Below, piece after piece: positions 1-64,000 of a DNA stretch of 64,000 nucleotides. How positions within the stretch are numbered: position 1 is the first letter of the stretch; each line of letters starts with the position of its first letter. The notes under the pieces are model-generated. The model made no database searches. It saw only the letters and a program-made list of their open reading frames with translations, and was not told where the DNA came from. A program made the translations under genes and the position numbers. Source of the stretch: Candidatus Zixiibacteriota bacterium (lineage in GTDB: Bacteria > Zixibacteria > MSB-5A5 > WJJR01 > JAJRUJ01); contig JAJRUJ010000024.1 of assembly GCA_024277855.1 (NCBI GenBank), positions 17,568 to 81,567 of the forward strand. The letters are read 5' to 3'.

Positions 1-1176
1 GCTCATTTACTCTGCTGATTGCATAAGGGCCTTCCCCAATCCCAATATATGCCCCCGCCGCCAGATATATATTCTCAGCAAAATTGTACTCCAGATTGGG
101 CGACAACAATGCTGATTGCGTCGAATAATCTACCATTACCTGCGCCGATCCCGTCAACAATGGGGTGATCGTCCACGATACACCGGGGATGAGATAATAC
201 TCACCGAGCAGATAGACTCCGCCGTCGGTGAACGCCACGTTTTTCGATTGCGAGTGGTATGCCTGAAAATACTCGTCACCCGCTTGAGAATAATGGAATT
301 CGACATATCCGTATATGGTCGGACTCAGCGCCTGGTCGGCCCCGACCGTCAGCCGGAAATAGTCCAATCCACGGTCTCGACTTCCATCGGCCAACGCACC
401 GACAAATACCTGCGCACCCTCAAGCCAGACACTCGCCCCGCCGACTGAGCGGGTCAGGTCAAACCCGACCAGCAGGTTTTCCCGAAAGCCGATAACCATC
501 GCCGAGACATCGGTGTTGAGCAAATAATATTTCCCCCGTAAAAACATCGCACTCTGATCGAATGCAAAATCATCGCCAAACACCCAGCCGGCATCCAGCT
601 CACCCATAAAACCCAGCGGCATGCGCACCCGAACCGCATCCACCCCCAAACGATCTTCGGTGTCGAGTTCATCATAGGAATAGGGGGCGAGGATGTCGGT
701 GGGGTTGACCGACCGCGCCGATCCCCAGGCAATGGCCTGACGGCCGAGATAAAAATCGGCCCAGGGTAAATTGACCGTCAACAGCGCGCGGTCCAGATTA
801 TGAAACAACCCGAAACTCCGCACCGGCTCGCCTTCCCTGGGATAAATACGCGAATCGAAATCGACCGCCCGGTAAGCCGGCCGCCCGGTTCCCGTCAATT
901 GAAATAATTCATTGTCCTGGATACGAGGGGCGAGATTATACGCCAGGGTGAAGACGGCATACTTACAGGGGCGATATGCGAGATTCAGCCGGATTCGGTT
1001 TGTCACTGAGCCGCGCAACGGCTCGTCGGGGATCCCGGTAATTTTGGGCGTGTCATAGCCGATGAAAAAATTCTTATAATACCCGTCAATCTGAACATCA
1101 CCGGCAATGGCATCGGTGGTCTGCGAAAATAAGCCACCCAGCACCAGCATCAATATGACTATTCCCCGTTTCATTG
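1..1176 (-). CDS. Secreted or outer-membrane-type protein; the 3' part runs off the window start (start codon inside, C-terminus outside)
   Basis: Manual reverse-complement translation from the ATG at 1174-1176 ([22 protein letters not shown]...) is open to position 1. N-terminal signal peptide, then Y/G/D-rich alternating hydrophobic pattern typical of beta-barrel outer-membrane proteins. Not in the ORF track because no stop lies inside the window. Its start is 5 nt downstream of the ATPase gene stop. Confidence 0.5.
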
Positions 1177-1183
1177 CCTGCCC

Positions 1184-1888
1184 TCAGGATTCGCCGGTGT
1201 CCGAGTCGATCATCCCGTCTTTGAGCGTGATCAACCGCCGGGCGCGTTCCATAATCATCGTGTCGTGGGTCGAAAATAAAAACGTCATCCCGCGCCGTTG
1301 GTTCAACTCCCGCATCATATCCAGCAGCTCGGCGCCGGTTTTGGAATCGAGATTGGCGGTTGGCTCATCGGCTAAGATTAACGCCGGTTCGGAAACAATC
1401 GCCCGCGCCACGGCGACGCGTTGCTGTTGGCCGCCGGAAAGCTTGGGTGGGAGACGGTGGGCGAACCCCTCCAGGCCGAGTTCGGTCAAAATCGTATGCA
1501 CCCGTTCGCGACGTTCGTCTTTGGCGACCCCTTGCAGGAGCATGACATATTCAACATTTTCCTCCACAGTCAGCACCGGGATTAAATTATAGGCCTGGAA
1601 GATAAACCCGACACTGTCGCGGCGATAATCCGACAACTCCCGCCCGCTCATTGCCGAAAGCTCGCGACCGTCGAGCAGCACCTCACCGGAGGTCAGACTG
1701 TCCAAACCTGAAATGATATTGAGTAGCGTTGTCTTGCCCGAACCCGATGGCCCGACTAAAGCAGAGAACTCGCCGGATGTGATAGTGAAGCTGACCCCAC
1801 GAACGGCTTCGACGGGCACGCCGTTCTCGGCATAGGTCTTTCTTACGTCGCGGGCCACGATGACATCATGTTGTTCGTTCCCGGCCAT
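1184..1888 (-). CDS. ABC transporter ATP-binding protein, LolD/MacB family
   Basis: Walker [13 protein letters not shown] signature [14 protein letters not shown], Walker B ILADEPT, H-loop. Sits next to two FtsX permease genes. Confidence 0.9.
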
Positions 1889-1898
1889 TTCCCACCTC

Positions 1899-3125
1899 CT
1901 ACATACTCTTGCGCATCGCGTCCGCGGGTGTCATCCGCGCAGCATACCAAGCCGGATATAATCCGACGACCACCGTGAATAAAAACACCCAAAAGGGGAA
2001 TACGATAAACTGTGACGGCGTCAGCACCGGGTAGAGCAACTTGCGGAACGTCACGCCGACAAACTCAATACCCGTATAATCAATCCCGACCTGGGATAAG
2101 ATATATGTGCCGACAAAGCCGATAATCCCGCCGATGATTATGCTGATAATCGCCAATGCCCCGGCTTCGTAGAGAATCAAGACAGCCATGCCGCCCGGCC
2201 GGGTTCCCACCGCACGTAACACGCCGAACTCGAACATTCTTTCATACAGCGACATAAACAGGGTGTTGATAATCCCCAGCGAGACGACGGCAAACAGGAT
2301 AATCCCGACAATTAATGTTGAGAGATCGGACATCTCAAAAGCCACCTTGATTTGCGGCAACAGCACCGTCCAGGCAACGGCTTCGTTGCCGTCCTCCGAA
2401 TATTCCGACCAGAATGGATGTTTTTCATCCATGCCGATGTCCGATTGCGTGAACTTCAGTACGATTTCATGAACCTGGCCTTCAAGCCCGAGGATTTCCT
2501 GCGCAACACCCAACCGGACGAAAGCCATTCCCCGGTCCATTTCCTCGACATTAAAGTGATAGATCCCGGAGATGCGGAACATTTCCTGGGCCAGGTCGCC
2601 GCTGTGGGCCTGGGCGGTTGTGAGAACCACCCGGTCGCCGATTTTCACTTCCATAATCTCGGCCAGTTTGCTGCCAATGACAATATCCCGCCGGTTGTCA
2701 CCGCTGAAATACTCGCCATCGGTAATCGCGTCGTCAACCTGGGAGAGGTATCGTTCGGTGGCGGGGTCGATGCCGACCACACTGATTCCGCTGACATTTA
2801 CCGGCGAGGCGATCATCCCGTATGACCAGACCCGCAGGGTGTATCGTTTGATTCGCGGGTCGTCGGTCAGCCGGGCCGTAACTGTGTCTAAGTCATTGAT
2901 CGTCAGGTCAACATCGCCGGTTTCACGGTATTTTTGCCGGTGGATTTGCCCCTCGCCGAGGAAAGACGATGTCGCCGTGGCGATCATATTGTCTTTCATT
3001 CCAAGGGTCAACGCATTGGTCATAATCAGCGAGGCCAGGCCCACGCCGATGGCGATACCGGCAATTAGTGTCCGTCGCTTGTTGCGAAACAGATTTCGCC
3101 AGGCGAGTTTAAAATACATCGACAT
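1899..3125 (-). CDS. ABC transporter permease, FtsX family (LolC/E-like)
   Basis: 408 aa: N-terminal TM helix, large periplasmic domain, C-terminal FtsX 3-TM bundle. Paired with LolD-like ATPase. Confidence 0.8.
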   Translation of the reverse strand: MSMYFKLAWRNLFRNKRRTLIAGIAIGVGLASLIMTNALTLGMKDNMIATATSSFLGEGQIHRQKYRETGDVDLTINDLDTVTARLTDDPRIKRYTLRVWSYGMIASPVNVSGISVVGIDPATERYLSQVDDAITDGEYFSGDNRRDIVIGSKLAEIMEVKIGDRVVLTTAQAHSGDLAQEMFRISGIYHFNVEEMDRGMAFVRLGVAQEILGLEGQVHEIVLKFTQSDIGMDEKHPFWSEYSEDGNEAVAWTVLLPQIKVAFEMSDLSTLIVGIILFAVVSLGIINTLFMSLYERMFEFGVLRAVGTRPGGMAVLILYEAGALAIISIIIGGIIGFVGTYILSQVGIDYTGIEFVGVTFRKLLYPVLTPSQFIVFPFWVFLFTVVVGLYPAWYAARMTPADAMRKSM

Positions 3126-3135
3126 CGCGTATTCC

Positions 3136-4356
3136 CTATTGCATCCGCATCACCCGGGCGGGAGCAGTGTGCGCTGCTTTGACCGCCGGAATGATACTCA
3201 CAGTCAGCGCAGTCACCAGGATGGTGATCGCTGGAATATAAAAACTCCGGGCGTTGATCTCCGAGGTCATGGTTGTGAATTCAACTCCGCCATAGGTCAT
3301 CGGCTCGAACCCCGAAATTCCATAAACCGACAGTGTATAATTGACCGCCAACCCCACGATGGTCCCAATGATCATACTGATAATCGCCATCATTGCCGTT
3401 TCGGTGAGGACTAGACGCACGATCAGGCCGCCCGGCGTACCGATGGCGCGCAACAGCCCATATTCGCGGCGGCGTTCCATGATATTCATCAACACGGTGT
3501 TTAACACGCCGACACCGACAATAATTATAATGATCCCCAACATGATCCAGTTGCCCCGCTGGTCGGCTTTCATCGCCGTATAAAACGCCCGGGCGAACTC
3601 CTGCCAGGGGGAGACTTGCAGTGTCGGGTCGTCCAGAGCGGCCTTGATGGCATTGGTCAACTCGGGGACATCTTTGAGCCGGTCGACGATTATCACCAAC
3701 TCGTGTACGCGGTTTTCCAGGACAAGTAACTCCTGGGCATCGGCTAAGTTAAGATAGAGTGTCGAACGGTCGGCCAGCTCATTACCGCTGTCGACCAGGC
3801 CGACGATCGGGTACAAATCATCGGCAATCGAACCGTCGGCGCCTTGTGAAACGACGACAATCGTATCACCGATCTCGGCCTTGAGTATTTTCGCCAACCC
3901 TTTGCCGATCAGCGATTCATGCGCGGGGGTCGCCGGAAGATTATTCCCGATGGTAATCTTTCGGGCAAAACCGGTGGTCCGGTCCTCGCGGGCCGGGTCG
4001 ATACCCACAATCTGTACCCCGGTACTTTTCTCGCCAACCGACACCAACCCGGCAGCATACAAACGCGGCGACCAGGCAGCAACGCCCTTCACCCCGGCAA
4101 TACGTTCACCGACTTGCTGATAATCATCGATGGTTGTATACAACGATGGCCGGTCGAGATACCCCACTCGATGTACCTGGATATGGCCGAGCTGGTTGCG
4201 GGTAAACAGGTCGATGATCGAATTATACGACCCATCGGAGAGGCCAAACGAAATAGCCGCCAGGGTAAAACCGCAAAACATCGTCAGCACGGTTAACACT
4301 GTGCGGCGGCGTTGACGCCAGACATTCCGCAGAGCAATTTTGAAAATCGTCTTCAT
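3136..4356 (-). CDS. ABC transporter permease, FtsX family (LolC/E-like), second paralogue
   Basis: 406 aa with the same architecture as the neighbouring gene. A paralogous pair is typical of LolCDE-like systems. Confidence 0.8.
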   Translation of the reverse strand: MKTIFKIALRNVWRQRRRTVLTVLTMFCGFTLAAISFGLSDGSYNSIIDLFTRNQLGHIQVHRVGYLDRPSLYTTIDDYQQVGERIAGVKGVAAWSPRLYAAGLVSVGEKSTGVQIVGIDPAREDRTTGFARKITIGNNLPATPAHESLIGKGLAKILKAEIGDTIVVVSQGADGSIADDLYPIVGLVDSGNELADRSTLYLNLADAQELLVLENRVHELVIIVDRLKDVPELTNAIKAALDDPTLQVSPWQEFARAFYTAMKADQRGNWIMLGIIIIIVGVGVLNTVLMNIMERRREYGLLRAIGTPGGLIVRLVLTETAMMAIISMIIGTIVGLAVNYTLSVYGISGFEPMTYGGVEFTTMTSEINARSFYIPAITILVTALTVSIIPAVKAAHTAPARVMRMQ

Positions 4357-4365
4357 CGATACTCA

Positions 4366-5133
4366 CTATTTGTTTGCCCGCAAATTCCTCAGGGAGAATA
4401 CATCGTCGGCCAACGGCAGATCAAACTCCGCTTTCAGGTAACGCATCACGGTTTTATGCCCTTTTTTGTTCTGCGGCACAATCTCCATCGTCGCCGGGAT
4501 TAAACGTTTGCCGAATTTGCGAATATCAGTATAGGTCCACACCCGGATCAATTTACCCTTCTCGTCATAAAATTTCTGCCAGACCGGGAGATAGTCGGCC
4601 TTGCGACAGGCGGTGACGATATTGCCCCAGACAACCGGCAAATCCTCACGGGGGATACAATTGACGTAATACTCGTCGTCGTTCCCGCCCTCGACCTCAA
4701 TTAATTCATAGGAATAGTCCTCGAACAGAGAAAACTCCTTGACCAGGTCATCATTGGTAAAATCCGACCCCATCCACGAACTCATCATCATCGATGGCGG
4801 AACTTTCATCACCTTGTTGACCTTGGGGAGATAGTTCCACATCTCGTTGTCAATCCGGAGCGTGGCCACACCTTTTTCCTTCTTGGGTGAAGTAATCCGG
4901 ACGAATGATTTGTCGGTACCTTCCGACCAGGCCTGCATCGACAGCGTGCGCTGCCAGTGAGGCGTGACTATCTCCATTTCCATCTCGGCATAACTCGACG
5001 AACTCCGGTAGAGCTGGTCGATTTTCCGGATAATCGCGTGGACATCGAGTGTCGAGTCGATCTCGGCACTGACCGGTGCCGCCACACACATTCCGATCAA
5101 TACCAGCAACAATCCTGTCGCATACTTTTTCAT
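4366..5133 (-). CDS. Outer-membrane lipoprotein-sorting protein, LolA-like family
   Basis: The ORF-track frame is 4366..5259. The likely start is the internal ATG at about 5133 (MKKYATGLLLVLIGMCVAAPVSA signal peptide), preceded by a GGGAG ribosome-binding site. Family hallmark region WMGSDFTNDDLVKE. First gene of the Lol-like operon. Confidence 0.7.
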   Translation of the reverse strand: MKKYATGLLLVLIGMCVAAPVSAEIDSTLDVHAIIRKIDQLYRSSSSYAEMEMEIVTPHWQRTLSMQAWSEGTDKSFVRITSPKKEKGVATLRIDNEMWNYLPKVNKVMKVPPSMMMSSWMGSDFTNDDLVKEFSLFEDYSYELIEVEGGNDDEYYVNCIPREDLPVVWGNIVTACRKADYLPVWQKFYDEKGKLIRVWTYTDIRKFGKRLIPATMEIVPQNKKGHKTVMRYLKAEFDLPLADDVFSLRNLRANK

Positions 5134-5209
5134 ACTCACCAACTCCCTTTTATAATACTCCGTCAAGCAATGCCCGGCAGAGTTTATCGGGCACTTTTGG
5201 GTCGGCCAG

Positions 5210-5521
5210 CTAAACCAGTCCCAGCGCCGCCTGAAACATGATCCCGTCGAGGGTGGCAATCATCACCGTAGCGGCAAACTTGCTGTCGACTTGTTTAAAC
5301 GACCCGTCCTTTATCCCCTGATTGATAATCCCACCGAGCGATTCGCACATATCGGTATACCATTTGCGGGCGTCGAACAAATGCGGTTGTTTCCGCTCGC
5401 GCGGCACACCGGCCGACCACAAATCAAACATCAGTTTGAGCCGCCATTTCGGCCGGGCAAAAAACTCGCACGAAAATGAATAATGCTGCCATAAAATGGC
5501 AAACTGAAACAAATAATTCAC
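5210..5521 (-). pseudogene. Relic of a TetR-family regulator (C-terminal ligand-binding domain only, no HTH)
   Basis: The C-terminal 60 aa (WYTDMCESLGGIINQGIKDGSFKQVDSKFAATVMIATLDGIMFQAALGL) resemble a TetR_C domain. The N-terminal 45 aa look non-coding. Only about 100 nt remain upstream before the next gene, so no room for the HTH domain. Confidence 0.35.
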
Positions 5522-5618
5522 GCCGGAGCCGACAACTTATTGCCTGTAAATGAGAAGGTTGTCATCAGGATCAATTGCCGGTCAAAGTAAAATTACGGGC
5601 CTGCCGTATAGCCCGATT

Positions 5619-6776
5619 TCAGCCCAAACTGAACGCCTGGTCCAGATCGGCAATCAAATCGTCGGCATCCTCGATCCCGACCGAAAGCCGAATCAGATTG
5701 TCGGTCAGGCCCTTCTCGGCGCGGATTGCCTCGGGGATCGAGGCATGGGTCATGATCCCCGGATGCTCGATCAACGATTCCACCCCACCCAACGATTCGG
5801 CGCACCGGAACAGTTTCGTCGATTTGCAGACTACGCGGGCTGCCTCAATATCGCCATCCAGATAAAATGAAACAATCCCGCCGAACCCGGATTGCTGCGC
5901 ACTCGCCAGTTCATAATGCGGATGAGAGGGGAGGCCCGGGTAAATCACCTGCTTAACCCGCGCATGCTTTTCCAGATAATGCGCAATGGCCAGAGCGTTT
6001 TTCTCATGTTGGCGCATGCGCAGGCCGAGTGTTTTCAAACCGCGCAAAATAACCCAGCAATCGAACGGCCCCAGACAGGCCCCTACCGCATTTTGCGAAA
6101 ACCGCAGCCGCTCGGCGAGTTTTTCATCCGAGGTAATCGCGCACCCGCCGACAGTATCGGCGTGGCCGCCGGCATACTTGGTCATCGAGTGGACCACAAT
6201 GTCGGTGCCGAACTCCAGCGGCCGTTGGAAACAGGGCGAAGCAAAGGTATTATCGACAACCGATATCCAGCCATTTCCCCGGCAAATGTCCCCCGCTTTG
6301 CGCAAGTCGGTAATCTTCAGTAACGGGTTGGTCGGCGATTCGATCCAGAGCATCCGGGTTTCCGGCCTGGCGGCGGCGGTGATCTCGGCCAAATTCGACG
6401 TATTCACATAGGTGTAATCCAGACCAAATTCGCGAAACACCGTTTCGAACACCCGGTAGGTTCCGCCGTAGACATCATCGGAGCAAATTACATGATCGCC
6501 GGATTTCAATAAAGTCATCACCGTCGAGATTGCCGCCATCCCGGAGGCGAAAACTATCCCGTGTGTGCCGCCCTCCAGCGAGGCCAGGTTACGCTCCAGC
6601 GCTTCACGGGTCGGGTTTTGGGTTCGGGTATATTCATAGCCGGTGTGCTCGCCCGGGCCGGACTGCACGTACGTCGAGGTCTGGAAAATCGGGACGGTGA
6701 TCGCCCCGGTAATCGGCTCTGGTTTCTGGCCGCCGTGGACGGCCCGTGTATCGAATTTCATTTCCCGGTCGTCCAT
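5619..6776 (-). CDS. Cystathionine gamma-lyase / gamma-synthase family PLP enzyme (trans-sulfuration)
   Basis: Cys/Met-metabolism PLP fold with SMTKYAGGH around the PLP-lysine. Track frame 5619..6815. Probable start is MDDREMKF at about 6776 or MKF at 6761, 7 nt after the upstream stop, with AAGGGA upstream. Confidence 0.8.
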   Translation of the reverse strand: MDDREMKFDTRAVHGGQKPEPITGAITVPIFQTSTYVQSGPGEHTGYEYTRTQNPTREALERNLASLEGGTHGIVFASGMAAISTVMTLLKSGDHVICSDDVYGGTYRVFETVFREFGLDYTYVNTSNLAEITAAARPETRMLWIESPTNPLLKITDLRKAGDICRGNGWISVVDNTFASPCFQRPLEFGTDIVVHSMTKYAGGHADTVGGCAITSDEKLAERLRFSQNAVGACLGPFDCWVILRGLKTLGLRMRQHEKNALAIAHYLEKHARVKQVIYPGLPSHPHYELASAQQSGFGGIVSFYLDGDIEAARVVCKSTKLFRCAESLGGVESLIEHPGIMTHASIPEAIRAEKGLTDNLIRLSVGIEDADDLIADLDQAFSLG

Positions 6777-6783
6777 CTTTAGT

Positions 6784-7755
6784 CTAAAATCCCTTCTCGC
6801 GCATCCAGTCGTCATTATAACACTTGGAAAGATACCGCGAACCCGAATCGGGGAGCAGCGTCACCACCCGGCCGGTGTCGGGATTATTCGCCAGCCACTT
6901 GAGCGCTCCGGTCACCGCCGAACCCGACGACCCCCCGGCAAACATTCCCTCTTCGGTACACAGCCGCCGGGTCATCAAAAACGATTCTTTATCCTCGACC
7001 TGAACCATGTCGTCGACCACCTCGAAATCCATTGCCCCGGTCAGTTGATCGTCGCCAATCCCCTCAACCTGATAAACAAACGGTTCAATCAGTTCTCCCC
7101 GCTTGAACCAGTCATAAAAAACCGACCCCTTGATATCCACGCCGATAATTTTAATTCCGGGGATTTTCTCTTTTAAGAAACGTGCCGTTCCGGACAATGT
7201 ACCGCCGGTGCCGACATCGGCAATGAAAGCATCGAGTTTGCCGCCGGTTTGTTCGAAAATTTCCGGCCCGGTCGAGTGGTAATGGGCCATGATGTTGTCC
7301 TCGTTGTGATATTGATTCAGATAAAACGCACCCGGTGTCTCCCGAACGAGCCGTTTGGCGGTTTCATAATACGATTCCGGTGAATCGGGGGGAACATCGG
7401 TCGGGGTAATCACCACTTCGGCGCCGTAGGACTTCAGCAAATTGACTTTTTCGGTCGACATCTTGTCGGGCATCGTAAAGATCGCCTTATATCCCTTGAT
7501 TGCCGCGGCCATGGCCACCCCCGCACCGGTATTGCCGGAGGTGTTCTCAATAATCGTCCCCCCGGGTTTGAGGCGGCCGTCTTTTTCGGCCTGTTCGATT
7601 ATGTACCAGGCCATCCGATCTTTGACTGAACCCGCCGGATTAAGGAATTCCGGTTTGACCAGTATTTCCGTATCAAACTCCGCTCCGATCCGTGTTAATC
7701 GGACCAGGGGGGTCTTGCCGATTGTCTCGAGGATGTTGTCTGCGATTTTCGTCAT
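6784..7755 (-). CDS. Cysteine synthase / cystathionine beta-synthase family (CysK/MccA-like, no CBS domains)
   Basis: PLP fold-II enzyme: GKTPLVRL, GNTGAG, GTGGT motifs. Track frame 6784..7827. Likely start MTKIADNILE at 7755. Confidence 0.8.
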   Translation of the reverse strand: MTKIADNILETIGKTPLVRLTRIGAEFDTEILVKPEFLNPAGSVKDRMAWYIIEQAEKDGRLKPGGTIIENTSGNTGAGVAMAAAIKGYKAIFTMPDKMSTEKVNLLKSYGAEVVITPTDVPPDSPESYYETAKRLVRETPGAFYLNQYHNEDNIMAHYHSTGPEIFEQTGGKLDAFIADVGTGGTLSGTARFLKEKIPGIKIIGVDIKGSVFYDWFKRGELIEPFVYQVEGIGDDQLTGAMDFEVVDDMVQVEDKESFLMTRRLCTEEGMFAGGSSGSAVTGALKWLANNPDTGRVVTLLPDSGSRYLSKCYNDDWMREKGF

Positions 7756-8090
7756 TGTCTGCTCACTAACATTATCGCCGCGTCTATACAGATTATATCG
7801 GATAAATGGCCGGGAACTGTCCGGCAATATTCCCCGCTTACCCGTCTCCAGGTTAAATTCAACGTCTCCGGCGGGTCAGGCGTTTGTGCCGGCCTCACGC
7901 CACGACAAATATCGACTACCTGCCCGACGCCACAAACGTAATTCTGGATTATTTAACGGGTACAGTCGATATAAGTCAATAACCATGACTATGTTGCCTT
8001 CCGAATACCGCCGATATAATCACCCGATTCGGCAATCGATACCTACGTATAATAAAAGTGGATGAATTATATCCTAATAATATTCAAACA

Positions 8091-8105
8091 AATGGTTACC
8101 ATTTC
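8091..8105. promoter_or_regulatory. Perfect inverted repeat AAATGGT-t-ACCATTT about 40 nt upstream of the Rrf2 regulator start; candidate operator
   Basis: Seen directly in an AT-rich divergent intergenic region between the cysK-like gene and the Rrf2 gene. A TATAAT-like hexamer lies at about 8047-8052. Confidence 0.3.
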
Positions 8106-8142
8106 GTATTCTATTGTGAAAACAGGCGAAAGGTGTGAAGAC

Positions 8143-8670
8143 ATGAAGGTCTCTGCATTAGAAGAATATGGATTGCGTTGCATGATCCAACTGGGTCGCT
8201 GCCAACCCGGCGCGTCAATGACCATCGGCGATATCGCCGAGCAAGAGGGACTCTCGGTGGCAAATGTCCGTAAATTGATGATGATTTTGCGCGAGGCGGG
8301 CTTGGTCAGGAGTGTCCGTGGGCGCTCAGGGGGGTATGTGCTCGCGGCGCAGGCAGAGAAAATTCCAGTCGGCCGGATTCTTGAATCGCTGGGCGGCCGC
8401 CTGTTCGACAAAGGATTTTGCGACCGATTTGTCGGCACAACCGGCGATTGCGCCAACTCACTATCGTGTACCCTGCGCTCGCTCTGGGCCATCCTGGACA
8501 GTGTGGTCGGCGGCGTCCTGCATCAGATGACCCTGGCCGAACTGGCCGGCGATGCTCGCTCGGTCAAAATTGCGCTGCATAACCATCTCGAGGCCTCAAT
8601 GAACCAGACCATCAGAAAAGAGGGCGCAGGCATCCCGCTGGAGCGGGTGTCAAAAACCCTCTCTCATTAG
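8143..8670 (+). CDS. Rrf2-family transcriptional regulator with 3-Cys Fe-S ligand motif (IscR/NsrR-like)
   Basis: wHTH DIAEQEGLSVANVRKLMMILREAGLV; C-x7-C-x5-C (CDRFVGTTGDCANSLSC). Start ATG 8143 chosen inside track frame 8062..8670 (MKVSALEEYGLRCM). Confidence 0.8.
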   Translation: MKVSALEEYGLRCMIQLGRCQPGASMTIGDIAEQEGLSVANVRKLMMILREAGLVRSVRGRSGGYVLAAQAEKIPVGRILESLGGRLFDKGFCDRFVGTTGDCANSLSCTLRSLWAILDSVVGGVLHQMTLAELAGDARSVKIALHNHLEASMNQTIRKEGAGIPLERVSKTLSH

Positions 8671-8697
8671 CTTTTTTGGCAGCAGACAGCCATACTA

Positions 8698-8916
8698 AAA
8701 CCGCCGATTACCTTGCTAAACGAAACCGATTCCGGTCTCGATATTGATGCCCTCCGGGTTGTCTCGCGCAAGATCGACCATGTTGTCGAATCCGGCACCG
8801 GCGTCCTGCCGGCATCCCATTATCAGCGCACTCTCAACGCCGGAATATTAAAGAGAACTCACACCCTTTATTATCGGTTAGCAGACAACTGGTGCAATCT
8901 CCGACCCGCCGGGTAG
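8698..8916 (+). pseudogene. Degenerate remnant of sufC 3' end (Fe-S assembly ATPase): Walker B / D-loop / H-loop region only
   Basis: PITLLNETDSGLDIDALRVVSRKIDHVVE...SHYQRTL aligns with the SufC region ILDESDSGLDIDALKVV...THYQRIL. It begins right after the in-frame Rrf2 stop codon. There is no Walker A or ABC signature upstream. Confidence 0.4.
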
Positions 8917-9029
8917 GGCGAAAGGACACTCGACCGGATACTTGACACCGGAGATCCGATGCTTAAATTGAAAGAACTGGTTCGAAATGCAAAAGATTCG
9001 GACACGAACGTGTCCGGCGGGAGGGTGTT

Positions 9030-10250
9030 ATGAAAAAATACGGTTTGGTGTGGATGGTTACCGCATTATTGCTGGCATTGTTCGTTTTTCCCGATCCAGC
9101 GGCGGCCCAATTTGGCAGTCTGAAAAAGAAAGTCAAAGACAAAGTCGAAAAACAAGCCGACGAGAAAGTCGACCAGACCATCGACGATGCCCTGGAGGGC
9201 GGCTCTAATGATGAAAAGGCCGACGACGATACCAAAGAATCAGCCAAAGAACCGGCCGGCAAAACCAAAACTACCGCTACCGGCGGTGGGGCGGCCCAGC
9301 TCAAGCCCGGCGAAGGGGCCTGGCTCAACTATGATTTTGTTCCCGGTGATAAGGTTCTTTACTACGAGGATTTCGAAAAATCTCCGATCGGCGATTTTCC
9401 CGAACGGCTGGAGTTCGAGGAGGGCAACATGGAAGTCGCCGAATGGCAGGGCCGGCGGTTTTTACGGCTGGGCACAAATGCGGACTTCAATGTGCCGCTA
9501 CCCGGCATACTCCCCGAGCGTTTCACGATCGAATTTGATTTCTATCTTCCCAGCGGGGTACTGAAAATATCCGGTTGGGATCCGTCGGGCGATCCGGCGG
9601 GCTACCATTCCTATATTAAGATCGGTCACGGTGGGGGCGGAATTACCGGTGACGGGGGTGGCACAGCAGAGGCCTCCACCGATAAAAAAATCTGGAACGG
9701 TATCGTCACCTGCCGGATTATGGGCTACAAGAAATACCTCAAAGTCTATATCAACGAAAAGCGGGTGGCCAACGTCCCTAATGCCGATTTTATCCACTCG
9801 GACAAAATCCACTTTTACCTCTACAATTTCTCCGCGGATGGTATCCTGATCGACCACATCCGGGTGGCCGAGGGCGGCAAGAAAATCCTCTATGACCAGT
9901 TAACGGCCAACGGTCGGGTGGCAACCCGGGGAATTTATTTCGACTCCGGCTCCGACGTGATCCGCCCCGAATCGACGCCGACGCTCAAACAAATCGGCGA
10001 GATGCTCACCGAACACAAAGATTTGAAATTAATGATCGAGGGGCACACCGACAACCAGGGCGATGAGGCCTACAATCTGGCGTTGAGTGATAAACGCGCC
10101 GCGGCGGTCAAGGCCTATATTGTAAAGACATACAAGATTGATGAAACCCGCCTCCAGACTAAGGGATTCGGTGAGGCCAACCAGGTCGATTCGAACGCCA
10201 CTCCCGAGGGACGGCAGAACAACCGCCGGGTGGAACTGGTGAAGATGTAA
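9030..10250 (+). CDS. OmpA-family protein (signal peptide, K/E-rich linker, jelly-roll-like middle domain, C-terminal OmpA/MotB peptidoglycan-binding domain)
   Basis: C-terminus GHTDNQGDEAYNLALSDKRAAAVKAYIV...NRRVELV is a canonical OmpA_C. GGGAGGG ribosome-binding site. Confidence 0.8.
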   Translation: MKKYGLVWMVTALLLALFVFPDPAAAQFGSLKKKVKDKVEKQADEKVDQTIDDALEGGSNDEKADDDTKESAKEPAGKTKTTATGGGAAQLKPGEGAWLNYDFVPGDKVLYYEDFEKSPIGDFPERLEFEEGNMEVAEWQGRRFLRLGTNADFNVPLPGILPERFTIEFDFYLPSGVLKISGWDPSGDPAGYHSYIKIGHGGGGITGDGGGTAEASTDKKIWNGIVTCRIMGYKKYLKVYINEKRVANVPNADFIHSDKIHFYLYNFSADGILIDHIRVAEGGKKILYDQLTANGRVATRGIYFDSGSDVIRPESTPTLKQIGEMLTEHKDLKLMIEGHTDNQGDEAYNLALSDKRAAAVKAYIVKTYKIDETRLQTKGFGEANQVDSNATPEGRQNNRRVELVKM

Positions 10251-10365
10251 TTTGTTTGGGAATGTTTTCAGTTCACCGCCGGGTCCCCGCTCTGCGAACG
10301 GGGGGAAACTCGGCTTGAGGCGCTGTCCGGACCAGTCGCATTGGGGCGATTCTCCATTAACCGGG

Positions 10366-11703
10366 TTATGCGCCCGCTTTCATCCCCAATGCCTTCATTT
10401 TTTTATATAGATGTGAGCGTTCGAGGCCCAGCTGTTCAGCCGTCCGCGTAACATTCCCGCCGCAATCATCCAATGTTTTCCGGATATACTCGCGTTCGAA
10501 ATCATCGGCTGCTTCCCTCAGCGAGCGGGTATCGGTCTCGGCGCCTACCTGCGGCAGCCAGCGACGGACATCGGCCGGAGTGATCACTTTGCCCTCGGCC
10601 ATGATTACCAGCCGCTCGATGATATTGCGCAACTCACGCACATTGCCGGGGAAATCGTGTGCCGCAAGCAATTCAACCGCCCCGGCATTGATTTTTTTGG
10701 TCGCCCGGCCGAGTTTGTCGGCAGTTATCTGCAGGAAATGTTCAACCAGCAGAGGGATATCCGATTTCCGTTCGACCAGCGGGGGCAGGTGGATCGGGAT
10801 AACGTTTAACCGGTAAAACAAATCCTCGCGGAACCGCCCGTCCTTGATTTCGGTGGGAATATCTTTGTTTGTCGCCGCCAGAATCCGCACATCGACTTTT
10901 GCCGGTGCTGCTCCCCCGACCGGCGTGACCAGGCCATCTTCCAGTACACGCAGGACTTTGGCCTGGGTCCGCACCGACATATCCCCGATTTCATCCAAAA
11001 ACAACGTTCCCCGGTGTGCTTGCTGGAACTTACCGGTTTTTTTCCCCGTTGCGCCGGTGAACGACCCTTTTTCGTGGCCGAATAATTCCGATTCGATCAA
11101 TTCATCCGGAATTGCGGCGCAGTTGACCGCCAGAAATTCACGGTCTTTGCGCTTCGAGCCGGCATAAATCATCCGCGCAACCATTTCCTTGCCGGTCCCG
11201 TTGGCCCCGGTAATCAGCACCCGGCTGTCGGTCGGTGCGGCGCGCGAAATCTCCGAGAGCAGTGATTTCATTGCCGGCGCATCGCCGATCAACAGTCCGC
11301 CCTCACCCGCGCGCTCCCGCCAGATTTCGACTTCATCCTCGAGCCGGCGAAGTTTCAGCAGGTTGTCCAGCACAATCCGGACTTTCTCCAACGAAAGCGG
11401 CTTTTCCAAAAAATCATGCGCCCCCAGCTTCACCGCTTTAACCGCTGTCTCGATCGTCGCATGGCCGGAGATCATCAACACCCCAAGTGCGGGGAATTTT
11501 TCCTTGATTTTTTGCAGGACTTTTAACCCGTCGAAATCAGGCAGTTGCACATCCAACAGGACAGCATCGACTGTTGGGGAAAGCTGGCGAATGCCTTCGA
11601 CGCCGTTAGGCGCGGTCAAAACATCATACCCCCGCCTGCTCAGCGCCGTATGGAGACTGCGCAGAATATTTGTCTCGTCGTCGATGACTAAAACCGTGGG
11701 CAT
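10366..11703 (-). CDS. Sigma-54-dependent response regulator, NtrC family (REC + AAA+ + Fis-type HTH)
   Basis: REC domain with the phospho-acceptor Asp, sigma-54 activator motifs GANGTGKE and ESELFGHEKGSFTGA, C-terminal HTH. Confidence 0.9.
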   Translation of the reverse strand: MPTVLVIDDETNILRSLHTALSRRGYDVLTAPNGVEGIRQLSPTVDAVLLDVQLPDFDGLKVLQKIKEKFPALGVLMISGHATIETAVKAVKLGAHDFLEKPLSLEKVRIVLDNLLKLRRLEDEVEIWRERAGEGGLLIGDAPAMKSLLSEISRAAPTDSRVLITGANGTGKEMVARMIYAGSKRKDREFLAVNCAAIPDELIESELFGHEKGSFTGATGKKTGKFQQAHRGTLFLDEIGDMSVRTQAKVLRVLEDGLVTPVGGAAPAKVDVRILAATNKDIPTEIKDGRFREDLFYRLNVIPIHLPPLVERKSDIPLLVEHFLQITADKLGRATKKINAGAVELLAAHDFPGNVRELRNIIERLVIMAEGKVITPADVRRWLPQVGAETDTRSLREAADDFEREYIRKTLDDCGGNVTRTAEQLGLERSHLYKKMKALGMKAGA

Positions 11704-11709
11704 AATCGG

Positions 11710-13461
11710 CTAATCGTCTTTTCTCGGCGGGTTTTTGGGCAGGCGGATGACAAACCGCGCGCCGCCGTCAGTGTTTTCATCCGCGGTGATTATGCCGCCG
11801 TGGTCGACGATGATTCCCTGCACGATCACCAGTCCCAGGCCGGTGCCGTCCTGTTTGTCGGTGGCATAGGGGGTAAATAACCGGTCCTTTATCTCGGGAG
11901 AGAACCCTTTGCCGGTGTCGTCGATGGTGATAATCGCCGTTTCATCTTCCTCGATTGCCGTCAACAAAACCTGTCCGTCCGGGGCCGAGGCCTCCAACCC
12001 GTTTTTAATCAGGTTAACCAGGGCTTTTTTCAACAATTCAAAATCGCCCTGAATGGTGATCGTATCGATTACCGGCTTGATAATCCGCCCGGCTTTTTCT
12101 TCGGCGGCAAACACCCCGCAGGCCTCGGCAATCAATTTATTAATCCCGACCAGTCCGAATGTCGGCCGGGGGGTGCGGGCAAACGACGCGAATTCGTCGA
12201 TAAACCGCTTGATCGAATCCACCTCTTCGGTAATCATCCTGACCGCCTGATTGAGCGTTGCGGCGAATTGTGGATCGTCCGGTTTATAGGCCGCTTTGAG
12301 GTCTTCGGCGGCAATTTGAATCGGCGAGAGGGGATTTTTGATTTCATGGGCGACTTTACGGGCGGCGTCGCGCCAGGCGCCGATCCGTTCAGATTGCACC
12401 AGCCGGTCACGCGACCGGCGCAGGTCGCCGATCATCCGGTTAAACGCATCGGCCATCCGGCCGGCCTCACCACCGGTAAAATTGATCACATCGGCGTCCC
12501 AGTCACCCGCCGAAATCCGGTCGGCGGCCTGCGTGATGTCGTCCAGCGGACGGGTCAGCATCCGCGCAACCATCGCGCCAAAAACCAGGGCCAGCAACAA
12601 TCCCAATGCCGCAGTAGCCAGCAGCGAGTACAACAATTTCTCGACGGCCATGTCGACCGGTTTCGAATCGAAAAAAATCAAGATCATCAACGGCGGTTTT
12701 CCCGACCCCATCCGGGTCAACCGCTCGCGGCCAACCAGATAACGGCGATTATTCAGGTACACCGATGATACCGGCGGGCCGGCATAGATATCATCATATA
12801 ACTCGGCGGTCATCACCGCCTCGGGGATGTCTTCACTTTGATTGAGGACGATACCGTCACCGACAATCATCGAGGGAATCGCCCAGCCGCCAACCCATTC
12901 GCGCAGTCGCCGGGCGGTAAAATCGGTCCCGACGATCAAATAGGCCAGCCGTTGTTCCTGCCACTCAATCGGCGCTATCCCCAGCAAACCACCAGTGCCG
13001 AAATACGGTTCGAGTGGCGGACTGCCGCTGACAATTGGTTTGTCGATAGTCTGTACCCCAAAAACAGAACGGTAATCGATCGTATCGCCGTACGAGGAAG
13101 GATAATCACCTCGAGCCAAAATCACTCCATTGGTGTCGATAATCGCCGAAAAATCCCAACCGGCCTTGCGGTTGCGCTCGGTAATCTGGTTAATCAACTG
13201 GGCCTGGAACACGCTGCCCAATTGTCTGCGCCGCGCCAGGATACGACGGATTTCCTGATCGGCCGCCCCGTTTTTGGCCGCCGAACCAACCCGGGCCATC
13301 TCTTCAACCACGTTCGCATCGAGTCGCGCCAATCCGGTTGTTGCATTGCGGCGACGGATATCTTCCAGTTCCCGCCGGGCGAACATATTGGCCGCGATTA
13401 TCGTGATGATTGCCGGAACGACGGCAACAATCAGAAATGAGATAAATATTTTTTTCCTCAC
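11710..13461 (-). CDS. Sensor histidine kinase (2 TM + periplasmic sensor domain + HAMP + HisKA + HATPase_c)
   Basis: H-box HEIKNPLSPI, G-box GTGLGLVIVQGII. GTG start with GAGGGAG ribosome-binding site. Stop is 6 nt before the RR gene. Confidence 0.85.
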   Translation of the reverse strand: MRKKIFISFLIVAVVPAIITIIAANMFARRELEDIRRRNATTGLARLDANVVEEMARVGSAAKNGAADQEIRRILARRRQLGSVFQAQLINQITERNRKAGWDFSAIIDTNGVILARGDYPSSYGDTIDYRSVFGVQTIDKPIVSGSPPLEPYFGTGGLLGIAPIEWQEQRLAYLIVGTDFTARRLREWVGGWAIPSMIVGDGIVLNQSEDIPEAVMTAELYDDIYAGPPVSSVYLNNRRYLVGRERLTRMGSGKPPLMILIFFDSKPVDMAVEKLLYSLLATAALGLLLALVFGAMVARMLTRPLDDITQAADRISAGDWDADVINFTGGEAGRMADAFNRMIGDLRRSRDRLVQSERIGAWRDAARKVAHEIKNPLSPIQIAAEDLKAAYKPDDPQFAATLNQAVRMITEEVDSIKRFIDEFASFARTPRPTFGLVGINKLIAEACGVFAAEEKAGRIIKPVIDTITIQGDFELLKKALVNLIKNGLEASAPDGQVLLTAIEEDETAIITIDDTGKGFSPEIKDRLFTPYATDKQDGTGLGLVIVQGIIVDHGGIITADENTDGGARFVIRLPKNPPRKDD

Positions 13462-13483
13462 CTGGTGCTCCCTCGTGGTGTGT

Positions 13484-15262
13484 TCACTTTCCCCCCGGTA
13501 CGATATCGATTTCCCCGCAGGGGGTCAATCGCAGATCGGGCAATCGCTTCGATACCGCGATTGTTTTGACCGGTCGGTACAACGGGCAAAGATACGGCTC
13601 GGCCAACAGGACATACTCGATCTCACGATAATATCGGGCACGCGCCTCACCATCCGGTTCCCGGCGCGCTTTCTCCAGTAAATTCAAAAAACGCGGTTCA
13701 TCAACCCCCAGAGGATTGCTGCCGCAGGCCCGACCGGGATAATACAAAAACGGATACAATGTTCGATCCGGCGCCGCCGCGTCGACCGGCCAGGCATACA
13801 AAAACAAATCGAGCTGATCACCGGCGGCGGCGAATTTCTCCCGATCGGCGGGGATCAATTCCGTCCGTACTCCATTTTCGTACAATTTCCCGGCAAGATG
13901 CCGGGCAACCGTCATTCCACGATCAATGCGGGTGTCGACATAAAACCGCAATGGCCGGTCAATTTCAATATCCCGCATGATCCGCTGTCCGCGGTAAGGA
14001 TCGAAAGGGTAGAAAGCTTCGGCGTCGGCCTCACCCAAGGGCGGGAAAATTTGGTCGGCAACTTCGCCCTGGTCGGCAAGCAGGACCTGCACCAGCGAAT
14101 ATTTGTCGACAAGGTAGGAAACGGCCGTGGTGAGGCGGTTATCAGCCAGGTCGGTTTTTTGCTGATTAGCGCCGAAGACAATCAGTTCATTTTGTACCGA
14201 GGAGACAAAATTAAATTGTAAATTGTACATTGTCGTGCGCAACATATCCTCGATGGACAACAGCCCCAGATCAAGCTGCCCCAGCTCGAATGCCAGCCAT
14301 TGATCCGGATGGTTTTCAAACGGCACAACGCTGATCGAATCGAGTAAAAACGGGAAAATTGCCGGCGGAGAGGCGGCGGGCCGCCAGACCCTGTCCTCGC
14401 TCCTGAACCAGTAACGAGAACGCTGGTTTGGTTTTGCATCATAATCGCTGGCCCCGACAAGAGCACGTCGCCACTCACCGGAAATGAAATATTCCGGCAG
14501 CGAGTGAAACGAAGTGGCATACTCCAGCACAAGTGCGCTGTCGCCCATTGGGGAAAAACCCTCAAACTTGACCCCGGCCGGGCCCAGCGGGTCATTCGCC
14601 GACGGTCGCAACGCCCAAAATGTCGGGCAGTTGCGATCATTATTGTGCGTAAGCATCTGCTCCAGCCGGTCAGCCAGCGCGCCCGAAGTCGCGGGGAATT
14701 CGCCGCCGGGCCAGACAGTACTATCGGGCATGAATTGCCAGTGACGGCCGTCATCAGTTTGCAGACAACCGTAACCGGAGTCGGGCCAGATTCGGCCCAA
14801 ATCACCACTGCGCGCAAAAGGGTAGAACACCGAGGACAAGAACGGCCGGTTCACAATCTCGCGCAAGGGGTTGACAAGGTCACTGTAGCCCACACAACCG
14901 ACCCGCAGGTATCCAAGATTCGCGCGGGTATCCGCCGGCGGGAAAAGCCAGGCCAACGGGAGATCAATCAACTCGGCCGGTGTAAGTTCCGGGATTTGCC
15001 CGGCAGGTGCGCTGGAGATGGCCGGGTAGACCTGATTGATAATTCCAGGGTAGGCGACAGTGTCGCCCGGTTGGAGAATGAGTCGGTAGCTCCACCCCTG
15101 TCCAATGGCGTCTTTTTCACCGGCATTGAAATAAATCTGTCCGTCTTCAAGCCAGATTACCCGTGCCTGCAACGAGTCGGCCGCCCGGGCGAGATTCGAG
15201 GCAAATCCGATCAACACAATCGACAGCACAATCAGGATATTGTAAATCGACCGAATAGTCAT
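13484..15262 (-). CDS. Periplasmic solute-binding protein, family 5 (Opp/Dpp/Nik-type SBP fold), co-transcribed with the sensor kinase
   Basis: C-terminal region ...ARYYREIEYVLLAEPYLCPLYRPVKTIAVSKRLPDL and the central region resemble SBP_bac_5. Start at internal ATG 15262 (MTIRSIYNILIVLSIVLIGFASNLARA signal peptide). Track frame is 13484..15382. Confidence 0.6.
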   Translation of the reverse strand: MTIRSIYNILIVLSIVLIGFASNLARAADSLQARVIWLEDGQIYFNAGEKDAIGQGWSYRLILQPGDTVAYPGIINQVYPAISSAPAGQIPELTPAELIDLPLAWLFPPADTRANLGYLRVGCVGYSDLVNPLREIVNRPFLSSVFYPFARSGDLGRIWPDSGYGCLQTDDGRHWQFMPDSTVWPGGEFPATSGALADRLEQMLTHNNDRNCPTFWALRPSANDPLGPAGVKFEGFSPMGDSALVLEYATSFHSLPEYFISGEWRRALVGASDYDAKPNQRSRYWFRSEDRVWRPAASPPAIFPFLLDSISVVPFENHPDQWLAFELGQLDLGLLSIEDMLRTTMYNLQFNFVSSVQNELIVFGANQQKTDLADNRLTTAVSYLVDKYSLVQVLLADQGEVADQIFPPLGEADAEAFYPFDPYRGQRIMRDIEIDRPLRFYVDTRIDRGMTVARHLAGKLYENGVRTELIPADREKFAAAGDQLDLFLYAWPVDAAAPDRTLYPFLYYPGRACGSNPLGVDEPRFLNLLEKARREPDGEARARYYREIEYVLLAEPYLCPLYRPVKTIAVSKRLPDLRLTPCGEIDIVPGGK

Positions 15263-15443
15263 CACCTGCCCCTGGCCGGAAGTTGATCCTCGTACTGGAT
15301 TATTCCCCTGAAGCTCCGACCGGAGATAACATACGGCGAACATTCCCTGAGTGGAACCGCTAATTGTCGATTCAGGCGGCAACGTTCAGGAGTTGTTCCG
15401 GCCGGGTTGTTTGGTTACTCTGTCGGTTGGACAGGAGTAATCG

Positions 15444-16691
15444 ATGACCTCAGCCGAAACAGAAAGCCCCGCTCACCACCTGTTGTTTATCGCCTGCTCC
15501 TATCCCCCGGTTGGGGGAACAGCTGCACGCGGCAACCGCGAGACGGTCAAACAACTGTTGAAAGCCGGTTATCGGGTGACGGTGATTGGTGCGGATTTTA
15601 CAGCTTATCCTCGAGACGATTCCCTGGATTCACCGGCGCCAGACAACCGGGTTTTCCGTTTCCCGGCTGACGATTCAGATACGCTGATTGCCCGGGCGCG
15701 CCGCTTTCTCCGTGTTCCTCCCGGACGAGTGTCCGACCGCTGGTCGCGGGAAATATTCGATCTGGCCGTCAGAATCTTCGCACAGGACCCGCCCGAATTG
15801 GTCTATACCGTTTTTGGCCATGGCAGCGAACATCTTGCGGCGTTGAAATTGCGGCAGCAGTTCTCTTTTTGCTGGGTCGCCGAATTCCGTGATCCCTGGG
15901 TGGGCAACTGGATTGATGAGGAATATCTGCGACAGCGCGCGATTTCGGCCTGGGCCAAACATCTCTGTTTGCGCGGACGGCAGTCGTTGAAACAGATCGT
16001 TAAAACCGCCGATATGCTTTTGGTCGAATCACCGGCACATCGGCAGATGATTGTCGATTTGTTCGGCCAATCCGGCAAGATTCTGGTCAACTATCTGGGC
16101 ACCGATGCCGATATTGCCGCGTCCGCAATACCTCCAGACACGCACTTTGGCCGTCGCCCGGTGATCGGTTTTGTCGGTAAAACCTACTTCGGGTATGACC
16201 AATTGGGAGAAATATTTATTCGCGCGCTAAAACAGCTTGAAAGCGACCAAATACCGTTTTCCTTTGTCAGTGCCGGTGATAATTTTTTCCCGGCGATTGC
16301 CAAACTTGAAAAATTGCAAAATTACAAATCGTTGGGACAACTGCCGTATCCGGAGGCCATCGGCCTGGTGGCCGAGATTGATTTCTCGCTGGTGCTGATC
16401 CCCGAGGCGTATCCCGGTAATATCAACAGCAAGATATATGAGGCGATTCAACTGGGAACACCGATTTTGGGACTGGTCCCTCGGCAGGGAAATATGGCCG
16501 AATTAATTGAAACCTACCGTCTGGGACGGGTGTTGCCGCTGTCGGTGACGGCCTTGACCGAGGCCCTGCGCGAGGTGTTACAATCACCGAATACCGCCGG
16601 CGGCGAAATCTCGACCGAGGCAAAACACACTTTTGCCAAACAGACACTGATGCAGCCGGTGCTCGAACAGATCGGAAAGTTAATCCGATGA
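15444..16691 (+). CDS. Glycosyltransferase, GT-B fold (family 4/1-like)
   Basis: C-terminal KIYEAIQLGTPILG motif region typical of GT4. AGGAG ribosome-binding site. Start overlaps the next gene (ATGA). Confidence 0.6.
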   Translation: MTSAETESPAHHLLFIACSYPPVGGTAARGNRETVKQLLKAGYRVTVIGADFTAYPRDDSLDSPAPDNRVFRFPADDSDTLIARARRFLRVPPGRVSDRWSREIFDLAVRIFAQDPPELVYTVFGHGSEHLAALKLRQQFSFCWVAEFRDPWVGNWIDEEYLRQRAISAWAKHLCLRGRQSLKQIVKTADMLLVESPAHRQMIVDLFGQSGKILVNYLGTDADIAASAIPPDTHFGRRPVIGFVGKTYFGYDQLGEIFIRALKQLESDQIPFSFVSAGDNFFPAIAKLEKLQNYKSLGQLPYPEAIGLVAEIDFSLVLIPEAYPGNINSKIYEAIQLGTPILGLVPRQGNMAELIETYRLGRVLPLSVTALTEALREVLQSPNTAGGEISTEAKHTFAKQTLMQPVLEQIGKLIR

Positions 16692-18229
16692 AAGAGCAGC
16701 GTCTCTCGATCAACGCCCTGGTCAAGCTGGGCAATCTGGTTGTCGATGGGGTTATTGCGCTGATTGTCGTGGCCTATTTTGTCGGCCGACTCGGCGCCGA
16801 GGCGTACGGCCTGGTGCCCTGGCTGAGTTCGTTGCTCGTTTTTTTCACCATTATCCCGACTGCGGTGCAGACCGCCGCCGGCCGTTTTGTCACCCATGCG
16901 CTCGGCCGGGGCAAATCGGTCGAGGCCGGTCGTTACTATGGAACCTCATCCCTCATCCTGATCGGTCTGGGTTTCTGCGGTTTTGCGGTTACGGTTGGTC
17001 TGGCTCTGCTGGCCGACCGCTTCTTCCCGTTTGCGCCGGAATTTTTGGGCGACGCCCAAGCTCTTACGCTGTTGCTGGGCGCGTCAGTCTGCCTGGATAT
17101 TGCGCGCAGCGGGTGGGCCGTCGCCTATTTCACCCGTCAACGATTCGACCTGGAATACGGCGTGATGATCGCCGGGGGACTCGTACGGTTGACCTTGATT
17201 ATTGGCCTGTCTGAGCTATATGGCGTCTCGTTACTCTGGCTTGGTGTGGGTACGCTGGCCGGAGCAATTTTACGAACCGTCGCCGGCTGGTATTATGCCC
17301 GACTGCTCCTGCCAGGCATGCGGATTTTCCCCCGGACTTTCGACCGGACGCTGTTGCGGCCCCTCTCGGTGTTTGCTTTCGACGTACTGATTGCCGGAGT
17401 CGGCCTGATCATCCTCAGCCAGGCAGACATCCTGATCGCCGGCTGGCTGCTGGGCTCGGCGGCGGTGACCATGTATTTTTGCGGGGCGAAATGGGGACTG
17501 CTTTTCCGCGCGGTGATCGGTTCGTTCACGACCGTGCTGGTTCCGCGTTTTACCATACTCCAAGCCGAAGGAAAGATCGACCAATTGCAATCGCTGGTTC
17601 GGCGTGCCGACCGGTTGATCATGCCGCTGGGCTGGTTGATGGCCTGCCTGTTATTCGCGCTTGCCCGACCATTAATCCTCACCTGGGTCGGCCCGGAACA
17701 GTCCGGGGCGGTCAATGTTCTGCGGGTCATCGCTTTTCCCATGGCCATCACTGTCAGCGCCTATGTCTCGATTTCCCTCCTGATCGGCATTGGCCAAATA
17801 CGGGAAAGTTCACTCTCGGCGCTGGTAATTGCGCTGATCAACCCGGCGCTGTCGATTTTTGCGGTCATCCGGCTCGAATGGGGGATAATCGGCATCGCCC
17901 TGGCCTCGGCAATCTGTTTGACCGCCCGCAACGGTCTCTACCTGCCGCTGTTAGTCCGGCGATATGCCCAAATACCGCTGGCCACATATTACCGACGCAT
18001 GATCGTTAGCGCCCTGGCGGCGTTACCCTCGCTGGCCTCGGCCTATCTGGCCGCGCAGTATGTTGACCTGATTGGCTGGGGCCGGATCGTGCCGGCTACG
18101 GTTGTCTGTAGTTTGCCGTCACTGGCAATTATTCTTTTGGTCATCGCCCAACCCGAAGACCGCCGATTGCTGCGCAGTCTACTCCCTTTTTATCGGCATG
18201 ATCCGGCCTTGCCGGATCAAAGGTCTTAA
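16688..18229 (+). CDS. Polysaccharide/oligosaccharide flippase, MOP superfamily (Wzx-like), about 14 TM
   Basis: 513 aa, polytopic, MATE/Wzx-like helix pattern. Translationally coupled to the GT gene. Confidence 0.65.
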   Translation: MKEQRLSINALVKLGNLVVDGVIALIVVAYFVGRLGAEAYGLVPWLSSLLVFFTIIPTAVQTAAGRFVTHALGRGKSVEAGRYYGTSSLILIGLGFCGFAVTVGLALLADRFFPFAPEFLGDAQALTLLLGASVCLDIARSGWAVAYFTRQRFDLEYGVMIAGGLVRLTLIIGLSELYGVSLLWLGVGTLAGAILRTVAGWYYARLLLPGMRIFPRTFDRTLLRPLSVFAFDVLIAGVGLIILSQADILIAGWLLGSAAVTMYFCGAKWGLLFRAVIGSFTTVLVPRFTILQAEGKIDQLQSLVRRADRLIMPLGWLMACLLFALARPLILTWVGPEQSGAVNVLRVIAFPMAITVSAYVSISLLIGIGQIRESSLSALVIALINPALSIFAVIRLEWGIIGIALASAICLTARNGLYLPLLVRRYAQIPLATYYRRMIVSALAALPSLASAYLAAQYVDLIGWGRIVPATVVCSLPSLAIILLVIAQPEDRRLLRSLLPFYRHDPALPDQRS

Positions 18230-18247
18230 GCTGCCCGGCGCTGCCGG

Positions 18248-18766
18248 TCAGTCCTTGCTGAAAATCCAGAATTTCTTCTTCCAGTGTGAACGGAATTCGA
18301 AATCGATGGTCTGGTTCCAGCGTTCCTGGGCGGCGCTGTTAAACAACGTCAGGTGCAATTTGCAATACAACGCTTCGGGATCGGTCGGCAGACGCACACC
18401 GGGATATCGCCGCTCGAAAGCGGTGATCTCGGTTTGTTGATTGTCGAAGGTGAATTGCAGGTGTTGGGTTTGCAGGGCGTTGCCCTCCGGCAGAAAAATC
18501 TCGACCGAATCGATGCCCAGCCGATAACGGCGGAATGACGGCGAGATATCGGCCGCCACGACCATTGTATACTCTTCGATTTGTCCGCTGATCCCCTGTT
18601 CCAGCCGCTCCAGTCGGGGAGTGATCGTCCAGCCCTCGATTGTCGCCTCCTCGGCGATCTCGGGGCGGACAAATTGGTGATAGCGATTGAACCCACAGCC
18701 GGCCGCCATTGTAACCAATACCGCCATCGTGAGTGCATACAAAACCCGGACAATATTCATCTTCAT
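18248..18766 (-). CDS. Lipoprotein, hypothetical
   Basis: Signal peptide with a lipobox-like AAGC Cys (MKMNIVRVLYALTMAVLVTMAAGCG). No family recognised. Confidence 0.5.
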   Translation of the reverse strand: MKMNIVRVLYALTMAVLVTMAAGCGFNRYHQFVRPEIAEEATIEGWTITPRLERLEQGISGQIEEYTMVVAADISPSFRRYRLGIDSVEIFLPEGNALQTQHLQFTFDNQQTEITAFERRYPGVRLPTDPEALYCKLHLTLFNSAAQERWNQTIDFEFRSHWKKKFWIFSKD

Positions 18767-18841
18767 TATTTCATCCTCCGCTTTTTCTCTCGAACAATCT
18801 TACAGTACCAGCTTGACCGACACAAGCCTACCGGGACGAGA

Positions 18842-20557
18842 TCAGCCGGTTACCGAGGCAATTGCCTCAATAAGCAGATCGCCAAGTGTTTCCATTGTTA
18901 CCCGGGGATCATCGTCTAATTCTATCTGCAGGACCGGGCGGTCACGATGAACCAACGCCTGGGCATCGCCCAACGCCTGGGCGGTGATCAGGCGGCCAAA
19001 ACTATAGGGACGTCCCGGAATGGCAATATCCCGATCGTCCGGTATTTGTGCGGTAATCACAATAAAATGTCCGCGCGCCGGGCCGCCCTTGTACAACTGG
19101 CCGATTGAATGTAAGAAACGCGGCCCCCAACCCCGTAGAGCCGCCACGCCCAGGCGGTCACGGAAGGCCAATCGCATTCTGGTTAACTGTTCTTCTAATT
19201 GTTGAGCGGAAGCCAGGTAGGCCAGCAGGGCGACATAATCTCCCGGCTTAATCTTTTTACACCATTCAGCGAGAATCGTGGGCAGGTCGATAGTTTGCCC
19301 GGCAAACTCATCGGGTGCGCGAACCGAAAGTCGCGCGGCCTCGGCGACCTTCGGCCAAATTGGCAACTGACCGGATTCCGCAAATTCCTCCAGCAGACGA
19401 CCGGTGTTATTTTTGCTTTCGGTCACATTCGGTTCGTCGAATGGATTGACCCCCAACAGGCATCCCGCCGCGGCCGTGGCCCATTCCCATTGCAAAAATG
19501 CTCCCCCCAGCGCGGGCCGGTCGGCATAAACGATCTCGACTGCCGGAAAACCTGCCGCCGCAAATTCAGCTGTCGTCGCTGACATTTCGGGCTCATCGGC
19601 AAACCGGGTGAAGACAAACGCGCGGTCGGCGGCATAGTGCGCGGGCGTTCCGGCCGGTTCTCCCTCAATTGGAAAAATTCCCCGACCGCCTTTGCCGGTG
19701 CTCTCGGCTAACAATTGTTCGACCCAGGGGATCAGGGGCGCGGTTCCCGGTGAGGGAAGGAACGTAATCTTGTCCCGTCCCAAATCGGCGCAGGCAACAA
19801 GAAATGCGCCAAGCTCTCCCGCCGGGCCGCTGGCTTGCTCCTGCTGTTGGACGGTTTCCGCTGCGGTCAATAAATCTTCCAGGGGAATGCCGAGTAAAGC
19901 GGCCGGCGCCAGGCCGAAATACGAAATCGCGGAAAACCGTCCGCCGATATCGGCCGGGTTTAGAAACACCCCACGGAAATTCGCCTCGCGGCCCCATTGT
20001 TCCAACGATGAACCTTCATCGGTAATCGCCAAAAAATGCGCACCGGGATTGTCGGTTGCCTGCTTTTGACGCTCAAAGAAAAAGTCGGCATGTGAGCGTG
20101 TTTCCACCGTGCCGCCGGACTTGCTCGCGACAATAACCAGAGTCCGTGCCGGGTCGGTTATTGCCGTTGCGTTGCGCACGGCCTCCGGCGAGGTCGAGTC
20201 GAGGACAATATAGGTTTGCAGATAGTCGGGCAGACCGAAGACCCGGCCCAGCACTTCCGGACACAAACTCGAACCGCCCATCCCCACCAGGACGACCTGA
20301 TCGAGTCCCGATTTTCGCACGTCATCGGTCAGGGACTCCAGCGCGGGCAGCGCCTCTCTCATCGTTTTGAACGACTCCAGCCAGCCCAGACGGTTGACGA
20401 TTGCGCCGCGTGTTTTGATCTCGTCACTGAATAACGACGGATCATGCTGGCTCAACCGACGGGCAAAACCGAGTTTATTGAGTCTTGTCCCGGCAACGGT
20501 AAACGCCTCTGCTGCCGAGGCCGGATAATAATTAATCGAAACGGGTGTATCGCTCAT
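18842..20557 (-). CDS. pgi: Glucose-6-phosphate isomerase (PGI family, long form)
   Basis: SIS/PGI motifs VVLVGMGGSSLCPEVL, ASKSGGTVETRSH, DIGGRFSAISYFGLAPAALLG. Confidence 0.8.
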   Translation of the reverse strand: MSDTPVSINYYPASAAEAFTVAGTRLNKLGFARRLSQHDPSLFSDEIKTRGAIVNRLGWLESFKTMREALPALESLTDDVRKSGLDQVVLVGMGGSSLCPEVLGRVFGLPDYLQTYIVLDSTSPEAVRNATAITDPARTLVIVASKSGGTVETRSHADFFFERQKQATDNPGAHFLAITDEGSSLEQWGREANFRGVFLNPADIGGRFSAISYFGLAPAALLGIPLEDLLTAAETVQQQEQASGPAGELGAFLVACADLGRDKITFLPSPGTAPLIPWVEQLLAESTGKGGRGIFPIEGEPAGTPAHYAADRAFVFTRFADEPEMSATTAEFAAAGFPAVEIVYADRPALGGAFLQWEWATAAAGCLLGVNPFDEPNVTESKNNTGRLLEEFAESGQLPIWPKVAEAARLSVRAPDEFAGQTIDLPTILAEWCKKIKPGDYVALLAYLASAQQLEEQLTRMRLAFRDRLGVAALRGWGPRFLHSIGQLYKGGPARGHFIVITAQIPDDRDIAIPGRPYSFGRLITAQALGDAQALVHRDRPVLQIELDDDPRVTMETLGDLLIEAIASVTG

Positions 20558-20710
20558 CTCCCGGACCCTACCAACCGCCGGTACTCGACGGGATACTGCC
20601 TCAATGCAGTATATTCAAGACAACAGGAGTGGACGCCGGAGGCAAGGGGTTTTTCGCGGCAGGAGGTCTGTCGGGAGATTTCTTCGCACGAGTGAGAAGG
20701 AATTACATGC

Positions 20711-21613
20711 CTATTTCACACAGCGGAAACCGAGATCGTCGGCGATTGTCGTCGGCTTAAATTTCCCCCGGTAGATCGACGAAAGTGTCGGCCCCCAGGA
20801 GCGGAACGATCCGCCACGGACGACTTTGTATTCCCCGTGTTCCGGCCCGGCCGGATCGGAACCGGCAATCTTGCTATACGCATCGGCGGCATACCAGTCG
20901 GCCGTCCATTCCCAGACATTTCCGGCCATGCCGTAAATGCCACTTGCTGTTTTCCCCGAAACAAAAGCGTCGACCGGAGCGGTAAACCGATAGCCGTCCG
21001 ATGAATCAGGCAGGCTCCGGTCGTCGAGATTTTGCCCGTGATTGGCCTTTGCTCCCGCCCATCGATCTCCCCAGGGAAACCGCAGACCGGTTGTCCCGCG
21101 CGCCGCCTTTTCCCACTGCGCCTCGGTGGGGAGATGTTTGCCGGCCCAGAGGGCATAGGCGGTGGCATCATACCAATTCACAAAAACCACCGGGTAGTTC
21201 TCCCGCCCGGGCACGACGGTATACCCCGTTTTCGCTTTGACAATTCCACAGGTGCGGGGGTCGGCCATTTCCGGATGATAATGCTTGGCGAAATCACCGG
21301 CATTGAGAAAACCGGCGTATTGGGCGATAGTCACCGGATAGATCCCGATCCGATACGACGACAGGCGCACCGGTTTTTTGCGAAGGGCATCATCAAATAT
21401 GGTGATGTCGATCACATCTTCACCGAATGTTCGTTCGAGAACGGTGATAAAATTATATTGACCTTGATCGGGAACGCCCAGGATAAACGGGCCCCGGGGA
21501 ATGAAAACCGTCGAAGCGGTGGGGTCGTCTTTTGCCGCCGCCGAAGTCAACGCGGCAAACACAATAAAAACAGCGATAAATACTACCGAAGAAATCCGCG
21601 CCTGCACGCCCAT
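20711..21613 (-). CDS. Formylglycine-generating-enzyme (FGE-sulfatase/SUMF1) domain protein, secreted
   Basis: Hallmark GNVWEWTADWY and RGGSF(R)SW. Signal peptide from the internal Met (MGVQARISSVVFIAVFIVFAAL). Confidence 0.75.
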   Translation of the reverse strand: MGVQARISSVVFIAVFIVFAALTSAAAKDDPTASTVFIPRGPFILGVPDQGQYNFITVLERTFGEDVIDITIFDDALRKKPVRLSSYRIGIYPVTIAQYAGFLNAGDFAKHYHPEMADPRTCGIVKAKTGYTVVPGRENYPVVFVNWYDATAYALWAGKHLPTEAQWEKAARGTTGLRFPWGDRWAGAKANHGQNLDDRSLPDSSDGYRFTAPVDAFVSGKTASGIYGMAGNVWEWTADWYAADAYSKIAGSDPAGPEHGEYKVVRGGSFRSWGPTLSSIYRGKFKPTTIADDLGFRCVK

Positions 21614-21683
21614 GCCTGCCACCTCCCGATTCCGATTCGGGTACTCCACTTTCCTTTTGTTCTATCGGACTGATCGGGAGAAA

Positions 21684-23879
21684 TTATAGCTCCTCGTTTT
21701 TTCGCTTGCGGAGACGGCGATTAAGGAACGAAAGCAGCGAGCCAAAAGTCACCAGGAGTACCCCCAACCAGACTAAAAACATCAACGGTTTGCGCGAAAT
21801 TTCCAGGGTCAGCAACGATCGGCCAACCGAGGCCTTTTGTGCCGGATCGGTAATCTCGACTTGCACCGAACGGCTGTCAACAAGGATGCGCACCAATGCA
21901 ATGGTGAGTTCAGTGCCGGGGATTGCCAACGAGGGTGTTGAAACATTTTCGGCCGGACCACTGATATATTCCGGCGTGATCGTAGTCGTATCGCCCGCGC
22001 CGACAATCGTTAAGTCGGCGCCGACTTTAATCTGGCCGGACGCATGATCGCCGGTGACAAACCGGTCAAAAGTAAAGGTCAAACCGCCATACTCTACCGG
22101 TTCACCTTCAGCCAGCGTCAGGATCGTTCCCCGCCCGGCTTCTTCAATCACCCGTATATCCAGCGGCGAAACATACAGATCACTGATCAGTCCTTCGTCA
22201 ACATACGGGGTCCGCATATACGATTGCATGTATTCGGTATAGTACATCTGCGGCCGGGCGTTGATTTTTTCCGTCGCCGATTGCAACTCCACTTCGAGGT
22301 AGCTGTCTTCAACCCGGGGTGTCTCGACCGTCGATTTGTACACGATCTGGTAACCCATTGCGTTTTGTGGCTCGTTGGTGTGCAAACTGACGCGGTCCGA
22401 TGTTCCATAATTCAACGAAGCCACCACCCCCAGAACCATGATGCCGAATCCTAGATGTGATATCGGTCCGCCCAAGGCGCTGAATTTGAATTTAGTTTGC
22501 AGGAACATGGCGTAGATACTGGAACCTATCACCCAGGTGCCAAGAAAAATCAGCGCGAGATCGGAAAGTTGCAAGTTGACAAACAGCGTCGTGGTAATGG
22601 CGATGACCGCTGCCGCAACACCGGGCCAGGTCGCGCGTTTGATCAGCTCGTTGCCCGATGTGCCGCCGAAGAGAGTAAATGGCATGACGACCAACAAAGC
22701 CAGCAACGCAATCCCGGCCGGGATGATTATTGCATGATAATACGACAGCGCCACATTTGCCGGCTCGCCAAACATCCTGGTCAACAGCGGCGCCGAGGTG
22801 CCGAGAAAGACCAAAAACGCAAGAACCAAAAATAACAGCGAACCGACGGCCAGCCCAAACTCCCGGGAGGTCGGGCTGGCGTTTAATCGTTCGGCTTTGA
22901 TTGACCGGGCGCGAAACAGTAGTATGCCGTAGGCGACCGTCCCCAACAAAATCATAAAGCCAACGAGATAGGCGTTAATCCCCAAATCGGTGAATGAATG
23001 TACCGAGAAATCGGCGAGTACCCCGGAGCGGGTCAGAAATGTTCCATAGATCACTAAAAACAGCGCCAGGATAGCCATGAAAATGTTGGTCTTAATCAAT
23101 TTATTTCCGCGTCGCTGAACCAGCAAACCGTGAATCAAAGCCAGACTGACCAGCCAGGGAATCAGCGATGAATTCTCTACCGGGTCCCAGCCCCAATACC
23201 CGCCCCAACCGAGTGTTTTATAGGCCCAATAACCACCGAGAAAAATCCCGAGACCAAGAGTCAGTACCACTAATGACGCCCAGGGGAGCACTTGCCGGGG
23301 GAAAAATGTGTACTCTTTGCGGATCAGTGCCGCCATCGCATAAGCAAATGGTATCGCCAGCGCCGCGAAACCGACAAAAACAATCGGGGGATGAATCGTC
23401 ATCCAGGGGTTCTGTAATAGCGGATTCAATCCCCGACCGTCGGTAACTTCAAAGCCGGTCGGCGCAAATGGTGAGCGAACCACCAAAACCACCAGTAAGA
23501 ACAATTGGACACCGAGAAAAAACACCATGGCCCAGCGCTCGGACTCTTGCCCTTTGGCCATGATCGTAAAGCCCAGCAACGCGCCCAAAAAAAGCCACAA
23601 CAGGAACGTACCTTCCTGTCCGCCCCAGAATGACGAGACGGTATATTTCAGCGGCAGGTCGAGTGATGAATAGGCGAAAACATACTGGAATTCAAAACGG
23701 TGGGTCAAAAACAAGTACATCAAATAAACCGACGCGACGGTTACCAGCGCGGCCATAATGCCGTAAAAAATCCGCGCTATTTTTATCCCTGATGGTCGGT
23801 CGCCGATGGTGGCATACATCAATAATGAAACCGTCGCGGTCACTCCCGCCAAGACAATCAAACTGGGCCCAAATACCAC
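21684..23879 (-). CDS. Cytochrome c-type biogenesis heme lyase, CcmF/NrfE family (WWD domain)
   Basis: WGGYWGWDPVENSSLIPW (WWD motif) and FWGGQEGTFLLW. Polytopic 731 aa. GTG start with AAGGAG ribosome-binding site. Confidence 0.75.
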   Translation of the reverse strand: MVFGPSLIVLAGVTATVSLLMYATIGDRPSGIKIARIFYGIMAALVTVASVYLMYLFLTHRFEFQYVFAYSSLDLPLKYTVSSFWGGQEGTFLLWLFLGALLGFTIMAKGQESERWAMVFFLGVQLFLLVVLVVRSPFAPTGFEVTDGRGLNPLLQNPWMTIHPPIVFVGFAALAIPFAYAMAALIRKEYTFFPRQVLPWASLVVLTLGLGIFLGGYWAYKTLGWGGYWGWDPVENSSLIPWLVSLALIHGLLVQRRGNKLIKTNIFMAILALFLVIYGTFLTRSGVLADFSVHSFTDLGINAYLVGFMILLGTVAYGILLFRARSIKAERLNASPTSREFGLAVGSLLFLVLAFLVFLGTSAPLLTRMFGEPANVALSYYHAIIIPAGIALLALLVVMPFTLFGGTSGNELIKRATWPGVAAAVIAITTTLFVNLQLSDLALIFLGTWVIGSSIYAMFLQTKFKFSALGGPISHLGFGIMVLGVVASLNYGTSDRVSLHTNEPQNAMGYQIVYKSTVETPRVEDSYLEVELQSATEKINARPQMYYTEYMQSYMRTPYVDEGLISDLYVSPLDIRVIEEAGRGTILTLAEGEPVEYGGLTFTFDRFVTGDHASGQIKVGADLTIVGAGDTTTITPEYISGPAENVSTPSLAIPGTELTIALVRILVDSRSVQVEITDPAQKASVGRSLLTLEISRKPLMFLVWLGVLLVTFGSLLSFLNRRLRKRKNEEL

Positions 23880-24560
23880 TACTGTGCTCCTTTATCGAGA
23901 CAACGCTACCCGCCGCATCATTTCGTCAATGGCGACAGTGAAATTATACGCCCGGCGAGCCAAAACATAGAAAAAAGACCGATAAAGTCCATGAATAATT
24001 GACACTATTTGACAATGCTTGCCTCCCGGCTTTTCTCTGGTACGTATTCGGCGTGGTTTTTTCGGACGACCTTACTTAAGTTATTGATTATCAAAATAAG
24101 TTTGCCCCGACACCGGAATACATCTTGCGTGGTCGCGGCATAACTTCCGCAGGGGTCAACACTTATATAATCTTAAGGCATAAGCTTTCCCTTCTGGTAG
24201 ATATGTTGAAAGTAGGACTCCCCGGCAAATCGTGGTCAGGAGATTTTGATAAAACGATCGAAGTATACGGAAACACAGATTATCGGGACATTGAAAGAGG
24301 CGGATAGCAGGGCAAAAACAGTTCCCGAGTTCGCCTTTAATTTATGAATCTCGCTCAACTTAAATATGTTCCCATTTTTCAGGTATCGTTCGGGGTTCCG
24401 AGGAATATTCAGCTGTTTTGCACCGGGTTTAGATACTCAACCTGGGGTCGTTTTTTGACAACTGAGCAGCAATAAACGAATCTAATCAGTCCGTGACACA
24501 ACATCACGACACCGGGCGCGTATTATAGCAACCAGATAATGCTGGAAGGTATAATGGTAA

Positions 24561-25802
24561 ATGGACCGGTGGAATACGTCGGCCGGTCAAACGTCGCAGC
24601 CAAAGATGAAACAATATTTACCGCTGATATTTGCTTCGGTACTCATCCTGATTTTCGGCTTGATCGAAGTCATCTTGATTCGATTTCTCCAGCGCGATTG
24701 GTGGCGTAAACGCTGGATCAAACTTGCGGCAATCTGCCTGCCGCTGGTCGGGGTAATCTGTATCGTCCTCTGGGGATATGGCACCTATAGCACCGTGAGC
24801 TGGGCACGGGCGGTCGGCGCGACGGGGACTTCGCTGGCGCTGATTTGTTTGACTGCCCTGATGTTCTCGCTGCCTTTTTCCGGAATTATCAGTCTTGTCG
24901 GACGGCTGATCGACCGCCTGCAGAAGAAAAGACCCGGCGGCGGGACCAGGCCGGTCGACCATAAACGGCGGGTTTTTCTGAAAGGCACCGCGGTGGCACT
25001 ACCGGCGATTTCGCTGAGTGCCGGGGTTTCCGGCGTCGCCCACGGTTTCCAGCCGGCGGTTATACCAACAATCCCAATGACCTATCCCGATCTTCCATCG
25101 GAATTGGCCGGACTAAAAATCCTGCATATTTCGGATTTCCATCTGGGATTATTTAAAGACCTCCCCGACCTGGAATATGTGCTGGGTGTGGCCAAAGACG
25201 AGACGCCCGATCTGATCCTGGTTACCGGCGACCTTTCCGATCATCTGAATATATTGCCCGATGTGCTGAAGATGATCGACCAGTTCAATGCCCCGCTGGG
25301 ACATTTTGCCTGCCTGGGAAATCATGAATATTATCGCGGCATTGTGCAGGTACGGCGGGCATTTGACGCCGGGCCGGTGCCGCTACTGGTCGGTAAGCAT
25401 GTGACAATTAACGTGCAAGGTCAGCCGCTGGTGATCGCCGGAGCCGACGATCCCCGCGTGATGGGTGAGGACGATACGACATTTTTGTATACCACGACCA
25501 ATGCGGCAATGGACGGCACACCGTCGGACGGCTTTACGGTCTTGATGAGCCATCGACCGGAGGGGTTGGACGCCGCCGCCGAAATCGGCATCGAGTTGAC
25601 CCTGGCCGGGCATACCCACGGCGGACAGTTCGGCCTGTTCGGGCGCAGTGTGTTCGAGCCAATGCTCCCGCACCGCTACCTCTGGGGCAAGTATGAAAAA
25701 GACAAGTCACAATTATATACGTCGGCCGGGGTCGGCCACTGGTTTCCTTTCCGCCTCGGCTGCCCGCCCGAAGCCCCGATTATTGTCCTCGAAAAGGGTT
25801 GA
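24561..25802 (+). CDS. YkuE-like metallophosphoesterase with N-terminal 4-TM region and an internal twin-arginine-type motif
   Basis: MPP motifs GDLSDH, GNHEY, GHTHGGQ. KRRVFLKGTAVALPAISLSAGVSGVAHG resembles the B. subtilis YkuE Tat signal but sits after about 130 aa of TM helices. Start uncertain (24561 or 24606). Confidence 0.7.
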   Translation: MDRWNTSAGQTSQPKMKQYLPLIFASVLILIFGLIEVILIRFLQRDWWRKRWIKLAAICLPLVGVICIVLWGYGTYSTVSWARAVGATGTSLALICLTALMFSLPFSGIISLVGRLIDRLQKKRPGGGTRPVDHKRRVFLKGTAVALPAISLSAGVSGVAHGFQPAVIPTIPMTYPDLPSELAGLKILHISDFHLGLFKDLPDLEYVLGVAKDETPDLILVTGDLSDHLNILPDVLKMIDQFNAPLGHFACLGNHEYYRGIVQVRRAFDAGPVPLLVGKHVTINVQGQPLVIAGADDPRVMGEDDTTFLYTTTNAAMDGTPSDGFTVLMSHRPEGLDAAAEIGIELTLAGHTHGGQFGLFGRSVFEPMLPHRYLWGKYEKDKSQLYTSAGVGHWFPFRLGCPPEAPIIVLEKG

Positions 25803-25827
25803 TCGACGACATTTTGTCCATTGCCCT

Positions 25828-25863
25828 TAAAATACGACCCGATAATTGTCTGTCGTATTTTCG
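25828..25863 (+). terminator. Putative intrinsic terminator after the metallophosphoesterase gene
   Basis: Stem ATACGAC/GTCGTAT (7-9 bp), 13-nt loop, followed by TTTTCGG. Confidence 0.3.
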
Positions 25864-25922
25864 GTGGCCCGGATCTGTGGTCGTGCCTACATTAGCTTGA
25901 GATATAAAGTTGGAGGAACCGC

Positions 25923-26474
25923 ATGAATCGCAAACAGGCCTGGGAATTGCTGAACGAATACACCAAGAACCCCAATTTGATCAAACATGCCCTCTCGGTC
26001 GAGGCGGCGATGAAGGCCTATGCCGAGAAATTCGGCGAGGATGTCGAAACCTGGCAAGTCGTCGGGCTGTTGCACGATTTCGATTATGAGAAATATCCCA
26101 CCTCCGAGGACCACCCTTATCGCGGCGCGGAAATTTTGCGGGAGCAGGGGGTTGATGAGGCCCTGATCACTGCGATCATGTCACATGCGGAATATACCGG
26201 CGTGCCGCGTGACACTAAGCTGGCCAAGACCCTGTTTGCCGTCGATGAGTTGTGCGGTTTTATCACCGCCGTCGCTCTCGTGCGGCCGGACAAAAAAGTC
26301 GCCTCGGTTAAACCGAAGTCGGTGACAAAGAAACTGAAACAAAAATCATTCGCCGCGCAGGTATCGCGCGAGGATATTACCAAGGGCGCGGAAGAACTCG
26401 GGGTCGAGTTGACTGAACATATTCAGTTTGTAGTCGATGCGCTGGCCGGGATTGCCGATGAACTCGGGTTGTAA
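25923..26474 (+). CDS. HD-domain phosphohydrolase (HDIG-like)
   Basis: HALSVEAAMKAYA...GLLHDFDYEKYP...H...: H..HD metal-binding pattern. GGAGG ribosome-binding site. Confidence 0.7.
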   Translation: MNRKQAWELLNEYTKNPNLIKHALSVEAAMKAYAEKFGEDVETWQVVGLLHDFDYEKYPTSEDHPYRGAEILREQGVDEALITAIMSHAEYTGVPRDTKLAKTLFAVDELCGFITAVALVRPDKKVASVKPKSVTKKLKQKSFAAQVSREDITKGAEELGVELTEHIQFVVDALAGIADELGL

Positions 26475-26481
26475 CTTCAAT

Positions 26482-27519
26482 ATGTCGAAAAGCGAAAAAA
26501 TCACGATCACCGTCGAAAAGGAGCAGGCGGGGAAACGGCTGGACATTTATGTTGCCGAAAAGGTCGCAAACTATTCGCGATCCCAGATCAGCCGTTATCT
26601 CAAGGAGGGATGCCTCTCGGTCAACGGCGGCGACGCCAAGGCCCGCTACAAAGTGCGCTCGGGCGATCTTATCGAAATTGATCTGCCGACGCCCCCACCG
26701 ACCACGGTCAAGGCCGAAAATATCCCCCTCGATATCGTCTATGAAGACGACCAGGTAATTGTGATCAACAAACCGGCCGGAATGGTCACCCATCCGGGCC
26801 ACGGGAACCGTACCGGAACATTGGTAAATGCTCTGCTCTATCATTGTAAAGAACTCTCATCTACCGGCGGCCCCGAACGCGCCGGAATTGTACACCGGCT
26901 GGATAAGGGAACCAGTGGCTTGTTGGTTGCCGCCAAAACGGAAACCGCCCATCGTCATCTGGCCAACCAATTGCAGGATAAGTCGTTATTCCGGGAATAC
27001 ATCGCGTTCGCCTGGGGTCATCTCAAGGAGAGTACGGGGGTTTGGGACCTGCCCATCGGCCGGTCGATTTCAAACCCGACCCGGATGCGGGTCGACCACG
27101 GCGCCGGGCGGGAAGCGCAAACTGCATATGAATTGGTTGTGCGTTATGATCTGTGCGACAAACTGCGGTTGCGGCTGAAAACCGGCCGGACTCATCAGAT
27201 CAGGGTTCATCTCTCCCATTTCAACCATCCGATCTTCGGCGACCCCGACTATAGTGGACGGGAAAACCGGGTTCGGGGGATTGCCCCCGAGCTGCGTCCT
27301 GCGGCCAAAAAACTCCTGAAAATTATTAATCGACCGGCCCTCCATGCCGCCCGACTGGGCTTTGTCCATCCCCAGTCCGGCAAACGACTGGAACTGAGCG
27401 CCGAGATGCCTGCGGACATGCAACAACTGGAAACCGCATTGGTCGATCCGGCGGGGAAAAAGGACTACCCGCCGGACGGTTTTTCTCCGGATACCGCGTA
27501 TAATTTCTTGCGGGAATAG
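26482..27519 (+). CDS. rluD: 23S rRNA pseudouridine synthase, RluA/RluD family (S4 domain + catalytic domain)
   Basis: S4-like N-terminus and the catalytic motif HRLDKGTSGLLVAAKT. Start ATG 26482 inside track frame 26437..27519. Confidence 0.85.
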   Translation: MSKSEKITITVEKEQAGKRLDIYVAEKVANYSRSQISRYLKEGCLSVNGGDAKARYKVRSGDLIEIDLPTPPPTTVKAENIPLDIVYEDDQVIVINKPAGMVTHPGHGNRTGTLVNALLYHCKELSSTGGPERAGIVHRLDKGTSGLLVAAKTETAHRHLANQLQDKSLFREYIAFAWGHLKESTGVWDLPIGRSISNPTRMRVDHGAGREAQTAYELVVRYDLCDKLRLRLKTGRTHQIRVHLSHFNHPIFGDPDYSGRENRVRGIAPELRPAAKKLLKIINRPALHAARLGFVHPQSGKRLELSAEMPADMQQLETALVDPAGKKDYPPDGFSPDTAYNFLRE

Positions 27520-27664
27520 ACAATAGAGCAACAGAGTGTATCAGGGCGCCCCGGCTTCCGGATGCCATATTACCTTATTGACGGCATTGTCAGCAGTTGT
27601 TCTTGACAGTTGGCAAAATCCGAAGTCCGATCCCATTCCCTATGCTTCATGAGCCAAAATTCGC

Positions 27665-27693
27665 TTGACTTTACCTTGTGAAAACAATAGTTA
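27665..27693 (+). promoter_or_regulatory. Candidate sigma-70-type promoter for the nuo cluster (TTGACT-17 nt-TAGTTA)
   Basis: Hexamers read directly from sequence about 35-60 nt upstream of the nuoA start. Untested. Confidence 0.25.
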
Positions 27694-27727
27694 GGCCCTT
27701 TCAAACCCCCGTTTGTGTGGGGGGCGG

Positions 27728-28108
27728 ATGTCGGTTATCTTGGGGAGCTTTTTGGTGTCTGAATACGCAGCCGTTGCTGTCTTTCTGCTGGTAGGCACGG
27801 GGATCGTCCTCTTTACTTTTGGCTTGGCCAAAGTTATCCGGCCATCCAATCCCACGCCAATCAAACTGGAAACATATGAATGTGGCGAAACCCCGTATGG
27901 GACCGCCGAGATTCAATATAATGTTCGCTTCTATATCTATGCCTTGCTGTTTGTTATCTTTGACGTCGAGGCGATTTTCCTTTTCCCCTGGGCGCTGGTC
28001 TACCGCAGTCTGGGGCTGTTCGCTTTTGTCGAGATGTTTATTTTCATCGCGATGTTGGTGTTTGGTTTGTTTTACGCCTGGAAAAAGGGCGTACTGAAAT
28101 GGGTTTAA
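27728..28108 (+). CDS. nuoA: NADH-quinone oxidoreductase subunit A
   Basis: ECGETPYG...RFYIYALLFVIFDVEAIFLFPWA is the canonical NuoA/ND3 signature. Confidence 0.85.
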   Translation: MSVILGSFLVSEYAAVAVFLLVGTGIVLFTFGLAKVIRPSNPTPIKLETYECGETPYGTAEIQYNVRFYIYALLFVIFDVEAIFLFPWALVYRSLGLFAFVEMFIFIAMLVFGLFYAWKKGVLKWV

Positions 28109-28137
28109 TGTAGCCGGTTCGCTCGGCAGACGATAAT

Positions 28138-29190
28138 ATGTTTGAACTTAGGGGATTAATCGACACGATCTGGGGCTGGATCGCCGGGTTGCTGGCCGAT
28201 ATCGGGCTATCTGCCGGTCTGGTCCAATTGATCGGTTACGCGATTATCGCCGCCGTGCTTTTCGGCGTCATCGCCCTTGTCGTGCTGTTTTTGGTCTGGT
28301 GGGAACGCAAGGTTTCGGCCAAAATGCAGGATCGCCTGGGCCCGATGCGGGTTGGCTGGCACGGGATAATCCAGACTATCGCCGACGCAATGAAGTTGCT
28401 GCAAAAAGAAGATATCACTCCGAAGAACATTGATTTCCCGATACATTTCTGGGCGCCGGTTATCACCTTCGTCGCCGCCTTCATGGTCTACGTGACTGTC
28501 CCTTTCGGTAAAGGTCTCATCGTCGCCGACTTAAATGTCGGCGTTCTTTATATTATTGCGATTACGACGTTCACGGTCATCGGCCTGCTGATGGCCGGCT
28601 GGGGTTCAAATAACAAATATGCGCTCCTGGGAGGGTTCCGCTCGGCGGCGCAGGTTGTCTCCTACGAAGTACCGCTCACGCTGTCTTTGCTGGGTGTGAT
28701 TATGATTTCCCAAACACTCTCGCTGGGGACGATAGTCGGCCAGCAGGACGGCTTCTTTAAGTGGTATGTCTGGCGGCAGCCGCTGGGTTTTGTGATTTTC
28801 TGGATTGCCGCCACTGCCGAATGTAACCGGACACCGTTTGACCTGCCGGAGGCCGACTCCGAACTGGTAGCCGGTTTTGTAACCGAATACTCCGGGATGA
28901 AATTCGCGATGTTCTTCCTGGCCGAATTTCTGAATATGTTTACCGCTTCGGTGGTTGCGGTCACCTTGTTTTTCGGTGGCTGGATGTCGCCGTTTGGCCC
29001 GGATTTCGGGCCGTCCTGGCTGTGGTTTTTCGCCAAGACGTTTTTCTTTGTGTTCGTGTTGATGTGGTTCCGCTGGACCTACCCACGATTGCGGGTCGAC
29101 CAGTTGATGGGATTTGCCTGGAAAGTGCTGTTGCCGCTGGCGTTTTTGAATATCCTGCTGACCGGCCTCGGCATTTACATTTTTGATTGA
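28138..29190 (+). CDS. nuoH: NADH-quinone oxidoreductase subunit H
   Basis: ERK(V)SAKMQDRLGP...G..Q..AD..KL motifs of NuoH/ND1. 29 nt after nuoA with no B/C/D genes between. Confidence 0.9.
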   Translation: MFELRGLIDTIWGWIAGLLADIGLSAGLVQLIGYAIIAAVLFGVIALVVLFLVWWERKVSAKMQDRLGPMRVGWHGIIQTIADAMKLLQKEDITPKNIDFPIHFWAPVITFVAAFMVYVTVPFGKGLIVADLNVGVLYIIAITTFTVIGLLMAGWGSNNKYALLGGFRSAAQVVSYEVPLTLSLLGVIMISQTLSLGTIVGQQDGFFKWYVWRQPLGFVIFWIAATAECNRTPFDLPEADSELVAGFVTEYSGMKFAMFFLAEFLNMFTASVVAVTLFFGGWMSPFGPDFGPSWLWFFAKTFFFVFVLMWFRWTYPRLRVDQLMGFAWKVLLPLAFLNILLTGLGIYIFD

Positions 29191-29202
29191 TGACCGGATG
29201 TG

Positions 29203-29706
29203 ATGATGACTGACGCATTTTTGACCAACCTGGCGTTTTATGTGATCTCGTTCTGCGTGATCGCCGGCGGTATCTTTGTGGTCAGTTCTCGGAATTTGTT
29301 CCATTCCGCGGTTTTTCTGGTCTTTACGCTCTTTTCGGTGGCCGGGATCTTTGTGATGCTGTCGGCCTACCTGTTGGCTGCGATCCAGGTGCTGGTTTAT
29401 GTCGGCGCGGTGGCGATGCTGATGATTTTTGGCGTGATGCTGACCACGCAGTTGTCTAATGTCCGGATCCGCTATATGAATGAACAGGTCTGGCCGGCAT
29501 TGTTGATCTGCGCGGGTTTCCTGGCCCTGCTGGTTTACGGCTTGACCGACACTCCTTTTGCTACCGGGAATGTGGCGGCCCCCGTTGAAGGAGCCAAAGC
29601 AATCGGCACATTGTTAATGACCAAGTATGTTCTGCCGTTTGAAATGGTTTCCGTCCTCCTGCTGGCGGCATTGGTCGGCGCGATAGTTATTGCCAAGAAG
29701 GATTGA
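29203..29706 (+). CDS. nuoJ: NADH-quinone oxidoreductase subunit J
   Basis: NuoJ/ND6-like 5-TM protein. Starts 9-15 nt after the nuoH stop, so no nuoI is present. Confidence 0.85.
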   Translation: MMTDAFLTNLAFYVISFCVIAGGIFVVSSRNLFHSAVFLVFTLFSVAGIFVMLSAYLLAAIQVLVYVGAVAMLMIFGVMLTTQLSNVRIRYMNEQVWPALLICAGFLALLVYGLTDTPFATGNVAAPVEGAKAIGTLLMTKYVLPFEMVSVLLLAALVGAIVIAKKD

Positions 29707-29713
29707 TAAGGTA

Positions 29714-30034
29714 ATGGGATCGGCGACAATCGGCTTAAATCATTTTCTGGTCCTCTCGGGAATCCTGTTTACGATTGGGATGTTCGGGGTATTGACCCGG
29801 CGCAACGCAATTGCAGTGTTGATGTCGACTGAATTGATGTTTAACGCGGTGAATATCACCCTGGTCGCTTTTTCCCGCTATCTGGCACCGGCGGCGTTTA
29901 CCGGTCAGATTGTCGCGTTTTTTACAATTATCATCGCAGCGGCCGAGGCCACTGTGGCATTGGCCATTGTCTTGTTGATTTATCGCAGTTTCCAGGGGAT
30001 CAATGTCGACCGGATCAATTTCATGAAATGGTAA
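29714..30034 (+). CDS. nuoK: NADH-quinone oxidoreductase subunit K
   Basis: ND4L signature ...LMSTELMFNAVNITLVAFS.... Confidence 0.85.
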   Translation: MGSATIGLNHFLVLSGILFTIGMFGVLTRRNAIAVLMSTELMFNAVNITLVAFSRYLAPAAFTGQIVAFFTIIIAAAEATVALAIVLLIYRSFQGINVDRINFMKW

Positions 30035-30051
30035 GAATGGTTCTGTAAATT

Positions 30052-31965
30052 ATGTTGCAAAACGCCTGGATCATACCCGCCCTGCCGCTGACGGCATTTG
30101 TGCTGATTGTGTTTTTCACCCATCGGCACCGGGCGCTCTCGGCCGGCATCTCGATTGCGGCAATTATCGGCGGATTCGCCTATTCGATTCCGGTCCTTTT
30201 CAGACTCATCGCCGACCACGGCCCGCATGAATATTTCTTCAACTGGCTGGAATTCGGGTCGTTTAATCTGGAAATTGGTCTTTTGATCGATCCACTGACG
30301 GCAGTGATGCTGTTGGTGGTAACGATTGTCTCATCGTGTGTGCAAATATACTCACTGGGATACATGCACGGCGATTCGCGTTATTCGCGGTATTTCGCCT
30401 ACTTGTCATTGTTTACGTTCTCAATGCTCGGGCTGGTTCTCTCGAACAACTTTGCGATGATTTTCATCTTCTGGGAACTGGTGGGGTTAACCTCATATCT
30501 GCTGATCGGTTTCTGGTTCGAGAAAAAATCCGCTTCCGACGCCGGCAAGAAAGCGTTCATCACCACCCGTACCGGCGATCTCGGTTTTATTGTCGGGATC
30601 TTGATTACTCTGTATGCCTGCGGTACGCTGAATTTCGGCGAGGTCTTCACCAAGATTGAAACCGGCGTTTTCGCCGGCGGGCTGGTCACCGCGGCGGCGA
30701 TTTTCATTTTTGCCGGTGCGGTCGGCAAATCGGCGCAGTTCCCGCTGCATGTCTGGCTGCCCGACGCGATGGAAGGTCCGACACCGGTTTCGGCGTTGAT
30801 CCACGCCGCCACGATGGTGGCCGCCGGGGTTTACCTGGTGGCGCGCGGGATGACGATATTTATGGCCTCGGATACCGCGGCGTTGGTTGTGGCGATTATC
30901 GGCATCACGACGTCGTTTATGGCCGCATCGATTGCGTTGGTGCAAATCGACATCAAACGGGTGCTGGCGTATTCGACGGTCAGCCAGCTTGGGTATATGA
31001 TCATGGCCCTGGGTCTCGGCGGGTATGGTGCCGGGACGTTCCACTTGATGACCCATGCATTTTTCAAATCCCTGCTCTTCCTCTGCGCCGGCTCAGTGAT
31101 CCATGCCGTCCACACCAACGACATGCTGGAGATGGGCGGGTTGAGCAAGAAGATGAAGATCACGGCAGCGACAATGTTCATTGCCTCGTTCTCCATCGCG
31201 GGGATCTTCCCCCTCTCGGGCTTCTGGTCCAAAGACGAGATTGTCGCTTCGACCATCGGCCACCCGATTTTCATGGTGCTGACGCTGCTGGTCGCCTTTA
31301 TGACCGCGTTCTATATGTTCCGGCTGTGTTTTTTAACCTTTACCGGGGCGCCGCGCGACCAGGAAAAATTCGACCACGCCCATGAATCGCCGAAGACAAT
31401 GACCTACCCGTTGATGTTTCTGGCGTTTTTGGCGGTATTTGCCGGCTGGGTGGGCATTCCCTGGTTGCCCCACAGCTGGTCGTCATTTGTCTATTACGGC
31501 GAAGTGGAGCACGCGAGTTTCCATTTCGGCCTGGCGGGAATTTCGCTTGCAATCGGGTTATCCGGGATTGGCCTGGCATATTTGATGTATTACAAGAAGT
31601 CGATCTCGGCGTAAAAAATCGCCGAGAAATTCAAACCGCTGTATATCCTGTTGTACAACAAATATTATTTCGATGAAATTTACGATGCAATCTTTGTCCA
31701 GCCCCTCTATGCCATGTGCGATTTCTGGTTCTGGTTTGACCAGAAAATCATCGACGGGCTGGTAAATGGCGCGGCAACGCTGACGATCTGGTGGGGCGAG
31801 ATCAAACGCTGGTTTGATGAGCACATTGTCGATGGCGCGGTCAATGGCGCCGGCATCACCATCCGTGGCACCGGCGGCCTGTTGCGTTTTGCCCAGACCG
31901 GCCGGTTGCAAAATTACGCCCTGGTCGTCTTTGCCGGGATCGTCCTGATTTGGTTTTTGGGGTAG
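30052..31965 (+). pseudogene. nuoL: NADH-quinone oxidoreductase subunit L, interrupted by a single in-frame TAA at 31612-31614 (637 codons if read through)
   Basis: Track ORFs 30052..31614 and 31651..31965 are in the same frame with no other stops between them. The second ORF carries the conserved NuoL C-terminal motif LLYNKYYFDEIYD and the region encoding the long lateral helix. There is no ribosome-binding site before the TTG of the second ORF. Confidence 0.8.
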
Positions 31966-32003
31966 ATAACACTCGAAGCGCGAAATAGAAAACGGAGCAG
32001 ACA

Positions 32004-33476
32004 ATGAGCGGTATACTTTCCTGGATGATTTTCATTCCCTTGATCGGCGGGGTAGTCATCCTCTTTTTCAACCAGGAACAGAAGACAGCCATCCGGAGTG
32101 TGGCGACCTTGACCACGTCGGTCGTGCTGGGGATTTCGTTTATCCTGCTGGCGCAATACAACCCCTCGAACCCCACAATGCAATTTGTGGAGAGGGCGTC
32201 CTGGATTCCGGTGTTGAATGTATACTATTATATCGGCGCCGACGGTATTTCTATCCCCATGTTGTTTCTGACGGCGTTGCTGTCGCTGATCTCCATTGTC
32301 GCCTCATTCGGCATTGAAAAACGGGTCAAAGAATATTTCGCATTCTTCCTGCTCCTGGAATGCGGAATGATGGGTGTTTTTGCCTCGTTGGATTTCTTCC
32401 TGTTCTATGTGTTCTGGGAAGTGATGCTCGTGCCGATGTATTTCTTAATCGGGGTCTGGGGCGGACCGCGGAAAGAATATGCCGCCATCAAGTTTTTCCT
32501 CTATACTTTATTCGGCTCGATATTCATGCTGGTCGGCATTCTGCTTTTGTATTTCAATACCACGCCGCACACGCTTTCGTTTACCGAGCTGGTTGCCGGC
32601 GGACCGACGCTTTCACATAATTTGCAGTTGCTGGTTTTTGTTTTCTTCTTCATCGCCTTTGCAATCAAGATTCCGGCCTGGCCATTCCATACCTGGCTGC
32701 CCGATGCGCATGTGGAAGCCCCGACCGCGGTGTCGGTCATTCTTGCCGGCGTGCTGCTGAAGATGGGCACTTACGGCCTCTTGCGGATTTCGCTCCCGAT
32801 GCTGCCCTATGGCACAAACTACTTCGTTTGGCCGATGGCGATTATCGGAGTGATCGGGATTATTTACGGCGCGCTGGTTTGCATGGCGCAGACGGACTTG
32901 AAGAAGCTGGTGGCCTATTCCTCGGTTTCACACATGGGCTACTGCCTGCTCGGGATAGCGGCGGTGACCTCGTTGGCGGGGATCGAGGGTTGCATGTTCC
33001 AGATGTTCTCGCACGGCTTGATCACCGGCGCGCTCTTCCTTTTAGTCGGCGTCATCTACGACCGGGCACATACACGCGATATCAACGCCTTTGGCGGACT
33101 CTGGTTGAAACTGCCGGTCTACTCCGGTGTGATGATCCTGTTTGTCATGGGCTCGCTCGGCTTGCCCGGGCTGTCCGGATTTGTTTCGGAATTCATGGTC
33201 TTTATCGGGTCGTTCCCGACGTTCACTTGGTTGACCGGTATTGCGGTTCTTGGTGTGTTGTTGACCGCCGGGTATTTCCTGCGAATGGTGCAACGGGTAT
33301 TCCTCGGCGAGTTTAATGAAAAGTGGGAGGGCAAGCTGCCCGACATGAAATTCCGCGAGATATTCACAATCGTCCCGTTGGCGGTTTTGATGATCGCGAT
33401 TGGGTTTTACCCGAAAATACTGACCTACTGGATGCAGCCAACACTGGAACATCTGATCAAATTGATTGCGCGTTAA
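32004..33476 (+). CDS. nuoM: NADH-quinone oxidoreductase subunit M
   Basis: ND4-type antiporter-like subunit, 490 aa. GGAG ribosome-binding site. Confidence 0.9.
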   Translation: MSGILSWMIFIPLIGGVVILFFNQEQKTAIRSVATLTTSVVLGISFILLAQYNPSNPTMQFVERASWIPVLNVYYYIGADGISIPMLFLTALLSLISIVASFGIEKRVKEYFAFFLLLECGMMGVFASLDFFLFYVFWEVMLVPMYFLIGVWGGPRKEYAAIKFFLYTLFGSIFMLVGILLLYFNTTPHTLSFTELVAGGPTLSHNLQLLVFVFFFIAFAIKIPAWPFHTWLPDAHVEAPTAVSVILAGVLLKMGTYGLLRISLPMLPYGTNYFVWPMAIIGVIGIIYGALVCMAQTDLKKLVAYSSVSHMGYCLLGIAAVTSLAGIEGCMFQMFSHGLITGALFLLVGVIYDRAHTRDINAFGGLWLKLPVYSGVMILFVMGSLGLPGLSGFVSEFMVFIGSFPTFTWLTGIAVLGVLLTAGYFLRMVQRVFLGEFNEKWEGKLPDMKFREIFTIVPLAVLMIAIGFYPKILTYWMQPTLEHLIKLIAR

Positions 33477-33494
33477 GTTGGTAATGGTGGGATA

Positions 33495-34958
33495 ATGAAT
33501 ATCTCGTTTGCGGAAATGTACGGCACACTGGGATTGATCGTTCCGGAGGTTGTCCTGCTGGTGCTGGCCGCGCTGGTCCTGACGATGGGGCTCAGCAAAC
33601 GGCGGTCCAGCGGCTCGCTGGCAATTATTTCGCTTTTCTCGCTGGCGGTCACCACCGTGCTGGTGCTGACTATCGGTGAGGGTACGGCATTCGGCGTGAT
33701 GTTCTTGGCCGATGGGTATGCGCGCGTTTTCAAATTGATCATCCTGTTGAGCGCCATGTTCACCGTGGCCTCATCGGTCGGCATCACCGAAAAGTTCCCC
33801 GCGCATAAAGGTGAGTATTACGGAGTTTTGCTTCTGTCGGTGGTCGGGATGATGTTTATGGTCTCGGCGGGCGAGTTGCTCACCATGTTTGTCGCCCTCG
33901 AGTTGTCCACAGTCTCGCTTTTCGTCCTGGCCGCCTTTAACAAACGCGATACCAAATCGGCCGAAGCCGGGCTGAAATATGTGATCCTCGGCTCAATTTC
34001 CTCGGCGGTGATGATTTACGGCATCGCGTTACTCTACGGCCTGACCGGAACAACTGAGATTGCCGGGCTGAAAGAAGGCCTGCAGAAGATGTATTTCGCC
34101 TCGGGCGGTTTCCCACGCGGCTTCTTTGTGGCGGTGATCCTCCTGGTTGCCGGGTTCGGATTCAAGCTTTCATTGGTTCCCTTCCATATGTGGGCGCCTG
34201 ATGTGTATGAAGGCGCCCCGACCCCGATCACGGCATATTTATCGGTGGCCTCCAAAGGCGCCGGGTTGGCGATATTCCTGCGCGTATTCTTCGGTGGGTT
34301 GATCAACGGCGCGGAAGTCTGGCTGCCGGTGTTGACTACGCTGGCCGCGCTGGCCATGATTGTCGGCAATATTACCGCAGTCGTGCAACGCAATATCAAG
34401 CGCATGCTGGCCTTTTCTTCGATTGCCCATATCGGGTATATTCTCGTCGCGGTTGTCTCCATTAACGCGCGCGGCGTATCGGCAATGACTTTCTATTTGT
34501 TTGTCTATCTCTTCGCCAACATGGGCGCTTTCATTTGTACTATCGTTTTTTCGCAGGCAACCAAATCCGATTTGATCCCCGACTACGCGGGGCTGTCCAA
34601 ACGTTCACCGGTTTTGGCGGCGTTTATGTCGATCTTCCTGCTCTCGCTGGCCGGGATTCCGCCGCTGGCCGGGTTTGTCGGCAAGTACTATGTTTTCATG
34701 GCGGCAATCCAACAGCAATATATATGGCTGGTAATAATCGCCTTGCTGACGTCGGTGATCGCGGTGTACTACTATGCGTATGTAATCTGGAAGATGTATT
34801 TCCCGAAAGAGGGCGACTACCCGACCGATCCGGTGCCGCTGCCGAAGACAATGGCCGTAATCCTTTCGGTGGCGACTGCCGGTATCTTTATTGTCGGTGT
34901 CTATCCGAAACCGTTTTTAGATTACGCCGTCGCCGCCGCGCGGACATTGCTGCCGTAG
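33495..34958 (+). CDS. nuoN: NADH-quinone oxidoreductase subunit N
   Basis: ND2-type antiporter-like subunit, 487 aa. Last gene of the cluster. Confidence 0.9.
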   Translation: MNISFAEMYGTLGLIVPEVVLLVLAALVLTMGLSKRRSSGSLAIISLFSLAVTTVLVLTIGEGTAFGVMFLADGYARVFKLIILLSAMFTVASSVGITEKFPAHKGEYYGVLLLSVVGMMFMVSAGELLTMFVALELSTVSLFVLAAFNKRDTKSAEAGLKYVILGSISSAVMIYGIALLYGLTGTTEIAGLKEGLQKMYFASGGFPRGFFVAVILLVAGFGFKLSLVPFHMWAPDVYEGAPTPITAYLSVASKGAGLAIFLRVFFGGLINGAEVWLPVLTTLAALAMIVGNITAVVQRNIKRMLAFSSIAHIGYILVAVVSINARGVSAMTFYLFVYLFANMGAFICTIVFSQATKSDLIPDYAGLSKRSPVLAAFMSIFLLSLAGIPPLAGFVGKYYVFMAAIQQQYIWLVIIALLTSVIAVYYYAYVIWKMYFPKEGDYPTDPVPLPKTMAVILSVATAGIFIVGVYPKPFLDYAVAAARTLLP

Positions 34959-34986
34959 GAAAATAAATTGGAATCGAGATTTGATA

Positions 34987-35010
34987 CCCCGTCTCTTGGC
35001 GGGGTTTTTT
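34987..35010 (+). terminator. Rho-independent terminator downstream of nuoN
   Basis: CCCCG-tctcttgg-CGGGG hairpin followed by TTTTTTGTT. Confidence 0.6.
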
Positions 35011-35062
35011 GTTGGGGTATACCCAAGGGATTTTGCAGCAATTGTCAATTATAGTATAGTCT

Positions 35063-35117
35063 GGGTATCCCACACCCTGGGGGCGCAGGCCGCTTGCGGT
35101 GGGATTCGATATTCATG
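35063..35117 (+). repeat. REP-like palindromic element, copy A (GGGTATCCCACACC...CCGCTTGCGGTGGGATTCGATATTCA)
   Basis: Shares GGGTA(T/C)CCCAC and GGTGGGATTCG(R)(W)ATTCA blocks with copy B, and in inverse orientation with copy C, flanking the RAYT gene. Confidence 0.5.
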
Positions 35118-35213
35118 CTGTCAATCAATGATTCATCCGTTAGGCAAATCGTCAGGCCGCATGCCGAAAAGTTCCTCCGTCTTGTTCGAAAGTAGTCGAT
35201 TGGGACACAATTC

Positions 35214-35264
35214 GGGTACCCCACTCCGCCGGGGCGGACGGTGGGATTCGGAATTCACGACCAA
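35214..35264 (+). repeat. REP-like palindromic element, copy B
   Basis: GGGTACCCCACTCCGCCGGGGCGGACGGTGGGATTCGGAATTCA. Overlaps the 3' end of the RAYT gene. Confidence 0.5.
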
Positions 35265-35788
35265 TCAGTACCAATCTTCAGCAGTCCGGATTCTTCTCCC
35301 AGATACGCACGGTAGCTGGACCACCGCCATTCCTCGATTCGTTGAGCAAACCCGGCCCGGACGGGGTTTGCGTGACAATATTGTATCTTCTCTTTAACGG
35401 TTTCAACTGTCCGACAGTTATGATCATAACATCGGCGTTGCCAGAAAACAAGTCGGATATTTCCACTTCGATTTACTTGCAGCCGCGATAGTCTGTAATC
35501 TTTCACGGTCCGCCATCGCTCCAGAATCTTCCTTGCCGAACGAGATTTGACTTCACCGATAACTCGTCCCAACTTGATTGCCGCATGCGGATAAATAACC
35601 AGATGCACATGATTGGGCATAACAACGTAGGACAGCACAGAGAAATTGTATTCCATTCTTGCAGCCTCAATTTCCTCAAGGAGAATGCCAATATCCTCTT
35701 CATTGGTCAGCAGATGATATTTTCGATGGCAAGCAAACGTCACGAATCGTGCTGTGCCGAGATTGTCATAATGATGGAGCCGAGTCAT
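35255..35788 (-). mobile_element. REP-associated tyrosine transposase (RAYT / IS200-like Y1 HuH transposase) gene
   Basis: HuH motif MPNHVHLVIY, and the C-terminal block FWQRRCYDHNCRT...YCHANPVRAGFAQRIEEWRWSSY matches the RAYT pattern (WQ.RF/Y...Y...NPV...W.WSS). Flanked by REP-like repeats on both sides. Confidence 0.75.
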
Positions 35789-35830
35789 GCATTAAATTTT
35801 GCACATGAATCAGGGGGCTGTCAATCATTT

Positions 35831-35925
35831 CTCGATATTCCCACCGCAAGCGGGTGGGGTACCCAACATTGAAAAAAGACCCCACTGTCCGCCGTGGCGG
35901 AATGGGGATCGCCACTCATGCTGAA
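35831..35925 (-). repeat. REP-like elements in inverse orientation, copies C and D, upstream of the RAYT gene
   Basis: TCGATATTCCCACCGCAAGCGGGTGGGGTACCCAAC is the reverse complement of the copy-A core. It is followed by CCCCACTGTCCGCCGTGGCGGAATGGGGATCG, a degenerate copy-B-like element. Confidence 0.45.
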
Positions 35926-35941
35926 TTTAAGTATGCGAGAA

Positions 35942-36793
35942 CTACTCAGTGGTGGTGAGTACCTGCTCAGGTGGGAGTTCGCCTTTTGAGTACACACCGA
36001 TTATATGCAATCCCGAAGTTTCGCTTTTCAAAAGGTCGAGGCACTCGTCGAAAGCAGTGCGGTTTCCCCACTCAAAATCAGTGTGGAAGGAATACTCATA
36101 CGGCCGTCCGGCCAGCGGCACCGACTGGATCAGGGTGAGGTTGAGTCCGAGATCTTTGAAAATCGCGAGGACATCAACCAGCGCACCGGGTTTATGTCTG
36201 GTCGAGAAACTGAGGGTGCATTTGCCGGAAGACAATTCCGCCGATTCTTCTTCGTGTGACAGGACCAGGAACCGGGTATAGTTACTCTTCTGGCTTTCGA
36301 TGCTTTTGGCCAGGATTTCCAATTCGTATTTTTCGGCGGCCAGCCGTCCGGCAATTGCACCGATCCCACTAAGTTTTTTTTCACGAATTTCTTTGGCGCT
36401 GTCAGCGGTATCGAAAGCGTCCTCGCCGACCATCCACGGGTGCGCTTGTAGAAAATCGGAGCATTGCAGGATAGCCATCGGATGCGAACGTACGGTCTTA
36501 ATATCTTCCAACTGCTGACCGGGAAGCGCCATCAGGTGCTGCCGGATACGCAGGTATGTTTCACCGATCACGGTGAGGGGAAAATCTTTGAGCAACGAGC
36601 AGTTCGGTAAAATGCTGCCGACGAGGGTATTTTCGATGGCCATAATTCCCCGGTCGACTCTGCCTTCGACCAGCGCGGAACAGACCTGCCGAAAGAGATT
36701 ACACTCGACTATTTCAACGTCCCGATCGGGGAAAAACTGCAAAGCGGCCTCATGATGAAACGAGGCCTGCCCGCCCTGAATCGCGATCTTCAT
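35942..36793 (-). CDS. pheA: Prephenate dehydratase (PDT + ACT domains)
   Basis: PDT domain and C-terminal ACT. Start MKIAIQG chosen 6 nt after GGAGGAG inside track frame 35942..36826. Confidence 0.85.
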   Translation of the reverse strand: MKIAIQGGQASFHHEAALQFFPDRDVEIVECNLFRQVCSALVEGRVDRGIMAIENTLVGSILPNCSLLKDFPLTVIGETYLRIRQHLMALPGQQLEDIKTVRSHPMAILQCSDFLQAHPWMVGEDAFDTADSAKEIREKKLSGIGAIAGRLAAEKYELEILAKSIESQKSNYTRFLVLSHEEESAELSSGKCTLSFSTRHKPGALVDVLAIFKDLGLNLTLIQSVPLAGRPYEYSFHTDFEWGNRTAFDECLDLLKSETSGLHIIGVYSKGELPPEQVLTTTE

Positions 36794-36927
36794 GTTCATC
36801 TCCTCCCGAACACCTGATGTCGGCAAATACCATAGTTTTTAGATCGTCGGTTTTGCCGGTAATTCAAGTATAACAGATGAATAGCGGGCAAGATATTCAC
36901 TTTAGGTATGCCGGCGCCGCACCCGGC

Positions 36928-37668
36928 TCAAGGCACCGTTCCCTCATGGAGACAAGTGACGCCGAAAGACAGCGACCTGGCCCGGACCGCGGTAAGCCCG
37001 GCTCGTTCCATGCGGTCGGCCAATTGCGCGGGGGTGAGAAAACCGGCGATCGACTCGGGAAGGTATTCATAGGCCTGCCGACGGCTGGAGATCAAACCAC
37101 CGAGGCGGGGAATGACCTGTTTGAAATACCAGTGAAAAAACCGTTTCGCTTGTCGATTGCGGGGGAAGGTCATCTCGAGCACAAAAACCCTGCCGCCGGG
37201 TTTGACCACCCGGCTCATCTCAGCCAACGCCCGGTCTTTGTCGGGGATATTGCGCAGGCCGAAGGCAATAGTCACCGCATCGAAAATATTATCGGCAAAA
37301 GGAAGTTCCAACGCGTCACCGGTGAGATATGCAATCCGCCCGGAGCATCCTCGACGCATCGATTTTTCCACCCCGACCGCCAACATTTCCCGCACAAAAT
37401 CTACACCGATGATTTTCGCCCCGGTGCGCCGCGCCAGGGCGAGCGCCATATCGCCGGTTCCCGAGGCGAGATCGAGAATCAATTCGGCCTCGGATGGAAC
37501 CCGGCCAGCGACAACTCGTCGCCAGTAGATGTCCTGGCAACCGGAGAGGATATGATTGAGCAGATCGTAACGCGGCGTGATCTCACGAAACATCCGGCGA
37601 ACCGCACTCACCCGTTCCTCGTCGGTCCAGTCGCCACTCGATTTTTCCGGCGGTTTTGCCTTCATCAA
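36928..37668 (-). CDS. ubiE: Demethylmenaquinone/ubiquinone C-methyltransferase, UbiE/MenG family
   Basis: UbiE signature, including SAM motif I LDLASGTGD. Confidence 0.85.
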   Translation of the reverse strand: MMKAKPPEKSSGDWTDEERVSAVRRMFREITPRYDLLNHILSGCQDIYWRRVVAGRVPSEAELILDLASGTGDMALALARRTGAKIIGVDFVREMLAVGVEKSMRRGCSGRIAYLTGDALELPFADNIFDAVTIAFGLRNIPDKDRALAEMSRVVKPGGRVFVLEMTFPRNRQAKRFFHWYFKQVIPRLGGLISSRRQAYEYLPESIAGFLTPAQLADRMERAGLTAVRARSLSFGVTCLHEGTVP

Positions 37669-37750
37669 GAACCAATATAACGTCTATCGGGGTAATGCGG
37701 GAGGGTAGAACGGCGACGGCCAGGCCGGTGACACTCTCTGATCATCGTGA

Positions 37751-38305
37751 CTACTTACCAAAAACCGCGGAAATGCCGCGCTTGATTTCGGGCCGGTCGA
37801 GGAGGGTGAAACCGGCGGCCTGGGTGATCTTGACAGTTGTCTCAAAAGCATCCGGTTTGACATGGTCCGTCGGTTCGGAGACCAGGAGACGGCCGTCGGG
37901 TTTGAGGGCACGATACAGATCGGCCATTAATCCGACCGGGTCGGGGATTTCATGGACGACGGCGAAGGCCAGGGTAAAATCAATTTGACCAGCGAGATCA
38001 TCGATGCCAAGTGAGTCGGCCGGGCAAATACGGGTTTCTATCCGCTCAGTCAGGCCTCTGCGCCTGGCGCGACGAAGGAGTGACTTGATCATGCGTTCCT
38101 GCAGGTCGACGGCGATAACTTTGCCGCTGTCGCCGACCATCCGGGCCAACGGCAGGGTGAAAAATCCCATCGCGCAACCGACATCAAGGACACTCATCCC
38201 CGGTTGAACATATGGCGCGAGGATTATTTCGGGTTTTTGCCTGAGCCGCCGCAGCGGACTCGCCAGCCAATACCCCACCCACCAGGGACAGACATGATCG
38301 GACAT
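37751..38305 (-). CDS. Class I SAM-dependent methyltransferase
   Basis: Motif I VLDVGCAMG, post-I acidic residue, motif II/III pattern. 184 aa. Confidence 0.7.
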   Translation of the reverse strand: MSDHVCPWWVGYWLASPLRRLRQKPEIILAPYVQPGMSVLDVGCAMGFFTLPLARMVGDSGKVIAVDLQERMIKSLLRRARRRGLTERIETRICPADSLGIDDLAGQIDFTLAFAVVHEIPDPVGLMADLYRALKPDGRLLVSEPTDHVKPDAFETTVKITQAAGFTLLDRPEIKRGISAVFGK

Positions 38306-38390
38306 CGTGTTCCTTTCTCATGCTCCATCTTGCGCGCTTTAACATATTAATGCTTCAAGTCGGCCAAAGGCACATTATTTCTTCTATAAC

Positions 38391-38420
38391 CCCAACAAAA
38401 GAAGGTGGGCAGCGCCCACC
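38391..38420 (-). terminator. Rho-independent terminator after the PEPCK-like gene
   Basis: GGTGGGC-agc-GCCCACC perfect 7-bp stem, followed on the minus strand by TTCTTTTGTTGG. Confidence 0.5.
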
Positions 38421-38473
38421 CTACTACCACAATTTATTAATCCCAGAATCCAGAAGAAACACAAGTACGCTTG

Positions 38474-40330
38474 TCAGCCATACCGCCAGCCGCGGTCGCG
38501 GGAGAGACGGGCGTTAGGTTTCCAGTCGGTGAGTTTGGTCGGGCTGGATTCTTTTTTGGGCGGTGGTTCGTCGGCTTTTTTAATTCCCGACATAAAGACT
38601 TTTGTCTGTTTTTCCGGCGCGATCGAATATGACTGCTCGGCCGCCCGGATGATCTCGGGCGCCAGGCCCTCTTCGGCGACTTTTTCGGTGAACTTGCGGC
38701 GGCCATCGACGATATCGCGAAGATAATTATCGATCTGGTTTTTCGAATAATATTTTTCGGGGACGTAGGTCGAGAGGTCGGTACCCTCGGCGGCGGTGAT
38801 TTCTTCGGTGCCGAACAAACTGGCGCGATACTGGTTGGTGCCGCGCAGGTCGCCGCGCTGGATTGCCGCCATCGTGTTGATCGGCACGCGTTCGGTCTTG
38901 CGCACCATTGTCTTATTGCCGTCGGGCGTTTTCTCGATAATTTCGCCCATCCCCCCGGTGTTATACTGATAGAAATGCACCTTGCCGGGATAGTTGGCGA
39001 CCAGGTCCATGATGATTTTATAAAAATGGTTCACCTTGTGGGCCCGGGAACCGACGATGAACGGGTCGGTGCCAACCGTGCGCACCGATTCGCCCGCCTT
39101 GGCCGGGTTGGAGGCATAACTGTGGCTCGATTCGCCCCAAAGATAGGCCAGCGTCGCCTGAATCGGGTTAAGCCGCTGGGAGAAGGTCATGATGGTATTC
39201 CGCCGGGTGATGAAAGCGAAAACCAGCCCGTCAAGTTCATCCAGCGGCGGCAGGTTGAGCGACGGATACCAAATGTCTTTCATCGAAAACGGGCCGCGGC
39301 CATGTTTGATTTTCAGCCGCTTGCGCGCGATCACCGCCCGGCCGTTGCCGCAAAGATTCTCATCGAGAAAATCGGGTGTGCCGTCGGCGCGAATCATCAC
39401 ATTTTCAAATAACGCGCTTTTGTGCACCAGCGAGTTATACATCGCCTCCTGCAGCTGGGGATCGACATCGGTCTTGACGAAATAATTAAACTCCGAACCA
39501 TAGGCCGAACCGTCGCTCTTGAGGAAACAGATATCATCCTGGCGAACATACGTGCGTTCGCCTTGCGACCAATCAAGTCCCAACTGGTGGCAGGACCAGG
39601 TGCTCTTGCCGGTGGCGGAAAGTCCGAACAGGAAAACACCGTATCTTTTCAACCTGTTCGTCTTCGGGTCGCGGGTGATCACGACTTTGGTGCCCGCATG
39701 CAAACCAAGCATCCCCAGCACATCGGCCGAATACATCCCCTGCCGGAGAAAACCCTTCTTGTCCTCGCCCATATAATCCGAACCGAGAACGATATTGAGT
39801 TTGTGCCCGGGCAACGCCAGCACCTGCTGGCGAATCTGATGTTCTTCCGGGATATGGATCAGCGTAAATTCCGGTCCCGGGGCTTTGGTTGCCGGCCCCA
39901 TAGTATTGCCCCACATGTAGGCCAGCCGGTGGTTTTTCAAATCGGCAACCGACATGTAGAGATTGCATTTGGGATTGTACCCGTCGTTCTCACCCATTTG
40001 CCGCCGGAGACGCACAAACGGCAGCGTTTCCATCAGGTGCAAAACTTTGTCGAGTTCATCGGGAGCCGAGGAGATGATCTTGCGTTTTTGTTCGCTCAGG
40101 TGAAATTCGCGGACTTTCTCCTCGCCGAGATAACAGGTCTTACCGCCGATCAGGCTGGAGACCGCCGAACGCCAGCCCCAGGAACCAAACTTGGTCTGTA
40201 TTCCGGTTTGCAGCGCAGGTTCACGCAAATCTTCGAGGGTGACGTCTTTGATATTCGGCCCGTTTAACCGGCGTTGAAGATCACGGTAAAACCGGTTGTA
40301 AAATTCGACATGGTACGGCGAGTCGGACAT
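38474..40330 (-). CDS. Phosphoenolpyruvate carboxykinase (ATP)-like protein, divergent 618-aa member
   Basis: Collinear ATP-PEPCK motifs: GSDYMGEDKKG (compare GSWYGGEMKKG), P-loop LFGLSATGKST (compare FFGLSGTGKTT), VRQDDICF (compare IGDDEHGW), YQYNTGGMG (compare NTGW). Length and several substitutions are atypical. Confidence 0.6.
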   Translation of the reverse strand: MSDSPYHVEFYNRFYRDLQRRLNGPNIKDVTLEDLREPALQTGIQTKFGSWGWRSAVSSLIGGKTCYLGEEKVREFHLSEQKRKIISSAPDELDKVLHLMETLPFVRLRRQMGENDGYNPKCNLYMSVADLKNHRLAYMWGNTMGPATKAPGPEFTLIHIPEEHQIRQQVLALPGHKLNIVLGSDYMGEDKKGFLRQGMYSADVLGMLGLHAGTKVVITRDPKTNRLKRYGVFLFGLSATGKSTWSCHQLGLDWSQGERTYVRQDDICFLKSDGSAYGSEFNYFVKTDVDPQLQEAMYNSLVHKSALFENVMIRADGTPDFLDENLCGNGRAVIARKRLKIKHGRGPFSMKDIWYPSLNLPPLDELDGLVFAFITRRNTIMTFSQRLNPIQATLAYLWGESSHSYASNPAKAGESVRTVGTDPFIVGSRAHKVNHFYKIIMDLVANYPGKVHFYQYNTGGMGEIIEKTPDGNKTMVRKTERVPINTMAAIQRGDLRGTNQYRASLFGTEEITAAEGTDLSTYVPEKYYSKNQIDNYLRDIVDGRRKFTEKVAEEGLAPEIIRAAEQSYSIAPEKQTKVFMSGIKKADEPPPKKESSPTKLTDWKPNARLSRDRGWRYG

Positions 40331-40336
40331 TACCTG

Positions 40337-40759
40337 TTATTCCCTGGGTAAAATTTCATCTTCGCGGAAAAAGAAGCTGACTTCGATTTTGGCATTTGCC
40401 GCCGAGTCAGAACCGTGCACAACGTTTTTTTCGATTGATGTCGCATATTCACGGCGGATCGTATTGTATTTCGCCCTGGCCGGATCGGTAGCGCCCATCA
40501 ACTCCCGCCACTTTTCGATTGAACCGTGCCCGCCAATGACCAACGCGACAATCGGCCCGGAGGTCATAAACTCGACCAGTGAATGGAAAAACGGTTTGTC
40601 CTCGTGGACGGCATAAAATTTTTCGGCTCGTTCAGGGGTGAGCTGTAAAATTTTCAGCCCCCGAATAACCAGCCCGGATTGTTCGATTTTGGAAATTACC
40701 CGGCCGACCAGTTTGCGCCGGACGCCGTCCGGCTTAATGATCCCCAGCGTATTTGCCAC
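40337..40759 (-). CDS. ndk: Nucleoside diphosphate kinase
   Basis: Full-length NDK: GIIKPDG, NVVHGSDS active-site His region. GTG start with AAGGAG ribosome-binding site overlapping the upstream stop. Confidence 0.95.
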   Translation of the reverse strand: MANTLGIIKPDGVRRKLVGRVISKIEQSGLVIRGLKILQLTPERAEKFYAVHEDKPFFHSLVEFMTSGPIVALVIGGHGSIEKWRELMGATDPARAKYNTIRREYATSIEKNVVHGSDSAANAKIEVSFFFREDEILPRE

Positions 40760-40768
40760 ACCTGCTCC

Positions 40769-43114
40769 TTAACTGATTAATTCCTTAATGCGCGCTTTAA
40801 GCGCCTCGGGCGGGATCGCCGCAACATTGACTTTATACGCCTTGGCCACCCGGAAAAGCTGATGAAAATTTCGCCGTTGCAAGTCTTCGCCATCCGCCGA
40901 CGAATCGAATAAATATGGATTAAAAAACGGCTGCTGATAGTAAGGCGACATTCCTGCGCCGTCGGGCAGCCGGTATTTGCCCTCGGTGATATACTCCAGC
41001 GCATCTTCGGCCTCAAGTTTGTCCACAGCCGGGGCGTGGGGATCGTAGCCGAGTATTGCGACTGCGTGTATTTTTGAGCGTTTCACATATCCCGCCGGGC
41101 CGCCGATCCAGGCCGGGTCGACCAAGGCCCGCGAGTCTGTCGATCCCCAGTAGCAATAGGGTTCACCCAGGTCGAGCGGATTTTCTTCATCGGCCAGCGC
41201 CATGTTCGTCCAGTCGGCGCGGGTGGCTACGACATTTTCACACTTGCTTCGATCAAAAATCCGGGCATAGCGGGGGAACTCACGCACCATGGCAGTCTTC
41301 AGATAGAATTTTCGTTCCGGCGCATCGGCAATCGCCTCATTGCCCCGGTAGCGGACAAAGACCCAGTCGTTTGAGACAAAGCGGACATCATCATCCTCAA
41401 GGAACCGGGTGAAAAGTGAACCCCGTTTGGTGCCTTTTGGCCCGATCAACGCCAGTCCCCTGCCACCACAATCAACGCATGCGGCACGGAGACCGTGGAC
41501 ATCCAACAGCCGTTCGGAGGCCTGCGCCACCATCGCCAGCGCCCAACTGCGCACCTGGCCGTAGTAGGAGGTGTTAAACAAAATTGCCGTTTTCATTTCC
41601 GGACAGTAATAACCAAACGGCGTCCGGCCGGCAACCCCGTCGACCGCATAGATGATCGCGTGCGGTTCGAGGTCCGATTCAAGCTGTGCCGGATACCAGT
41701 TTTCGACCCAGAAATCATACAGGTGCGGGACATTGGTGCGCAACTGGACGATGATCCCGTTGATATTGGCATTCCATTCGAAATAGCGGTCGAACGGGAG
41801 CGCGGCCTCGGCCTGCTGAACCAGCGCGTCGCGTTCGTCAACAGAAATTTCGGTTTCGGCCTCGGTCATCCCGCGCGGATGAGTCATCACATTCTGCAAG
41901 GCCACCTGTTTGTATCTCGGCGATTCTTTCAACCGGGCCATGGCCTCGATGATCCGGTCGGTACCTTCCTCGATTTTCTCCATCGAGGTGGCATACGAAA
42001 TCCGGATGTTTTCATCGGCGCCGAAAGCACTGCCGGGCACCAGGGCGACTGCCGCCTCACGCAGGAGATAATAGGCCAGCGCGTAAGAATTGCGGATTTT
42101 CATCCCGTGATATTCAGTGTGATAATATTCAGCAGTGTTGGGCAACAGGTAGAACGCGCCCTGCGGCTGGTGACAGGAGATTCCCGGGATGCGAGTGAGC
42201 TTATTGAGCATATAATTACGCCGCGTCTGAAATTCCTGCCGCATCCGGTTGACTGCCGATTGGTCGCCGGTAAACGCCTCGACCGCCGCTTTCTGAGCGA
42301 TCGAGTTGGCGTTCGACGTTGTGTGCGACTGGATGATACTCATCGCCGCGACAAGGTCACGCGGTCCGGCGGCATACCCGATCCGCCAACCGGTCATCGC
42401 ATAGGCCTTGGAAACCCCATTGATGATCACCGCTTTGGCTTTAATCTTCTCGGAAAGAGCGGCGACCGAACAGAAACGAAAATCGTCATAGACGACTTTC
42501 TCATAAATCTCATCGGCGATAATCAGCAGTCCCTCGTCCACCGCGATCTCGCAAATTTCATGTAATTGGTCGCGGGTATAGGCCGACCCGGTCGGATTCG
42601 AGGGGTTGTTAATGACAATGGCCTTGGTGTTGAAACTGATATTGGCTTTTAACTGGTCGGGCGTAAGACGAAAACCGTTATCCTCCCGCGTGGGAACAAT
42701 CACCGGTTTGCCTTTGACCATCAATACCTGCTGCGGATACGACACCCAGTAAGGGGCGGGAATAATAACCTCTTCATTTTTGTTGATGGTCGCCAGAAAA
42801 AGATTGGCTATGCTCTGTTTGGCCCCGGAAGAGACAATGATCTCTTTGGCGTCGTACTCCACGCCATGATCTTCCCGCAACCGGGTCTGGATTGCCGCTT
42901 TCAGTTCGGGGATACCTTCGTTGCCGGTGTAGCGGGTGAAGTTATCGTCGATTGCCTGTTTGCCGGCGTTTTTGATATGTTCCGGGGTATGAAAATCCGG
43001 TTCACCGACAGAGAAATCGATAACGTCGATTCCCTCGGCTTTCATCGCCCGTGCCTTGGCGCTGATGCGCAGGGTGGGTGAAAGTTCCAGCCGTCCGATC
43101 CTGTTGGAAATCAT
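40769..43114 (-). CDS. Fusion protein: class-I aspartate aminotransferase (about 400 aa) + C-terminal HprK/PEPCK-like P-loop domain (about 380 aa)
   Basis: N-terminal half: GEPDF, NPSNPTG, SKAYAMTGWRIGY (PLP-Lys) of AspAT. C-terminal half: GRGLALIGPKGTKRGSL (degenerate Walker A) then FLEDDDVRFVSNDWV, paralleling HprK GDSGVGKSE...ADDRV and PEPCK GLSGTGKT...IGDDEH. Single uninterrupted ORF. Confidence 0.7.
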   Translation of the reverse strand: MISNRIGRLELSPTLRISAKARAMKAEGIDVIDFSVGEPDFHTPEHIKNAGKQAIDDNFTRYTGNEGIPELKAAIQTRLREDHGVEYDAKEIIVSSGAKQSIANLFLATINKNEEVIIPAPYWVSYPQQVLMVKGKPVIVPTREDNGFRLTPDQLKANISFNTKAIVINNPSNPTGSAYTRDQLHEICEIAVDEGLLIIADEIYEKVVYDDFRFCSVAALSEKIKAKAVIINGVSKAYAMTGWRIGYAAGPRDLVAAMSIIQSHTTSNANSIAQKAAVEAFTGDQSAVNRMRQEFQTRRNYMLNKLTRIPGISCHQPQGAFYLLPNTAEYYHTEYHGMKIRNSYALAYYLLREAAVALVPGSAFGADENIRISYATSMEKIEEGTDRIIEAMARLKESPRYKQVALQNVMTHPRGMTEAETEISVDERDALVQQAEAALPFDRYFEWNANINGIIVQLRTNVPHLYDFWVENWYPAQLESDLEPHAIIYAVDGVAGRTPFGYYCPEMKTAILFNTSYYGQVRSWALAMVAQASERLLDVHGLRAACVDCGGRGLALIGPKGTKRGSLFTRFLEDDDVRFVSNDWVFVRYRGNEAIADAPERKFYLKTAMVREFPRYARIFDRSKCENVVATRADWTNMALADEENPLDLGEPYCYWGSTDSRALVDPAWIGGPAGYVKRSKIHAVAILGYDPHAPAVDKLEAEDALEYITEGKYRLPDGAGMSPYYQQPFFNPYLFDSSADGEDLQRRNFHQLFRVAKAYKVNVAAIPPEALKARIKELIS

Positions 43115-43117
43115 GGG

Positions 43118-44500
43118 CTATTCTCCGCTCGGCGTACCGGACTGGTCTGGTTTCTCATCAGACAATTTCTGCACCCAGGCCTCGAGGTCGAACCCGGAAA
43201 GCGATTTGACAACCGTCGGCAGTTGACCCATCATCGAGGCCAATTCACCGGTAATTTTGGATGTTCCCAATTTGCCGTCGTTGGAAACCATGACGATTTT
43301 ATCGACCTGGGAAATCGGCGCGGCCATTTCACGGGCAAGGTCGGGGAGTTTCTCAAAGATCATTTGCAACAGGGCCGGCTGAGAGCAGGAATTCCAGGAT
43401 TCCGCTTTTTTGCGCAATGCCCCCGCCTCGGCTTCACCGACTTTTTCGACCAATTCGGCCTCGATCAACCCCTGAACCCGCTTGGCCTCGGCCATTCCAC
43501 GAGCTTCGGCTTCAAGCCGGAATCGTTCAGCTTCGGCCGGTTTGCGGACGGTGGCTTCCAGTTCCTGTTCAACCCGCTCAATTTCTTTTTTCTCCAGCGC
43601 GATCGCAGTGTCTTTTTCGATGAGCTTGACTTTACTCTCTTCGGCTTTCAAATCCTGATTGAGTTTGTGCCGCTCGAGTTCGTAAGAGAAATCGGCGTCG
43701 GCTTTCTTGCGATTCAGATCGGCTTGCAATTCGGCCTTTTCCAGATCGAGCGACTGGTTGGCGCGCGCGACTTCGGTATCGGCCTGAATTTTGGCAATGT
43801 CCCCTTCTTTCTTGGCTTCGGCCGACTTGATAATCGCATCGCGGGCGGCCTCGGCTTCGGCCACTTCAGCATCACGGCGCGCCTCGACAATCCGCGGCTT
43901 CCCGAGAGCTTCAAGGTATCCTGAGGGGTCGGTGATTCTATTTAAATTGAAAGAAAGTAAATTGAGTCCCATGTTCTGAAAATATGCGCCGACATCTTCG
44001 AAGACTTTCGCCGTAAAACCTTTACGATTTTTGTTGATCGAATCGAGGTTCATCGTGCCGATCAGGGCACGAGTGGAGCCTTCCAGTGTCCGGAGGGCCA
44101 CGTCACGAATGTCAGTAAGTTGTTTGCCCAAAAATTGCTCGGCGGCCAGGTGAATCGAGGCCTCATCACCGGCAATTTTAATTTCGGCCGTTCCCCGCAC
44201 CGTGCAACGGATACCGTTGGTCGAGATGGCATCCTCGACCTGGATCTCCATCGGAACAATCTCCAGCGGCAGGGTCTGCGCCTGCTCGGTGAACGGATTG
44301 ACAAAAGTGCTCCCGCCAATCCGGTAACGGTACCCCACCTGTCTGCTGGAACCATCGGGCAGAGTAATCGTGCGCTTCTTGCCCCCCGAAACGATCAAGG
44401 CCTCGTTCGGACCGACTTTGTGGTAATTTTTCAAAACAAAGACGATAATTGCCGCAATCAGAAGCACTGCGGCAATGGCAACATAGACTAAGGAACTCAC
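43118..44500 (-). CDS. Flotillin-family SPFH/band-7 protein
   Basis: N-terminal TM helix then VGPNEALIVSGG, long EA-rich coiled coil, C-terminal flotillin region. Start reassigned to in-frame GTG at 44500 (MSSLVYVAIAAV...) 7 nt after GAAGGAGAG; track start is 44548. Confidence 0.8.
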   Translation of the reverse strand: MSSLVYVAIAAVLLIAAIIVFVLKNYHKVGPNEALIVSGGKKRTITLPDGSSRQVGYRYRIGGSTFVNPFTEQAQTLPLEIVPMEIQVEDAISTNGIRCTVRGTAEIKIAGDEASIHLAAEQFLGKQLTDIRDVALRTLEGSTRALIGTMNLDSINKNRKGFTAKVFEDVGAYFQNMGLNLLSFNLNRITDPSGYLEALGKPRIVEARRDAEVAEAEAARDAIIKSAEAKKEGDIAKIQADTEVARANQSLDLEKAELQADLNRKKADADFSYELERHKLNQDLKAEESKVKLIEKDTAIALEKKEIERVEQELEATVRKPAEAERFRLEAEARGMAEAKRVQGLIEAELVEKVGEAEAGALRKKAESWNSCSQPALLQMIFEKLPDLAREMAAPISQVDKIVMVSNDGKLGTSKITGELASMMGQLPTVVKSLSGFDLEAWVQKLSDEKPDQSGTPSGE

Positions 44501-44885
44501 GATTAGACTCTCCTTCAGAATAATTAAGAGGCGACATTTCCCAGCCACCGGAAACTATTTTTCACTATAATAATAGACCTATTTCCGGAGAAAAGTCAAC
44601 CGCTCTCTGTCAGAATCTTTGTGAAGTATTTAGCTAAATAGCGGATATTTTTAAATTAATCAAATTACAGAGTCCGGGGTCTTCCCGGGATCGCTCCAAG
44701 GACAAAAGGAATTTATAACCGACTATATCACAATAAAATAATACACTATTCAACATTATCACAACCCACCGTAATTATCTATTAACTTAACATAATACTG
44801 CGTAATCGACTTAATCGCAACCAATTAAGAGCCGATACAATATTTTGCGAGAGGTTTGGGCGGGCATATCAGAAAACTATGACAA

Positions 44886-44907
44886 TTATGTGATCATAAT
44901 CACATAA
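44886..44907. promoter_or_regulatory. Perfect 9-bp inverted repeat TTATGTGAT-cata-ATCACATAA in the AT-rich region upstream of the flotillin operon; candidate operator
   Basis: Read directly. Lies in a 610-nt AT-rich non-coding stretch (44501-45161). Confidence 0.25.
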
Positions 44908-45100
44908 TCCCCTTGGCCAGCCTATCGAATCATGTTGATTTGGACGGTTTGGGATATCCGACATGAATCGCCGATTCAAACCAACGATCTTCTGTCGGAT
45001 CCAACGGGCCCCAACTGCTATTTTATTGAGAATAAAAAGGTTGGCCGGAGCGAGACAGTTTGAGTGTGAATCACCGGGATCACTTCGTGTCCGGGAAGGC

Positions 45101-45142
45101 AAAAAAAAACGCCGGACGAACCTGGCGCCCGGCGATTTTTTT
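45101..45142 (-). terminator. Bidirectional rho-independent terminator just downstream of the transketolase-family gene
   Basis: AAAAAAAAA-CGCCGG-(13 nt)-CCGGCG-ATTTTTTT: GC stem flanked by an A-run and a T-run. Confidence 0.6.
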
Positions 45143-45161
45143 ATTTCGGTGAGTGAATCGC

Positions 45162-47564
45162 TCAGCCGGTGACCGGCGTCTTCTTTTCCCGCGCCCGGGC
45201 AAAGTCAATGATCGCCTTGAGTTGACCCTCGGCATGGACCCCGGCCTCCTCCAGGACTTTTTCGGCTTTACCGCTGCCCAGAAATCGACCGGCACGGAAC
45301 GGATAGAGTGTGCGCCGCAGGCCATCGTTTGTGCGAACCCAATAATACATCGTCGGCAGGGTGAAATCGGTAATCCCCATCGATTCAAGCGCCAGTTTTT
45401 CCGGGAAGATTTCCTCACGTTCACTCGCCGACAATGCGGCGAACAACTCCATGCTCGTCACATAGAAGATGTTGAAATTGTAGCCCTGTTTCTCGAGTTC
45501 GGGAAGGACATCATTCAGGAAAATTGTCGCTACCGCATTCCCCTGCAAAACCAGCGTACCATCATAGCGGTCGGCATTGGGGTCGGCCCGGCGCAGGGCA
45601 TAGATCCCCTTCACCGCGGCCGTGACCGGCGGCAAGCCGAGTTTATTCCGATCAAGAATAGTATCCGCCGGACGAGTTACAAACGGCGCCAGGATAGCCG
45701 GCCGCGCCTGCAAACCGGCAACCAACAACGGCCAGACTTCGTTGGCGTCCCATGGCGTCAGGGTGATCAGGATACTTTTGGGAAAACATTCCTGTAATAA
45801 TTGCAGTGGCTGCGGATCGGCGTGAGTGGGACCGTCCTCCCCGGTTTTTGGCCCGACGTGACCATTCAGCATAATCCAGGTATTGTACGGCAACCCGGTA
45901 AGATCCCGCCGTGACTGTTGACCGATGCCGTGGGTACGCGCCGGTACATGCTCCATCGCGGCCAGGAAAGCGCCATAGGAAGCGGTGATCCCGATGTGCC
46001 GGCCAAAGCTCGATACGCCGGCCATAAACCCGCCCATCGCATCTTCACAGATTCCCCCAACCGCAACCAGGCGGGAACCCGGGTTGTTTTTGGCATGGAA
46101 AAGCCCCTCGGCGATATCTTTGTTAATTGCCGCGATACTGGTCGAACCGGCCAGGTCGGCCGCCGTGGCGATCATCGCGCCGGATGAGTGTTTCGTCAGG
46201 TGATTGATCGCCGAGCCGAGCGCACCCCGCAAGGTTACCGAATCGCCGGGTTTAAAGACCAATGTCGCCGGTGCATTATCCACGTTGATCGCATTGTTGT
46301 CATAGAGCTTGGCCAGCTTCGGCGCATTCTCGCGCGGCGACCGTTTTCGCGCATCGAGACGCTCTTTGGCCTTGGCGATATTTTCGCCGAAGAATTGCGA
46401 GATTTCGCTGTTTTTTTCGATGACTGATCGCAGGGCCATCAGTGTGTCGTAGAAATTCTGTTCGACATTTTTGGGCGAGTTGTCACCTTCAATTCGGGGT
46501 AGTTCGACACCGAAGGCCGTCTCAAATTCTTTCAACGATTTGTAATAACCGTCCGAGCCGTATTTGTGGCCGGCCCCGTGCGATGCTCTCCCCTCGATGC
46601 CGTATTTCCAGCCCTTAACCGTTTTGTATACCACGGCGGTGGGCTGTCCATTGTCTATCGATAGGGCCAGCTTTTGCCCGGTGAGGACCTGACGAAAATC
46701 AAAACCGTCGGCAACGTCAATGACATTCCAATCATGGAAATACAGCAACTCCGCCGGGTTCCACTGCACATATTCACCCGGGCCGTCGGCATTGAGACAG
46801 ACATGGTTTGAGTCGATCGACGCCTGATTGAAATCGATATGCATGACGATATTGTTCAATCCGGCACTGGCCGCCGCGGCAATCGCTTCATGGACCCGCC
46901 CCGGAGTCATCCCGCCCTCGCCTTCGAGGACATGGATTTTCGGTGCATCGCTGCCATAATAATCCAATGCGCCCATGGCCAGACCAAAAGAGGTCGGGAC
47001 ACCGACACCACTCGGCCCGGTTGCAATCTTAATAAACGGCACCATGCAGGTCGGATGACCATCCAGCGCCTTGGCCTTGAACCTCTCAAACAACGGGGTG
47101 TGTTGCGTCGGGTTACGGCGAAACCCGAGCAGGTCCTCCAAACGAAGTTGGAATTTCTCTTCGGCCAGCATTTCCGGTCGACCGGCGCGCGCCAACTCAT
47201 TGCGCAGCGCCCACATTGCGTACAGACCCATTGCCTTATGCCCGGCCGCATACGACAGCAGGTCAGAATCGTCCCGGCTCGGGTCGGAAAGATCGTAATC
47301 CATCCAGCGGTAAATCAGACCTTCGACAATATGCCCCGAGGAGATTGAACCTCCGGGATGCCCCGAAGTCGGGACGAAATTATAGAGTATTGCGCACAGG
47401 GTGCGGTAGATGATATCCATCCGCTCCCACAACCTCTGCTCGTCGGCAGAAAGTGAAATTGCCGCCGCGTCGGTTTTCTCGGAGATTTGATAATAAATCG
47501 CCCGCCGGTCCAGATACTTAATCTGGGTGGGGGTGACACCGGATACGGCTTGATCATTTGCCAT
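45162..47564 (-). CDS. Transketolase-family thiamine-diphosphate enzyme, atypically long (800 aa)
   Basis: GHPGGS (TK His motif), TPP-binding EGEGG...N block, GEDGPTHADPQ (TK signature GEDGPTHQ). About 140 aa longer than canonical Tkt. Confidence 0.6.
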   Translation of the reverse strand: MANDQAVSGVTPTQIKYLDRRAIYYQISEKTDAAAISLSADEQRLWERMDIIYRTLCAILYNFVPTSGHPGGSISSGHIVEGLIYRWMDYDLSDPSRDDSDLLSYAAGHKAMGLYAMWALRNELARAGRPEMLAEEKFQLRLEDLLGFRRNPTQHTPLFERFKAKALDGHPTCMVPFIKIATGPSGVGVPTSFGLAMGALDYYGSDAPKIHVLEGEGGMTPGRVHEAIAAAASAGLNNIVMHIDFNQASIDSNHVCLNADGPGEYVQWNPAELLYFHDWNVIDVADGFDFRQVLTGQKLALSIDNGQPTAVVYKTVKGWKYGIEGRASHGAGHKYGSDGYYKSLKEFETAFGVELPRIEGDNSPKNVEQNFYDTLMALRSVIEKNSEISQFFGENIAKAKERLDARKRSPRENAPKLAKLYDNNAINVDNAPATLVFKPGDSVTLRGALGSAINHLTKHSSGAMIATAADLAGSTSIAAINKDIAEGLFHAKNNPGSRLVAVGGICEDAMGGFMAGVSSFGRHIGITASYGAFLAAMEHVPARTHGIGQQSRRDLTGLPYNTWIMLNGHVGPKTGEDGPTHADPQPLQLLQECFPKSILITLTPWDANEVWPLLVAGLQARPAILAPFVTRPADTILDRNKLGLPPVTAAVKGIYALRRADPNADRYDGTLVLQGNAVATIFLNDVLPELEKQGYNFNIFYVTSMELFAALSASEREEIFPEKLALESMGITDFTLPTMYYWVRTNDGLRRTLYPFRAGRFLGSGKAEKVLEEAGVHAEGQLKAIIDFARAREKKTPVTG

Positions 47565-47949
47565 AACTATCGGCCCTCGTTGGAATTATGCGGTACAATA
47601 CCGTGGCAGGTCTCTGCGCTTTCTTTGCAAATAACCACTTTCCGGCAAGCGCAATGGGCAAAGCCCATCTTGCCTGCTCGTTATCTAAAACAAAGAAATT
47701 TACGTTACCGTCGAACGAAAGTCCAGTCCTGCCCCGGTTTGACGGTGTCAAAATCGCCCGGGCGCGGGCCTGGATACGCCTGTCTCAAAGCCCGGGGGCA
47801 ACGAAACTTCACGATGCCCGACTCGTATACCAGAATAACTCGAAATAAGTGGTTGATTAATGCCCAAAAGCCCGCGAAACAAGATCATCTCTGACGGCCG
47901 ACGGGGACAACCGTCCGGAGCCGGTCATTATCGCCGGGAGGGGGAAGTT

Positions 47950-48930
47950 ATGAGCAGGTTATTCGTTCGCGGAATGGTCGCCCTGATCGCCGTCGGGTTC
48001 ATCTTTATCAGCACCGGATATGCCGACGAGACCTACGAATTTACGAATATCCGCCGGATTAAATTCGAGGGCGTTTCCGGAGATATCACCCTCCTGAAAA
48101 ATGACGGCAGCGGGGTGGTGGTTGAATTATACGACAATGTCCGCCCACGGAGGAAATTCCGCGCCGAGGTGGAAGAAGAAGACGGTGTGCTTTATATCGA
48201 AGAGCGTTGGTCTTCCGGACACAACGACGGCGAGGTTCGCTGGACAATTTACCTGCCGGAAACCAAAAAGCCGATCAAATTCAAGGCGAACACCGCCTCG
48301 GGCAATCTGACCTGTCGAGAGATCACTGCGCGGATTAAGTTCAATACGGCCAGCGGCGATATCGAGTTGACCGGAGTGAACCTGCCGGAAGGGTCCAGTT
48401 TCAACACCGCCAGCGGCGACATTCTGCTGGAAGATATGATCCTCGAGGAAGAAAGTGATTTCAGTACGGCCAGCGGTGATATCGAATTATCCAAGGTCAC
48501 CTTGCAGGAAGAATGCAGCTTTTCAACGGCCTCGGGCGATGTCCGTTGTCGCGGTTGCAGCGGCAAATTCAAACTGAGTTCAGCCAGCGGTGATGTCTCG
48601 TTTAAAGACGGATTAATTACCGGTCGCAGCAGTTTTAGCTCCGCCTCGGGTAATGTGACTCTTGTGCTGGACAAGCTGCCCAAATTTGACTTGAAGGTCT
48701 CAACGGCATCGGGCCGGGTTCTGCTTGATGTTGATGATTTCGGCGACAATTTCACCCTGGTGATGGTCAAGCGGCGTGATCGCGGACGGATTTCCTGTCC
48801 GTTTGAATATACCTCCGAAGACACCTTTGAAGATTACCAAATTTATGAGGAAAAAGTTGTTGAACGGGGCAAGGGCGGTCCGGAGATTTACCTGAGCACC
48901 GCCTCGGGCAAGGTCACCGTGAAAAATTGA
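47950..48930 (+). CDS. DUF4097-family beta-strand repeat protein (YvlB/LiaG-like putative adhesin), N-terminal TM/signal
   Basis: Seven tandem 18-20-aa repeats F(N/S)TASGD(I/V)xL.... GGGAGGGGGAAG ribosome-binding site. Start ATG 47950 inside track frame 47860..48930. Confidence 0.65.
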   Translation: MSRLFVRGMVALIAVGFIFISTGYADETYEFTNIRRIKFEGVSGDITLLKNDGSGVVVELYDNVRPRRKFRAEVEEEDGVLYIEERWSSGHNDGEVRWTIYLPETKKPIKFKANTASGNLTCREITARIKFNTASGDIELTGVNLPEGSSFNTASGDILLEDMILEEESDFSTASGDIELSKVTLQEECSFSTASGDVRCRGCSGKFKLSSASGDVSFKDGLITGRSSFSSASGNVTLVLDKLPKFDLKVSTASGRVLLDVDDFGDNFTLVMVKRRDRGRISCPFEYTSEDTFEDYQIYEEKVVERGKGGPEIYLSTASGKVTVKN

Positions 48931-49129
48931 CCCCTTAAGGAAATTAGTGCCGGGCATCAGGCCCGGTCGCGGGGAATGGACCACCATCTGTGCTCCGTCT
49001 GTACCTTTTGATCTCAATAACGGGGAACTTCGGGGATATTACCAACTATGCCGGTGTATGTTTATCACTCAAAGATTGTGAGTGGGCGACAATTAGTGTA
49101 GGTTGGCCCTCGGGGGAGGCCGCAAAAAG

Positions 49130-50710
49130 ATGACTGTACGCGCACAATTGACCTCAACTCTCTGTGTTCGCTTTTCCACATCGCTCCTTGCGTTAGTCGT
49201 TCTTGGATCACTGGCATACGCCGGCGATACTGACCCGGACAAGATAGAAAAGCTCTCACCGAAAGAACTGACCGGGCTGCTTGATCGCTCCGACAGGCAG
49301 GTTTATTACGGGGGGGTGATGGTCGCCGCCGGCGATACTCTGGCCGGGCCGGTGGTGATAGTTGCCGGAGCGCTCGATATCCAAAACGGCGGCGTGCTGG
49401 ACGGCGACGCCTGGGTGATTAACGGGCAGTTGATCCTCACCGGAACCGCCCGAATCAACGGCCGGGTTGACCTGGTCAACTCCGCTGATTTTCGCTCATT
49501 TCAGGCCGAGGTCACCGGGGGGGTGACACAGTATCGCTGCGAATGCCGACTCGATGCTCCTCGCTATGAAAAAGACGGTATCCTGCTTTTTGAAAAGCAC
49601 GAGGACCCGACGATCGTGCGGACCAGACCGACCCTGGGCCTGGGCGGCGGCAACCGGGTCGATGCCGGTACGGCCGAGGTGGGTTTACAGCGGATCAACA
49701 AACTCCATAAAAAGCCCTACACGCGTGGACGCGCGATGGTGCAGTTTCCCTGGAGCAATAACACGCGCGGGTATCTTGGTTTCGATATGGATTTGGCCGT
49801 CCCGCTGCGGGGACATAAGCTGGACCTGTTGATCCGGGGATTCAAAAAGACATATACGAACGACTACTGGCAGATAGACCAAACCGAAAGCGGCTGGATC
49901 ATGGCGCTGGCCGCGGTTGATTATCCCGACTATTACGACCGGCAGGGCGGGGAATTGGGACTCAAATACCACCCCTCCGATTGCCTGCGGCTGGAAACAA
50001 CCGTCTCGTTTCAGCGGGAGGTTTCTCTTAAGGCCAATTCTTCATCGTCGTGGTTCTACCCCAACCATAAATTGCGGGCAAACCCGGCAATCGACGAGGG
50101 TGAACGGCTGGCGGTATCGACATCGGTGGTCTTTGATACCCGCGAGGAACCAGTTCGGCCCGGTGATGCCTGGCGCCTCAGCGGTACCGTGGAAAAAGGA
50201 ATCGCGGACGGACCGGGCGATTTCAGCTATACCACCGCTACCGCCGATGTTCGCCGCTACAATCTTCTGCCGCTGGGTCTGCGCCTGGCGGCCCGGGCGC
50301 GAATCTTCACGACATTTGACCGGATTCCCCGACAGGTCACACAGTCGATGAACGGGTACGGCGGCGTTCGGGGTTTGGCGGACGACCCGTTTGCCGTTCA
50401 CCGAGGTGATCGCCTGGCCCTGATCTCCGGCGAACTGCGCGCGCCGCTTCCCGAACTGCCGGTGTTCCGCTGGTTGTTCTCCCGCTGGGACCTGGTTGTT
50501 TTCTCGGATATCGGCATGTTGACGCAGGCCGAAAACGGCAAAGCGCCGCTGCGCTTTCTCGACACGCCGTTCGACCAATGGAAAAAATCAGCCGGTGTCG
50601 GCATTTCCGGGGAATCATTTCTGCCCTATTTCGGAGTTTATGTCGCCCAGGATCTGGATCGCGAGCGCAAAGGCGCCCGGGTGATTGTGCGCATGCATCG
50701 GTCTTTTTAG
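49130..50710 (+). CDS. Secreted protein: N-terminal left-handed beta-helix (bactofilin-like repeats) + C-terminal putative outer-membrane beta-barrel ending in Phe
   Basis: Signal peptide. Repeats GDTLAGPVVIVAGALDIQNGGVLDGDAWVINGQLILTGTARINGRVDLV. C-terminal ...ARVIVRMHRSF-COOH resembles an OMP beta-signal. Family uncertain. Confidence 0.45.
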   Translation: MTVRAQLTSTLCVRFSTSLLALVVLGSLAYAGDTDPDKIEKLSPKELTGLLDRSDRQVYYGGVMVAAGDTLAGPVVIVAGALDIQNGGVLDGDAWVINGQLILTGTARINGRVDLVNSADFRSFQAEVTGGVTQYRCECRLDAPRYEKDGILLFEKHEDPTIVRTRPTLGLGGGNRVDAGTAEVGLQRINKLHKKPYTRGRAMVQFPWSNNTRGYLGFDMDLAVPLRGHKLDLLIRGFKKTYTNDYWQIDQTESGWIMALAAVDYPDYYDRQGGELGLKYHPSDCLRLETTVSFQREVSLKANSSSSWFYPNHKLRANPAIDEGERLAVSTSVVFDTREEPVRPGDAWRLSGTVEKGIADGPGDFSYTTATADVRRYNLLPLGLRLAARARIFTTFDRIPRQVTQSMNGYGGVRGLADDPFAVHRGDRLALISGELRAPLPELPVFRWLFSRWDLVVFSDIGMLTQAENGKAPLRFLDTPFDQWKKSAGVGISGESFLPYFGVYVAQDLDRERKGARVIVRMHRSF

Positions 50711-50717
50711 GAGAACC

Positions 50718-51647
50718 ATGGTGGCCAACGCTCCTATTCTCGAAGTGGAAAACCTCCACCGGACATTCGGCGGAACAGTCGCTCTTTCCGGGATTAACCT
50801 GGCTTTGGCTAAACCGGGGGTCTATGGTTTTCTCGGCCCCAACGGCGCAGGAAAAACGACGACGTTTAAACTGATCACCGCTTTGCTCCGCCCGACCTCC
50901 GGCCGGGTGCTGATCGACGGGATTGACGTCCAGGAAAACCCGCGTACCGCCGCCGCCAAAGTCGGCGTCCTGTTCGACTCGCCGGCTTTTTATCCATACC
51001 TGAGTGGACAGGAAAACCTCCAGGTCATCTCCCGCTGGCTGGGGCACGAGGATCTCTCCAAGATTTCGGATTTGTTGAGTTTAGTCGGCTTGACCGACAC
51101 AGCACACCGGAAAGTGGGCGGATATTCCTGGGGAATGAAACAACGGCTGGGACTGGCCGCCGCGTTGCTCTCTGACCCGCAGTTGGTCTTACTTGATGAA
51201 CCGACCAACGGACTCGACCCGGGTGGGATTGCCGATATTCGGCGTCTGCTCCCGAAAATGGCCCACGAACAAGGCCGCACGGTAATGCTTTCGTCACATC
51301 GGATGGACGAGGTCGAGCAAGTCTGCGACCAGGTGACAATCATCCACCGGGGGCGGATCGTGGCCGACGGGACCCCCGCCGAACTGGCCGCCGGAGACCG
51401 ACGGATCGAAATTACCTGTGCCGACCCCGACGCCGTCGGCAATCTTCTGCGGCGGGATATGGGTATTACCAAGATTGAACGGGTCGGCGGCAACCGTCTG
51501 CGGTTTGTCTCCCCGAATATAAATTCCGGGAAGATCAACCGCCTGCTGATCGAGAACGGCATGGTAATTGAGCAAGTCGTGGAAAAACGCGAATCGCTGG
51601 AAGATGTCTTTTTCCGGTTGACGGGGATGGCCGAACATGATCGGTGA
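50718..51647 (+). CDS. ABC transporter ATP-binding protein (ABC-2/DrrA-like)
   Basis: Walker A GPNGAGKTT, signature YSWGMKQRLGLA, Walker B LLDEPTNGLD. AGGAGAA ribosome-binding site. Confidence 0.85.
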   Translation: MVANAPILEVENLHRTFGGTVALSGINLALAKPGVYGFLGPNGAGKTTTFKLITALLRPTSGRVLIDGIDVQENPRTAAAKVGVLFDSPAFYPYLSGQENLQVISRWLGHEDLSKISDLLSLVGLTDTAHRKVGGYSWGMKQRLGLAAALLSDPQLVLLDEPTNGLDPGGIADIRRLLPKMAHEQGRTVMLSSHRMDEVEQVCDQVTIIHRGRIVADGTPAELAAGDRRIEITCADPDAVGNLLRRDMGITKIERVGGNRLRFVSPNINSGKINRLLIENGMVIEQVVEKRESLEDVFFRLTGMAEHDR

Positions 51648-52446
51648 TCTCCGCAAAATAATTGCCGCTGAGTATTTCAAACTCAGACGGCGACGGTCCT
51701 CGTGGATTATCCCGTTGCTGGTGCTCGCGTTTTCGGCTGCCGTCTTTTTCGCCCTGGATTTTACGGTGCGCCGGACATTTATCGGTGTGCCGAGCGGATT
51801 TTATCTCGCCTCATCGACGATCAACTGGACCTCTACAATTGTCCAGTTTGTTGCGGTCATCGCCATTTGTTTCCATATCTCGCGTGAGTTCGCCCTGGGG
51901 ACAGTCAAATCTACCTGGGTGCGGCCGCTGACGCGGAGTTCCTGGTATGCGGGGAAAATCATTTCGGGAGGGGCGGCGGTCAGTGTGTTGTTTTTACTGA
52001 TCGTCGTCGTGATAGTTGGGCTGGCCGGCCTTCGTTTCGGCTTCACCGACTTGATGGAAAAAGACTACCTGATCCACTCGGCGGGCAGTTTAAGTTGGTC
52101 GTTGATTTTGAGTCTGGCCCTCTACCTTTGGGCGCTCTGGGCCTTGGTGGCGGTGATGGCGCTCATTGCCGCACTGGTCAACCATCCGGGCGGTGCAATC
52201 GCCGCCGGTGTGGGACTGGGTTTTCTCATGACCATTCTGGCGGTTTTTTCAGAACTCCGGCCATTCCTGCTTTCGACCTATCTGTCGCTGCCGTTAAACC
52301 AGATGGTGGCAATGAGTAAGGGTCTGCCCCTGCCCCTGGAGTGGGGCGAACTGGTTTGGCGGACGTTATTGGGTGCGGGCGACTGGATGGCCGTGTCGTT
52401 ATTGCTTGGCTTTCAGGTGATTAAACGCAAAGAGATAACATTTTGA
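51637..52446 (+). CDS. ABC-2 family transporter permease
   Basis: 6-TM ABC-2-type permease. 11-nt overlap with the ATPase gene. Confidence 0.7.
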   Translation: MIGDLRKIIAAEYFKLRRRRSSWIIPLLVLAFSAAVFFALDFTVRRTFIGVPSGFYLASSTINWTSTIVQFVAVIAICFHISREFALGTVKSTWVRPLTRSSWYAGKIISGGAAVSVLFLLIVVVIVGLAGLRFGFTDLMEKDYLIHSAGSLSWSLILSLALYLWALWALVAVMALIAALVNHPGGAIAAGVGLGFLMTILAVFSELRPFLLSTYLSLPLNQMVAMSKGLPLPLEWGELVWRTLLGAGDWMAVSLLLGFQVIKRKEITF

Positions 52447-52485
52447 TATTTCGTCGAGATCATAATTGTTTCGCGGGAGTTATTG

Positions 52486-54048
52486 GTGAATAGATTGAAC
52501 CAGAGAAACCTCAGCAGTCCGGATCATCGAATTGGGGTTTTGGCCGTGATCATCTGTGTGCTGTTGATGGGTTTGACTGCACGCGTTCAGGCGGATGATG
52601 GTGAATTCGTTCTTTCGCGTTTGAGTGTTGCCGACGAGTTACAGGATATCCAAACAGAAGATCTCAATGCCGACGGCCTGAAGGATATACTGGTATTGCA
52701 CCGTAAAGGCCTCGCCCCGGACGAGACGCGCTGGGTGTCTATTTTCTGGCAACGTGCCGACGGTGGTTTTTCCACGGCGGCCGATCAGTCATGGGAGTTG
52801 GATACCGCCGCAACGGTGCTGGATATCGGCGACGTGGCCGGGGACAGCGGCAAAGAAATCTGTTATCTCACCGCCGGTGAAGTAAGGTATTATCCCCTGA
52901 CCGCCGGGGCGTACGGGATTGAATCGGTCCCCTTGCTTTCGGCCAAAGCGTTGACTGTCTTTCCCTCCCGACGTCGGGTGCCGCTGATTAATTTTGTCCG
53001 CGACTGGAACGATGACGGTGCCGATGATATCGGCATCCCCGGCTTCCGCGGACTGTCTATTTATTCGCGCGATCGGCAGGGAACATTTTCGGCGGAAAAC
53101 AAGCTTCTGGTCGAATTGCATACCGGGGTCAGCCGCGTGTCAGCGGAGGACCAGGACGATTTCACCGCCGGGTTGAGCGCGCAGTTTACCTTCCCCGATA
53201 TCCGACTGATCGATTACGATTCCGACGGTCGGAAAGATTTGCTGACAGTCACCGAGGACCGGGTGATTGTCTACCGTCACAATGAGGACGGCCGCTTTAG
53301 CGAACAGGCGGCCCAAAATGTCTTTTTCGATGTACGCACCCAACAGGAGAAAATAGAAGGTAAGGGCGAAATTGAAACTGTCGTCAACGACCTGGACAAC
53401 GATGGTTATGCCGACGCGGTGGTGATCAAGCAAACCTCGCAGGGCCTGTCCAATTTCCGTGGCGTTATGAATCTTTTTTGGGGCAAACCCGAGGGTTACA
53501 GCGCCACGCCGGACCAGGTGATTATCTCCGAGGGTACCGCCTCGGCACAACTGTTGATCCGGGATGTCAACGGTGACGGCCGCAAAGACCTGATCCTGCC
53601 GTCGTACAAAATCAGTATCACCTCGATCATCCGCTGGCTGATTACCCGGAAAATTCCGGTCAATTTTAATATTTTCCTGCTACAGGAGAACCACCGATAT
53701 CCCGAGCGGCCGGACTTCACCAAGGAAGTCAAATTCAAGATCGACTGGTCGGGTGAGTCGGACACCCAGGCAATGGACCTTGACGGCGACTATAATGGCG
53801 ATAATTATAAGGATTTTGTTTTCGCCACGGCCGAGGATGAACTTTCGATCTATCTCGGCGATCCCGAAGGAGGCGATCGGTTGTTTTCCCGGAAGCCGGC
53901 AGCCCGGGTGACCGCCGATGCCTTTGGCAGACTTTCCAGTCCGGACCTGAACGGCGATGGCTACTCGGATATGATCATTTACTATCCACAAAGCAAGGAG
54001 CGAAAAGGCATCGTGGAGGTCCTGATCAACCAAGGCAAAATCAAATAG
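52486..54048 (+). CDS. FG-GAP / VCBS-type repeat beta-propeller protein, secreted
   Basis: Seven or more D-x-(D/N)-x-D-G-x-x-D calcium-binding-like repeats (DLNADGLKD, DWNDDGADD, DYDSDGRKD, DLDNDGYAD, DVNGDGRKD, DLNGDGYSD). Signal peptide. GTG/TTG start after GGGAG. Confidence 0.7.
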   Translation: MNRLNQRNLSSPDHRIGVLAVIICVLLMGLTARVQADDGEFVLSRLSVADELQDIQTEDLNADGLKDILVLHRKGLAPDETRWVSIFWQRADGGFSTAADQSWELDTAATVLDIGDVAGDSGKEICYLTAGEVRYYPLTAGAYGIESVPLLSAKALTVFPSRRRVPLINFVRDWNDDGADDIGIPGFRGLSIYSRDRQGTFSAENKLLVELHTGVSRVSAEDQDDFTAGLSAQFTFPDIRLIDYDSDGRKDLLTVTEDRVIVYRHNEDGRFSEQAAQNVFFDVRTQQEKIEGKGEIETVVNDLDNDGYADAVVIKQTSQGLSNFRGVMNLFWGKPEGYSATPDQVIISEGTASAQLLIRDVNGDGRKDLILPSYKISITSIIRWLITRKIPVNFNIFLLQENHRYPERPDFTKEVKFKIDWSGESDTQAMDLDGDYNGDNYKDFVFATAEDELSIYLGDPEGGDRLFSRKPAARVTADAFGRLSSPDLNGDGYSDMIIYYPQSKERKGIVEVLINQGKIK

Positions 54049-54089
54049 ATATCCGGGGAAAAATTATCGGCCGGAGCAAGATTCTTCCG

Positions 54090-54989
54090 ATGAAAACCGC
54101 GCAGGGAATCCCCCGTTCTCGCCATGTATTGGCCCATATCGGTTTGTTTTACGCGGCGGCAATTTGGGGTTCGACCTTTTTTATCGTCAAAGACGCGTTG
54201 AATGACGTCGATCCGGTAATAATGGTCGGCTACCGGTTTCTGCTGGCCGGGCTGCTCCTGCTGGGCTATCTGGCGGTCACCGGCCGCCCTATTTTACAGA
54301 ATGTCCGGCAGGGTGCGGGGCTGGCGGTCCTGCTCTGGTTGTTATATGTCCCGCAGACCATCGGACTGGGCATTACCACGGCCTCGAATTCCGGGTTTAT
54401 CACCGGGATGTTCGTCGCGTTTGTGCCGATATTTCTGCGGCTGATTTTCAAACGCAGACCGACAATTCTGGAGGTTATCGCTTCGGCAATCTCGCTGGTT
54501 GGGTTATGGATCCTTACCGGGGGAATGAAAAATGTAAACCTCGGCGACGGCCTGACATTGATTACCGCCATGTTCTATGCGCTGCATCTGTTGTACTCCG
54601 ATAAGTATATGAAAGCCGGCTATGATCCCTTGATTATCAGTTGCCAGCAATTTTTACTGATTGGGCTGTTCAGTCTGTTAGTCGGCGGAGCCGCCGGCCT
54701 ATCATTCAATATCGGTTCAACCAAAACCGTCGGAATAATCGTTTTTCTGGCCTTGTTTCCGACATTGTCGGCGTTTATCATCCAGATGCTGGCGCAGAAA
54801 ATCGCCGCGCCGTTGCAAGTCTCGCTGATTTTTGCCCTCGAACCGGTTTTTGCCGCCTTATTCGCCTGGACGCTGGGTGGTGAACATTTCACCACGAGGG
54901 GTGCGCTCGGCGGCGGATTTGTTTTCGTTGCGCTGATCCTCTCGGCACTGCCGGTCCACCGACTCAGGCAGTGGATTTTTCCGACATGA
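54090..54989 (+). CDS. EamA/DMT-superfamily transporter
   Basis: 10-TM protein with two EamA-type repeats. Confidence 0.75.
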   Translation: MKTAQGIPRSRHVLAHIGLFYAAAIWGSTFFIVKDALNDVDPVIMVGYRFLLAGLLLLGYLAVTGRPILQNVRQGAGLAVLLWLLYVPQTIGLGITTASNSGFITGMFVAFVPIFLRLIFKRRPTILEVIASAISLVGLWILTGGMKNVNLGDGLTLITAMFYALHLLYSDKYMKAGYDPLIISCQQFLLIGLFSLLVGGAAGLSFNIGSTKTVGIIVFLALFPTLSAFIIQMLAQKIAAPLQVSLIFALEPVFAALFAWTLGGEHFTTRGALGGGFVFVALILSALPVHRLRQWIFPT

Positions 54990-56094
54990 CCAACTCGGTC
55001 AGCGCATCATCGTAGGCCGGCGCAAGGGCCAACCAGCAGTATCGTTGTCCGATGGGCCGCAATCTTCGAAGATATTCCTGCCGGACGGACGTATCTGCGA
55101 TTGTGGTGGAAAGCTCGACCAGTCGCCGGGCCAACTGATCGACCCTGCCGTCATAAAAAAAATCAGCCGCGGCCTGTTTGCCCAGTATTTCCGGATAAGA
55201 CAACCGTCGCGGGAGAAGCGGGTAGACACCGGCGGCAATCGCCTCGACCACGCTAAGCCCAAAAAACTCATGATCGGCGGTGGAGATAATCACATCCGCC
55301 GCTGATAGACACGAGACATAATCCTCGCGCGTCTGCTGGTAGCCCCAGTGGACAATCTTGTCGGCGAATGTTTCCTTCGCCCGGGTGAAAGGTGTCGGAA
55401 TTTCCGAAAACTGTTCACCGATCACACTAAGCCAAAAGGGGATGTCTTGTTGTTTCAGGATGTCGAGGGCGGCAAAAAAATCTGCCGGGTTCTTGTCATG
55501 CTCCCAGCGCGCGGCCCACAAAAGATGAAGGGGGCCCGGTTTTCGCGGTGGACGCGCGGGAAATTCTTCAATCCCCGGCCAGCGAATTTCAGCTTTGGCC
55601 GCCAGTTGGGCCGGCAGGGCCTTCGGTTGATAATCGGGCATTCGCCGGAGGAAATCGTCGACCGCGCGCACATATGATTGACGGTGGAAGTCTGAATTGA
55701 ACCAAAGCCGTGTCGCCGCCTGCGAGGAGACGATATTACTCATTGCAAAATGATAATCCCGTTCATGCTCGTCGCGCACCGGATAGGTCAGTTGATTTTC
55801 ATGGAAATAGACGACCGAAGGTAACTGTCGGATACGACTATCGACCAAACCGCCAAACTCGGCTAAGTTGAGCATGTCGGAACAAAAGAGAAGGTCAAAG
55901 GTTTCACCAGCGGCGATGCGAGTATTAACTTCCGCCGAGAGGGTCAGCGGCGCATGCCGCATCCGCCACTTCCATTTAATCGCCGGCAGGCCGATGATTG
56001 TCCAGTGATGACGGCTGTGTTTAGCCCAGCCGTCCAGAAAAGCTCGATGACTACCGCCATAAAATGGTTCGAGGGCCAGGATGTTCATAGACAC
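54964..56094 (-). CDS. Glycosyltransferase with N-terminal DUF3524 (Glyco_trans_4_4) + GT1/GT4 C-terminal domain
   Basis: N-terminus MNILALEPFYGGSH is the DUF3524 hallmark. C-terminus EFFGLSVVEAIAAGVYPLLP is the GT4 catalytic region. Confidence 0.7.
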   Translation of the reverse strand: MSMNILALEPFYGGSHRAFLDGWAKHSRHHWTIIGLPAIKWKWRMRHAPLTLSAEVNTRIAAGETFDLLFCSDMLNLAEFGGLVDSRIRQLPSVVYFHENQLTYPVRDEHERDYHFAMSNIVSSQAATRLWFNSDFHRQSYVRAVDDFLRRMPDYQPKALPAQLAAKAEIRWPGIEEFPARPPRKPGPLHLLWAARWEHDKNPADFFAALDILKQQDIPFWLSVIGEQFSEIPTPFTRAKETFADKIVHWGYQQTREDYVSCLSAADVIISTADHEFFGLSVVEAIAAGVYPLLPRRLSYPEILGKQAAADFFYDGRVDQLARRLVELSTTIADTSVRQEYLRRLRPIGQRYCWLALAPAYDDALTELVMSEKSTA

Positions 56095-56240
56095 TCCGTT
56101 AGTGAGCTAATCAGTACAGTATCAGTCGGAAGATCAAGGGAGATCGATAACGAATATTTATTAAAAACAGCCACCTGCCTCCCCTGTTCAATGAGGAAAG
56201 ATGGCTGTCACGGCATCCTTGCCGAAACCGTTATTGCCGC

Positions 56241-56819
56241 CTAAAACCAGCGGACTCGCCGTATCGCGGGAATTTCATCGTTCATTTTTTCGGCCAGTTT
56301 TTCCAGCTCGCCGGCCAACTCCCCGATTCCGTCGGCCTTGTCCTCCAGCTTCCCGGCTTTTTCTTCGAGTAGGTCGGCCTGATATTCAAGGTCTCGTTCA
56401 AGGTCGTCGGTGTCGTAGTCGGTGAACAGCGCCCGCAGGACACCGCTGGTTGCCTGGACACCCAATGCCGCACCCTGCACCCCGATTTTCGCCCCCTGGA
56501 GTCCAACCTTCTCGGCTTGCTCGATGAGGTCCAAACTCTGACGATAGTAGTTGCGAACGAGTTTTCTCTGGGCGCGGTCAAGCTCTATTCGTTTGTGGTC
56601 TATATACAAATCATAATCGGCGGTAATCTCGATTTCGCCGCGTCCGCGATCAGGGGTAATGGAAAGTGTGCCGTCGTTACTGATATCGTAGGAGATATCG
56701 TTAACTTGGTGACGATTATTGTCATTATAATCCCAGCGCCGGGAATGGTACCTGTCCTCCGCCTGGGCCGAAGCACAAACCAGCAGGGACATCACCACCA
56801 GCATAATAATTTTTTTCAT
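56241..56819 (-). CDS. Secreted hypothetical protein with coiled-coil C-terminal half
   Basis: Signal peptide MKKIIMLVVMSLLVCASAQA. No recognisable family. Confidence 0.45.
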   Translation of the reverse strand: MKKIIMLVVMSLLVCASAQAEDRYHSRRWDYNDNNRHQVNDISYDISNDGTLSITPDRGRGEIEITADYDLYIDHKRIELDRAQRKLVRNYYRQSLDLIEQAEKVGLQGAKIGVQGAALGVQATSGVLRALFTDYDTDDLERDLEYQADLLEEKAGKLEDKADGIGELAGELEKLAEKMNDEIPAIRRVRWF

Positions 56820-56970
56820 CTTTCCGATCTCCCGATTTTCTATAACATACGGGGAGGGCGGACTCGAGGTTTCAATTTTCTCGTCGAGCCGACATCTGTA
56901 ATCGCAAGTTTTGGCACAGGTTATGTTGTTCAGGAAAAGTTGCGCGGATTGATCAACTTAAAGATATCTG

Positions 56971-57003
56971 CAGAAGAAAAGCCGGGCGATTACTCGCCCG
57001 GCT
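56971..57003 (-). terminator. Rho-independent terminator after the oligoendopeptidase gene
   Basis: AGCCGGGCG-attact-CGCCCGGCT perfect 9-bp stem, followed on the minus strand by TTTCTTCTG. Confidence 0.55.
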
Positions 57004-57044
57004 TTAATCAACCTGATTTTTCGCTTGAAACAGCAGTCACTCAC

Positions 57045-58949
57045 TTAGAGTCTGGCCATTTCCTTTTCCAACTTGGTGACGAGATCGTCCAATTGATCGA
57101 CAACCGCCTGGATTGTTTCCGGCTGGGTCAGGTCAACACCGGCTTTTTTGAGCAATTCCATCGGATAGTCACTGCCGCCGGACTTTAAGAGAGTCAGGTA
57201 TTTCTCGACCGCCGCCTTGCGCTCTTTCTTGCTGCCGGTCGTAATTGCCTTATGGATTTTGGCCGACGAGGCATAGCAGGTCGCGTATTGGTAGACATAA
57301 AACGGCGAGTTGTAAAAATGCGAGATGCGGGTCCAGGTTGCCCCGTACAGCTCGTCGAAAATTACCGCGTCGCCGTCGTGTTCGTTTTTCAACTCGGTGT
57401 ACAAGGCCGAGAGAGCATCGGCGGTAATCGGCTGGCCCTGTTCGACCATCTGGTGCGCCCGCCATTCATATTCGGCAAACATCACCTGGACATAGAATGT
57501 CCCGATAATATTGTCAATCGCCTGCTGCAGCAAGGCGACGCGTTCAACCGGGTCATCGGTGTGCTCCATGAGATAGTCAAGAAACAGCGCTTCGTTGAGC
57601 GTCGAGGCCACTTCGGCGACGAAGATTTTATAGTCGGACGTGGCGAACGGCTGGTTTTCGTCGGCCAACAGCGTATGCATGGTGTGACCGGCTTCGTGGG
57701 CCAGGGTGAAGACGTTTTCGAGTGTCTCGTTGTAGTTCATCAGCATGTATGGATGAACGCCGTAAACTCCCGCCGAAAACGCCCCGCTGCGCTTGCCTTC
57801 GTTTTCATAGACATCGATCCAGCGGCTGGACAAGACCTTCTTCATCTTCTTTTGATATTCTTTGCCCAGCGGCGCGACCGATTCGATAACCCACGGCTTG
57901 ACGTCTTCATACTTATACGTCTTGTCGAAATTGACGATAGGCAGTGAACCGTCATAGCCGTGATAATTTTCCAGCTTAAGCGCTTTTTTGCGCAACGCGT
58001 TGTAGCGGTGGACCGGGCCCAGACCGGCTTTGACCTGGGTGACGAGATTTTCATAGACCGAGACAGGAACATTGTCGTCGTCAAGCGCGGCCTCGAGACA
58101 TGATTTATAGTTCCGCGCCTGGGTGGAGGCCCAGTCACGCTGCAGGATGCCGTTATATATCGCCGCATAGGTATTGGCGTTGGCGGCAAAAACACCATAA
58201 AAACTCTCGAACGCCTTGGCCCGGTCATCCTGGTTGCGGTCGGTCGAGAGAATTTTGTAGTACTCTCCGGGCGTGATGGTCTTTTCCTCGCCGTCGGAGA
58301 GGGTGGTCGTGGCATATTTGATATCCGAAGTGGAAAGTTCGCGATAGATCGACCCCGGTGCGCCGTTGACCTGGCTGAAATACGAGAGCAATTGCTCTTT
58401 ATCCTTATCGAGCACATGCGCCTGCCGGCGGTAGAGGTCCTCGATGCCATAACGGTAAGGCGCCAGTTCCGGCGTATTGTCGAGCCAGCCTTTCATCGTC
58501 TTCCACGGGATGGTCAGCAACTCCGGATTATACCAGGCGGTGGCAATGTTGAATTTGGCAAAGAGGATTTGTACCCGCTGGAGTTTGGCGGCAATTTCGT
58601 TGTTGCGCGTATCGGTGACGCTGGAAAGCGCCGGATACCGATAGACCTTGTAGGTCAGCATCCCCAATTCGTCGCCGAGTTTATTCGCTTTGAGAATCTG
58701 CGCCGCACCCTGATTTAAGGTGCCTTGCAACGCAGCATAGCTGTCCATCAATTTTTCCAACCGGCCCAGGTCGGCTTCCCATGCTTCCCAATTCGGGTAG
58801 ATATCACTTAAATCCCATTTGTACTTGTCGGGAATCTCTGCGCGATTCAGGGTATTGGGTTTGGCGAGGGCGCTGGCAACCAGAGTCAGCGCCAATAGAC
58901 AGACAATCAAGATAATGAAAAGTTGTGACCGGTGATTCGTAAGACGCAT
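57045..58949 (-). CDS. pepF: Oligoendopeptidase F, M3B family zinc metallopeptidase, secreted/periplasmic
   Basis: HEAGHTMH zinc-binding motif in an M3 context, 634 aa, N-terminal signal peptide. Confidence 0.85.
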   Translation of the reverse strand: MRLTNHRSQLFIILIVCLLALTLVASALAKPNTLNRAEIPDKYKWDLSDIYPNWEAWEADLGRLEKLMDSYAALQGTLNQGAAQILKANKLGDELGMLTYKVYRYPALSSVTDTRNNEIAAKLQRVQILFAKFNIATAWYNPELLTIPWKTMKGWLDNTPELAPYRYGIEDLYRRQAHVLDKDKEQLLSYFSQVNGAPGSIYRELSTSDIKYATTTLSDGEEKTITPGEYYKILSTDRNQDDRAKAFESFYGVFAANANTYAAIYNGILQRDWASTQARNYKSCLEAALDDDNVPVSVYENLVTQVKAGLGPVHRYNALRKKALKLENYHGYDGSLPIVNFDKTYKYEDVKPWVIESVAPLGKEYQKKMKKVLSSRWIDVYENEGKRSGAFSAGVYGVHPYMLMNYNETLENVFTLAHEAGHTMHTLLADENQPFATSDYKIFVAEVASTLNEALFLDYLMEHTDDPVERVALLQQAIDNIIGTFYVQVMFAEYEWRAHQMVEQGQPITADALSALYTELKNEHDGDAVIFDELYGATWTRISHFYNSPFYVYQYATCYASSAKIHKAITTGSKKERKAAVEKYLTLLKSGGSDYPMELLKKAGVDLTQPETIQAVVDQLDDLVTKLEKEMARL

Positions 58950-59286
58950 ACGGCTGCTCCTTTGACGTTTTCCCCCCCAAGGTTCGATTTATTATCATTG
59001 AAAATACGGAAAATCCGTGCGGTAGGTTACATGCGGGAACACATTTCCAAAGAAATTGACTTTTTCAGGAAAGGCGTCCGGGGGACGCCGGTCGATCAGC
59101 CGCCGCCGTGGCCGATTTCAGGCTTCATATCTCGCTGGGAGACAAGCAAATCGGAATTTTGCAACAATAGACCATTGCGGGTTTTCGAACAGCGAGAACG
59201 GGGGAATGCCCCTCTCCCTGTGGATTGATCCCCAAGGTCAATTCCGGGGCAGCGGGCCGCAGGGAGAGGGACGTGAAACACCGCGA

Positions 59287-59400
59287 TTAATTGTCTCGTC
59301 TTAGCGGAGACGGCGGCGTAATCACGCTGGTATCTTTTTTCTTTTTTGATTTTTTTGGTTTTTTCTTCTCTTTATGCCCGCGGTCTTTTCCTTTAGCCAT
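59287..59400 (-). CDS. Candidate small ORF, 37 aa, extremely lysine-rich (MAKGKDRGHKEKKKPKKSKKKKDTSVITPPSPLRRDN)
   Basis: ATG preceded at 6 nt by GGGAGGT. 34 nt downstream of the ettA stop on the same strand. Below the ORF-track size cutoff. Could be a chance ORF in an A-rich tract. Confidence 0.3.
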   Translation of the reverse strand: MAKGKDRGHKEKKKPKKSKKKKDTSVITPPSPLRRDN

Positions 59401-59434
59401 CAGCTACCTCCCGCTTCAATGCGCCTTTCGGACG

Positions 59435-61111
59435 CTAACTGGTCACCAGCTTGCGATAACGGTTGCGCCGGTTCTCGAAAAGAGATTCGCCAAACTGGTC
59501 CCGCCGCCACCGTTCATAATCCTGAAAATTACCGTCAAAGAAATGGAGCTTGCCCTCGCCTTCAAATACCAGCAGGTGCGTACAGATGCGGTCGAGGAAA
59601 TATCGATCATGGCTGATCACCAGCACACAGCCGGTGAAATTGAGGATTGCCTCTTCCAGCATCCGCAGGGTATTGACATCGAGGTCGTTGGTCGGCTCGT
59701 CGAGTAACAAAACATTGCCGCCGATTTTTAGAATCTTGGCCAGATTACAGCGATTGCGTTCACCGCCGGAGAGTTCATTGACTTTCTTTTGTTGAGCGGC
59801 CCCTTTGAAACCGAACCGGGCGGCATATTTACGGACAGGGATCGACTCTTTGCCCAAAACGATGTCGGACAGGCCGCCACCGATTTCATCGATCACGCTA
59901 TGCTCGCCGACCAACGAATCACGGTCCTGTTCGATATAGGCAAATTTCACCGACTGGCCGATGGTGAGCTGTCCGGTATCCGGCTGATCATGCCCCACCA
60001 GCAACTTGAACAGAGTGGTCTTGCCGGTGCCGTTTGGGCCGACTACACCGACCACCGCCGAACGCGGAACGAGAAAACTCGCGTCGGTGAACAAAACCGT
60101 GTCATCGAATTGCTTCGCGACATTGTCCAACTTGACAACCTGCTCGCCCAATTGCGGTCCCGGCGCGATTTGGATTGCATCGTTTTTGGCGGCCGCTTTT
60201 TCACGGGCAACTAATTGTTCATACTCAATCAGCCGGGTCCGCGCCAGGTCATGCCGGTCGGCGTTACTCATTTTGATCCAGGCCAGTTCCCGTTCGAGCG
60301 CGCGAGCGCGCGGGCTGTCTTTCTTTTCGGCGGCGGCCAGTTTGGCGACTTTCTGTTCGAGCCAGGAGGTATAGTTACCCTCCCAGGGGATTCCCCGGCT
60401 GCCCTCGAGTTCTAAAATCCACTTGGTGATCCGGTCCAGGAAATAGCGGTCGTGGGTCACGATAATTACCGTACCCGGATAGTCGATCAGCTGTGCTTCC
60501 AGCCACTCGACAGTCTCGGCGTCAAGGTGGTTGGTCGGCTCATCCAACAACAGCAGGTCGGGTTTTTCCAGCAGGGCCTTGCAGAGCGCAACCCGGCGTT
60601 TTTCACCACCGCTGAGAGTTTCAATCACCCGGTCATCCTCGGGCAGACAAAGCGCGTCCGAGGCCTGGTCCAATTTATGATCAAGATTCCAGGCGTCGGC
60701 AGCGTCGAGTGAATCCTGCAGTTTGCCCATTTTGTCCATCGCGGCCTGCATTTCGTCGTCGGACATCGGGTCAGCCAGATGCTCGGTAATCGTGTTATAC
60801 TCCTCGAGCATGGCAGTCAAATCACCAAAAGCGGTTTCCAGTGTCTGCCGTACGGTAAGCGACGTATCGAGTTGGGGCTCCTGCTCGACAATCCCCGCCC
60901 GGTACCCTTCGGTGATGAACGCCTGTCCCTGAAAATCCTCATCGAGTCCGGCCATGATTCGTAATACCGTTGATTTACCGGAGCCATTTTCGCCGACGAT
61001 CCCGATTTTCGCCCCGGGATAAAAACAGAGATTGATCTCCTTCAAAACCTGGGTCCGTCCATAAAATTTGTTCAGCCCCAGCATGGTGAAAATGTATTTT
61101 TTTTCGGCCAT
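59435..61111 (-). CDS. ettA: ABC-F family ATPase, energy-dependent translational throttle EttA
   Basis: Two ABC cassettes with an inter-domain linker, 558 aa. N-terminus MAEKKYIFTM...GENGSGKST is typical of EttA/YjjK. Confidence 0.9.
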   Translation of the reverse strand: MAEKKYIFTMLGLNKFYGRTQVLKEINLCFYPGAKIGIVGENGSGKSTVLRIMAGLDEDFQGQAFITEGYRAGIVEQEPQLDTSLTVRQTLETAFGDLTAMLEEYNTITEHLADPMSDDEMQAAMDKMGKLQDSLDAADAWNLDHKLDQASDALCLPEDDRVIETLSGGEKRRVALCKALLEKPDLLLLDEPTNHLDAETVEWLEAQLIDYPGTVIIVTHDRYFLDRITKWILELEGSRGIPWEGNYTSWLEQKVAKLAAAEKKDSPRARALERELAWIKMSNADRHDLARTRLIEYEQLVAREKAAAKNDAIQIAPGPQLGEQVVKLDNVAKQFDDTVLFTDASFLVPRSAVVGVVGPNGTGKTTLFKLLVGHDQPDTGQLTIGQSVKFAYIEQDRDSLVGEHSVIDEIGGGLSDIVLGKESIPVRKYAARFGFKGAAQQKKVNELSGGERNRCNLAKILKIGGNVLLLDEPTNDLDVNTLRMLEEAILNFTGCVLVISHDRYFLDRICTHLLVFEGEGKLHFFDGNFQDYERWRRDQFGESLFENRRNRYRKLVTS

Positions 61112-61441
61112 ATCGGTTTGCCCTTTACCACGGGACCGCCCTTACCCGCAAACAGGCCGGGTAAGAAAGCGATGACCGCCCATGTTCATCGTTGCAAGAA
61201 TCCGGAAATTACCGAGGAAAGTCAAGCGGCGCGCAGATCGGTCGGTTAACTCTTCAATGATTGGCGCAAAGCGAGGATATTGCCCGATCAGCGTCCGGCG
61301 ACAGGATAAAGGCGCTCGGCGGCGAACCAATCGTGAGTGGCAGAAAAAAGTTTCCCGGCTACCGGAGAAGTAACCCAAATTGGTCAGGGAAAAACCACGG
61401 TAATTTGCCCAGGAATGGGGACACCGAAAAACCGCACATTC

Positions 61442-63343
61442 TCACAGCGTAAAAGCGTCGATTTGCTCCATCGTGTCCGGATTGATCACTTCGACATTGA
61501 TCGCATCTCCGGCAACGTGGAACAAAACAAGGGCATTCTGAGTCGAGAATTTACGGACATGGTCCGACCAGGGAGCCGATTCCTGCCCATAATAGGGCGC
61601 GCCCGCCGCCCCGTTGTTGATTTGCCAGAGCGGCCGCGTGATTTGCAAACGAGCGCGTGGATAGTCGTCGGGGTAGATTACCATATCCGAGTCGATCCGT
61701 AACCGGCAATAATTATGTTCGTCCCCGGTAAGGACGGCTGCGACTTTGCTCGAACGATTGAGCAGGAGGTCGAGTAGCTGGTCCCGGCGTTCGATGATCC
61801 CTTTCTCGACCGGCTGTCCGGCAATAGACGGCCGGGGATCATTATTGCCGCGATACCACATAGCGCCCCGCACGTGCCCGCCGTTGGGAAAGACCGGATG
61901 GTGCAGCGTTACGAATACATGGTCGATATTATTATCGCTTTCCAGGCGCGCCAGCGTGGCCCCAAGCCACTCGAGCTGCCGGTCCATAATGTACCCAACA
62001 ATATTCCCGCCGGTCTGGCCGCGCAACCGCGAGGGCGCATACCAATAATTCGTATTGAGCACGACCATCGCCACGTTGTCGTAAATATAGTAAAAGACCG
62101 TTTCATCATAGGGCGGGAAATCCATGGTCACCGAATCGGGATCAGAGCGTGAACCGTCCTCGCTTTCCGGGCCGTTACGGGGATTGACAAAATTGGCGGC
62201 GAAAACCGCCTCGGAAGATTCGGTGGCGAAAGGGAACCGATCGACTCGCGCTCTGGAGTCTCCATTAGTGAATTGATAAAACACATTTTCATGGTTGCCG
62301 CAACCGATGATAAAGGGAAGATAATGAGCGTATGGTTCAATTCCCCGCTTGAAATTGGCATATTCCAGGTTGATCTCGCCGATCCCGGTCGTGAATCCGT
62401 CGATCAGATCCCCGGTGAATTGGAGAAACCGCACTTGCCGCTGGGTCGCCAATACCCCGATTCGTTTCATCATGTAGGCGTTTGTGCCCCAAATATCCCG
62501 CTCCCCCCCGCCGTTATTGCCGCGGGCATCGGACGCATAGGCAAAAGTAAACGGCAGACGCGAACCGGGGTGGGGCGCGGTGCGCAGGGAGTACGTATCG
62601 CTGTTGCCCCCGTAGTTTACCGAATATGGAAATGTTGAATCGGGAGCCAGACCGCTTAGTTGGATTTCATGATGACGGCCGGGAGCGTCCTCGCTGATCG
62701 TTTTCCCGTCAACGGTGACCCCGGCCATACACGGGAAATTCGTTTCAAAGGAGATGATCGCGCCGGTCGGCGTGATCATGTTGACGAACGGACCTTCGAC
62801 GATTGAAGTATCGACGGCCAACGGGCCGGTGCCCTGAAGGAGAATTTTGCCGTCGTAAAGGATAGTCCCTTCCTCGCTGACGATACGATAACCGAGGCGC
62901 AGACGGCCGGATTTCTCCCAGTTGGTAAAATCATACTTACCGTCTAAAGCGGTTTTAACCGGGATGACCGCCTGTCCCGATTCGATTTTCACTCCACTGT
63001 AAAAAACCGGGTAGGCATGCCTGACTTCGGTTGGGGAGTGGATCAAACCATAGTAGAGAGTTCCGGAAATCTCGTCATTGCCGAAGTCGAATTTTAGCGT
63101 ATCGCCGGTGGTGGTCAAATTGGCCCGTAATTGGTCGAGCGTATATGGCCCCTGTGCCTCGGTTTCCGGATAGACTTCTCCAGTCGAATCGGTGAAAATC
63201 AAATCACCGTCTGCCCGGGACAATCGCGAGTAAACCCCGGGAATTTCGGATTCTGTCCTTTCATCCGCCTGACCAGCGGAGACAATAAAGAGTGAAGACA
63301 ACACAGGCAGCAAGATCGTCCTCGTCAAACGGCGTAAATTCAT
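61442..63343 (-). CDS. Purple-acid-phosphatase-like metallophosphoesterase with N-terminal beta-sandwich domain, secreted
   Basis: MPP motifs GDLIDG, GNHE, LHHP, GDEHNY. Signal peptide from ATG 63343 (MNLRRLTRTILLPVLSSLFIVSA). Track frame extends to a TTG at 63361. Confidence 0.75.
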   Translation of the reverse strand: MNLRRLTRTILLPVLSSLFIVSAGQADERTESEIPGVYSRLSRADGDLIFTDSTGEVYPETEAQGPYTLDQLRANLTTTGDTLKFDFGNDEISGTLYYGLIHSPTEVRHAYPVFYSGVKIESGQAVIPVKTALDGKYDFTNWEKSGRLRLGYRIVSEEGTILYDGKILLQGTGPLAVDTSIVEGPFVNMITPTGAIISFETNFPCMAGVTVDGKTISEDAPGRHHEIQLSGLAPDSTFPYSVNYGGNSDTYSLRTAPHPGSRLPFTFAYASDARGNNGGGERDIWGTNAYMMKRIGVLATQRQVRFLQFTGDLIDGFTTGIGEINLEYANFKRGIEPYAHYLPFIIGCGNHENVFYQFTNGDSRARVDRFPFATESSEAVFAANFVNPRNGPESEDGSRSDPDSVTMDFPPYDETVFYYIYDNVAMVVLNTNYWYAPSRLRGQTGGNIVGYIMDRQLEWLGATLARLESDNNIDHVFVTLHHPVFPNGGHVRGAMWYRGNNDPRPSIAGQPVEKGIIERRDQLLDLLLNRSSKVAAVLTGDEHNYCRLRIDSDMVIYPDDYPRARLQITRPLWQINNGAAGAPYYGQESAPWSDHVRKFSTQNALVLFHVAGDAINVEVINPDTMEQIDAFTL

Positions 63344-63383
63344 CGGTGTCCGTCCCGCCAAATCGTCAGGTCGATAGTATTAA

Positions 63384-63959
63384 TCATTTCCCCCCGGTTT
63401 TTGTTTCAAGCAATTTAATTTGTTCGTCGAGACCGGCGAAACCCTCGGCATCCCACTTGGCCATCCCGGCGTCGGCGAGGTAGTCTTTTGCCTTCCGCAG
63501 ATTTTCCAAAGCAACGGAGAAATTCCCCCTGGCCGCCTCGAGATGGCCCAGTTCTTTGTAAACCCAGCCCGACCATTCGTCATTTTTCAGACTGTCGGAA
63601 CGAGCCGCCAGCGGGCGCAGCCATTTTTCGGCTTCATCGATGTTGTCGTTGAGTCGATAGGCCCGGCCAATCGCCCAGTCCGCGGCCAATTTGTTTATGT
63701 CATTGCCATATTGCAGATGGTATTTTTGTGCTTTCAAATAGGCGTCAAGCGCCTCGGGGTATTTACCCTGCTCCTCATAGGTGGCGCCAAGATTATTCCA
63801 AAGCGGGCCAAGCAGCTTGTCCAGGCCCTGTTTGATGGCATAGGAAATCCCGCGCCTCCCCCAGCCGACCTGCTGCTCAGGTGTGCCGGTGATTGCGGCC
63901 ATCCGCGCGGCGTCAATCGCACGCTCCGGCAACTCATGTTTTTTGCAGTATTCAAACAT
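63384..63959 (-). CDS. Tetratricopeptide-repeat protein; the frame stays open upstream to the window end, so the true start may lie beyond 64000
   Basis: TPR-like helical repeats (YEEQGKYPEALDAYLKAQKY..., GRAYRLNDNIDEAEKW...). No stop in frame between 63959 and 64000. Confidence 0.55.
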   Translation of the reverse strand: MFEYCKKHELPERAIDAARMAAITGTPEQQVGWGRRGISYAIKQGLDKLLGPLWNNLGATYEEQGKYPEALDAYLKAQKYHLQYGNDINKLAADWAIGRAYRLNDNIDEAEKWLRPLAARSDSLKNDEWSGWVYKELGHLEAARGNFSVALENLRKAKDYLADAGMAKWDAEGFAGLDEQIKLLETKTGGK

Positions 63960-64000
63960 CGACTTGAAAGTTTTGGTGGCCTTGACATTTTGGCCGTACC

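Follow-up and report, generated by a model that had tools for sequence, protein, structure and literature searches.

A conserved nuo operon encoding only the membrane arm of complex I in a clade of Zixibacteria

Most Zixibacteria encode complex I in a contiguous 11-gene operon, nuoABCDHIJKLMN, from which nuoE, nuoF and nuoG are absent, and the complex I of Zixibacterium RBG-1 also lacks NuoEFG (PMC3903129). The window analysed here, a 64,000-nucleotide stretch of contig JAJRUJ010000024.1 from a Zixibacteriota assembly, carries on its plus strand (27728-34958) a shorter set, nuoA-H-J-K-L-M-N, which encodes seven membrane subunits of complex I only: there are no nuoB/C/D genes between nuoA and nuoH, no nuoI between nuoH and nuoJ, and no nuoE/F/G. 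This raises the question of what such a membrane arm works with. In complex I, NuoH requires NuoB and NuoD to form the quinone site, so its partners have to be sought elsewhere; the initial annotation had said as much, and the point is accepted from established knowledge of that site.

All seven subunit families were detected by Pfam, each far above its gathering score (PF00507, PF00146, PF00499, PF00420, PF00662 with PF00361 in NuoL, and PF00361 again in NuoM and in NuoN). The Pfam identity of every ORF thus confirmed the membrane-arm-only content and the gene order first read from the sequence. The ND3 homologue nuoA (27728..28108, +; Oxidored_q4, 7.5e-37) encodes 126 aa from its ATG; the longest ORF has a TTG start at 27713, and NuoA of relatives is 117-118 aa long. 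It is followed by nuoH (28138..29190, +; ND1 homologue; NADHdh, 2.7e-124; 350 aa), which encodes the membrane half of the quinone cavity and whose best match among solved structures was cyanobacterial NdhA (6hum_A, 2.1e-88). Next come the ND6 homologue nuoJ (29200..29706, +; Oxidored_q3, 1.1e-37; 168 aa from a GTG start) and the ND4L homologue nuoK (29711..30034, +; Oxidored_q2, 2.5e-26; 107 aa). The nuoL gene is in two parts. Its N-terminal 520 codons (30052..31614, +; TM1-15; Proton_antipo_N and Proton_antipo_M) end at a premature TAA, and 116 C-terminal codons in the same frame (31615..31965, +) translate into the connecting segment, the lateral helix HL and TM16. The cluster is completed by the ND4 homologue nuoM (32004..33476, +; Proton_antipo_M, 4e-82; 490 aa) and the ND2 homologue nuoN (33495..34958, +; Proton_antipo_M, 1.4e-73; 487 aa).

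The intergenic gaps are 29 nt (A-H), 9 nt (H-J), 4 nt (J-K), 17 nt (K-L), 38 nt (L-M) and 18 nt (M-N). The first two leave no space for the missing nuo genes inside the cluster, as had been noted from the start. Upstream, the 208 nt between rluD and nuoA (27520..27727, +) may contain the promoter, with TTGACA at about 27604 and TTGACT at about 27665; as a promoter consensus scan of this region gave no site above chance level, the assignment is a presumed one. A hairpin resembling an intrinsic terminator (34986..35015, +; 8 bp with 6 G-C pairs, followed by TTTTTGTTGG) lies 28 nt past the nuoN stop and was ranked first in a terminator scan. No additional genes are found between the presumed promoter region and this hairpin, and Rfam and tRNA scans of the window gave no matches. 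The best explanation is that nuoA-H-J-K-L-M-N is a single transcription unit encoding a complete complex I membrane arm.

Each of the seven genes gave a dN/dS of 0.04-0.13 between the window and a close relative, L081, and so did the stretch of nuoL past the stop; between two other carriers of the operon (L001 and L084) the values were 0.04-0.10. When near-invariant sites were defined by conservation of 95% or more across 60-80 canonical proteins per subunit, 85-100% of them were retained in each subunit: 17/17 in NuoA (from 66 canonical NuoA), 70/73 in NuoH, 123/128 in the 520-codon part of NuoL, 79/79 in NuoM and 43/46 in NuoN. The YECGE loop and FDVE motif of NuoA were seen in the alignment and both conserved membrane glutamates of NuoK (STELMFN, AAAEATV) are present. 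The motif SKDE was read in the translation of NuoL, FWEV, AIKIPAWPFHTWLPDAH and VSEF in that of NuoM, and ALELS, GFKLSLVPFHMWAPD and VGKYY in that of NuoN. The charged residues of the proton path were thus encountered throughout, namely the TM5 Glu, TM7 Lys and TM12 Lys/Glu of NuoL/M/N, the two Glu of NuoK, FDVE of NuoA and the acidic TM5-6 loop of NuoH; the motifs were matched to named residues according to what is established for the families. Judged from their sequences, the seven proteins are under strong purifying selection and keep the residues for quinone-linked proton pumping.

In NuoH, conservation of the loops lining the quinone cavity is no lower in the clade that shares the seven-gene operon than in canonical clades; for the TM5-6 loop the identity is 94% within the clade vs 88% and 87% in canonical clades. 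Unlike canonical Zixibacteria, the clade also has fixed substitutions of its own in the NuoH loops facing the Q module (PEAEQELVAGFN to PEADSELVAGFV, and MRTGW to MRVGW).

The distribution of the layout was examined in related loci. Among 80 listed from species-representative genomes, 68 have the canonical layout (nuoD before nuoH and nuoI after it) and only two have the order A-H-J-K-L-M-N, namely L001, whose NuoH is 68% identical, and L053, a KSB1 locus. The window shares no flank synteny with these 80 loci, only with its close relatives L081-L083, which come from three different samples and have the same seven-gene operon preceded by the same genes (metallophosphoesterase, HD, RluD). The operon also occurs in L084-L087 and L093, and L094 has A-H-J-K-L as far as its short contig reaches. 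In relatives at 81-90% identity the genes are intact and arranged as in the window.

In a tree built by neighbour-joining only (concatenated NuoH, L, M and N; 64 loci, 1842 columns), nine Zixibacteria seven-gene loci and the window formed one clade (100/100 bootstraps) with branches that are not lengthened; one of the canonical Zixibacteria groups is its sister (99/100). L093 and L094 were assigned to the clade by NuoH distance only. The initial annotation had left the relation of the cluster to canonical complex I to a phylogeny of this kind, and the tree places it inside the canonical 11-gene radiation of Zixibacteria. All sampled members of the clade have the order A-H-J-K-L-M-N. The canonical Zixibacteria operon resembles that of the window in its seven corresponding subunits (43-75% identical by tblastn, per subunit), in shared gene order and in conserved residues, but in it nuoA and nuoH are separated by nuoB, nuoC and nuoD (about 2.1 kb), and nuoH and nuoJ by nuoI (about 0.6 kb).

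The absent genes were sought around the operon and beyond it. A tblastn search of the 64-kb window with Zixibacteria NuoB, C, D and I gave nothing better than E = 0.08, and Pfam found no peripheral-arm, NuoEFG or hydrogenase genes in the roughly 45 other long ORFs of the window; partner genes are therefore absent for 27 kb upstream and 29 kb downstream of the cluster. The flanks (up to 10 kb) of eight other distinct contexts carrying the seven-gene operon contained no Q-module genes either. No functionally linked neighbour was seen, the flanks of L001, L053 and L084-L087 consisting of unrelated housekeeping genes. In two contexts, not including the window, NadA is encoded downstream of the cluster.

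A stand-alone nuoBCDI cluster was not found using NuoD of L003 as the query and examining in context seven matches spanning the NuoD tree; these Zixibacteria-like NuoD proteins were all (7/7) encoded in canonical operons. Each of the 120 NuoD matches listed shared 72.6% identity or more with a NuoD encoded beside nuoH, so that the search stops short of the divergence expected for the seven-gene clade. In a NuoB profile search the scores saturated (340-364 bits) and no match was traced to a contig with a seven-gene operon. Finally, use was made of the fact that NCBI protein accession numbers are consecutive within one genome: with NuoL of six annotated genomes carrying the seven-gene operon as anchors, no NuoD or NuoB accession was found near the six among those readable.

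The explanation that we favour, with a probability of about 0.6, is that the Q-module genes are located elsewhere in the genome and that the enzyme is split but complete. It would be the 11-subunit complex I without NuoEFG that typifies Zixibacteria; its quinone and E-channel region would be formed, on the membrane side, by NuoH, A, J and K, and NuoL, M and N would be the antiporter-like pumps. The operon would once have been nuoABCDHIJKLMN and would have lost nuoB, C, D and I in an ancestor common to one clade of Zixibacteria, which would explain why nuoA abuts nuoH and nuoH abuts nuoJ. From the purifying selection and the pumping residues kept we infer both the existence of a NuoB/C/D/I module encoded elsewhere and its assembly with the seven membrane proteins. 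Cyanobacteria, whose ndh genes are scattered (ndhAIGE, ndhCKJ, ndhH, ndhB etc.), likewise encode the subunits of one enzyme at more than one locus, and it is their NdhA to which NuoH of the window is nearest among solved structures. The proposed case differs from theirs in being a clean split of the membrane arm from the Q module, of which only the membrane-arm locus was found here. Split layouts are reported to be common, most complex I clades mixing split and single-cluster arrangements (2025 survey, bioRxiv 10.1101/2025.03.13.643058). Against the split enzyme counts the fact that the searches made did not find a stand-alone nuoBCDI cluster.

The most serious alternative, although an unlikely one, is that the operon encodes an extra, specialised membrane arm which exists beside a complete complex I of another type and borrows, or competes for, its peripheral arm, a role that has been proposed for the partial operon of marine actinomycetes. 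There are precedents in actinomycetes. Salinispora has a seven-gene partial NDH-1 operon for the membrane part only (Penn & Jensen 2012, PMC3314556). In Salinispora, Streptomyces and Kocuria the genes are reported to run nuoAHJKLMN (PMC6676996), and all three genera carry this set alongside a full nuoA-N operon (PMC3314556, PMC6676996). For RBG-1, the one Zixibacterium described, two type-1 NADH dehydrogenases are reported (PMC3903129), which makes a second enzyme in the same genome plausible. The fixed NuoH loop changes of the clade (PEADSELVAGFV, MRVGW) would also fit adaptation to a different partner. However, the nesting of the clade within the canonical 11-gene radiation is the position expected of an orthologue and not of an old paralogue. 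Furthermore, NuoH and the Q module of a distant enzyme would need to fit at a co-evolved interface. Among the matches listed of the genome scan no assembly or contig has both the seven-gene and the canonical operon, and the two complete Zixibacteria chromosomes have only the canonical type; being seen only among the matches listed, this lack of a second locus is not proof. Between the split enzyme and an extra paralogous set, the indirect evidence favours the split enzyme.

The actinomycete cluster ('NDH-1 partial 2') has the same seven genes as the window, in the same reported order and in one operon-like cluster, but there it comes on top of a complete nuoA-N operon and has been interpreted as horizontally acquired (PMC3314556, PMC6676996). 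The cluster in the window descends from the operon of its own phylum, and only one copy of that type was seen. As it groups with Zixibacteria operons, an origin independent of the actinomycete partial operon is likely. The membrane-arm-only nuo operon is real and well conserved, and operons of its kind are on record from other bacteria. In the initial annotation the contrast with known operons was overstated, since nuoAHJKLMN had already been published (PMC3314556, PMC6676996) and split layouts are reported to be common (bioRxiv 10.1101/2025.03.13.643058).

It is improbable that the seven genes are an orphan module in a clade without NuoB/C/D/I, for example a Mrp-like ion transporter or an arm with an unrelated redox partner. 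Such a module would be consistent with the missing Q-module genes in the window and in the eight other contexts, and with the NuoD and NuoB searches, which gave no candidate partner; those searches are, however, too shallow to show absence. NuoL, M, N and K are homologous to subunits of the Mrp antiporter, which has NuoL-, NuoM/N- and NuoK-like subunits and works without a redox module. Mrp lacks NuoH, NuoA and NuoJ, and carries MrpB/E/F/G. In the cluster, by contrast, NuoH, A and J are all encoded, the quinone-cavity loops are intact, and Mrp-specific genes are lacking. In this clade few parts of the proteins are better conserved than the loops with which NuoH and NuoA, together with NuoB/D, build the quinone cavity, and as these loops serve only that cavity an orphan module is hard to accept. 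There is equally little reason to expect that the whole clade lacks the classical subunits and that its complete membrane arm, with a NuoH quinone-cavity loop that is highly constrained and specific to the clade, relies on an electron-input module that is very divergent or non-homologous, or is a new quinone-linked ion transporter. If closed genomes should prove to be without NuoB/C/D/I, the conserved quinone loops of NuoH would point to an unrecognised partner, and the fixed loop substitutions (PEADSELVAGFV) would offer a handle for finding one that co-evolves with it.

The interruption of nuoL was analysed separately. The TAA (31612-31614, +) is codon 521, in the loop after TM15, and the same frame remains open to 31965. 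At this site the window reads SISA*KIAEKF (GCG TAA AAA ATC) vs SISADAIAERF (GCT GAC GCG ATC) in L081-L083, where NuoL is intact at 637 aa. All seven NuoL relatives at 81-85% identity read through codon 521 with HL and TM16 on one polypeptide, and six of the seven have Asp-Ala at the position of the stop (P0001, P0003-P0006, P0008). The window assembly, split by the TAA, has no full-length NuoL of this kind; the truncated 520-aa product is also present in the protein collection (P0007, source NCBI). An AF2 model of an intact relative places TM15 at 492-514 and the start of the lateral helix at 537, and the stop would on this model remove the lateral helix and TM16. By eye, no Shine-Dalgarno-like sequence was seen upstream of either the internal TTG (31651) or the ATGs near 31710, so there is no convincing ribosome-binding site for separate translation of the C-terminal piece. 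An alternative genetic code was considered and rejected: TAA, TAG and TGA all end long ORFs in the window and no other gene is interrupted. The part past the stop is 80% identical to L081 with a dN/dS of 0.10. The TAA, private to this assembly and the sole in-frame stop seen interrupting a recognisable gene in the window, reflects either a nonsense mutation of very recent date or an error in the consensus or assembly.

The suspicion raised initially that this copy is decaying was not borne out: a duplicate or pseudogene cluster, suggested by the TAA and by an IS200-like transposase gene just downstream, is very improbable given a single lesion in 7.2 kb, strong constraint everywhere, as much beyond the nuoL stop as before it, near-invariant sites that are kept, and conservation of the operon over a deep clade with intact relatives of the same layout. 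For annotation this is a caution: when a metagenome-assembled genome shows a nuo cluster of membrane-arm genes only, the cluster should not be taken for an incomplete complex I or for a pseudogene. The seven-gene layout is stable, selected and common to a whole Zixibacteria clade, and it recurs outside it, the A-H-J-K-L-M-N arrangement being found in at least four other apparently unrelated lineages.

Seven ORFs on the forward strand (27728-34958) were assigned unambiguously by Pfam, in gene order, to NuoA (Oxidored_q4), NuoH (NADHdh, E = 2.7e-124), NuoJ (Oxidored_q3), NuoK (Oxidored_q2), NuoL (Proton_antipo_N and Proton_antipo_M), and NuoM and NuoN (Proton_antipo_M each). The gaps between them are 29, 9, 4, 17, 38 and 18 nt, a 208-nt spacer lies upstream of nuoA, and 28 nt past the nuoN stop begins the highest-ranking terminator-like hairpin of the region, an 8-bp stem followed by TTTTTGTTGG. 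Spacer, tight gaps and hairpin together indicate a single self-contained unit, preceded by genes for a metallophosphoesterase, an HD protein and RluD and followed by those for an IS200-like transposase and PheA. Pfam showed no peripheral-arm, NuoEFG or hydrogenase genes among the approximately 45 other long ORFs of the window, and tblastn with Zixibacteria queries found no NuoB, NuoC, NuoD or NuoI in its 64 kb (best E = 0.08), that is, in the 27 kb upstream and 29 kb downstream of the operon. The initial annotation had described a membrane-arm-only cluster in the order nuoA-H-J-K-L-M-N, and the domain assignments, the gaps and the absence of any peripheral-arm gene bear this out in every detail.

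A genome scan (one genome per species) gave at least 80 loci, and the closest among the matches listed were labelled Zixibacteria. The canonical layout, with nuoD before nuoH and nuoI after it, was present in 68 of the 80 loci listed and A-H-J-K-L-M-N in only two: L001, the closest of those listed (NuoH 68% identical), and L053, from a KSB1 bacterium. A NuoL protein search led to a class of 637/638-aa NuoL proteins and to contigs carrying the same seven-gene operon. It was seen in L081-L083, close relatives from three different samples whose NuoA and NuoH are 90% identical to those of the window and which share its upstream synteny, in L084 (GCA_054680595.1) and in L085-L087 (including GCA_036397555.1). 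A metagenome scan added L093, and L094 shows A-H-J-K-L up to the end of its short contig; these two were placed with the other seven-gene Zixibacteria loci by NuoH distance only.

In a neighbour-joining tree of concatenated NuoH, NuoL, NuoM and NuoN (64 loci, 1842 columns, 100 bootstraps) the window and nine seven-gene Zixibacteria loci formed one clade (100/100), inside the canonical Zixibacteria radiation and sister to one canonical group (99/100), without elongated branches. The KSB1 locus branched elsewhere. By NuoH distance L142, L162, L165 and L171 form a tight separate group (about 0.1 within it, at least 0.6 to any other compared sequence), and L151 and L160 each stand alone. These separate placements suggest that the arrangement arose probably at least five times. 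The four grouped loci are metagenome contigs with no nuoB/C/D/I around nuoH; only L171 (9532-16588) is visible through nuoN, the other contigs ending earlier.

In eight other distinct contexts of the seven-gene operon nuoB/C/D/I were likewise absent within up to 10 kb. A stand-alone cluster for the Q module (NuoB/C/D/I) was searched for and not found, at a depth too shallow for this to be evidence of absence. In NuoH, the loops forming the quinone cavity together with NuoB and NuoD are at least as conserved in the clade as in two canonical clades of similar depth: identity is 94% against 88% and 87% in the TM5-6 loop, and 80% against 73% and 71% in the TM1-2 loop. We infer that a Q module for this membrane arm exists, mainly because these constrained loops have no known role other than forming the quinone site. 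Fixed in the clade are PEAEQELVAGFN to PEADSELVAGFV in the TM5-6 loop (residues 240-249, window 28855-28884), MRTGW to MRVGW in a NuoH loop, and N57T in NuoK. The positions of the 240-249 change and of NuoK 57 are near-invariant in 70-80 canonical proteins, and the TM5-6 and N57T substitutions may reflect co-adaptation to a diverged Q module.

Most probably the operon encodes one half of an 11-subunit-type enzyme whose genes are split between loci. A live alternative is a second complex I whose peripheral arm is shared with the seven-gene membrane arm, since two type-1 NADH dehydrogenases have been reported in Zixibacterium RBG-1 (PMC3903129). Against this, among the genome-scan matches listed no assembly has both operon types and two complete Zixibacteria chromosomes have the canonical operon only. 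Because no assembly has both and the clade's tree position is orthologue-like, it can be argued that the cluster is not an extra copy but the clade's own form of the Zixibacteria enzyme. The operon would be surprising only if closed genomes of the clade proved to be without NuoB/C/D/I.

The initial annotation had also raised the question of a decaying copy; the cluster is not decaying. By the Nei-Gojobori method all seven genes have a dN/dS of 0.04-0.13 when the window is compared with L081, and the comparison of L001 with L084 gives 0.04-0.10. Sites at least 95% conserved across 60-80 proteins of canonical operons were almost all kept in five of five distinct clade members (NuoA 17/17, NuoH 70/73, NuoJ 11/13, NuoK 13/14, NuoL 123/128, NuoM 79/79, NuoN 43/46), proton-path residue motifs are legible directly in the sequences, and the quinone-cavity loops are conserved. 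The membrane-arm-only nuo operon is real and selected; the Zixibacteria case is new, the type of layout already described. The partial operon of Salinispora likewise has seven genes for the membrane part only (PMC3314556), its nuoAHJKLMN order and a synteny shared with Streptomyces and Kocuria are reported elsewhere (PMC6676996), and split and single-cluster layouts are mixed in most complex I clades in a 2025 survey (10.1101/2025.03.13.643058).

The nuoL gene of the window contains an in-frame stop, SISA*KIAEKFKPLY (GCG TAA AAA ATC); L081-L083 have SISADAIAERFKPLY (GCT GAC GCG ATC) at this site. The frame stays open here in each of the seven relatives at 81-85% identity; six have Asp-Ala at the site, and six of the seven have full-length NuoL (637-653 aa). 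Over the 116 codons past the stop, dN/dS between the window and L081 was 0.10. A 520-aa shortened NuoL with NCBI as its source was found in the protein collection, so the stop appears to be part of the deposited assembly. An AlphaFold2 model of P0004, an intact relative (mean pLDDT 73, lower at the C-terminus), assigns residues 492-514 to TM15, 537-589 and the continuation 596-615 to the long lateral helix, and 619-636 to TM16, the last transmembrane helix; by these positions the stop is predicted to remove precisely the lateral helix together with TM16. In truncation studies of E. coli NuoL, loss of this part reportedly impairs assembly and proton pumping. The TAA, private to this assembly, would be either a consensus error or a recent nonsense allele. 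An unusual genetic code was ruled out because nuoL is the only interrupted gene of the window and TAA, TAG and TGA are all in normal use.

Directly past the nuoN terminator, where synteny with L081-L083 stops, lies a transposase element (35090-35853) that could be REP-associated (RAYT-like). Its gene for an IS200/IS605-like Y1 transposase (PF01797), on the minus strand at 35255-35788, lies between the arms of a perfect inverted repeat of 15 nt (35090-35104 and 35839-35853), with two copies of GGTGGGATTCGRAWTTC nearby (35098 and 35240). Four sizeable ORFs of the window lack a Pfam match at E ≤ 1e-5: 16688-18229 (513 aa), 18248-18766 (172 aa), 36877-37680 (267 aa; also without one at ≤ 1e-3) and 61442-63361 (639 aa).

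In the KSB1 locus, with its independent A-H-J-K-L-M-N, the second conserved membrane Glu of NuoK (L053:11493-11801) is replaced by Ala (AAAAAAV vs AAAEATV). Another non-canonical layout, nuoA-C-D-H-J-K, occurs in a locus labelled Gemmatimonas (L036:495-4384), where NuoB and NuoI were not detected and no nuoL/M/N lies in the 9 kb past nuoK. An otherwise canonical Zixibacteria-like operon has two extra genes between nuoC and nuoD (L174:6474-7863), a 360-aa DUF4352 protein and an 81-aa ORF, and three canonical operons (L088, L089 and L174) carry a 72-aa ORF between nuoK and nuoL.

Follow-up and report, generated by a model that had tools for sequence, protein, structure and literature searches.

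A premature in-frame TAA at codon 521 of an otherwise intact nuoL gene in a Candidatus Zixiibacteriota genome

Does a complex I gene that is divided by a single in-frame stop codon carry a genuine nonsense mutation, or does the stop reflect an error in the consensus, a gene that has been split or a codon that is read through? This question is raised by nuoL in a 64,000-nt stretch of DNA from Candidatus Zixiibacteriota bacterium (GCA_024277855.1 JAJRUJ010000024.1:17568-81567), which is referred to as the window in the following. A sequence-only reading of the window had offered these four explanations as options. They could be narrowed and are not equally likely, as a conserved split is refuted and read-through is without a supporting signal. 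The explanation preferred here, with a probability of about 0.5, is a recent lineage-specific nonsense substitution by which an Asp or Glu codon became TAA at codon 521, probably via GAA and with no programmed signal. The premature stop most likely has an ordinary origin, in a recent mutation or a base-calling error, without any new biological mechanism.

The nuoL reading frame and its operon

The nuoL gene (30052..31965, + strand) runs from the ATG at 30052 to the TAG at 31963-31965 as a single frame of 638 codons, in which the TAA at 31612-31614, codon 521, is the sole internal stop. It had been pointed out beforehand that only this TAA separates two ORFs in the same frame, and this is confirmed: the nuoL frame contains both the 520-aa ORF 30052..31614 and the 104-aa ORF 31651..31965, which starts with TTG, and no stop occurs in the 12 codons that lie in between (KIAEKFKPLYIL). 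The description of the gene as otherwise intact was also borne out, with no further stops or indels and a read-through length of 637 positions, which the closest intact relatives (637 aa) match without gaps. In the public collection, the two pieces are present as a 520-aa protein (P0007) and a 104-aa protein (P0121) with one member each, both from the same 85,893-bp NCBI contig.

The 520-aa N-terminal piece reaches 634.2 bits against the NCBIfam NuoL profile NF005141 (cutoff 556) and covers profile positions 3-513, and the C-terminal piece, comprising the 116 codons after the TAA, matches profile positions 521-579; an intact relative (P0001) scores 712 bits. Since the two pieces match consecutive parts of one NuoL profile, a chance ORF pattern does not account for them. 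Within the N-terminal piece, the Pfam domains Proton_antipo_N (PF00662, 2e-22) and Proton_antipo_M (PF00361, 1.2e-79) were found. Regarding membership in the NuoL family (NF005141, TIGR01974), the gene product exceeds the equivalog cutoff, contains the antiporter domains and is encoded at the nuoK/nuoM location. The C-terminal extension is not part of the same polypeptide, its coding sequence being collinear but located beyond the TAA at 31612-31614. The best solved-structure match of NuoL was NdhF of cyanobacterial NDH-1 (6hum_F), ahead of NuoL/Nqo12 chains.

Helix positions were taken from the AlphaFold model of P0001 (637 aa; mean pLDDT 77), which is gap-free against the window frame (Table 1). 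Codon 521 is placed by this model where TM15 borders on the lateral helix; a product of 520 aa is predicted to keep the whole antiporter module. The downstream piece had been proposed to carry a conserved motif together with the lateral helix and the last TM. This agrees with the position of the motif LLYNKYYFDEIYD, encoded at 31648-31686, 3' of the TAA, and with the P0001 model. This helix is considered to act as a clamp on the antiporter-like subunits, holding them together (PMC5938582; PMC3046159).

The gene is part of a nuo cluster at 27713..35005 (+) with the order nuoA-H-J-K-L-M-N, and Pfam covers 95-100 % of each nuo profile. The closest relative, L001, shows the same order, with the same HD-domain and pseudouridine-synthase genes ahead of its nuo cluster as in the window, and the shorter contigs of L002 and L003 show J-K-L-M(-N). 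The scan of long ORFs over the 64-kb window revealed no nuoB, C, D, I, E, F or G, and only membrane-arm genes are present in the cluster.

Several further observations were made downstream of the cluster. An IS200-like Y1 transposase ORF (35255-35788, -; PF01797, 4e-10; 177 aa) lies about 250 bp past the nuoN terminator. Three enzymes encoded on the minus strand are unusually long, namely a 781-aa protein (40769-43114) with an aminotransferase class I/II domain only at residues 30-388, a 618-aa protein (38474-40330) that matches only part of PEPCK_ATP, and an 800-aa transketolase-like protein (45162-47564). The extra regions of all three are without a Pfam match.

Table 1. Features of the nuo cluster and of the interrupted nuoL gene, in window coordinates.
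Feature	Position	Strand	Basis
nuoA (start uncertain)	27713-28108	+	Pfam
nuoH	28138-29190	+	Pfam
nuoJ	29200-29706	+	Pfam
nuoK	29714-30034	+	Pfam
nuoL, N-terminal 520 codons: antiporter-like module TM1-14 and TM15	30052..31611	+	NF005141, Pfam, 81-85 % identity to intact relatives
TM15, last helix before the stop, residues 492-514	31525..31593	+	P0001 AlphaFold model, gap-free homology
Linker with two short helices, residues 515-537			P0001 AlphaFold model
Perfect 8-bp hairpin TCTCGGCG / TAAAAAAT / CGCCGAGA, TAA in A-rich 8-nt loop	31604..31627	+	Fold, z-score -3.05
Premature TAA, codon 521	31612..31614	+	Sequence; sense residue in relatives
nuoL, 116 stop-free codons beyond the TAA: linker, lateral helix, TM16	31615..31962	+	NuoL profile positions 521-579
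TTG (Leu534), only plausible restart codon, start of 104-aa P0121	31651..31653	+	ORF list; no SD upstream
Lateral (horizontal) helix HL, residues 538-615, single continuous 78-residue helix	31663..31896	+	P0001 model
TM16, residues 618-636	31903..31959	+	P0001 model
nuoM	32004-33476	+	Pfam
nuoN	33495-34958	+	Pfam
Strong terminator-like hairpin 3' of nuoN	34986-35005	+	Terminator scan

Codon 521 in relatives and the origin of the stop

The closest homologues share 81-85 % amino acid identity with the window's protein and are all uninterrupted, five of them being exactly 637 aa long and gap-free against the read-through translation. Those homologues for which a source name is given are annotated as Zixibacteria MAGs. 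The column of the stop is read through in 119 of 120 homologous proteins, and the sole protein ending there is the window's own P0007. A tblastn search across residues 480-560 showed 83 of the 84 fetched relative loci to be continuous and stop-free, with the remaining locus ending together with its contig. The interruption is therefore unique to this genome, and a conserved split, for which sister genomes divided at the same place had been named as the criterion, is refuted. At five loci (L017, L039, L041, L062 and L067), the tblastn NuoL spans extend over 2.5-2.8 kb compared to the usual ~1.9 kb, which may reflect insertions or joined paralogue matches; their alignments are continuous across the TM15/lateral-helix boundary.

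At the stop column, the 119 homologues carry Asp (67), Glu (31), Gln (11), Ala (4), Val (4) or Asn (2). Judged from this alignment, the residue at position 521, in the short linker that connects TM15 with the lateral helix, is acidic and variable. A comparison of orthologue codons, which had been proposed as a check, was carried out and yielded the sense codon GAC (Asp) in four relatives (L001, L002, L003 and L084; ~78 % nucleotide identity), two changes away from TAA. Since two base changes separate GAC from TAA, an intermediate encoding Glu, Gln, Lys or Tyr must be assumed, and this assumption counts against a real allele. GAA (Glu, in 31 of the 120 proteins) is the likely one-step intermediate toward TAA.

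The residue distribution also bears on the possibility of a sequencing, assembly or consensus error, in which case the true codon would be one step from TAA (GAA, CAA, AAA or TAC/TAT) and NuoL a normal protein of 637 aa. Such an error is possible, although it is not the favored explanation. At the column, Asp is followed in frequency by Glu and then Gln, both one step from TAA. In addition, the gene is otherwise perfect, with the length of its relatives and no gaps, no decay downstream of the stop and an intact operon. The affected base lies beside an A6 run inside an inverted repeat, where a miscall is plausible, and the MAG from which the sequence comes has just one record. On the other hand, annotation of the other 44 long ORFs in the 64 kb with Pfam revealed none that is visibly split or truncated; most give near-complete domain matches, a few match part of a profile only and seven have no match. 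This speaks for a real allele and indicates that the assembly is not generally error-prone. Pfam annotation was used here because a scan for adjacent open segments in the same frame is too noisy as a pseudogene detector at 54 % GC. Furthermore, the lesion is a substitution and not a homopolymer indel, which is typical of long-read errors, and this lowers the error hypothesis without removing it. Among random substitutions, no more than a few percent give rise to a stop, so that the prior for such an error within one window would also be low.

A real allele and a consensus error would look identical in this record, and the collections contain no same-species sequence, which weakens the case for the allele. 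Exact-protein look-ups with the 520-aa product, P0007, nuoM and nuoK returned no contig of the same species or from an independent assembly, and a degenerate DNA pattern spanning the stop had 0 matches in metagenome contigs. A second metagenome pattern scan found only another relative, with 78 % identity and GAC, and the best hit in a scan of species-representative genomes had 69 % identity. Thus, the look-ups, the two pattern scans and the genome scan yielded nothing beyond 78 % identity in DNA or 85 % in protein. Two further points argue against a real allele. Fixation of a loss-of-function allele is unlikely for a complex I subunit whose operon is conserved, and the stop lies exactly at a domain boundary (~2-4 % of the gene), where it is least destructive and where a tolerated split would look alike.

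The region downstream of the stop was compared with that of the relatives. None of the 22 columns that are at least 90 % conserved is changed, and most intact relatives show changes in 0-2 of the 22. The dN/dS of this region is 0.075-0.13 against the relatives and 0.12-0.14 among the intact relatives, a test that is low in power because dS exceeds 1 between the available relatives and the nearest is only 78 % identical in DNA. Within the limits of this low power, the features of a decaying pseudogene are absent, as there are no extra stops or indels, the conserved columns are retained and dN/dS is unchanged. The stop event would accordingly count as young, though only on the scale of relatives that are saturated at synonymous sites. 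Because of the weak test, the absence of decay is equally expected of a very recent mutation.

If the stop is the recent nonsense substitution preferred here, ribosomes would terminate at 31612-31614 and release a 520-aa NuoL with the full antiporter module, lacking the lateral helix and TM16 that clamp the membrane arm. The 116 downstream codons would remain mostly untranslated. Both nuoM, which has a GGAG upstream, and nuoN would presumably still initiate independently. Complex I of the organism, or of the strain represented in this consensus, would as a result be weakened or coupled less well, and the nonsense event would be too young for decay to show.

Recoding and separate translation of the downstream piece

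The TAA is located in the loop of a perfect 8-bp hairpin (Table 1). A mutational hotspot in the hairpin loop is one possibility for this coincidence. The TAA is also flanked by two Ala codons, GCG just before it and GCC 9 nt after it. These features could be taken as signs of programmed recoding, either by read-through at UAA-A or by a bypass from GCG (31609-31611) to GCC (31621-23) over the hairpin, which would give a near full-length NuoL. The position of the UAA in the loop and the folding z-score of -3.05 are in favor of this explanation, and the Ala codons resemble take-off and landing sites, an arrangement reportedly similar to that of phage T4 gene 60. Nevertheless, programmed recoding is highly improbable. 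Perfect 8-bp hairpins occur at chance frequency in the window, with 17 register hits (~11 distinct sites) compared to 10.9 hits per simulation. The hairpin is present in the window only, since its arms are not complementary in the relatives, and no relative shares either the hairpin or the stop (119 other proteins and 84 loci without a stop there). The terminator scan did not classify the hairpin at the stop as terminator-like, and Rfam gave 0 matches for the window at gathering thresholds and 0 for the stop region at E<=1. The hairpin was therefore rejected as a signal and is treated as incidental. No tRNA genes, and hence no suppressor tRNA, are present in the 64-kb window. A further argument against recoding is that both release factors recognize UAA, which leaks less than any other stop codon in bacteria.

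A reassignment of TAA as a sense codon is excluded. The stops of the 45 long ORFs are TGA in 19, TAG in 15 and TAA in 11 cases, and nuoM is terminated normally by TAA, its end (...LIAR-TAA) falling on the residue at which the L001 and L002 orthologues end as well. The earlier argument against global recoding, according to which all three codons are used as normal stops in the window, therefore holds.

Another explanation is a tolerated fission, in which the 520-aa module and a separately translated piece of ~104 aa, restarting at TTG 31651, would assemble in trans. The stop is located on the linker between TM15 and the lateral helix, and a restart at this TTG, 37 nt downstream, would retain the whole motif, the helix and TM16. 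The downstream piece also shows no decay. Despite these points, a fission is unlikely and lacks positive support. The gene is split here in no relative, and the lack of decay is equally expected from a very recent mutation. Moreover, TTG 31651 is an ordinary ancestral Leu codon, found as the same codon in all four relatives (L001, L002, L003 and L084), so that no start codon has been gained, and no RBS has been gained either.

The sequence-only reading had concluded that the downstream fragment is unlikely to be translated because it has no ribosome-binding site. The observation is correct, as there is no SD at TTG 31651, but the conclusion drawn from it is weak. An SD core (GGAG/GAGG/AGGA) was detected in only 15 of the 45 window genes, counted from longest-ORF starts with the core within 20 nt upstream, and nuoL itself is without one, as are nuoH, nuoJ and nuoN. 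SD-independent initiation appears to be common in this genome, and the missing SD does not disqualify a restart here.

Naturally split versions of the gene were sought using the downstream piece alone as the query. This search returned 35 short proteins, mostly with internal Met starts on contigs of ~1 kb, and most of these short standalone lateral-helix proteins look like contig-end artefacts, which is another point against a fission. The three candidates on long contigs were examined in their genomic context, and two of them were rejected as natural splits. In the long-read contig L088, frameshifts affect many of the nuo genes. L089 (1-2730) is a Logan contig on which nuoJ'-nuoK-nuoL(N-part) has the opposite orientation to nuoL(C-part)-hicB-nuoM-nuoN. 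As the breakpoint is also the end of the contig, two pieces were probably joined here in inverted orientation into a chimera. Between nuoL and nuoM, this contig carries a gene for a HicB-like antitoxin.

A third candidate, represented by L085-L087, was rejected as a designed split because nuoL is disrupted there by a mobile-element insertion. The gene is interrupted at query codon 534 by an insertion of ~1.86 kb with an ISNCY transposase (498 bits, cutoff 325). In L086 (430-4333), this leaves a 569-aa N-part ending with ...IYTLM* and a 110-aa ORF starting with MYHKYYVDEIYD, and an ATG is duplicated at both junctions. ORFs of this 110-aa type were found on six contigs from several samples. Both flanks of L085 and L086 differ outside the IS and the C-part, so the assemblies disagree with each other across the IS. 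Downstream, L085 and L087 show two nuoM-like genes (525 and 578 aa) ahead of nuoN. As an independent interruption 13 codons away from the TAA, in another lineage and recovered repeatedly, this case can be counted in favor of a tolerated fission.

Significance and comparison with known systems

For most purposes, the finding matters little, since a premature stop in a single genome is routine in MAGs, where it may represent a young pseudogene, a strain nonsense allele or a consensus error. It is nevertheless worth an annotation flag that the 520-aa and 104-aa proteins of the public record belong to one nuoL. In metabolic reconstructions, complex I of this organism should be considered neither certainly functional nor certainly lost until the base is verified.

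Compared to an ordinary young pseudogene or nonsense allele, the window's nuoL is alike in having one disabling substitution in one genome and a gene that is intact in all relatives. It differs from an ordinary young pseudogene in showing no second lesion and no relaxed constraint. The gene is therefore either an extremely recent pseudogene or not a pseudogene, which would imply an error or a tolerated split.

The IS-disrupted nuoL of L085-L087 is interrupted in the same linker (codon 534 compared to 521) and is likewise divided into a large N-terminal ORF and a standalone one of ~110 aa. In contrast to the point mutation described here, the cause there is an insertion, and the lineage is distant (~50 % amino acid identity). 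If a tolerated fission were true, the ISNCY interruption would mark the linker as a naturally permissive site for splitting complex I.

In the membrane-bound hydrogenase of Pyrococcus, MbhI is a separate small subunit with an amphipathic lateral helix and one TM. This arrangement is an ancient and conserved gene organisation with its own start signals. The two nuoL pieces would resemble such a separate lateral-helix subunit if both were made, but their separation consists of one stop in one genome, with no gained start or RBS.

Engineered C-terminal truncations of NuoL in E. coli reportedly reduce the proton stoichiometry. Truncations of this type are reportedly also the subject of Torres-Bacete et al. 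2011. According to the summary of Steimle et al. 2011 in PMC8209014, engineered variants of this kind still allowed the complex to assemble. In the E. coli truncations as in the window's gene, the antiporter module of NuoL is followed by neither the lateral helix nor TM16. The window's gene differs from them in that its TAA is natural and belongs to an uncultured Zixibacteria-like genome, the removed coding sequence is intact downstream, and the case is known from sequence alone. If the stop is real and the organism respires via complex I, it would constitute a natural experiment on the removal of the NuoL lateral helix or its supply in trans, a question that, to our knowledge, has so far been addressed only with engineered E. 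coli mutants.

Follow-up and report, generated by a model that had tools for sequence, protein, structure and literature searches.

A conserved gene cluster encoding a flotillin, an aminotransferase::PEPCK-like fusion and a divergent PEP carboxykinase in Zixibacteria and other bacterial phyla

The flotillin–fusion–ndk–pckL locus

The window analyzed here is a 64,000-nt stretch of contig JAJRUJ010000024.1 from a Candidatus Zixiibacteriota bacterium (assembly GCA_024277855.1). The list of open reading frames places four genes on its minus strand, in the order flot (flotillin), aspC::X (a fusion of an aminotransferase to a second domain, referred to in the following as domain X), ndk and pckL, which encodes a homolog of ATP-type PEP carboxykinase (PEPCK) (Table 1). 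From flot to pckL, the gaps between the genes are 3, 9 and 6 nt. The ATG of the fusion is preceded by GGAG and its stop codon is overlapped by AAGGAG, while the only ribosome-binding signal upstream of the pckL start is a weak AGG. A promoter-like site, from a consensus scan that returned 9 sites against 5.9 expected by chance, and a terminator-like hairpin enclose exactly these four genes. Both the spacing and the bracketing signals agree with the four-gene operon proposed in the first-pass annotation, and the genes probably form one tightly spaced, co-transcribed unit. The transketolase-like gene upstream of the operon has its own hairpin (45134–45110).

The flot product matched Band_7 (2e-22) and Flot (2e-8) in Pfam, and scored 327 bits against the NCBIfam FloT model, under the 700 cut-off. 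Its longest ORF form begins at a GTG at 44548, but the start at 44500 is the better choice: a ribosome-binding site, GGAGA, lies 7 nt before this GTG, and translation from it yields the 460-aa product of the NCBI source record. The ndk product scored 187.9 bits against NCBIfam NF001908, over the cut-off of 155.

Table 1. Features of the locus (window coordinates).
Feature	Position	Strand	Basis
Promoter-like site TTGACT-18-TATTAT, 10/12, 5' of flot	44570..44599	-	Consensus scan only
flot, flotillin with SPFH/Band_7 and Flot C-terminal domain, 460 aa from GTG 44500	43118..44500	-	Pfam, ribosome-binding site, NCBI record
aspC::X, 781-aa fusion (aminotransferase + domain X)	40769..43114	-	ORF list
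Predicted subgroup-Ib aspartate (or aspartate/prephenate) aminotransferase domain, fusion residues 1–395	41930..43114	-	Aminotran_1_2
PLP-lysine motif SKAYAMTGW, residues 235–243, Lys236	42386..42412	-	Sequence
Domain X, predicted truncated two-lobed PEPCK-fold domain, residues 399–781 (383 aa)	40772..41920	-	
Degenerate Walker A GPKGTKRGS, residues 558–566 (P-loop Lys→Arg564, Ser/Thr→Gly565)	41417..41443	-	Motif table
S-N-D, residues 581–583, equivalent of PEPCK Asp268/Asp269 and HprK 'ADD' (first Asp→Asn)	41366..41374	-	Alignments
ndk, nucleoside-diphosphate kinase, 140 aa	40337..40759	-	Pfam NDK 2e-53
pckL, predicted divergent ATP-type PEPCK with C-terminal tail, 618 aa	38474..40330	-	PEPCK_ATP 2e-21
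pckL P-loop GLSATGKST, residues 236–244	39599..39625	-	Aligned to E. coli GLSGTGKTT
pckL codon 60, CTG = Leu (Arg in all relatives; probable Arg65 equivalent)	40151..40153	-	
pckL C-terminal extension: variable charged/Pro-rich linker, then conserved W-x-P-x-x-R…G-W-R-[YW]	38477..38608	-	
Terminator-like hairpin, 9-bp stem, 6 G-C pairs, T-rich tail, 52 nt past pckL stop	38402..38422	-	Pattern scan only

The fusion protein and domain X

The aminotransferase half matched Pfam Aminotran_1_2 over residues 30–388 (E 5e-78), and its best solved relatives were Phormidium AspAT (1j32, 2e-110), Sinorhizobium AatA/AatB and the Arabidopsis aspartate/prephenate aminotransferase. Against the NCBIfam aspartate transaminase equivalog it scored 442 bits, under the cut-off of 617. 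Within the PLP-lysine motif, S235, K236, Y238, M240, T241, G242 and W243 were invariant (n = 49 fusions). These matches identify the N-terminal half as a complete class-I aminotransferase of subgroup Ib and of the aspartate type, in line with the original assignment. A linker of ≈12 residues joins it to X, in frame and without a stop codon.

The most trivial explanation, that assembly or gene calling had joined two separate genes, could draw on a few split or partial entries: a pair of 289 and 482 aa at one locus (L005), and P0003 and P0006 on a single contig. However, 70 of 80 GTDB species-representative loci carried the fusion as a single ORF of ≈780 aa. These are independent occurrences in genomes from many different studies, built with many assemblers and in some cases closed as MAG chromosomes, and the database holds more than 100 full-length clusters of 779–823 aa. 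Because of these comparative data an artefact is already refuted, its probability being negligible, and the fusion is real, as the first-pass annotation had supposed. NCBI names it simply 'aminotransferase', and a literature search found no paper on an aminotransferase::PEPCK-like fusion. The earlier suggestion that it is undescribed holds to that extent, but the X family may already be catalogued, as some stand-alone relatives of X carry the precomputed Pfam accession PF27840. Domain X itself had no match in NCBIfam or in the Pfam copy searched, which was without PF27840. The AF2 model of the full-length fusion had a pTM of 0.60 and therefore did not show with confidence how the aminotransferase and X pack together.

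Family-level comparisons did connect X to known folds. The X family aligned to the pckL family with an E of 5e-8 (hhalign), and its profile to the HprK P-loop core (H-G…G-x-G-K-S-E…A-D-D) with an E of 0.005; one fused relative matched PF07475 at 3e-6. Relatives of X are also found as separate proteins of 357 aa whose Walker A is canonical, and almost the entire length of stand-alone relatives was covered by matches to NF006821, a PEPCK subfamily of NCBIfam (5e-8 and 2e-11). The HprK/PEPCK-type similarity first noted from the motifs was recovered in these searches, and X is, judged from the alignments, a truncated paralogue of ATP-PEPCK, corresponding to approximately residues 93–468 of E. coli PckA with both lobes kept.

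The active site is another matter. The Walker-A-like sequence was present where reported, with the P-loop Lys replaced by Arg and the Ser/Thr by Gly in all 36 fusions of the Zixibacteria clade, as against APTGTGK[ST]T in 48 of 49 stand-alone relatives. The EDDDV sequence previously taken as the catalytic Asp block turned out to sit in a variable loop; the alignments place the true equivalent at S-N-D, where the first catalytic Asp is Asn in 34/36 fusions of the clade and Asp-Asp is found in 48/49 stand-alone relatives. The equivalent of PEPCK Lys213 is Ser in nearly every member of the X family. Since the X alignment begins only around residue 93 of the E. coli enzyme and lacks residues at the adenine-binding loop, the Arg65 segment and Arg449 have no counterpart in X. 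With the P-loop Lys and Thr replaced, and no equivalent of Lys213, of the Arg65 segment or of the adenine loop, it is unlikely that X functions as a PEPCK or a kinase in the Zixibacteria clade, where it is probably non-catalytic. An Arg can at times replace the P-loop Lys, and residual activity is thus possible.

Within Zixibacteria, X shared 72–79% identity, compared with 73–80% for the aminotransferase half and 76–84% for pckL. By this measure, X is under purifying selection and changes at the same slow rate as the aminotransferase half. An N-lobe block (residues 444–485) is invariant and better conserved than the P-loop, and the Arg of its QLRTN sequence is invariant in the fused forms only (79/79). 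Stand-alone X genes were found in contexts unrelated to the operon (guaB–guaA–LOG–X–sppA, or TPM-phosphatase–X–UDG), and no SPFH gene adjoined them in the contexts examined.

The neighboring PEPCK homolog

The pckL product scored 257.8 bits against NF006821, under the 369 cut-off, over model positions 22–517 of 525, and aligned to E. coli PckA with a probability of 97–98%. Residues Y186, K191, K192, H211, S238, K242, S243, D265, D266, K286 and R331 correspond to the E. coli catalytic residues, and the mean column identity of the family is 71%. The P-loop reads ATGKST against GTGKTT, the G→A and T→S substitutions pointed out earlier being visible in the alignment. Across the family, G236, A239, T240, G241, K242 and T244 are invariant and L237 and S243 nearly so, with Ser or Thr at 238. 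The alignment to E. coli PckA stops before the C-terminal extension, in which R608 and R616 are invariant and W615 nearly so.

On this evidence, pckL is a divergent ATP-PEPCK with intact C-lobe catalytic residues. The claim that it keeps the PEPCK catalytic residues therefore stood for the C-lobe, in sequence and profile alignments, but not for the N-lobe, where the probable Arg65 equivalent is Leu. The same Leu is found at codon 60 in the NCBI source contig. All relatives have Arg at this position, which probably corresponds to the oxaloacetate-binding Arg65, and the substitution could hamper the proposed PEPCK reaction in this particular genome.

Conservation of the gene neighborhood and a possible module

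The fusion is found in Zixibacteria, Calditrichota, Aminicenantes, KSB1, Gemmatimonadota and others. Among loci with enough flanking sequence, flotillin lay directly upstream in at least 56/63 by ORF calls and in ≈60/63 with tblastn. This linkage held in ≈90–95% of loci in every clade, on the same strand and with a median gap of 16 nt, including loci without pckL within 10 kb. The pckL gene was directly downstream in 42 of 51 loci (39, plus 3 with overlapping calls) and divergently adjoined flot upstream in 2 more, so that it abutted in ≈86% in all; it was absent within 10 kb in 6/51. The linkage survived two independent rearrangements (L042 and L084). The ndk gene was found between the fusion and pckL in the Zixibacteria clade only (17/51 loci), and beyond the core no other gene family was kept in more than 17 loci. 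Across Zixibacteria, Calditrichota, KSB1, Aminicenantes, Gemmatimonadota and Eisenbacteria, the flotillin, fusion and PEPCK were retained at 45–60% protein identity, whereas all other neighbors changed. The conserved neighborhood envisaged in the first-pass annotation thus exists for these three genes, but not for ndk, which is clade-specific, and the most constant neighbor of the fusion is flotillin, not PEPCK.

Conservation of the three genes across little-studied phyla suggests a dedicated aspartate–oxaloacetate–PEP module. Our tentative preference is for such a module with a non-catalytic X. The aminotransferase half would interconvert aspartate and oxaloacetate, and pckL would interconvert oxaloacetate + ATP and PEP + CO2 + ADP. 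X would serve as a 'pseudo-PEPCK' tether or sensor, either docking the dimeric aminotransferase on PEPCK and holding unstable oxaloacetate local, or sensing oxaloacetate, PEP or phosphate. In the Zixibacteria clade, Ndk would re-equilibrate nucleotides, and flotillin may position the assembly at the membrane. The channeling from aspartate through oxaloacetate to PEP, which had been suggested at the outset, is purely something we infer.

Alternatively, X could be a working phosphotransferase, either an unconventional mini-PEPCK or a kinase for the 2-oxo-acid product of the aminotransferase, making the fusion bifunctional from aspartate through oxaloacetate to PEP and pckL a separate isozyme. 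The Zixibacteria clade keeps equivalents of Tyr207, His232, Asp269, Lys288 and Arg333, in the other fused clades the P-loop Lys persists in 35/43 cases and the Ser/Thr in 33/43, and fusions without a nearby pckL tend toward more canonical motifs. Because the stand-alone relatives keep a canonical Walker A and Asp-Asp, the domain probably descends from an active enzyme. However, the P-loop replacements throughout the clade, the nearly family-wide loss of Lys213 and the missing arginines all count against activity here, and the clades differ in which catalytic residues they have lost, a pattern typical of relaxed selection on catalysis. We regard a catalytic X as quite improbable.

An unlikely but more membrane-centered possibility is that X acts mainly with flotillin, as a domain for membrane-raft docking or for regulation, localizing or gating the aminotransferase, for example beside an amino-acid transporter, and that the PEPCK gene is a frequent but not required neighbor. 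The near-constant upstream flotillin is consistent with this, as is the conserved N-lobe block with its fusion-specific Arg, and the six loci without pckL fit a pckL-independent role of X. No NfeD gene was conserved in the neighborhoods of the compared fusion loci or present at this one, and the fusion therefore occupies the usual 'flotillin partner' position. On the other hand, stand-alone X genes do not adjoin SPFH genes, and a pckL linkage that persists through rearrangement is hard to ascribe to chance. It is likewise rather doubtful that the cluster is mere housekeeping synteny without functional coupling, in which X is an allosteric or oligomerization appendage of a housekeeping aminotransferase and pckL the ordinary PckA of these organisms. 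All four products are of central-metabolism or housekeeping types, ndk is clade-specific, and NCBI calls pckL 'phosphoenolpyruvate carboxykinase (ATP)'; yet the core persists across phyla with gaps of a few nucleotides while its surroundings change, and fusion to a paralogue of the neighboring enzyme is unlikely to be a coincidence.

Among known proteins, 1J32, 6F77/6F35 (AatA/AatB), Thermus 1BJW and Arabidopsis PAT 5WMH matched the aminotransferase half over the full length (E 1e-83 to 1e-110), and the PLP-Lys motif and other aminotransferase residues are invariant across the fusions, but none of them has a C-terminal PEPCK-fold domain. Measured against PckA (PF01293; E. coli 1AQ2, T. cruzi 1II2, T. 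thermophilus 2PC9), pckL is a full-length homolog with the P-loop and equivalents of Tyr207, Lys212, Lys213, His232, Asp268, Asp269, Lys288 and Arg333, although very divergent (best match to a solved PEPCK E 1e-7, over ≈155 residues), with insertions, the conserved C-terminal tail and, in this copy, Leu at the probable Arg65 position. The PckA motifs YYGQxR/K, HG, P-loop, S[DN]D, ERKFYxKT, CENV, SRA and N[TV][GA] are recognizable in X, which, unlike PckA, is fused to an aminotransferase and is ≈150 residues shorter, lacking counterparts of E. coli residues 1–92 and 469–540 and of the adenine loop. HprK/P (PF07475) and the HprK-related kinases A/B (TIGR04352, TIGR04355) share the P-loop lobe with PEPCK and X, but the likeness is limited to ≈133–150 of the 383 residues of X, with all scores under the family cut-offs. 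X has the PEPCK N-lobe, absent from HprK, lacks the HprK N-terminal domain, and has the HprK signature Lys and Ser substituted here.

Judged from its entry description, the complex-I accessory subunit NDUEG2 (8J9H) of Euglena gracilis is probably a non-catalytic PEPCK-fold protein; it is eukaryotic and mitochondrial and has no aminotransferase fusion. In the bacterial flotillin operons of B. subtilis (floT with nfeD2, floA with nfeD1b), as here, a flotillin with SPFH and Flot domains and an N-terminal membrane segment comes first in a tight operon, followed by a dedicated partner gene. In B. subtilis that partner is an NfeD protein, whereas here it is the aminotransferase::PEPCK-like fusion.

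Operon layout and conservation of gene order

The genes for flotillin (flot), the aminotransferase fusion (aspC::X), nucleoside diphosphate kinase (ndk) and a divergent ATP-dependent phosphoenolpyruvate carboxykinase (PEPCK), here called pckL, follow each other on the minus strand. The coordinates that the first-pass annotation had assigned to the fusion, ndk and pckL were identical to those in the ORF list. Its choice of the later of two GTG start codons for flotillin was borne out by a GGAGA ribosome-binding site 7 nt upstream and by the 460-residue product, which is that of the NCBI source record. The four genes are separated by gaps of 3, 9 and 6 nt, the stop codon of the fusion is overlapped by AAGGAG, and the group is bracketed by a promoter-like site and a terminator-like hairpin, both of them pattern matches only. 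The transketolase-like gene upstream of the operon has a terminator-like hairpin of its own, likewise a pattern match only. Searching the four operon proteins with the PADLOC defence-system models gave no match at E-values up to 0.001, and Rfam gave no match across the whole window.

Positions of the operon genes, associated signals and neighbouring features
Feature	Position	Strand	Basis or remark
Flotillin ORF	43118–44500; longest form from GTG 44548	minus	first-pass start GTG 44500
Fusion (aspC::X), 781 aa	40769–43114	minus	ORF list
Domain X	fusion residues ~399–781
ndk	40337–40759	minus	ORF list
pckL, 618 aa	38474–40330	minus	ORF list
pckL codon 60 (CTG)	40151–40153	minus
pckL C-terminal extension	38477–38608 (residues ~575–618)
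Promoter-like site	44599–44570	minus	pattern match only
Terminator-like hairpin	38422–38402	minus	pattern match only
Hairpin of transketolase-like gene	45110–45134		pattern match only
Transketolase-like gene, 800 aa	45162–47564	minus	Pfam
Y1 transposase gene, 177 aa	35255–35788	minus	Pfam
Two methyltransferase genes and prephenate dehydratase gene	35942–38305	minus
TASGD-repeat gene, 356 aa	47860–48930	plus	DUF4097

Several other genes in the window were recorded in passing. The transketolase-like protein is very divergent (Transketolase_N, E = 2e-14; Transket_pyr, E = 6e-11), scoring at best 129 bits against a cut-off of 488 with an NCBIfam transketolase model, and its gene is syntenic with the operon in just one other locus, L036. 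An IS200-like Y1 transposase (Y1_Tnp, E = 4e-10), which could be of the REP-associated tyrosine transposase type, is flanked by the prephenate dehydratase gene and the upstream region. The protein with repeated TASGD units matches the DUF4097 "toastrack" family (E = 1e-24).

The first-pass annotation had allowed that the fusion might be an assembly artefact, with two separate genes in related genomes. Scanning a single genome for each GTDB species yielded 421 loci with an X relative, and the best 80 of these were fetched and all their ORFs clustered. The fusion is instead a single ORF of more than 700 residues (about 780 aa) in 70 of the 80 loci, distributed over multiple phyla, and the likelihood of an artefact is therefore negligible. 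Flotillin is encoded directly upstream of the fusion, on the same strand, in 56 of the 63 loci with enough flanking sequence, at a median gap of 16 nt; tblastn matched a flotillin in several loci that seemed to lack one, which brings the true adjacency to about 95%. Directly downstream of the fusion, pckL is present in 42 of 51 loci, a count made up of 39 plus 3 in which the ORF calls overlap the fusion. Two loci from Gemmatimonadota and Eisenbacteria genomes, L042 (5061–6905, minus strand) and L084 (263–2128, minus strand), have pckL placed divergently, just upstream of flot, showing that the linkage survived rearrangement. The gene is elsewhere in the locus in one of the 51 (L054), an arrangement shared by L057 and L061, and is absent within 10 kb in 6/51. 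The position of ndk between the fusion and pckL is confined to the Zixibacteria clade (17 loci), and in a few Calditrichota-type loci ndk follows pckL. Among the best 80 of 421 loci, no other gene family was kept in more than 17, and no NfeD-like gene was found in the window's operon or among the conserved neighbours in the comparative loci. The phyla represented include Zixibacteria, Calditrichota, KSB1, Aminicenantes/Acidobacteriota, Gemmatimonadota, Eisenbacteria, Latescibacteria and TA06. These counts across loci and phyla show that the fusion does not arise from an artefact, and they define flot–aspC::X–pckL as the conserved core, a strong three-gene synteny.

Two of the loci, L038 and L041, are truncated copies of the module on the same "closed" metagenome-assembled chromosome (CP070796.1, Zixibacteria bin142). 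One comprises aminotransferase residues 258–395, X and ndk; the other comprises X residues 42–382, ndk and the first 48 residues of pckL. They are likely the result of duplication, misassembly or a masked stretch, and they explain the partial database entries P0003 and P0006.

Domain composition of the fusion and its partners

The N-terminal half of the fusion (residues 30–388) matched the Pfam model Aminotran_1_2 over positions 2–361 of 361, with an E-value of 5e-78 and a score of 263.4 bits against a cut-off of 19.7; no other Pfam domain was found in the protein. K236, in the motif SKAYAMTGW, is the PLP-binding Lys, and N173, D201, Y204, K236 and R371 are invariant across 49 fusions. We take these residues to have the active-site roles of fold-type-I aspartate aminotransferases (AspATs), on the basis of established knowledge and not of a structural superposition. 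Together, the full-length match and the PLP-Lys motif point to a complete class-I aspartate-type aminotransferase, as had been read from the sequence at first pass. The score is below the NCBIfam aspartate-transaminase equivalog cut-offs (NF004769, 442.5 vs. 617; NF041091, 409.7 vs. 550). The closest solved proteins are subgroup-Ib AspATs and bifunctional aspartate/prephenate aminotransferases, including the Phormidium AspAT (1j32, E = 2e-110), Sinorhizobium AatA/AatB and Arabidopsis PAT. Downstream of the operon, genes for a small SAM-methyltransferase, a UbiE/COQ5-type methyltransferase and a prephenate dehydratase with an ACT domain were observed; the last is of passing interest given the aspartate/prephenate aminotransferases among these solved relatives, and no linkage of this region to the operon was seen in other genomes.

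Flotillin was recognized by the Pfam models Band_7 (80.3 bits vs. 23.6) and Flot (34.5 bits vs. 27), scoring below the cut-off of the FloT equivalog NF058507 (327 vs. 700), and Ndk was recognized by PF00334 (180.2 bits vs. 27) and the equivalog NF001908 (187.9 vs. 155).

Direct sequence searches with the C-terminal 383 residues, domain X, were empty: there was nothing in Pfam at E-values up to 10, nothing in NCBIfam at up to 1, only noise against the sequences of solved structures, and no significant BLASTP match to PckL. The homology of X to PEPCK is thus detectable only with family profiles and structure. A database search returned 151 relatives in two groups, one fused to an aminotransferase (in Zixibacteria, Acidobacteriota, Calditrichota and others) and one of stand-alone proteins of 357 aa, chiefly from Thermodesulfobacteriota; at the 50% identity level the whole family makes up 529 clusters in a set of 1.84 billion proteins. 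Some relatives have weak Hpr_kinase_C or PEPCK_ATP matches, and a few carry the precomputed Pfam accession PF27840.

An AlphaFold2 model of X, made from a 49-sequence alignment, was confident (pLDDT 93.9, pTM 0.92) and has the two-lobed PEPCK architecture of an N-terminal lobe and a P-loop nucleotide lobe. Its best fold match was the ATP-PEPCK of T. cruzi, with a score of 31.5 over 342 of 383 residues at 3.0 Å, followed by GTP-PEPCK (22.9, 340 residues), the Euglena complex-I subunit NDUEG2 (19.7, 269 residues), PPi-PEPCK (16.8, 344 residues) and HprK/P (13.6–15, 133–151 residues). The model of the full-length fusion has good domains but a pTM of 0.60, and the packing of the domains is not shown by it. 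Sequence profiles agreed with the fold. Aligned with hhalign, the X and PckL families gave a probability of 94.8% (E = 5e-8), and X residues 21–383 matched residues 93–468 of E. coli PckA (identical in sequence to 1AQ2) with a probability of only 78%, an alignment that is moderately reliable. NF006821, a PEPCK subfamily model also matched by PckL, hit stand-alone X relatives with E-values of 5e-8 and 2e-11, their scores lying far below its cut-off. From the fold matches and the agreeing profiles, we conclude that X is a truncated, two-lobed PEPCK paralogue and that the protein genuinely joins an aspartate-type aminotransferase to a domain of the PEPCK fold.

The first-pass label for this domain, "HprK/PEPCK-like", was right, the similarity being found through fold and family profiles and not through direct Pfam or NCBIfam searches; the proper reference, however, is PEPCK. 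The X family profile matched the P-loop core of solved HprK with an E-value of 0.005 over about 55 residues. The Pfam model Hpr_kinase_C did not match the window's X and gave 12–27 bits with its relatives, against a cut-off of 33.3; the Lys and Ser of the HprK signature (G-x-S-G-x-G-K-S-E plus A-D-D) are substituted; and X does not have the overall HprK architecture of an N-terminal domain and a single P-loop kinase lobe.

Active-site residues of PckL and X

PckL matched PEPCK_ATP with an E-value of 2e-21 and a score of 76.6 bits (gathering threshold 26.5), aligning over residues 95–340 only. NF006821 covered positions 22–517 of 525 with 257.8 bits, under its cut-off of 369, and all other NCBIfam PEPCK models scored 31 bits or less; NCBI names the protein PEPCK (ATP). 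PckL residues Y186, K191, K192, H211, S238, K242, S243, D265, D266, K286 and R331 align to E. coli PckA Y207, K212, K213, H232, S250, K254, T255, D268, D269, K288 and R333, with K242 and S243 in the kinase-1a P-loop GLSATGKST. These equivalents are invariant in 22 relatives except for S238 (Ser/Thr) and S243 (nearly invariant), and conservation across the whole family is very high (mean column identity 71%). The alignment agrees with the ATP-PEPCK catalytic motifs recognized in the first-pass annotation, and PckL is, as judged from these residues, a PEPCK with an intact C-lobe active site.

One position stands out in the N-lobe. Residue 60 of PckL is Leu, also in the NCBI source contig, and its relatives have Arg in the motif SSR[IL][AG]xKT (21/21 locus homologues and 116/116 database homologues). 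This invariant Arg is probably the equivalent of the oxaloacetate (OAA)/PEP-binding Arg65 in an N-lobe alignment that is ambiguous. Leu60 could be a real substitution that inactivates the enzyme or changes its specificity, or it could be a single-base error in the assembled genome. Unlike the solved PEPCKs compared, the PckL family also has a C-terminal extension, consisting of a variable charged/Pro-rich linker and a conserved W-x-P-x-x-R…G-W-R-[YW] terminus, which is present whether or not pckL adjoins the fusion. Such a tail looks suited to docking or to binding a membrane.

Motif counts in the X family differed between stand-alone and fused members. Of 49 stand-alone proteins, 48 have the P-loop APTGTGK[ST]T, 48 have S-D-D and 48 have Lys at the Lys212 equivalent. 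The 36 fusions of the Zixibacteria clade have GP[KR]G[LMT]KRG[ST], with Lys replaced by Arg and Ser/Thr by Gly in 36/36, the first Asp replaced by Asn in 34/36 and Arg at the Lys212 equivalent in 36/36. Other fused clades (n = 43) mostly have GP[KP]GT[KG]K[TS]E; Lys is kept in 35/43, the first Asp is Asn in 31/43, the Lys212 equivalent is Arg in 37/43, and the Arg333 and Tyr207 equivalents are often lost. The equivalent of the Mn ligand Lys213 is Ser in nearly all members of the family, including the window's X, in which the P-loop reads GPKGTKRGS (Lys to Arg564, Thr to Gly565) and the Asp pair S-N-D (Asp to Asn582). The EDDDV block previously proposed for the catalytic Asp residues falls in a variable loop of the alignment, and the actual counterpart of the Asp pair is the S-N-D at 581–583. 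In the hhalign alignment, with its probability of only 78%, the Arg65 segment and the adenine-binding loop (Arg449 region) have no counterpart in the aligned X, which has a gap opposite WNGTGKR. The phosphoryl-transfer residues are lost from X in the Zixibacteria clade.

Within Zixibacteria, X is 72–79% identical, compared with 73–80% for the aminotransferase half, and a large block of its N-lobe (residues 444–485) is invariant, with an Arg that is invariant only in the fused forms. The mosaic loss of catalytic residues, yet conservation equal to that of its neighbours and an invariant N-lobe block, indicates that a function of X is maintained, probably one other than catalysis.

In fusions with no pckL within 10 kb (L044, L045, L046, L048, L049, L055 and L060), the sixth residue of the Walker A is mostly still Gly (GTG[KR]), and the Asp-Asp pair and the Arg333 equivalent are often kept; fusions adjoining pckL have degenerate X motifs. 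This hints that catalysis by X was lost in cases where the gene for a separate PEPCK accompanies the fusion; as only a handful of independent clades is involved, we treat the pattern as a trend and do not use it as evidence.

Stand-alone X relatives of 357–384 aa (P0091, P0120, L001, L086 and L087) with a canonical Walker A (APTGTGKST) look like active enzymes. Their genomic contexts, a conserved guaB–guaA–LOG–small ORF–X–sppA in Thermodesulfobacteriota and TPM phosphatase–X–UDG in another clade, are uninformative. An "NfeD1b_N" neighbour, which would have linked X to SPFH systems, is actually an ordinary S49 SppA-type peptidase, and a 658-aa neighbour considered as a PckL homologue is not one.

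A possible Asp–oxaloacetate–PEP module

OAA is unstable and is kept at very low concentration, and its hand-over between enzymes is a long-running question. Here, in one gene, an enzyme predicted to produce OAA from aspartate is joined with a copy of an OAA-consuming one that has degenerated catalytically, and the apparently active consumer is encoded next to it. The pair is therefore a naturally occurring candidate for enzyme tethering or channelling at the PEP–oxaloacetate node, and one that is easy to test. We tentatively read the operon as an Asp⇄OAA⇄PEP module, giving this somewhat less than an even chance. The aminotransferase and PckL would catalyse consecutive steps, X would be a pseudo-PEPCK acting as a tether or sensor, Ndk would balance nucleotides, and flotillin may localise the assembly.

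Other readings of X start from the same observations. X might serve the link to flotillin and not to PckL: flotillin adjoins the fusion almost throughout, and a few loci have no pckL nearby; the pckL linkage was kept through rearrangement, and we think this reading rather unlikely. That X retains some unconventional activity seems improbable; the P-loop Lys persists in most fusions outside the Zixibacteria clade and the stand-alone relatives look active, and the window's own X has the substituted residues of its clade. Just as improbable, given the strength of the three-gene synteny, is that the genes are neighbours without functional coupling, in which case the finding would be a new domain architecture of modest interest.

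The module reading can be carried further. X would then be a dedicated pseudo-PEPCK that pairs with active PckL, perhaps via the conserved basic/aromatic C-terminal tail of PckL, and flotillin would anchor the assembly in membrane microdomains. Peptide-degrading bacteria of the FCB group and Acidobacteriota would thereby have a raft-organised metabolon for Asp⇄oxaloacetate⇄PEP. We consider this extended version very doubtful. If true, this would be the first example in which a pseudoenzyme paralogue tethers two successive enzymes of central metabolism, and the first flotillin whose operon also encodes a soluble client from central metabolism. The flotillin linkage is in any event unusually constant, without an NfeD partner, and through it a specific metabolic client might be assigned to bacterial flotillins. 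When the metabolism of Zixibacteria, Calditrichota, Aminicenantes and KSB1 is reconstructed, these genes are at present read simply as "aminotransferase" and "PckA".

Our literature search on the fusion, PEPCK-like domains, Zixibacteria metabolism, PF27840 and AspAT–PEPCK channelling found nothing relevant, in keeping with the novelty that the first-pass annotation had claimed for the fusion, and PF27840 may already catalogue domain X. The X family is a small, unannotated branch of the PEPCK/HprK superfamily with apparently active stand-alone and degenerate fused members. All components come from known superfamilies; what appears to be undescribed is the fusion of an AspAT to a truncated PEPCK, the degenerate PEPCK sub-family and the constant partnership with flotillin in the absence of NfeD.
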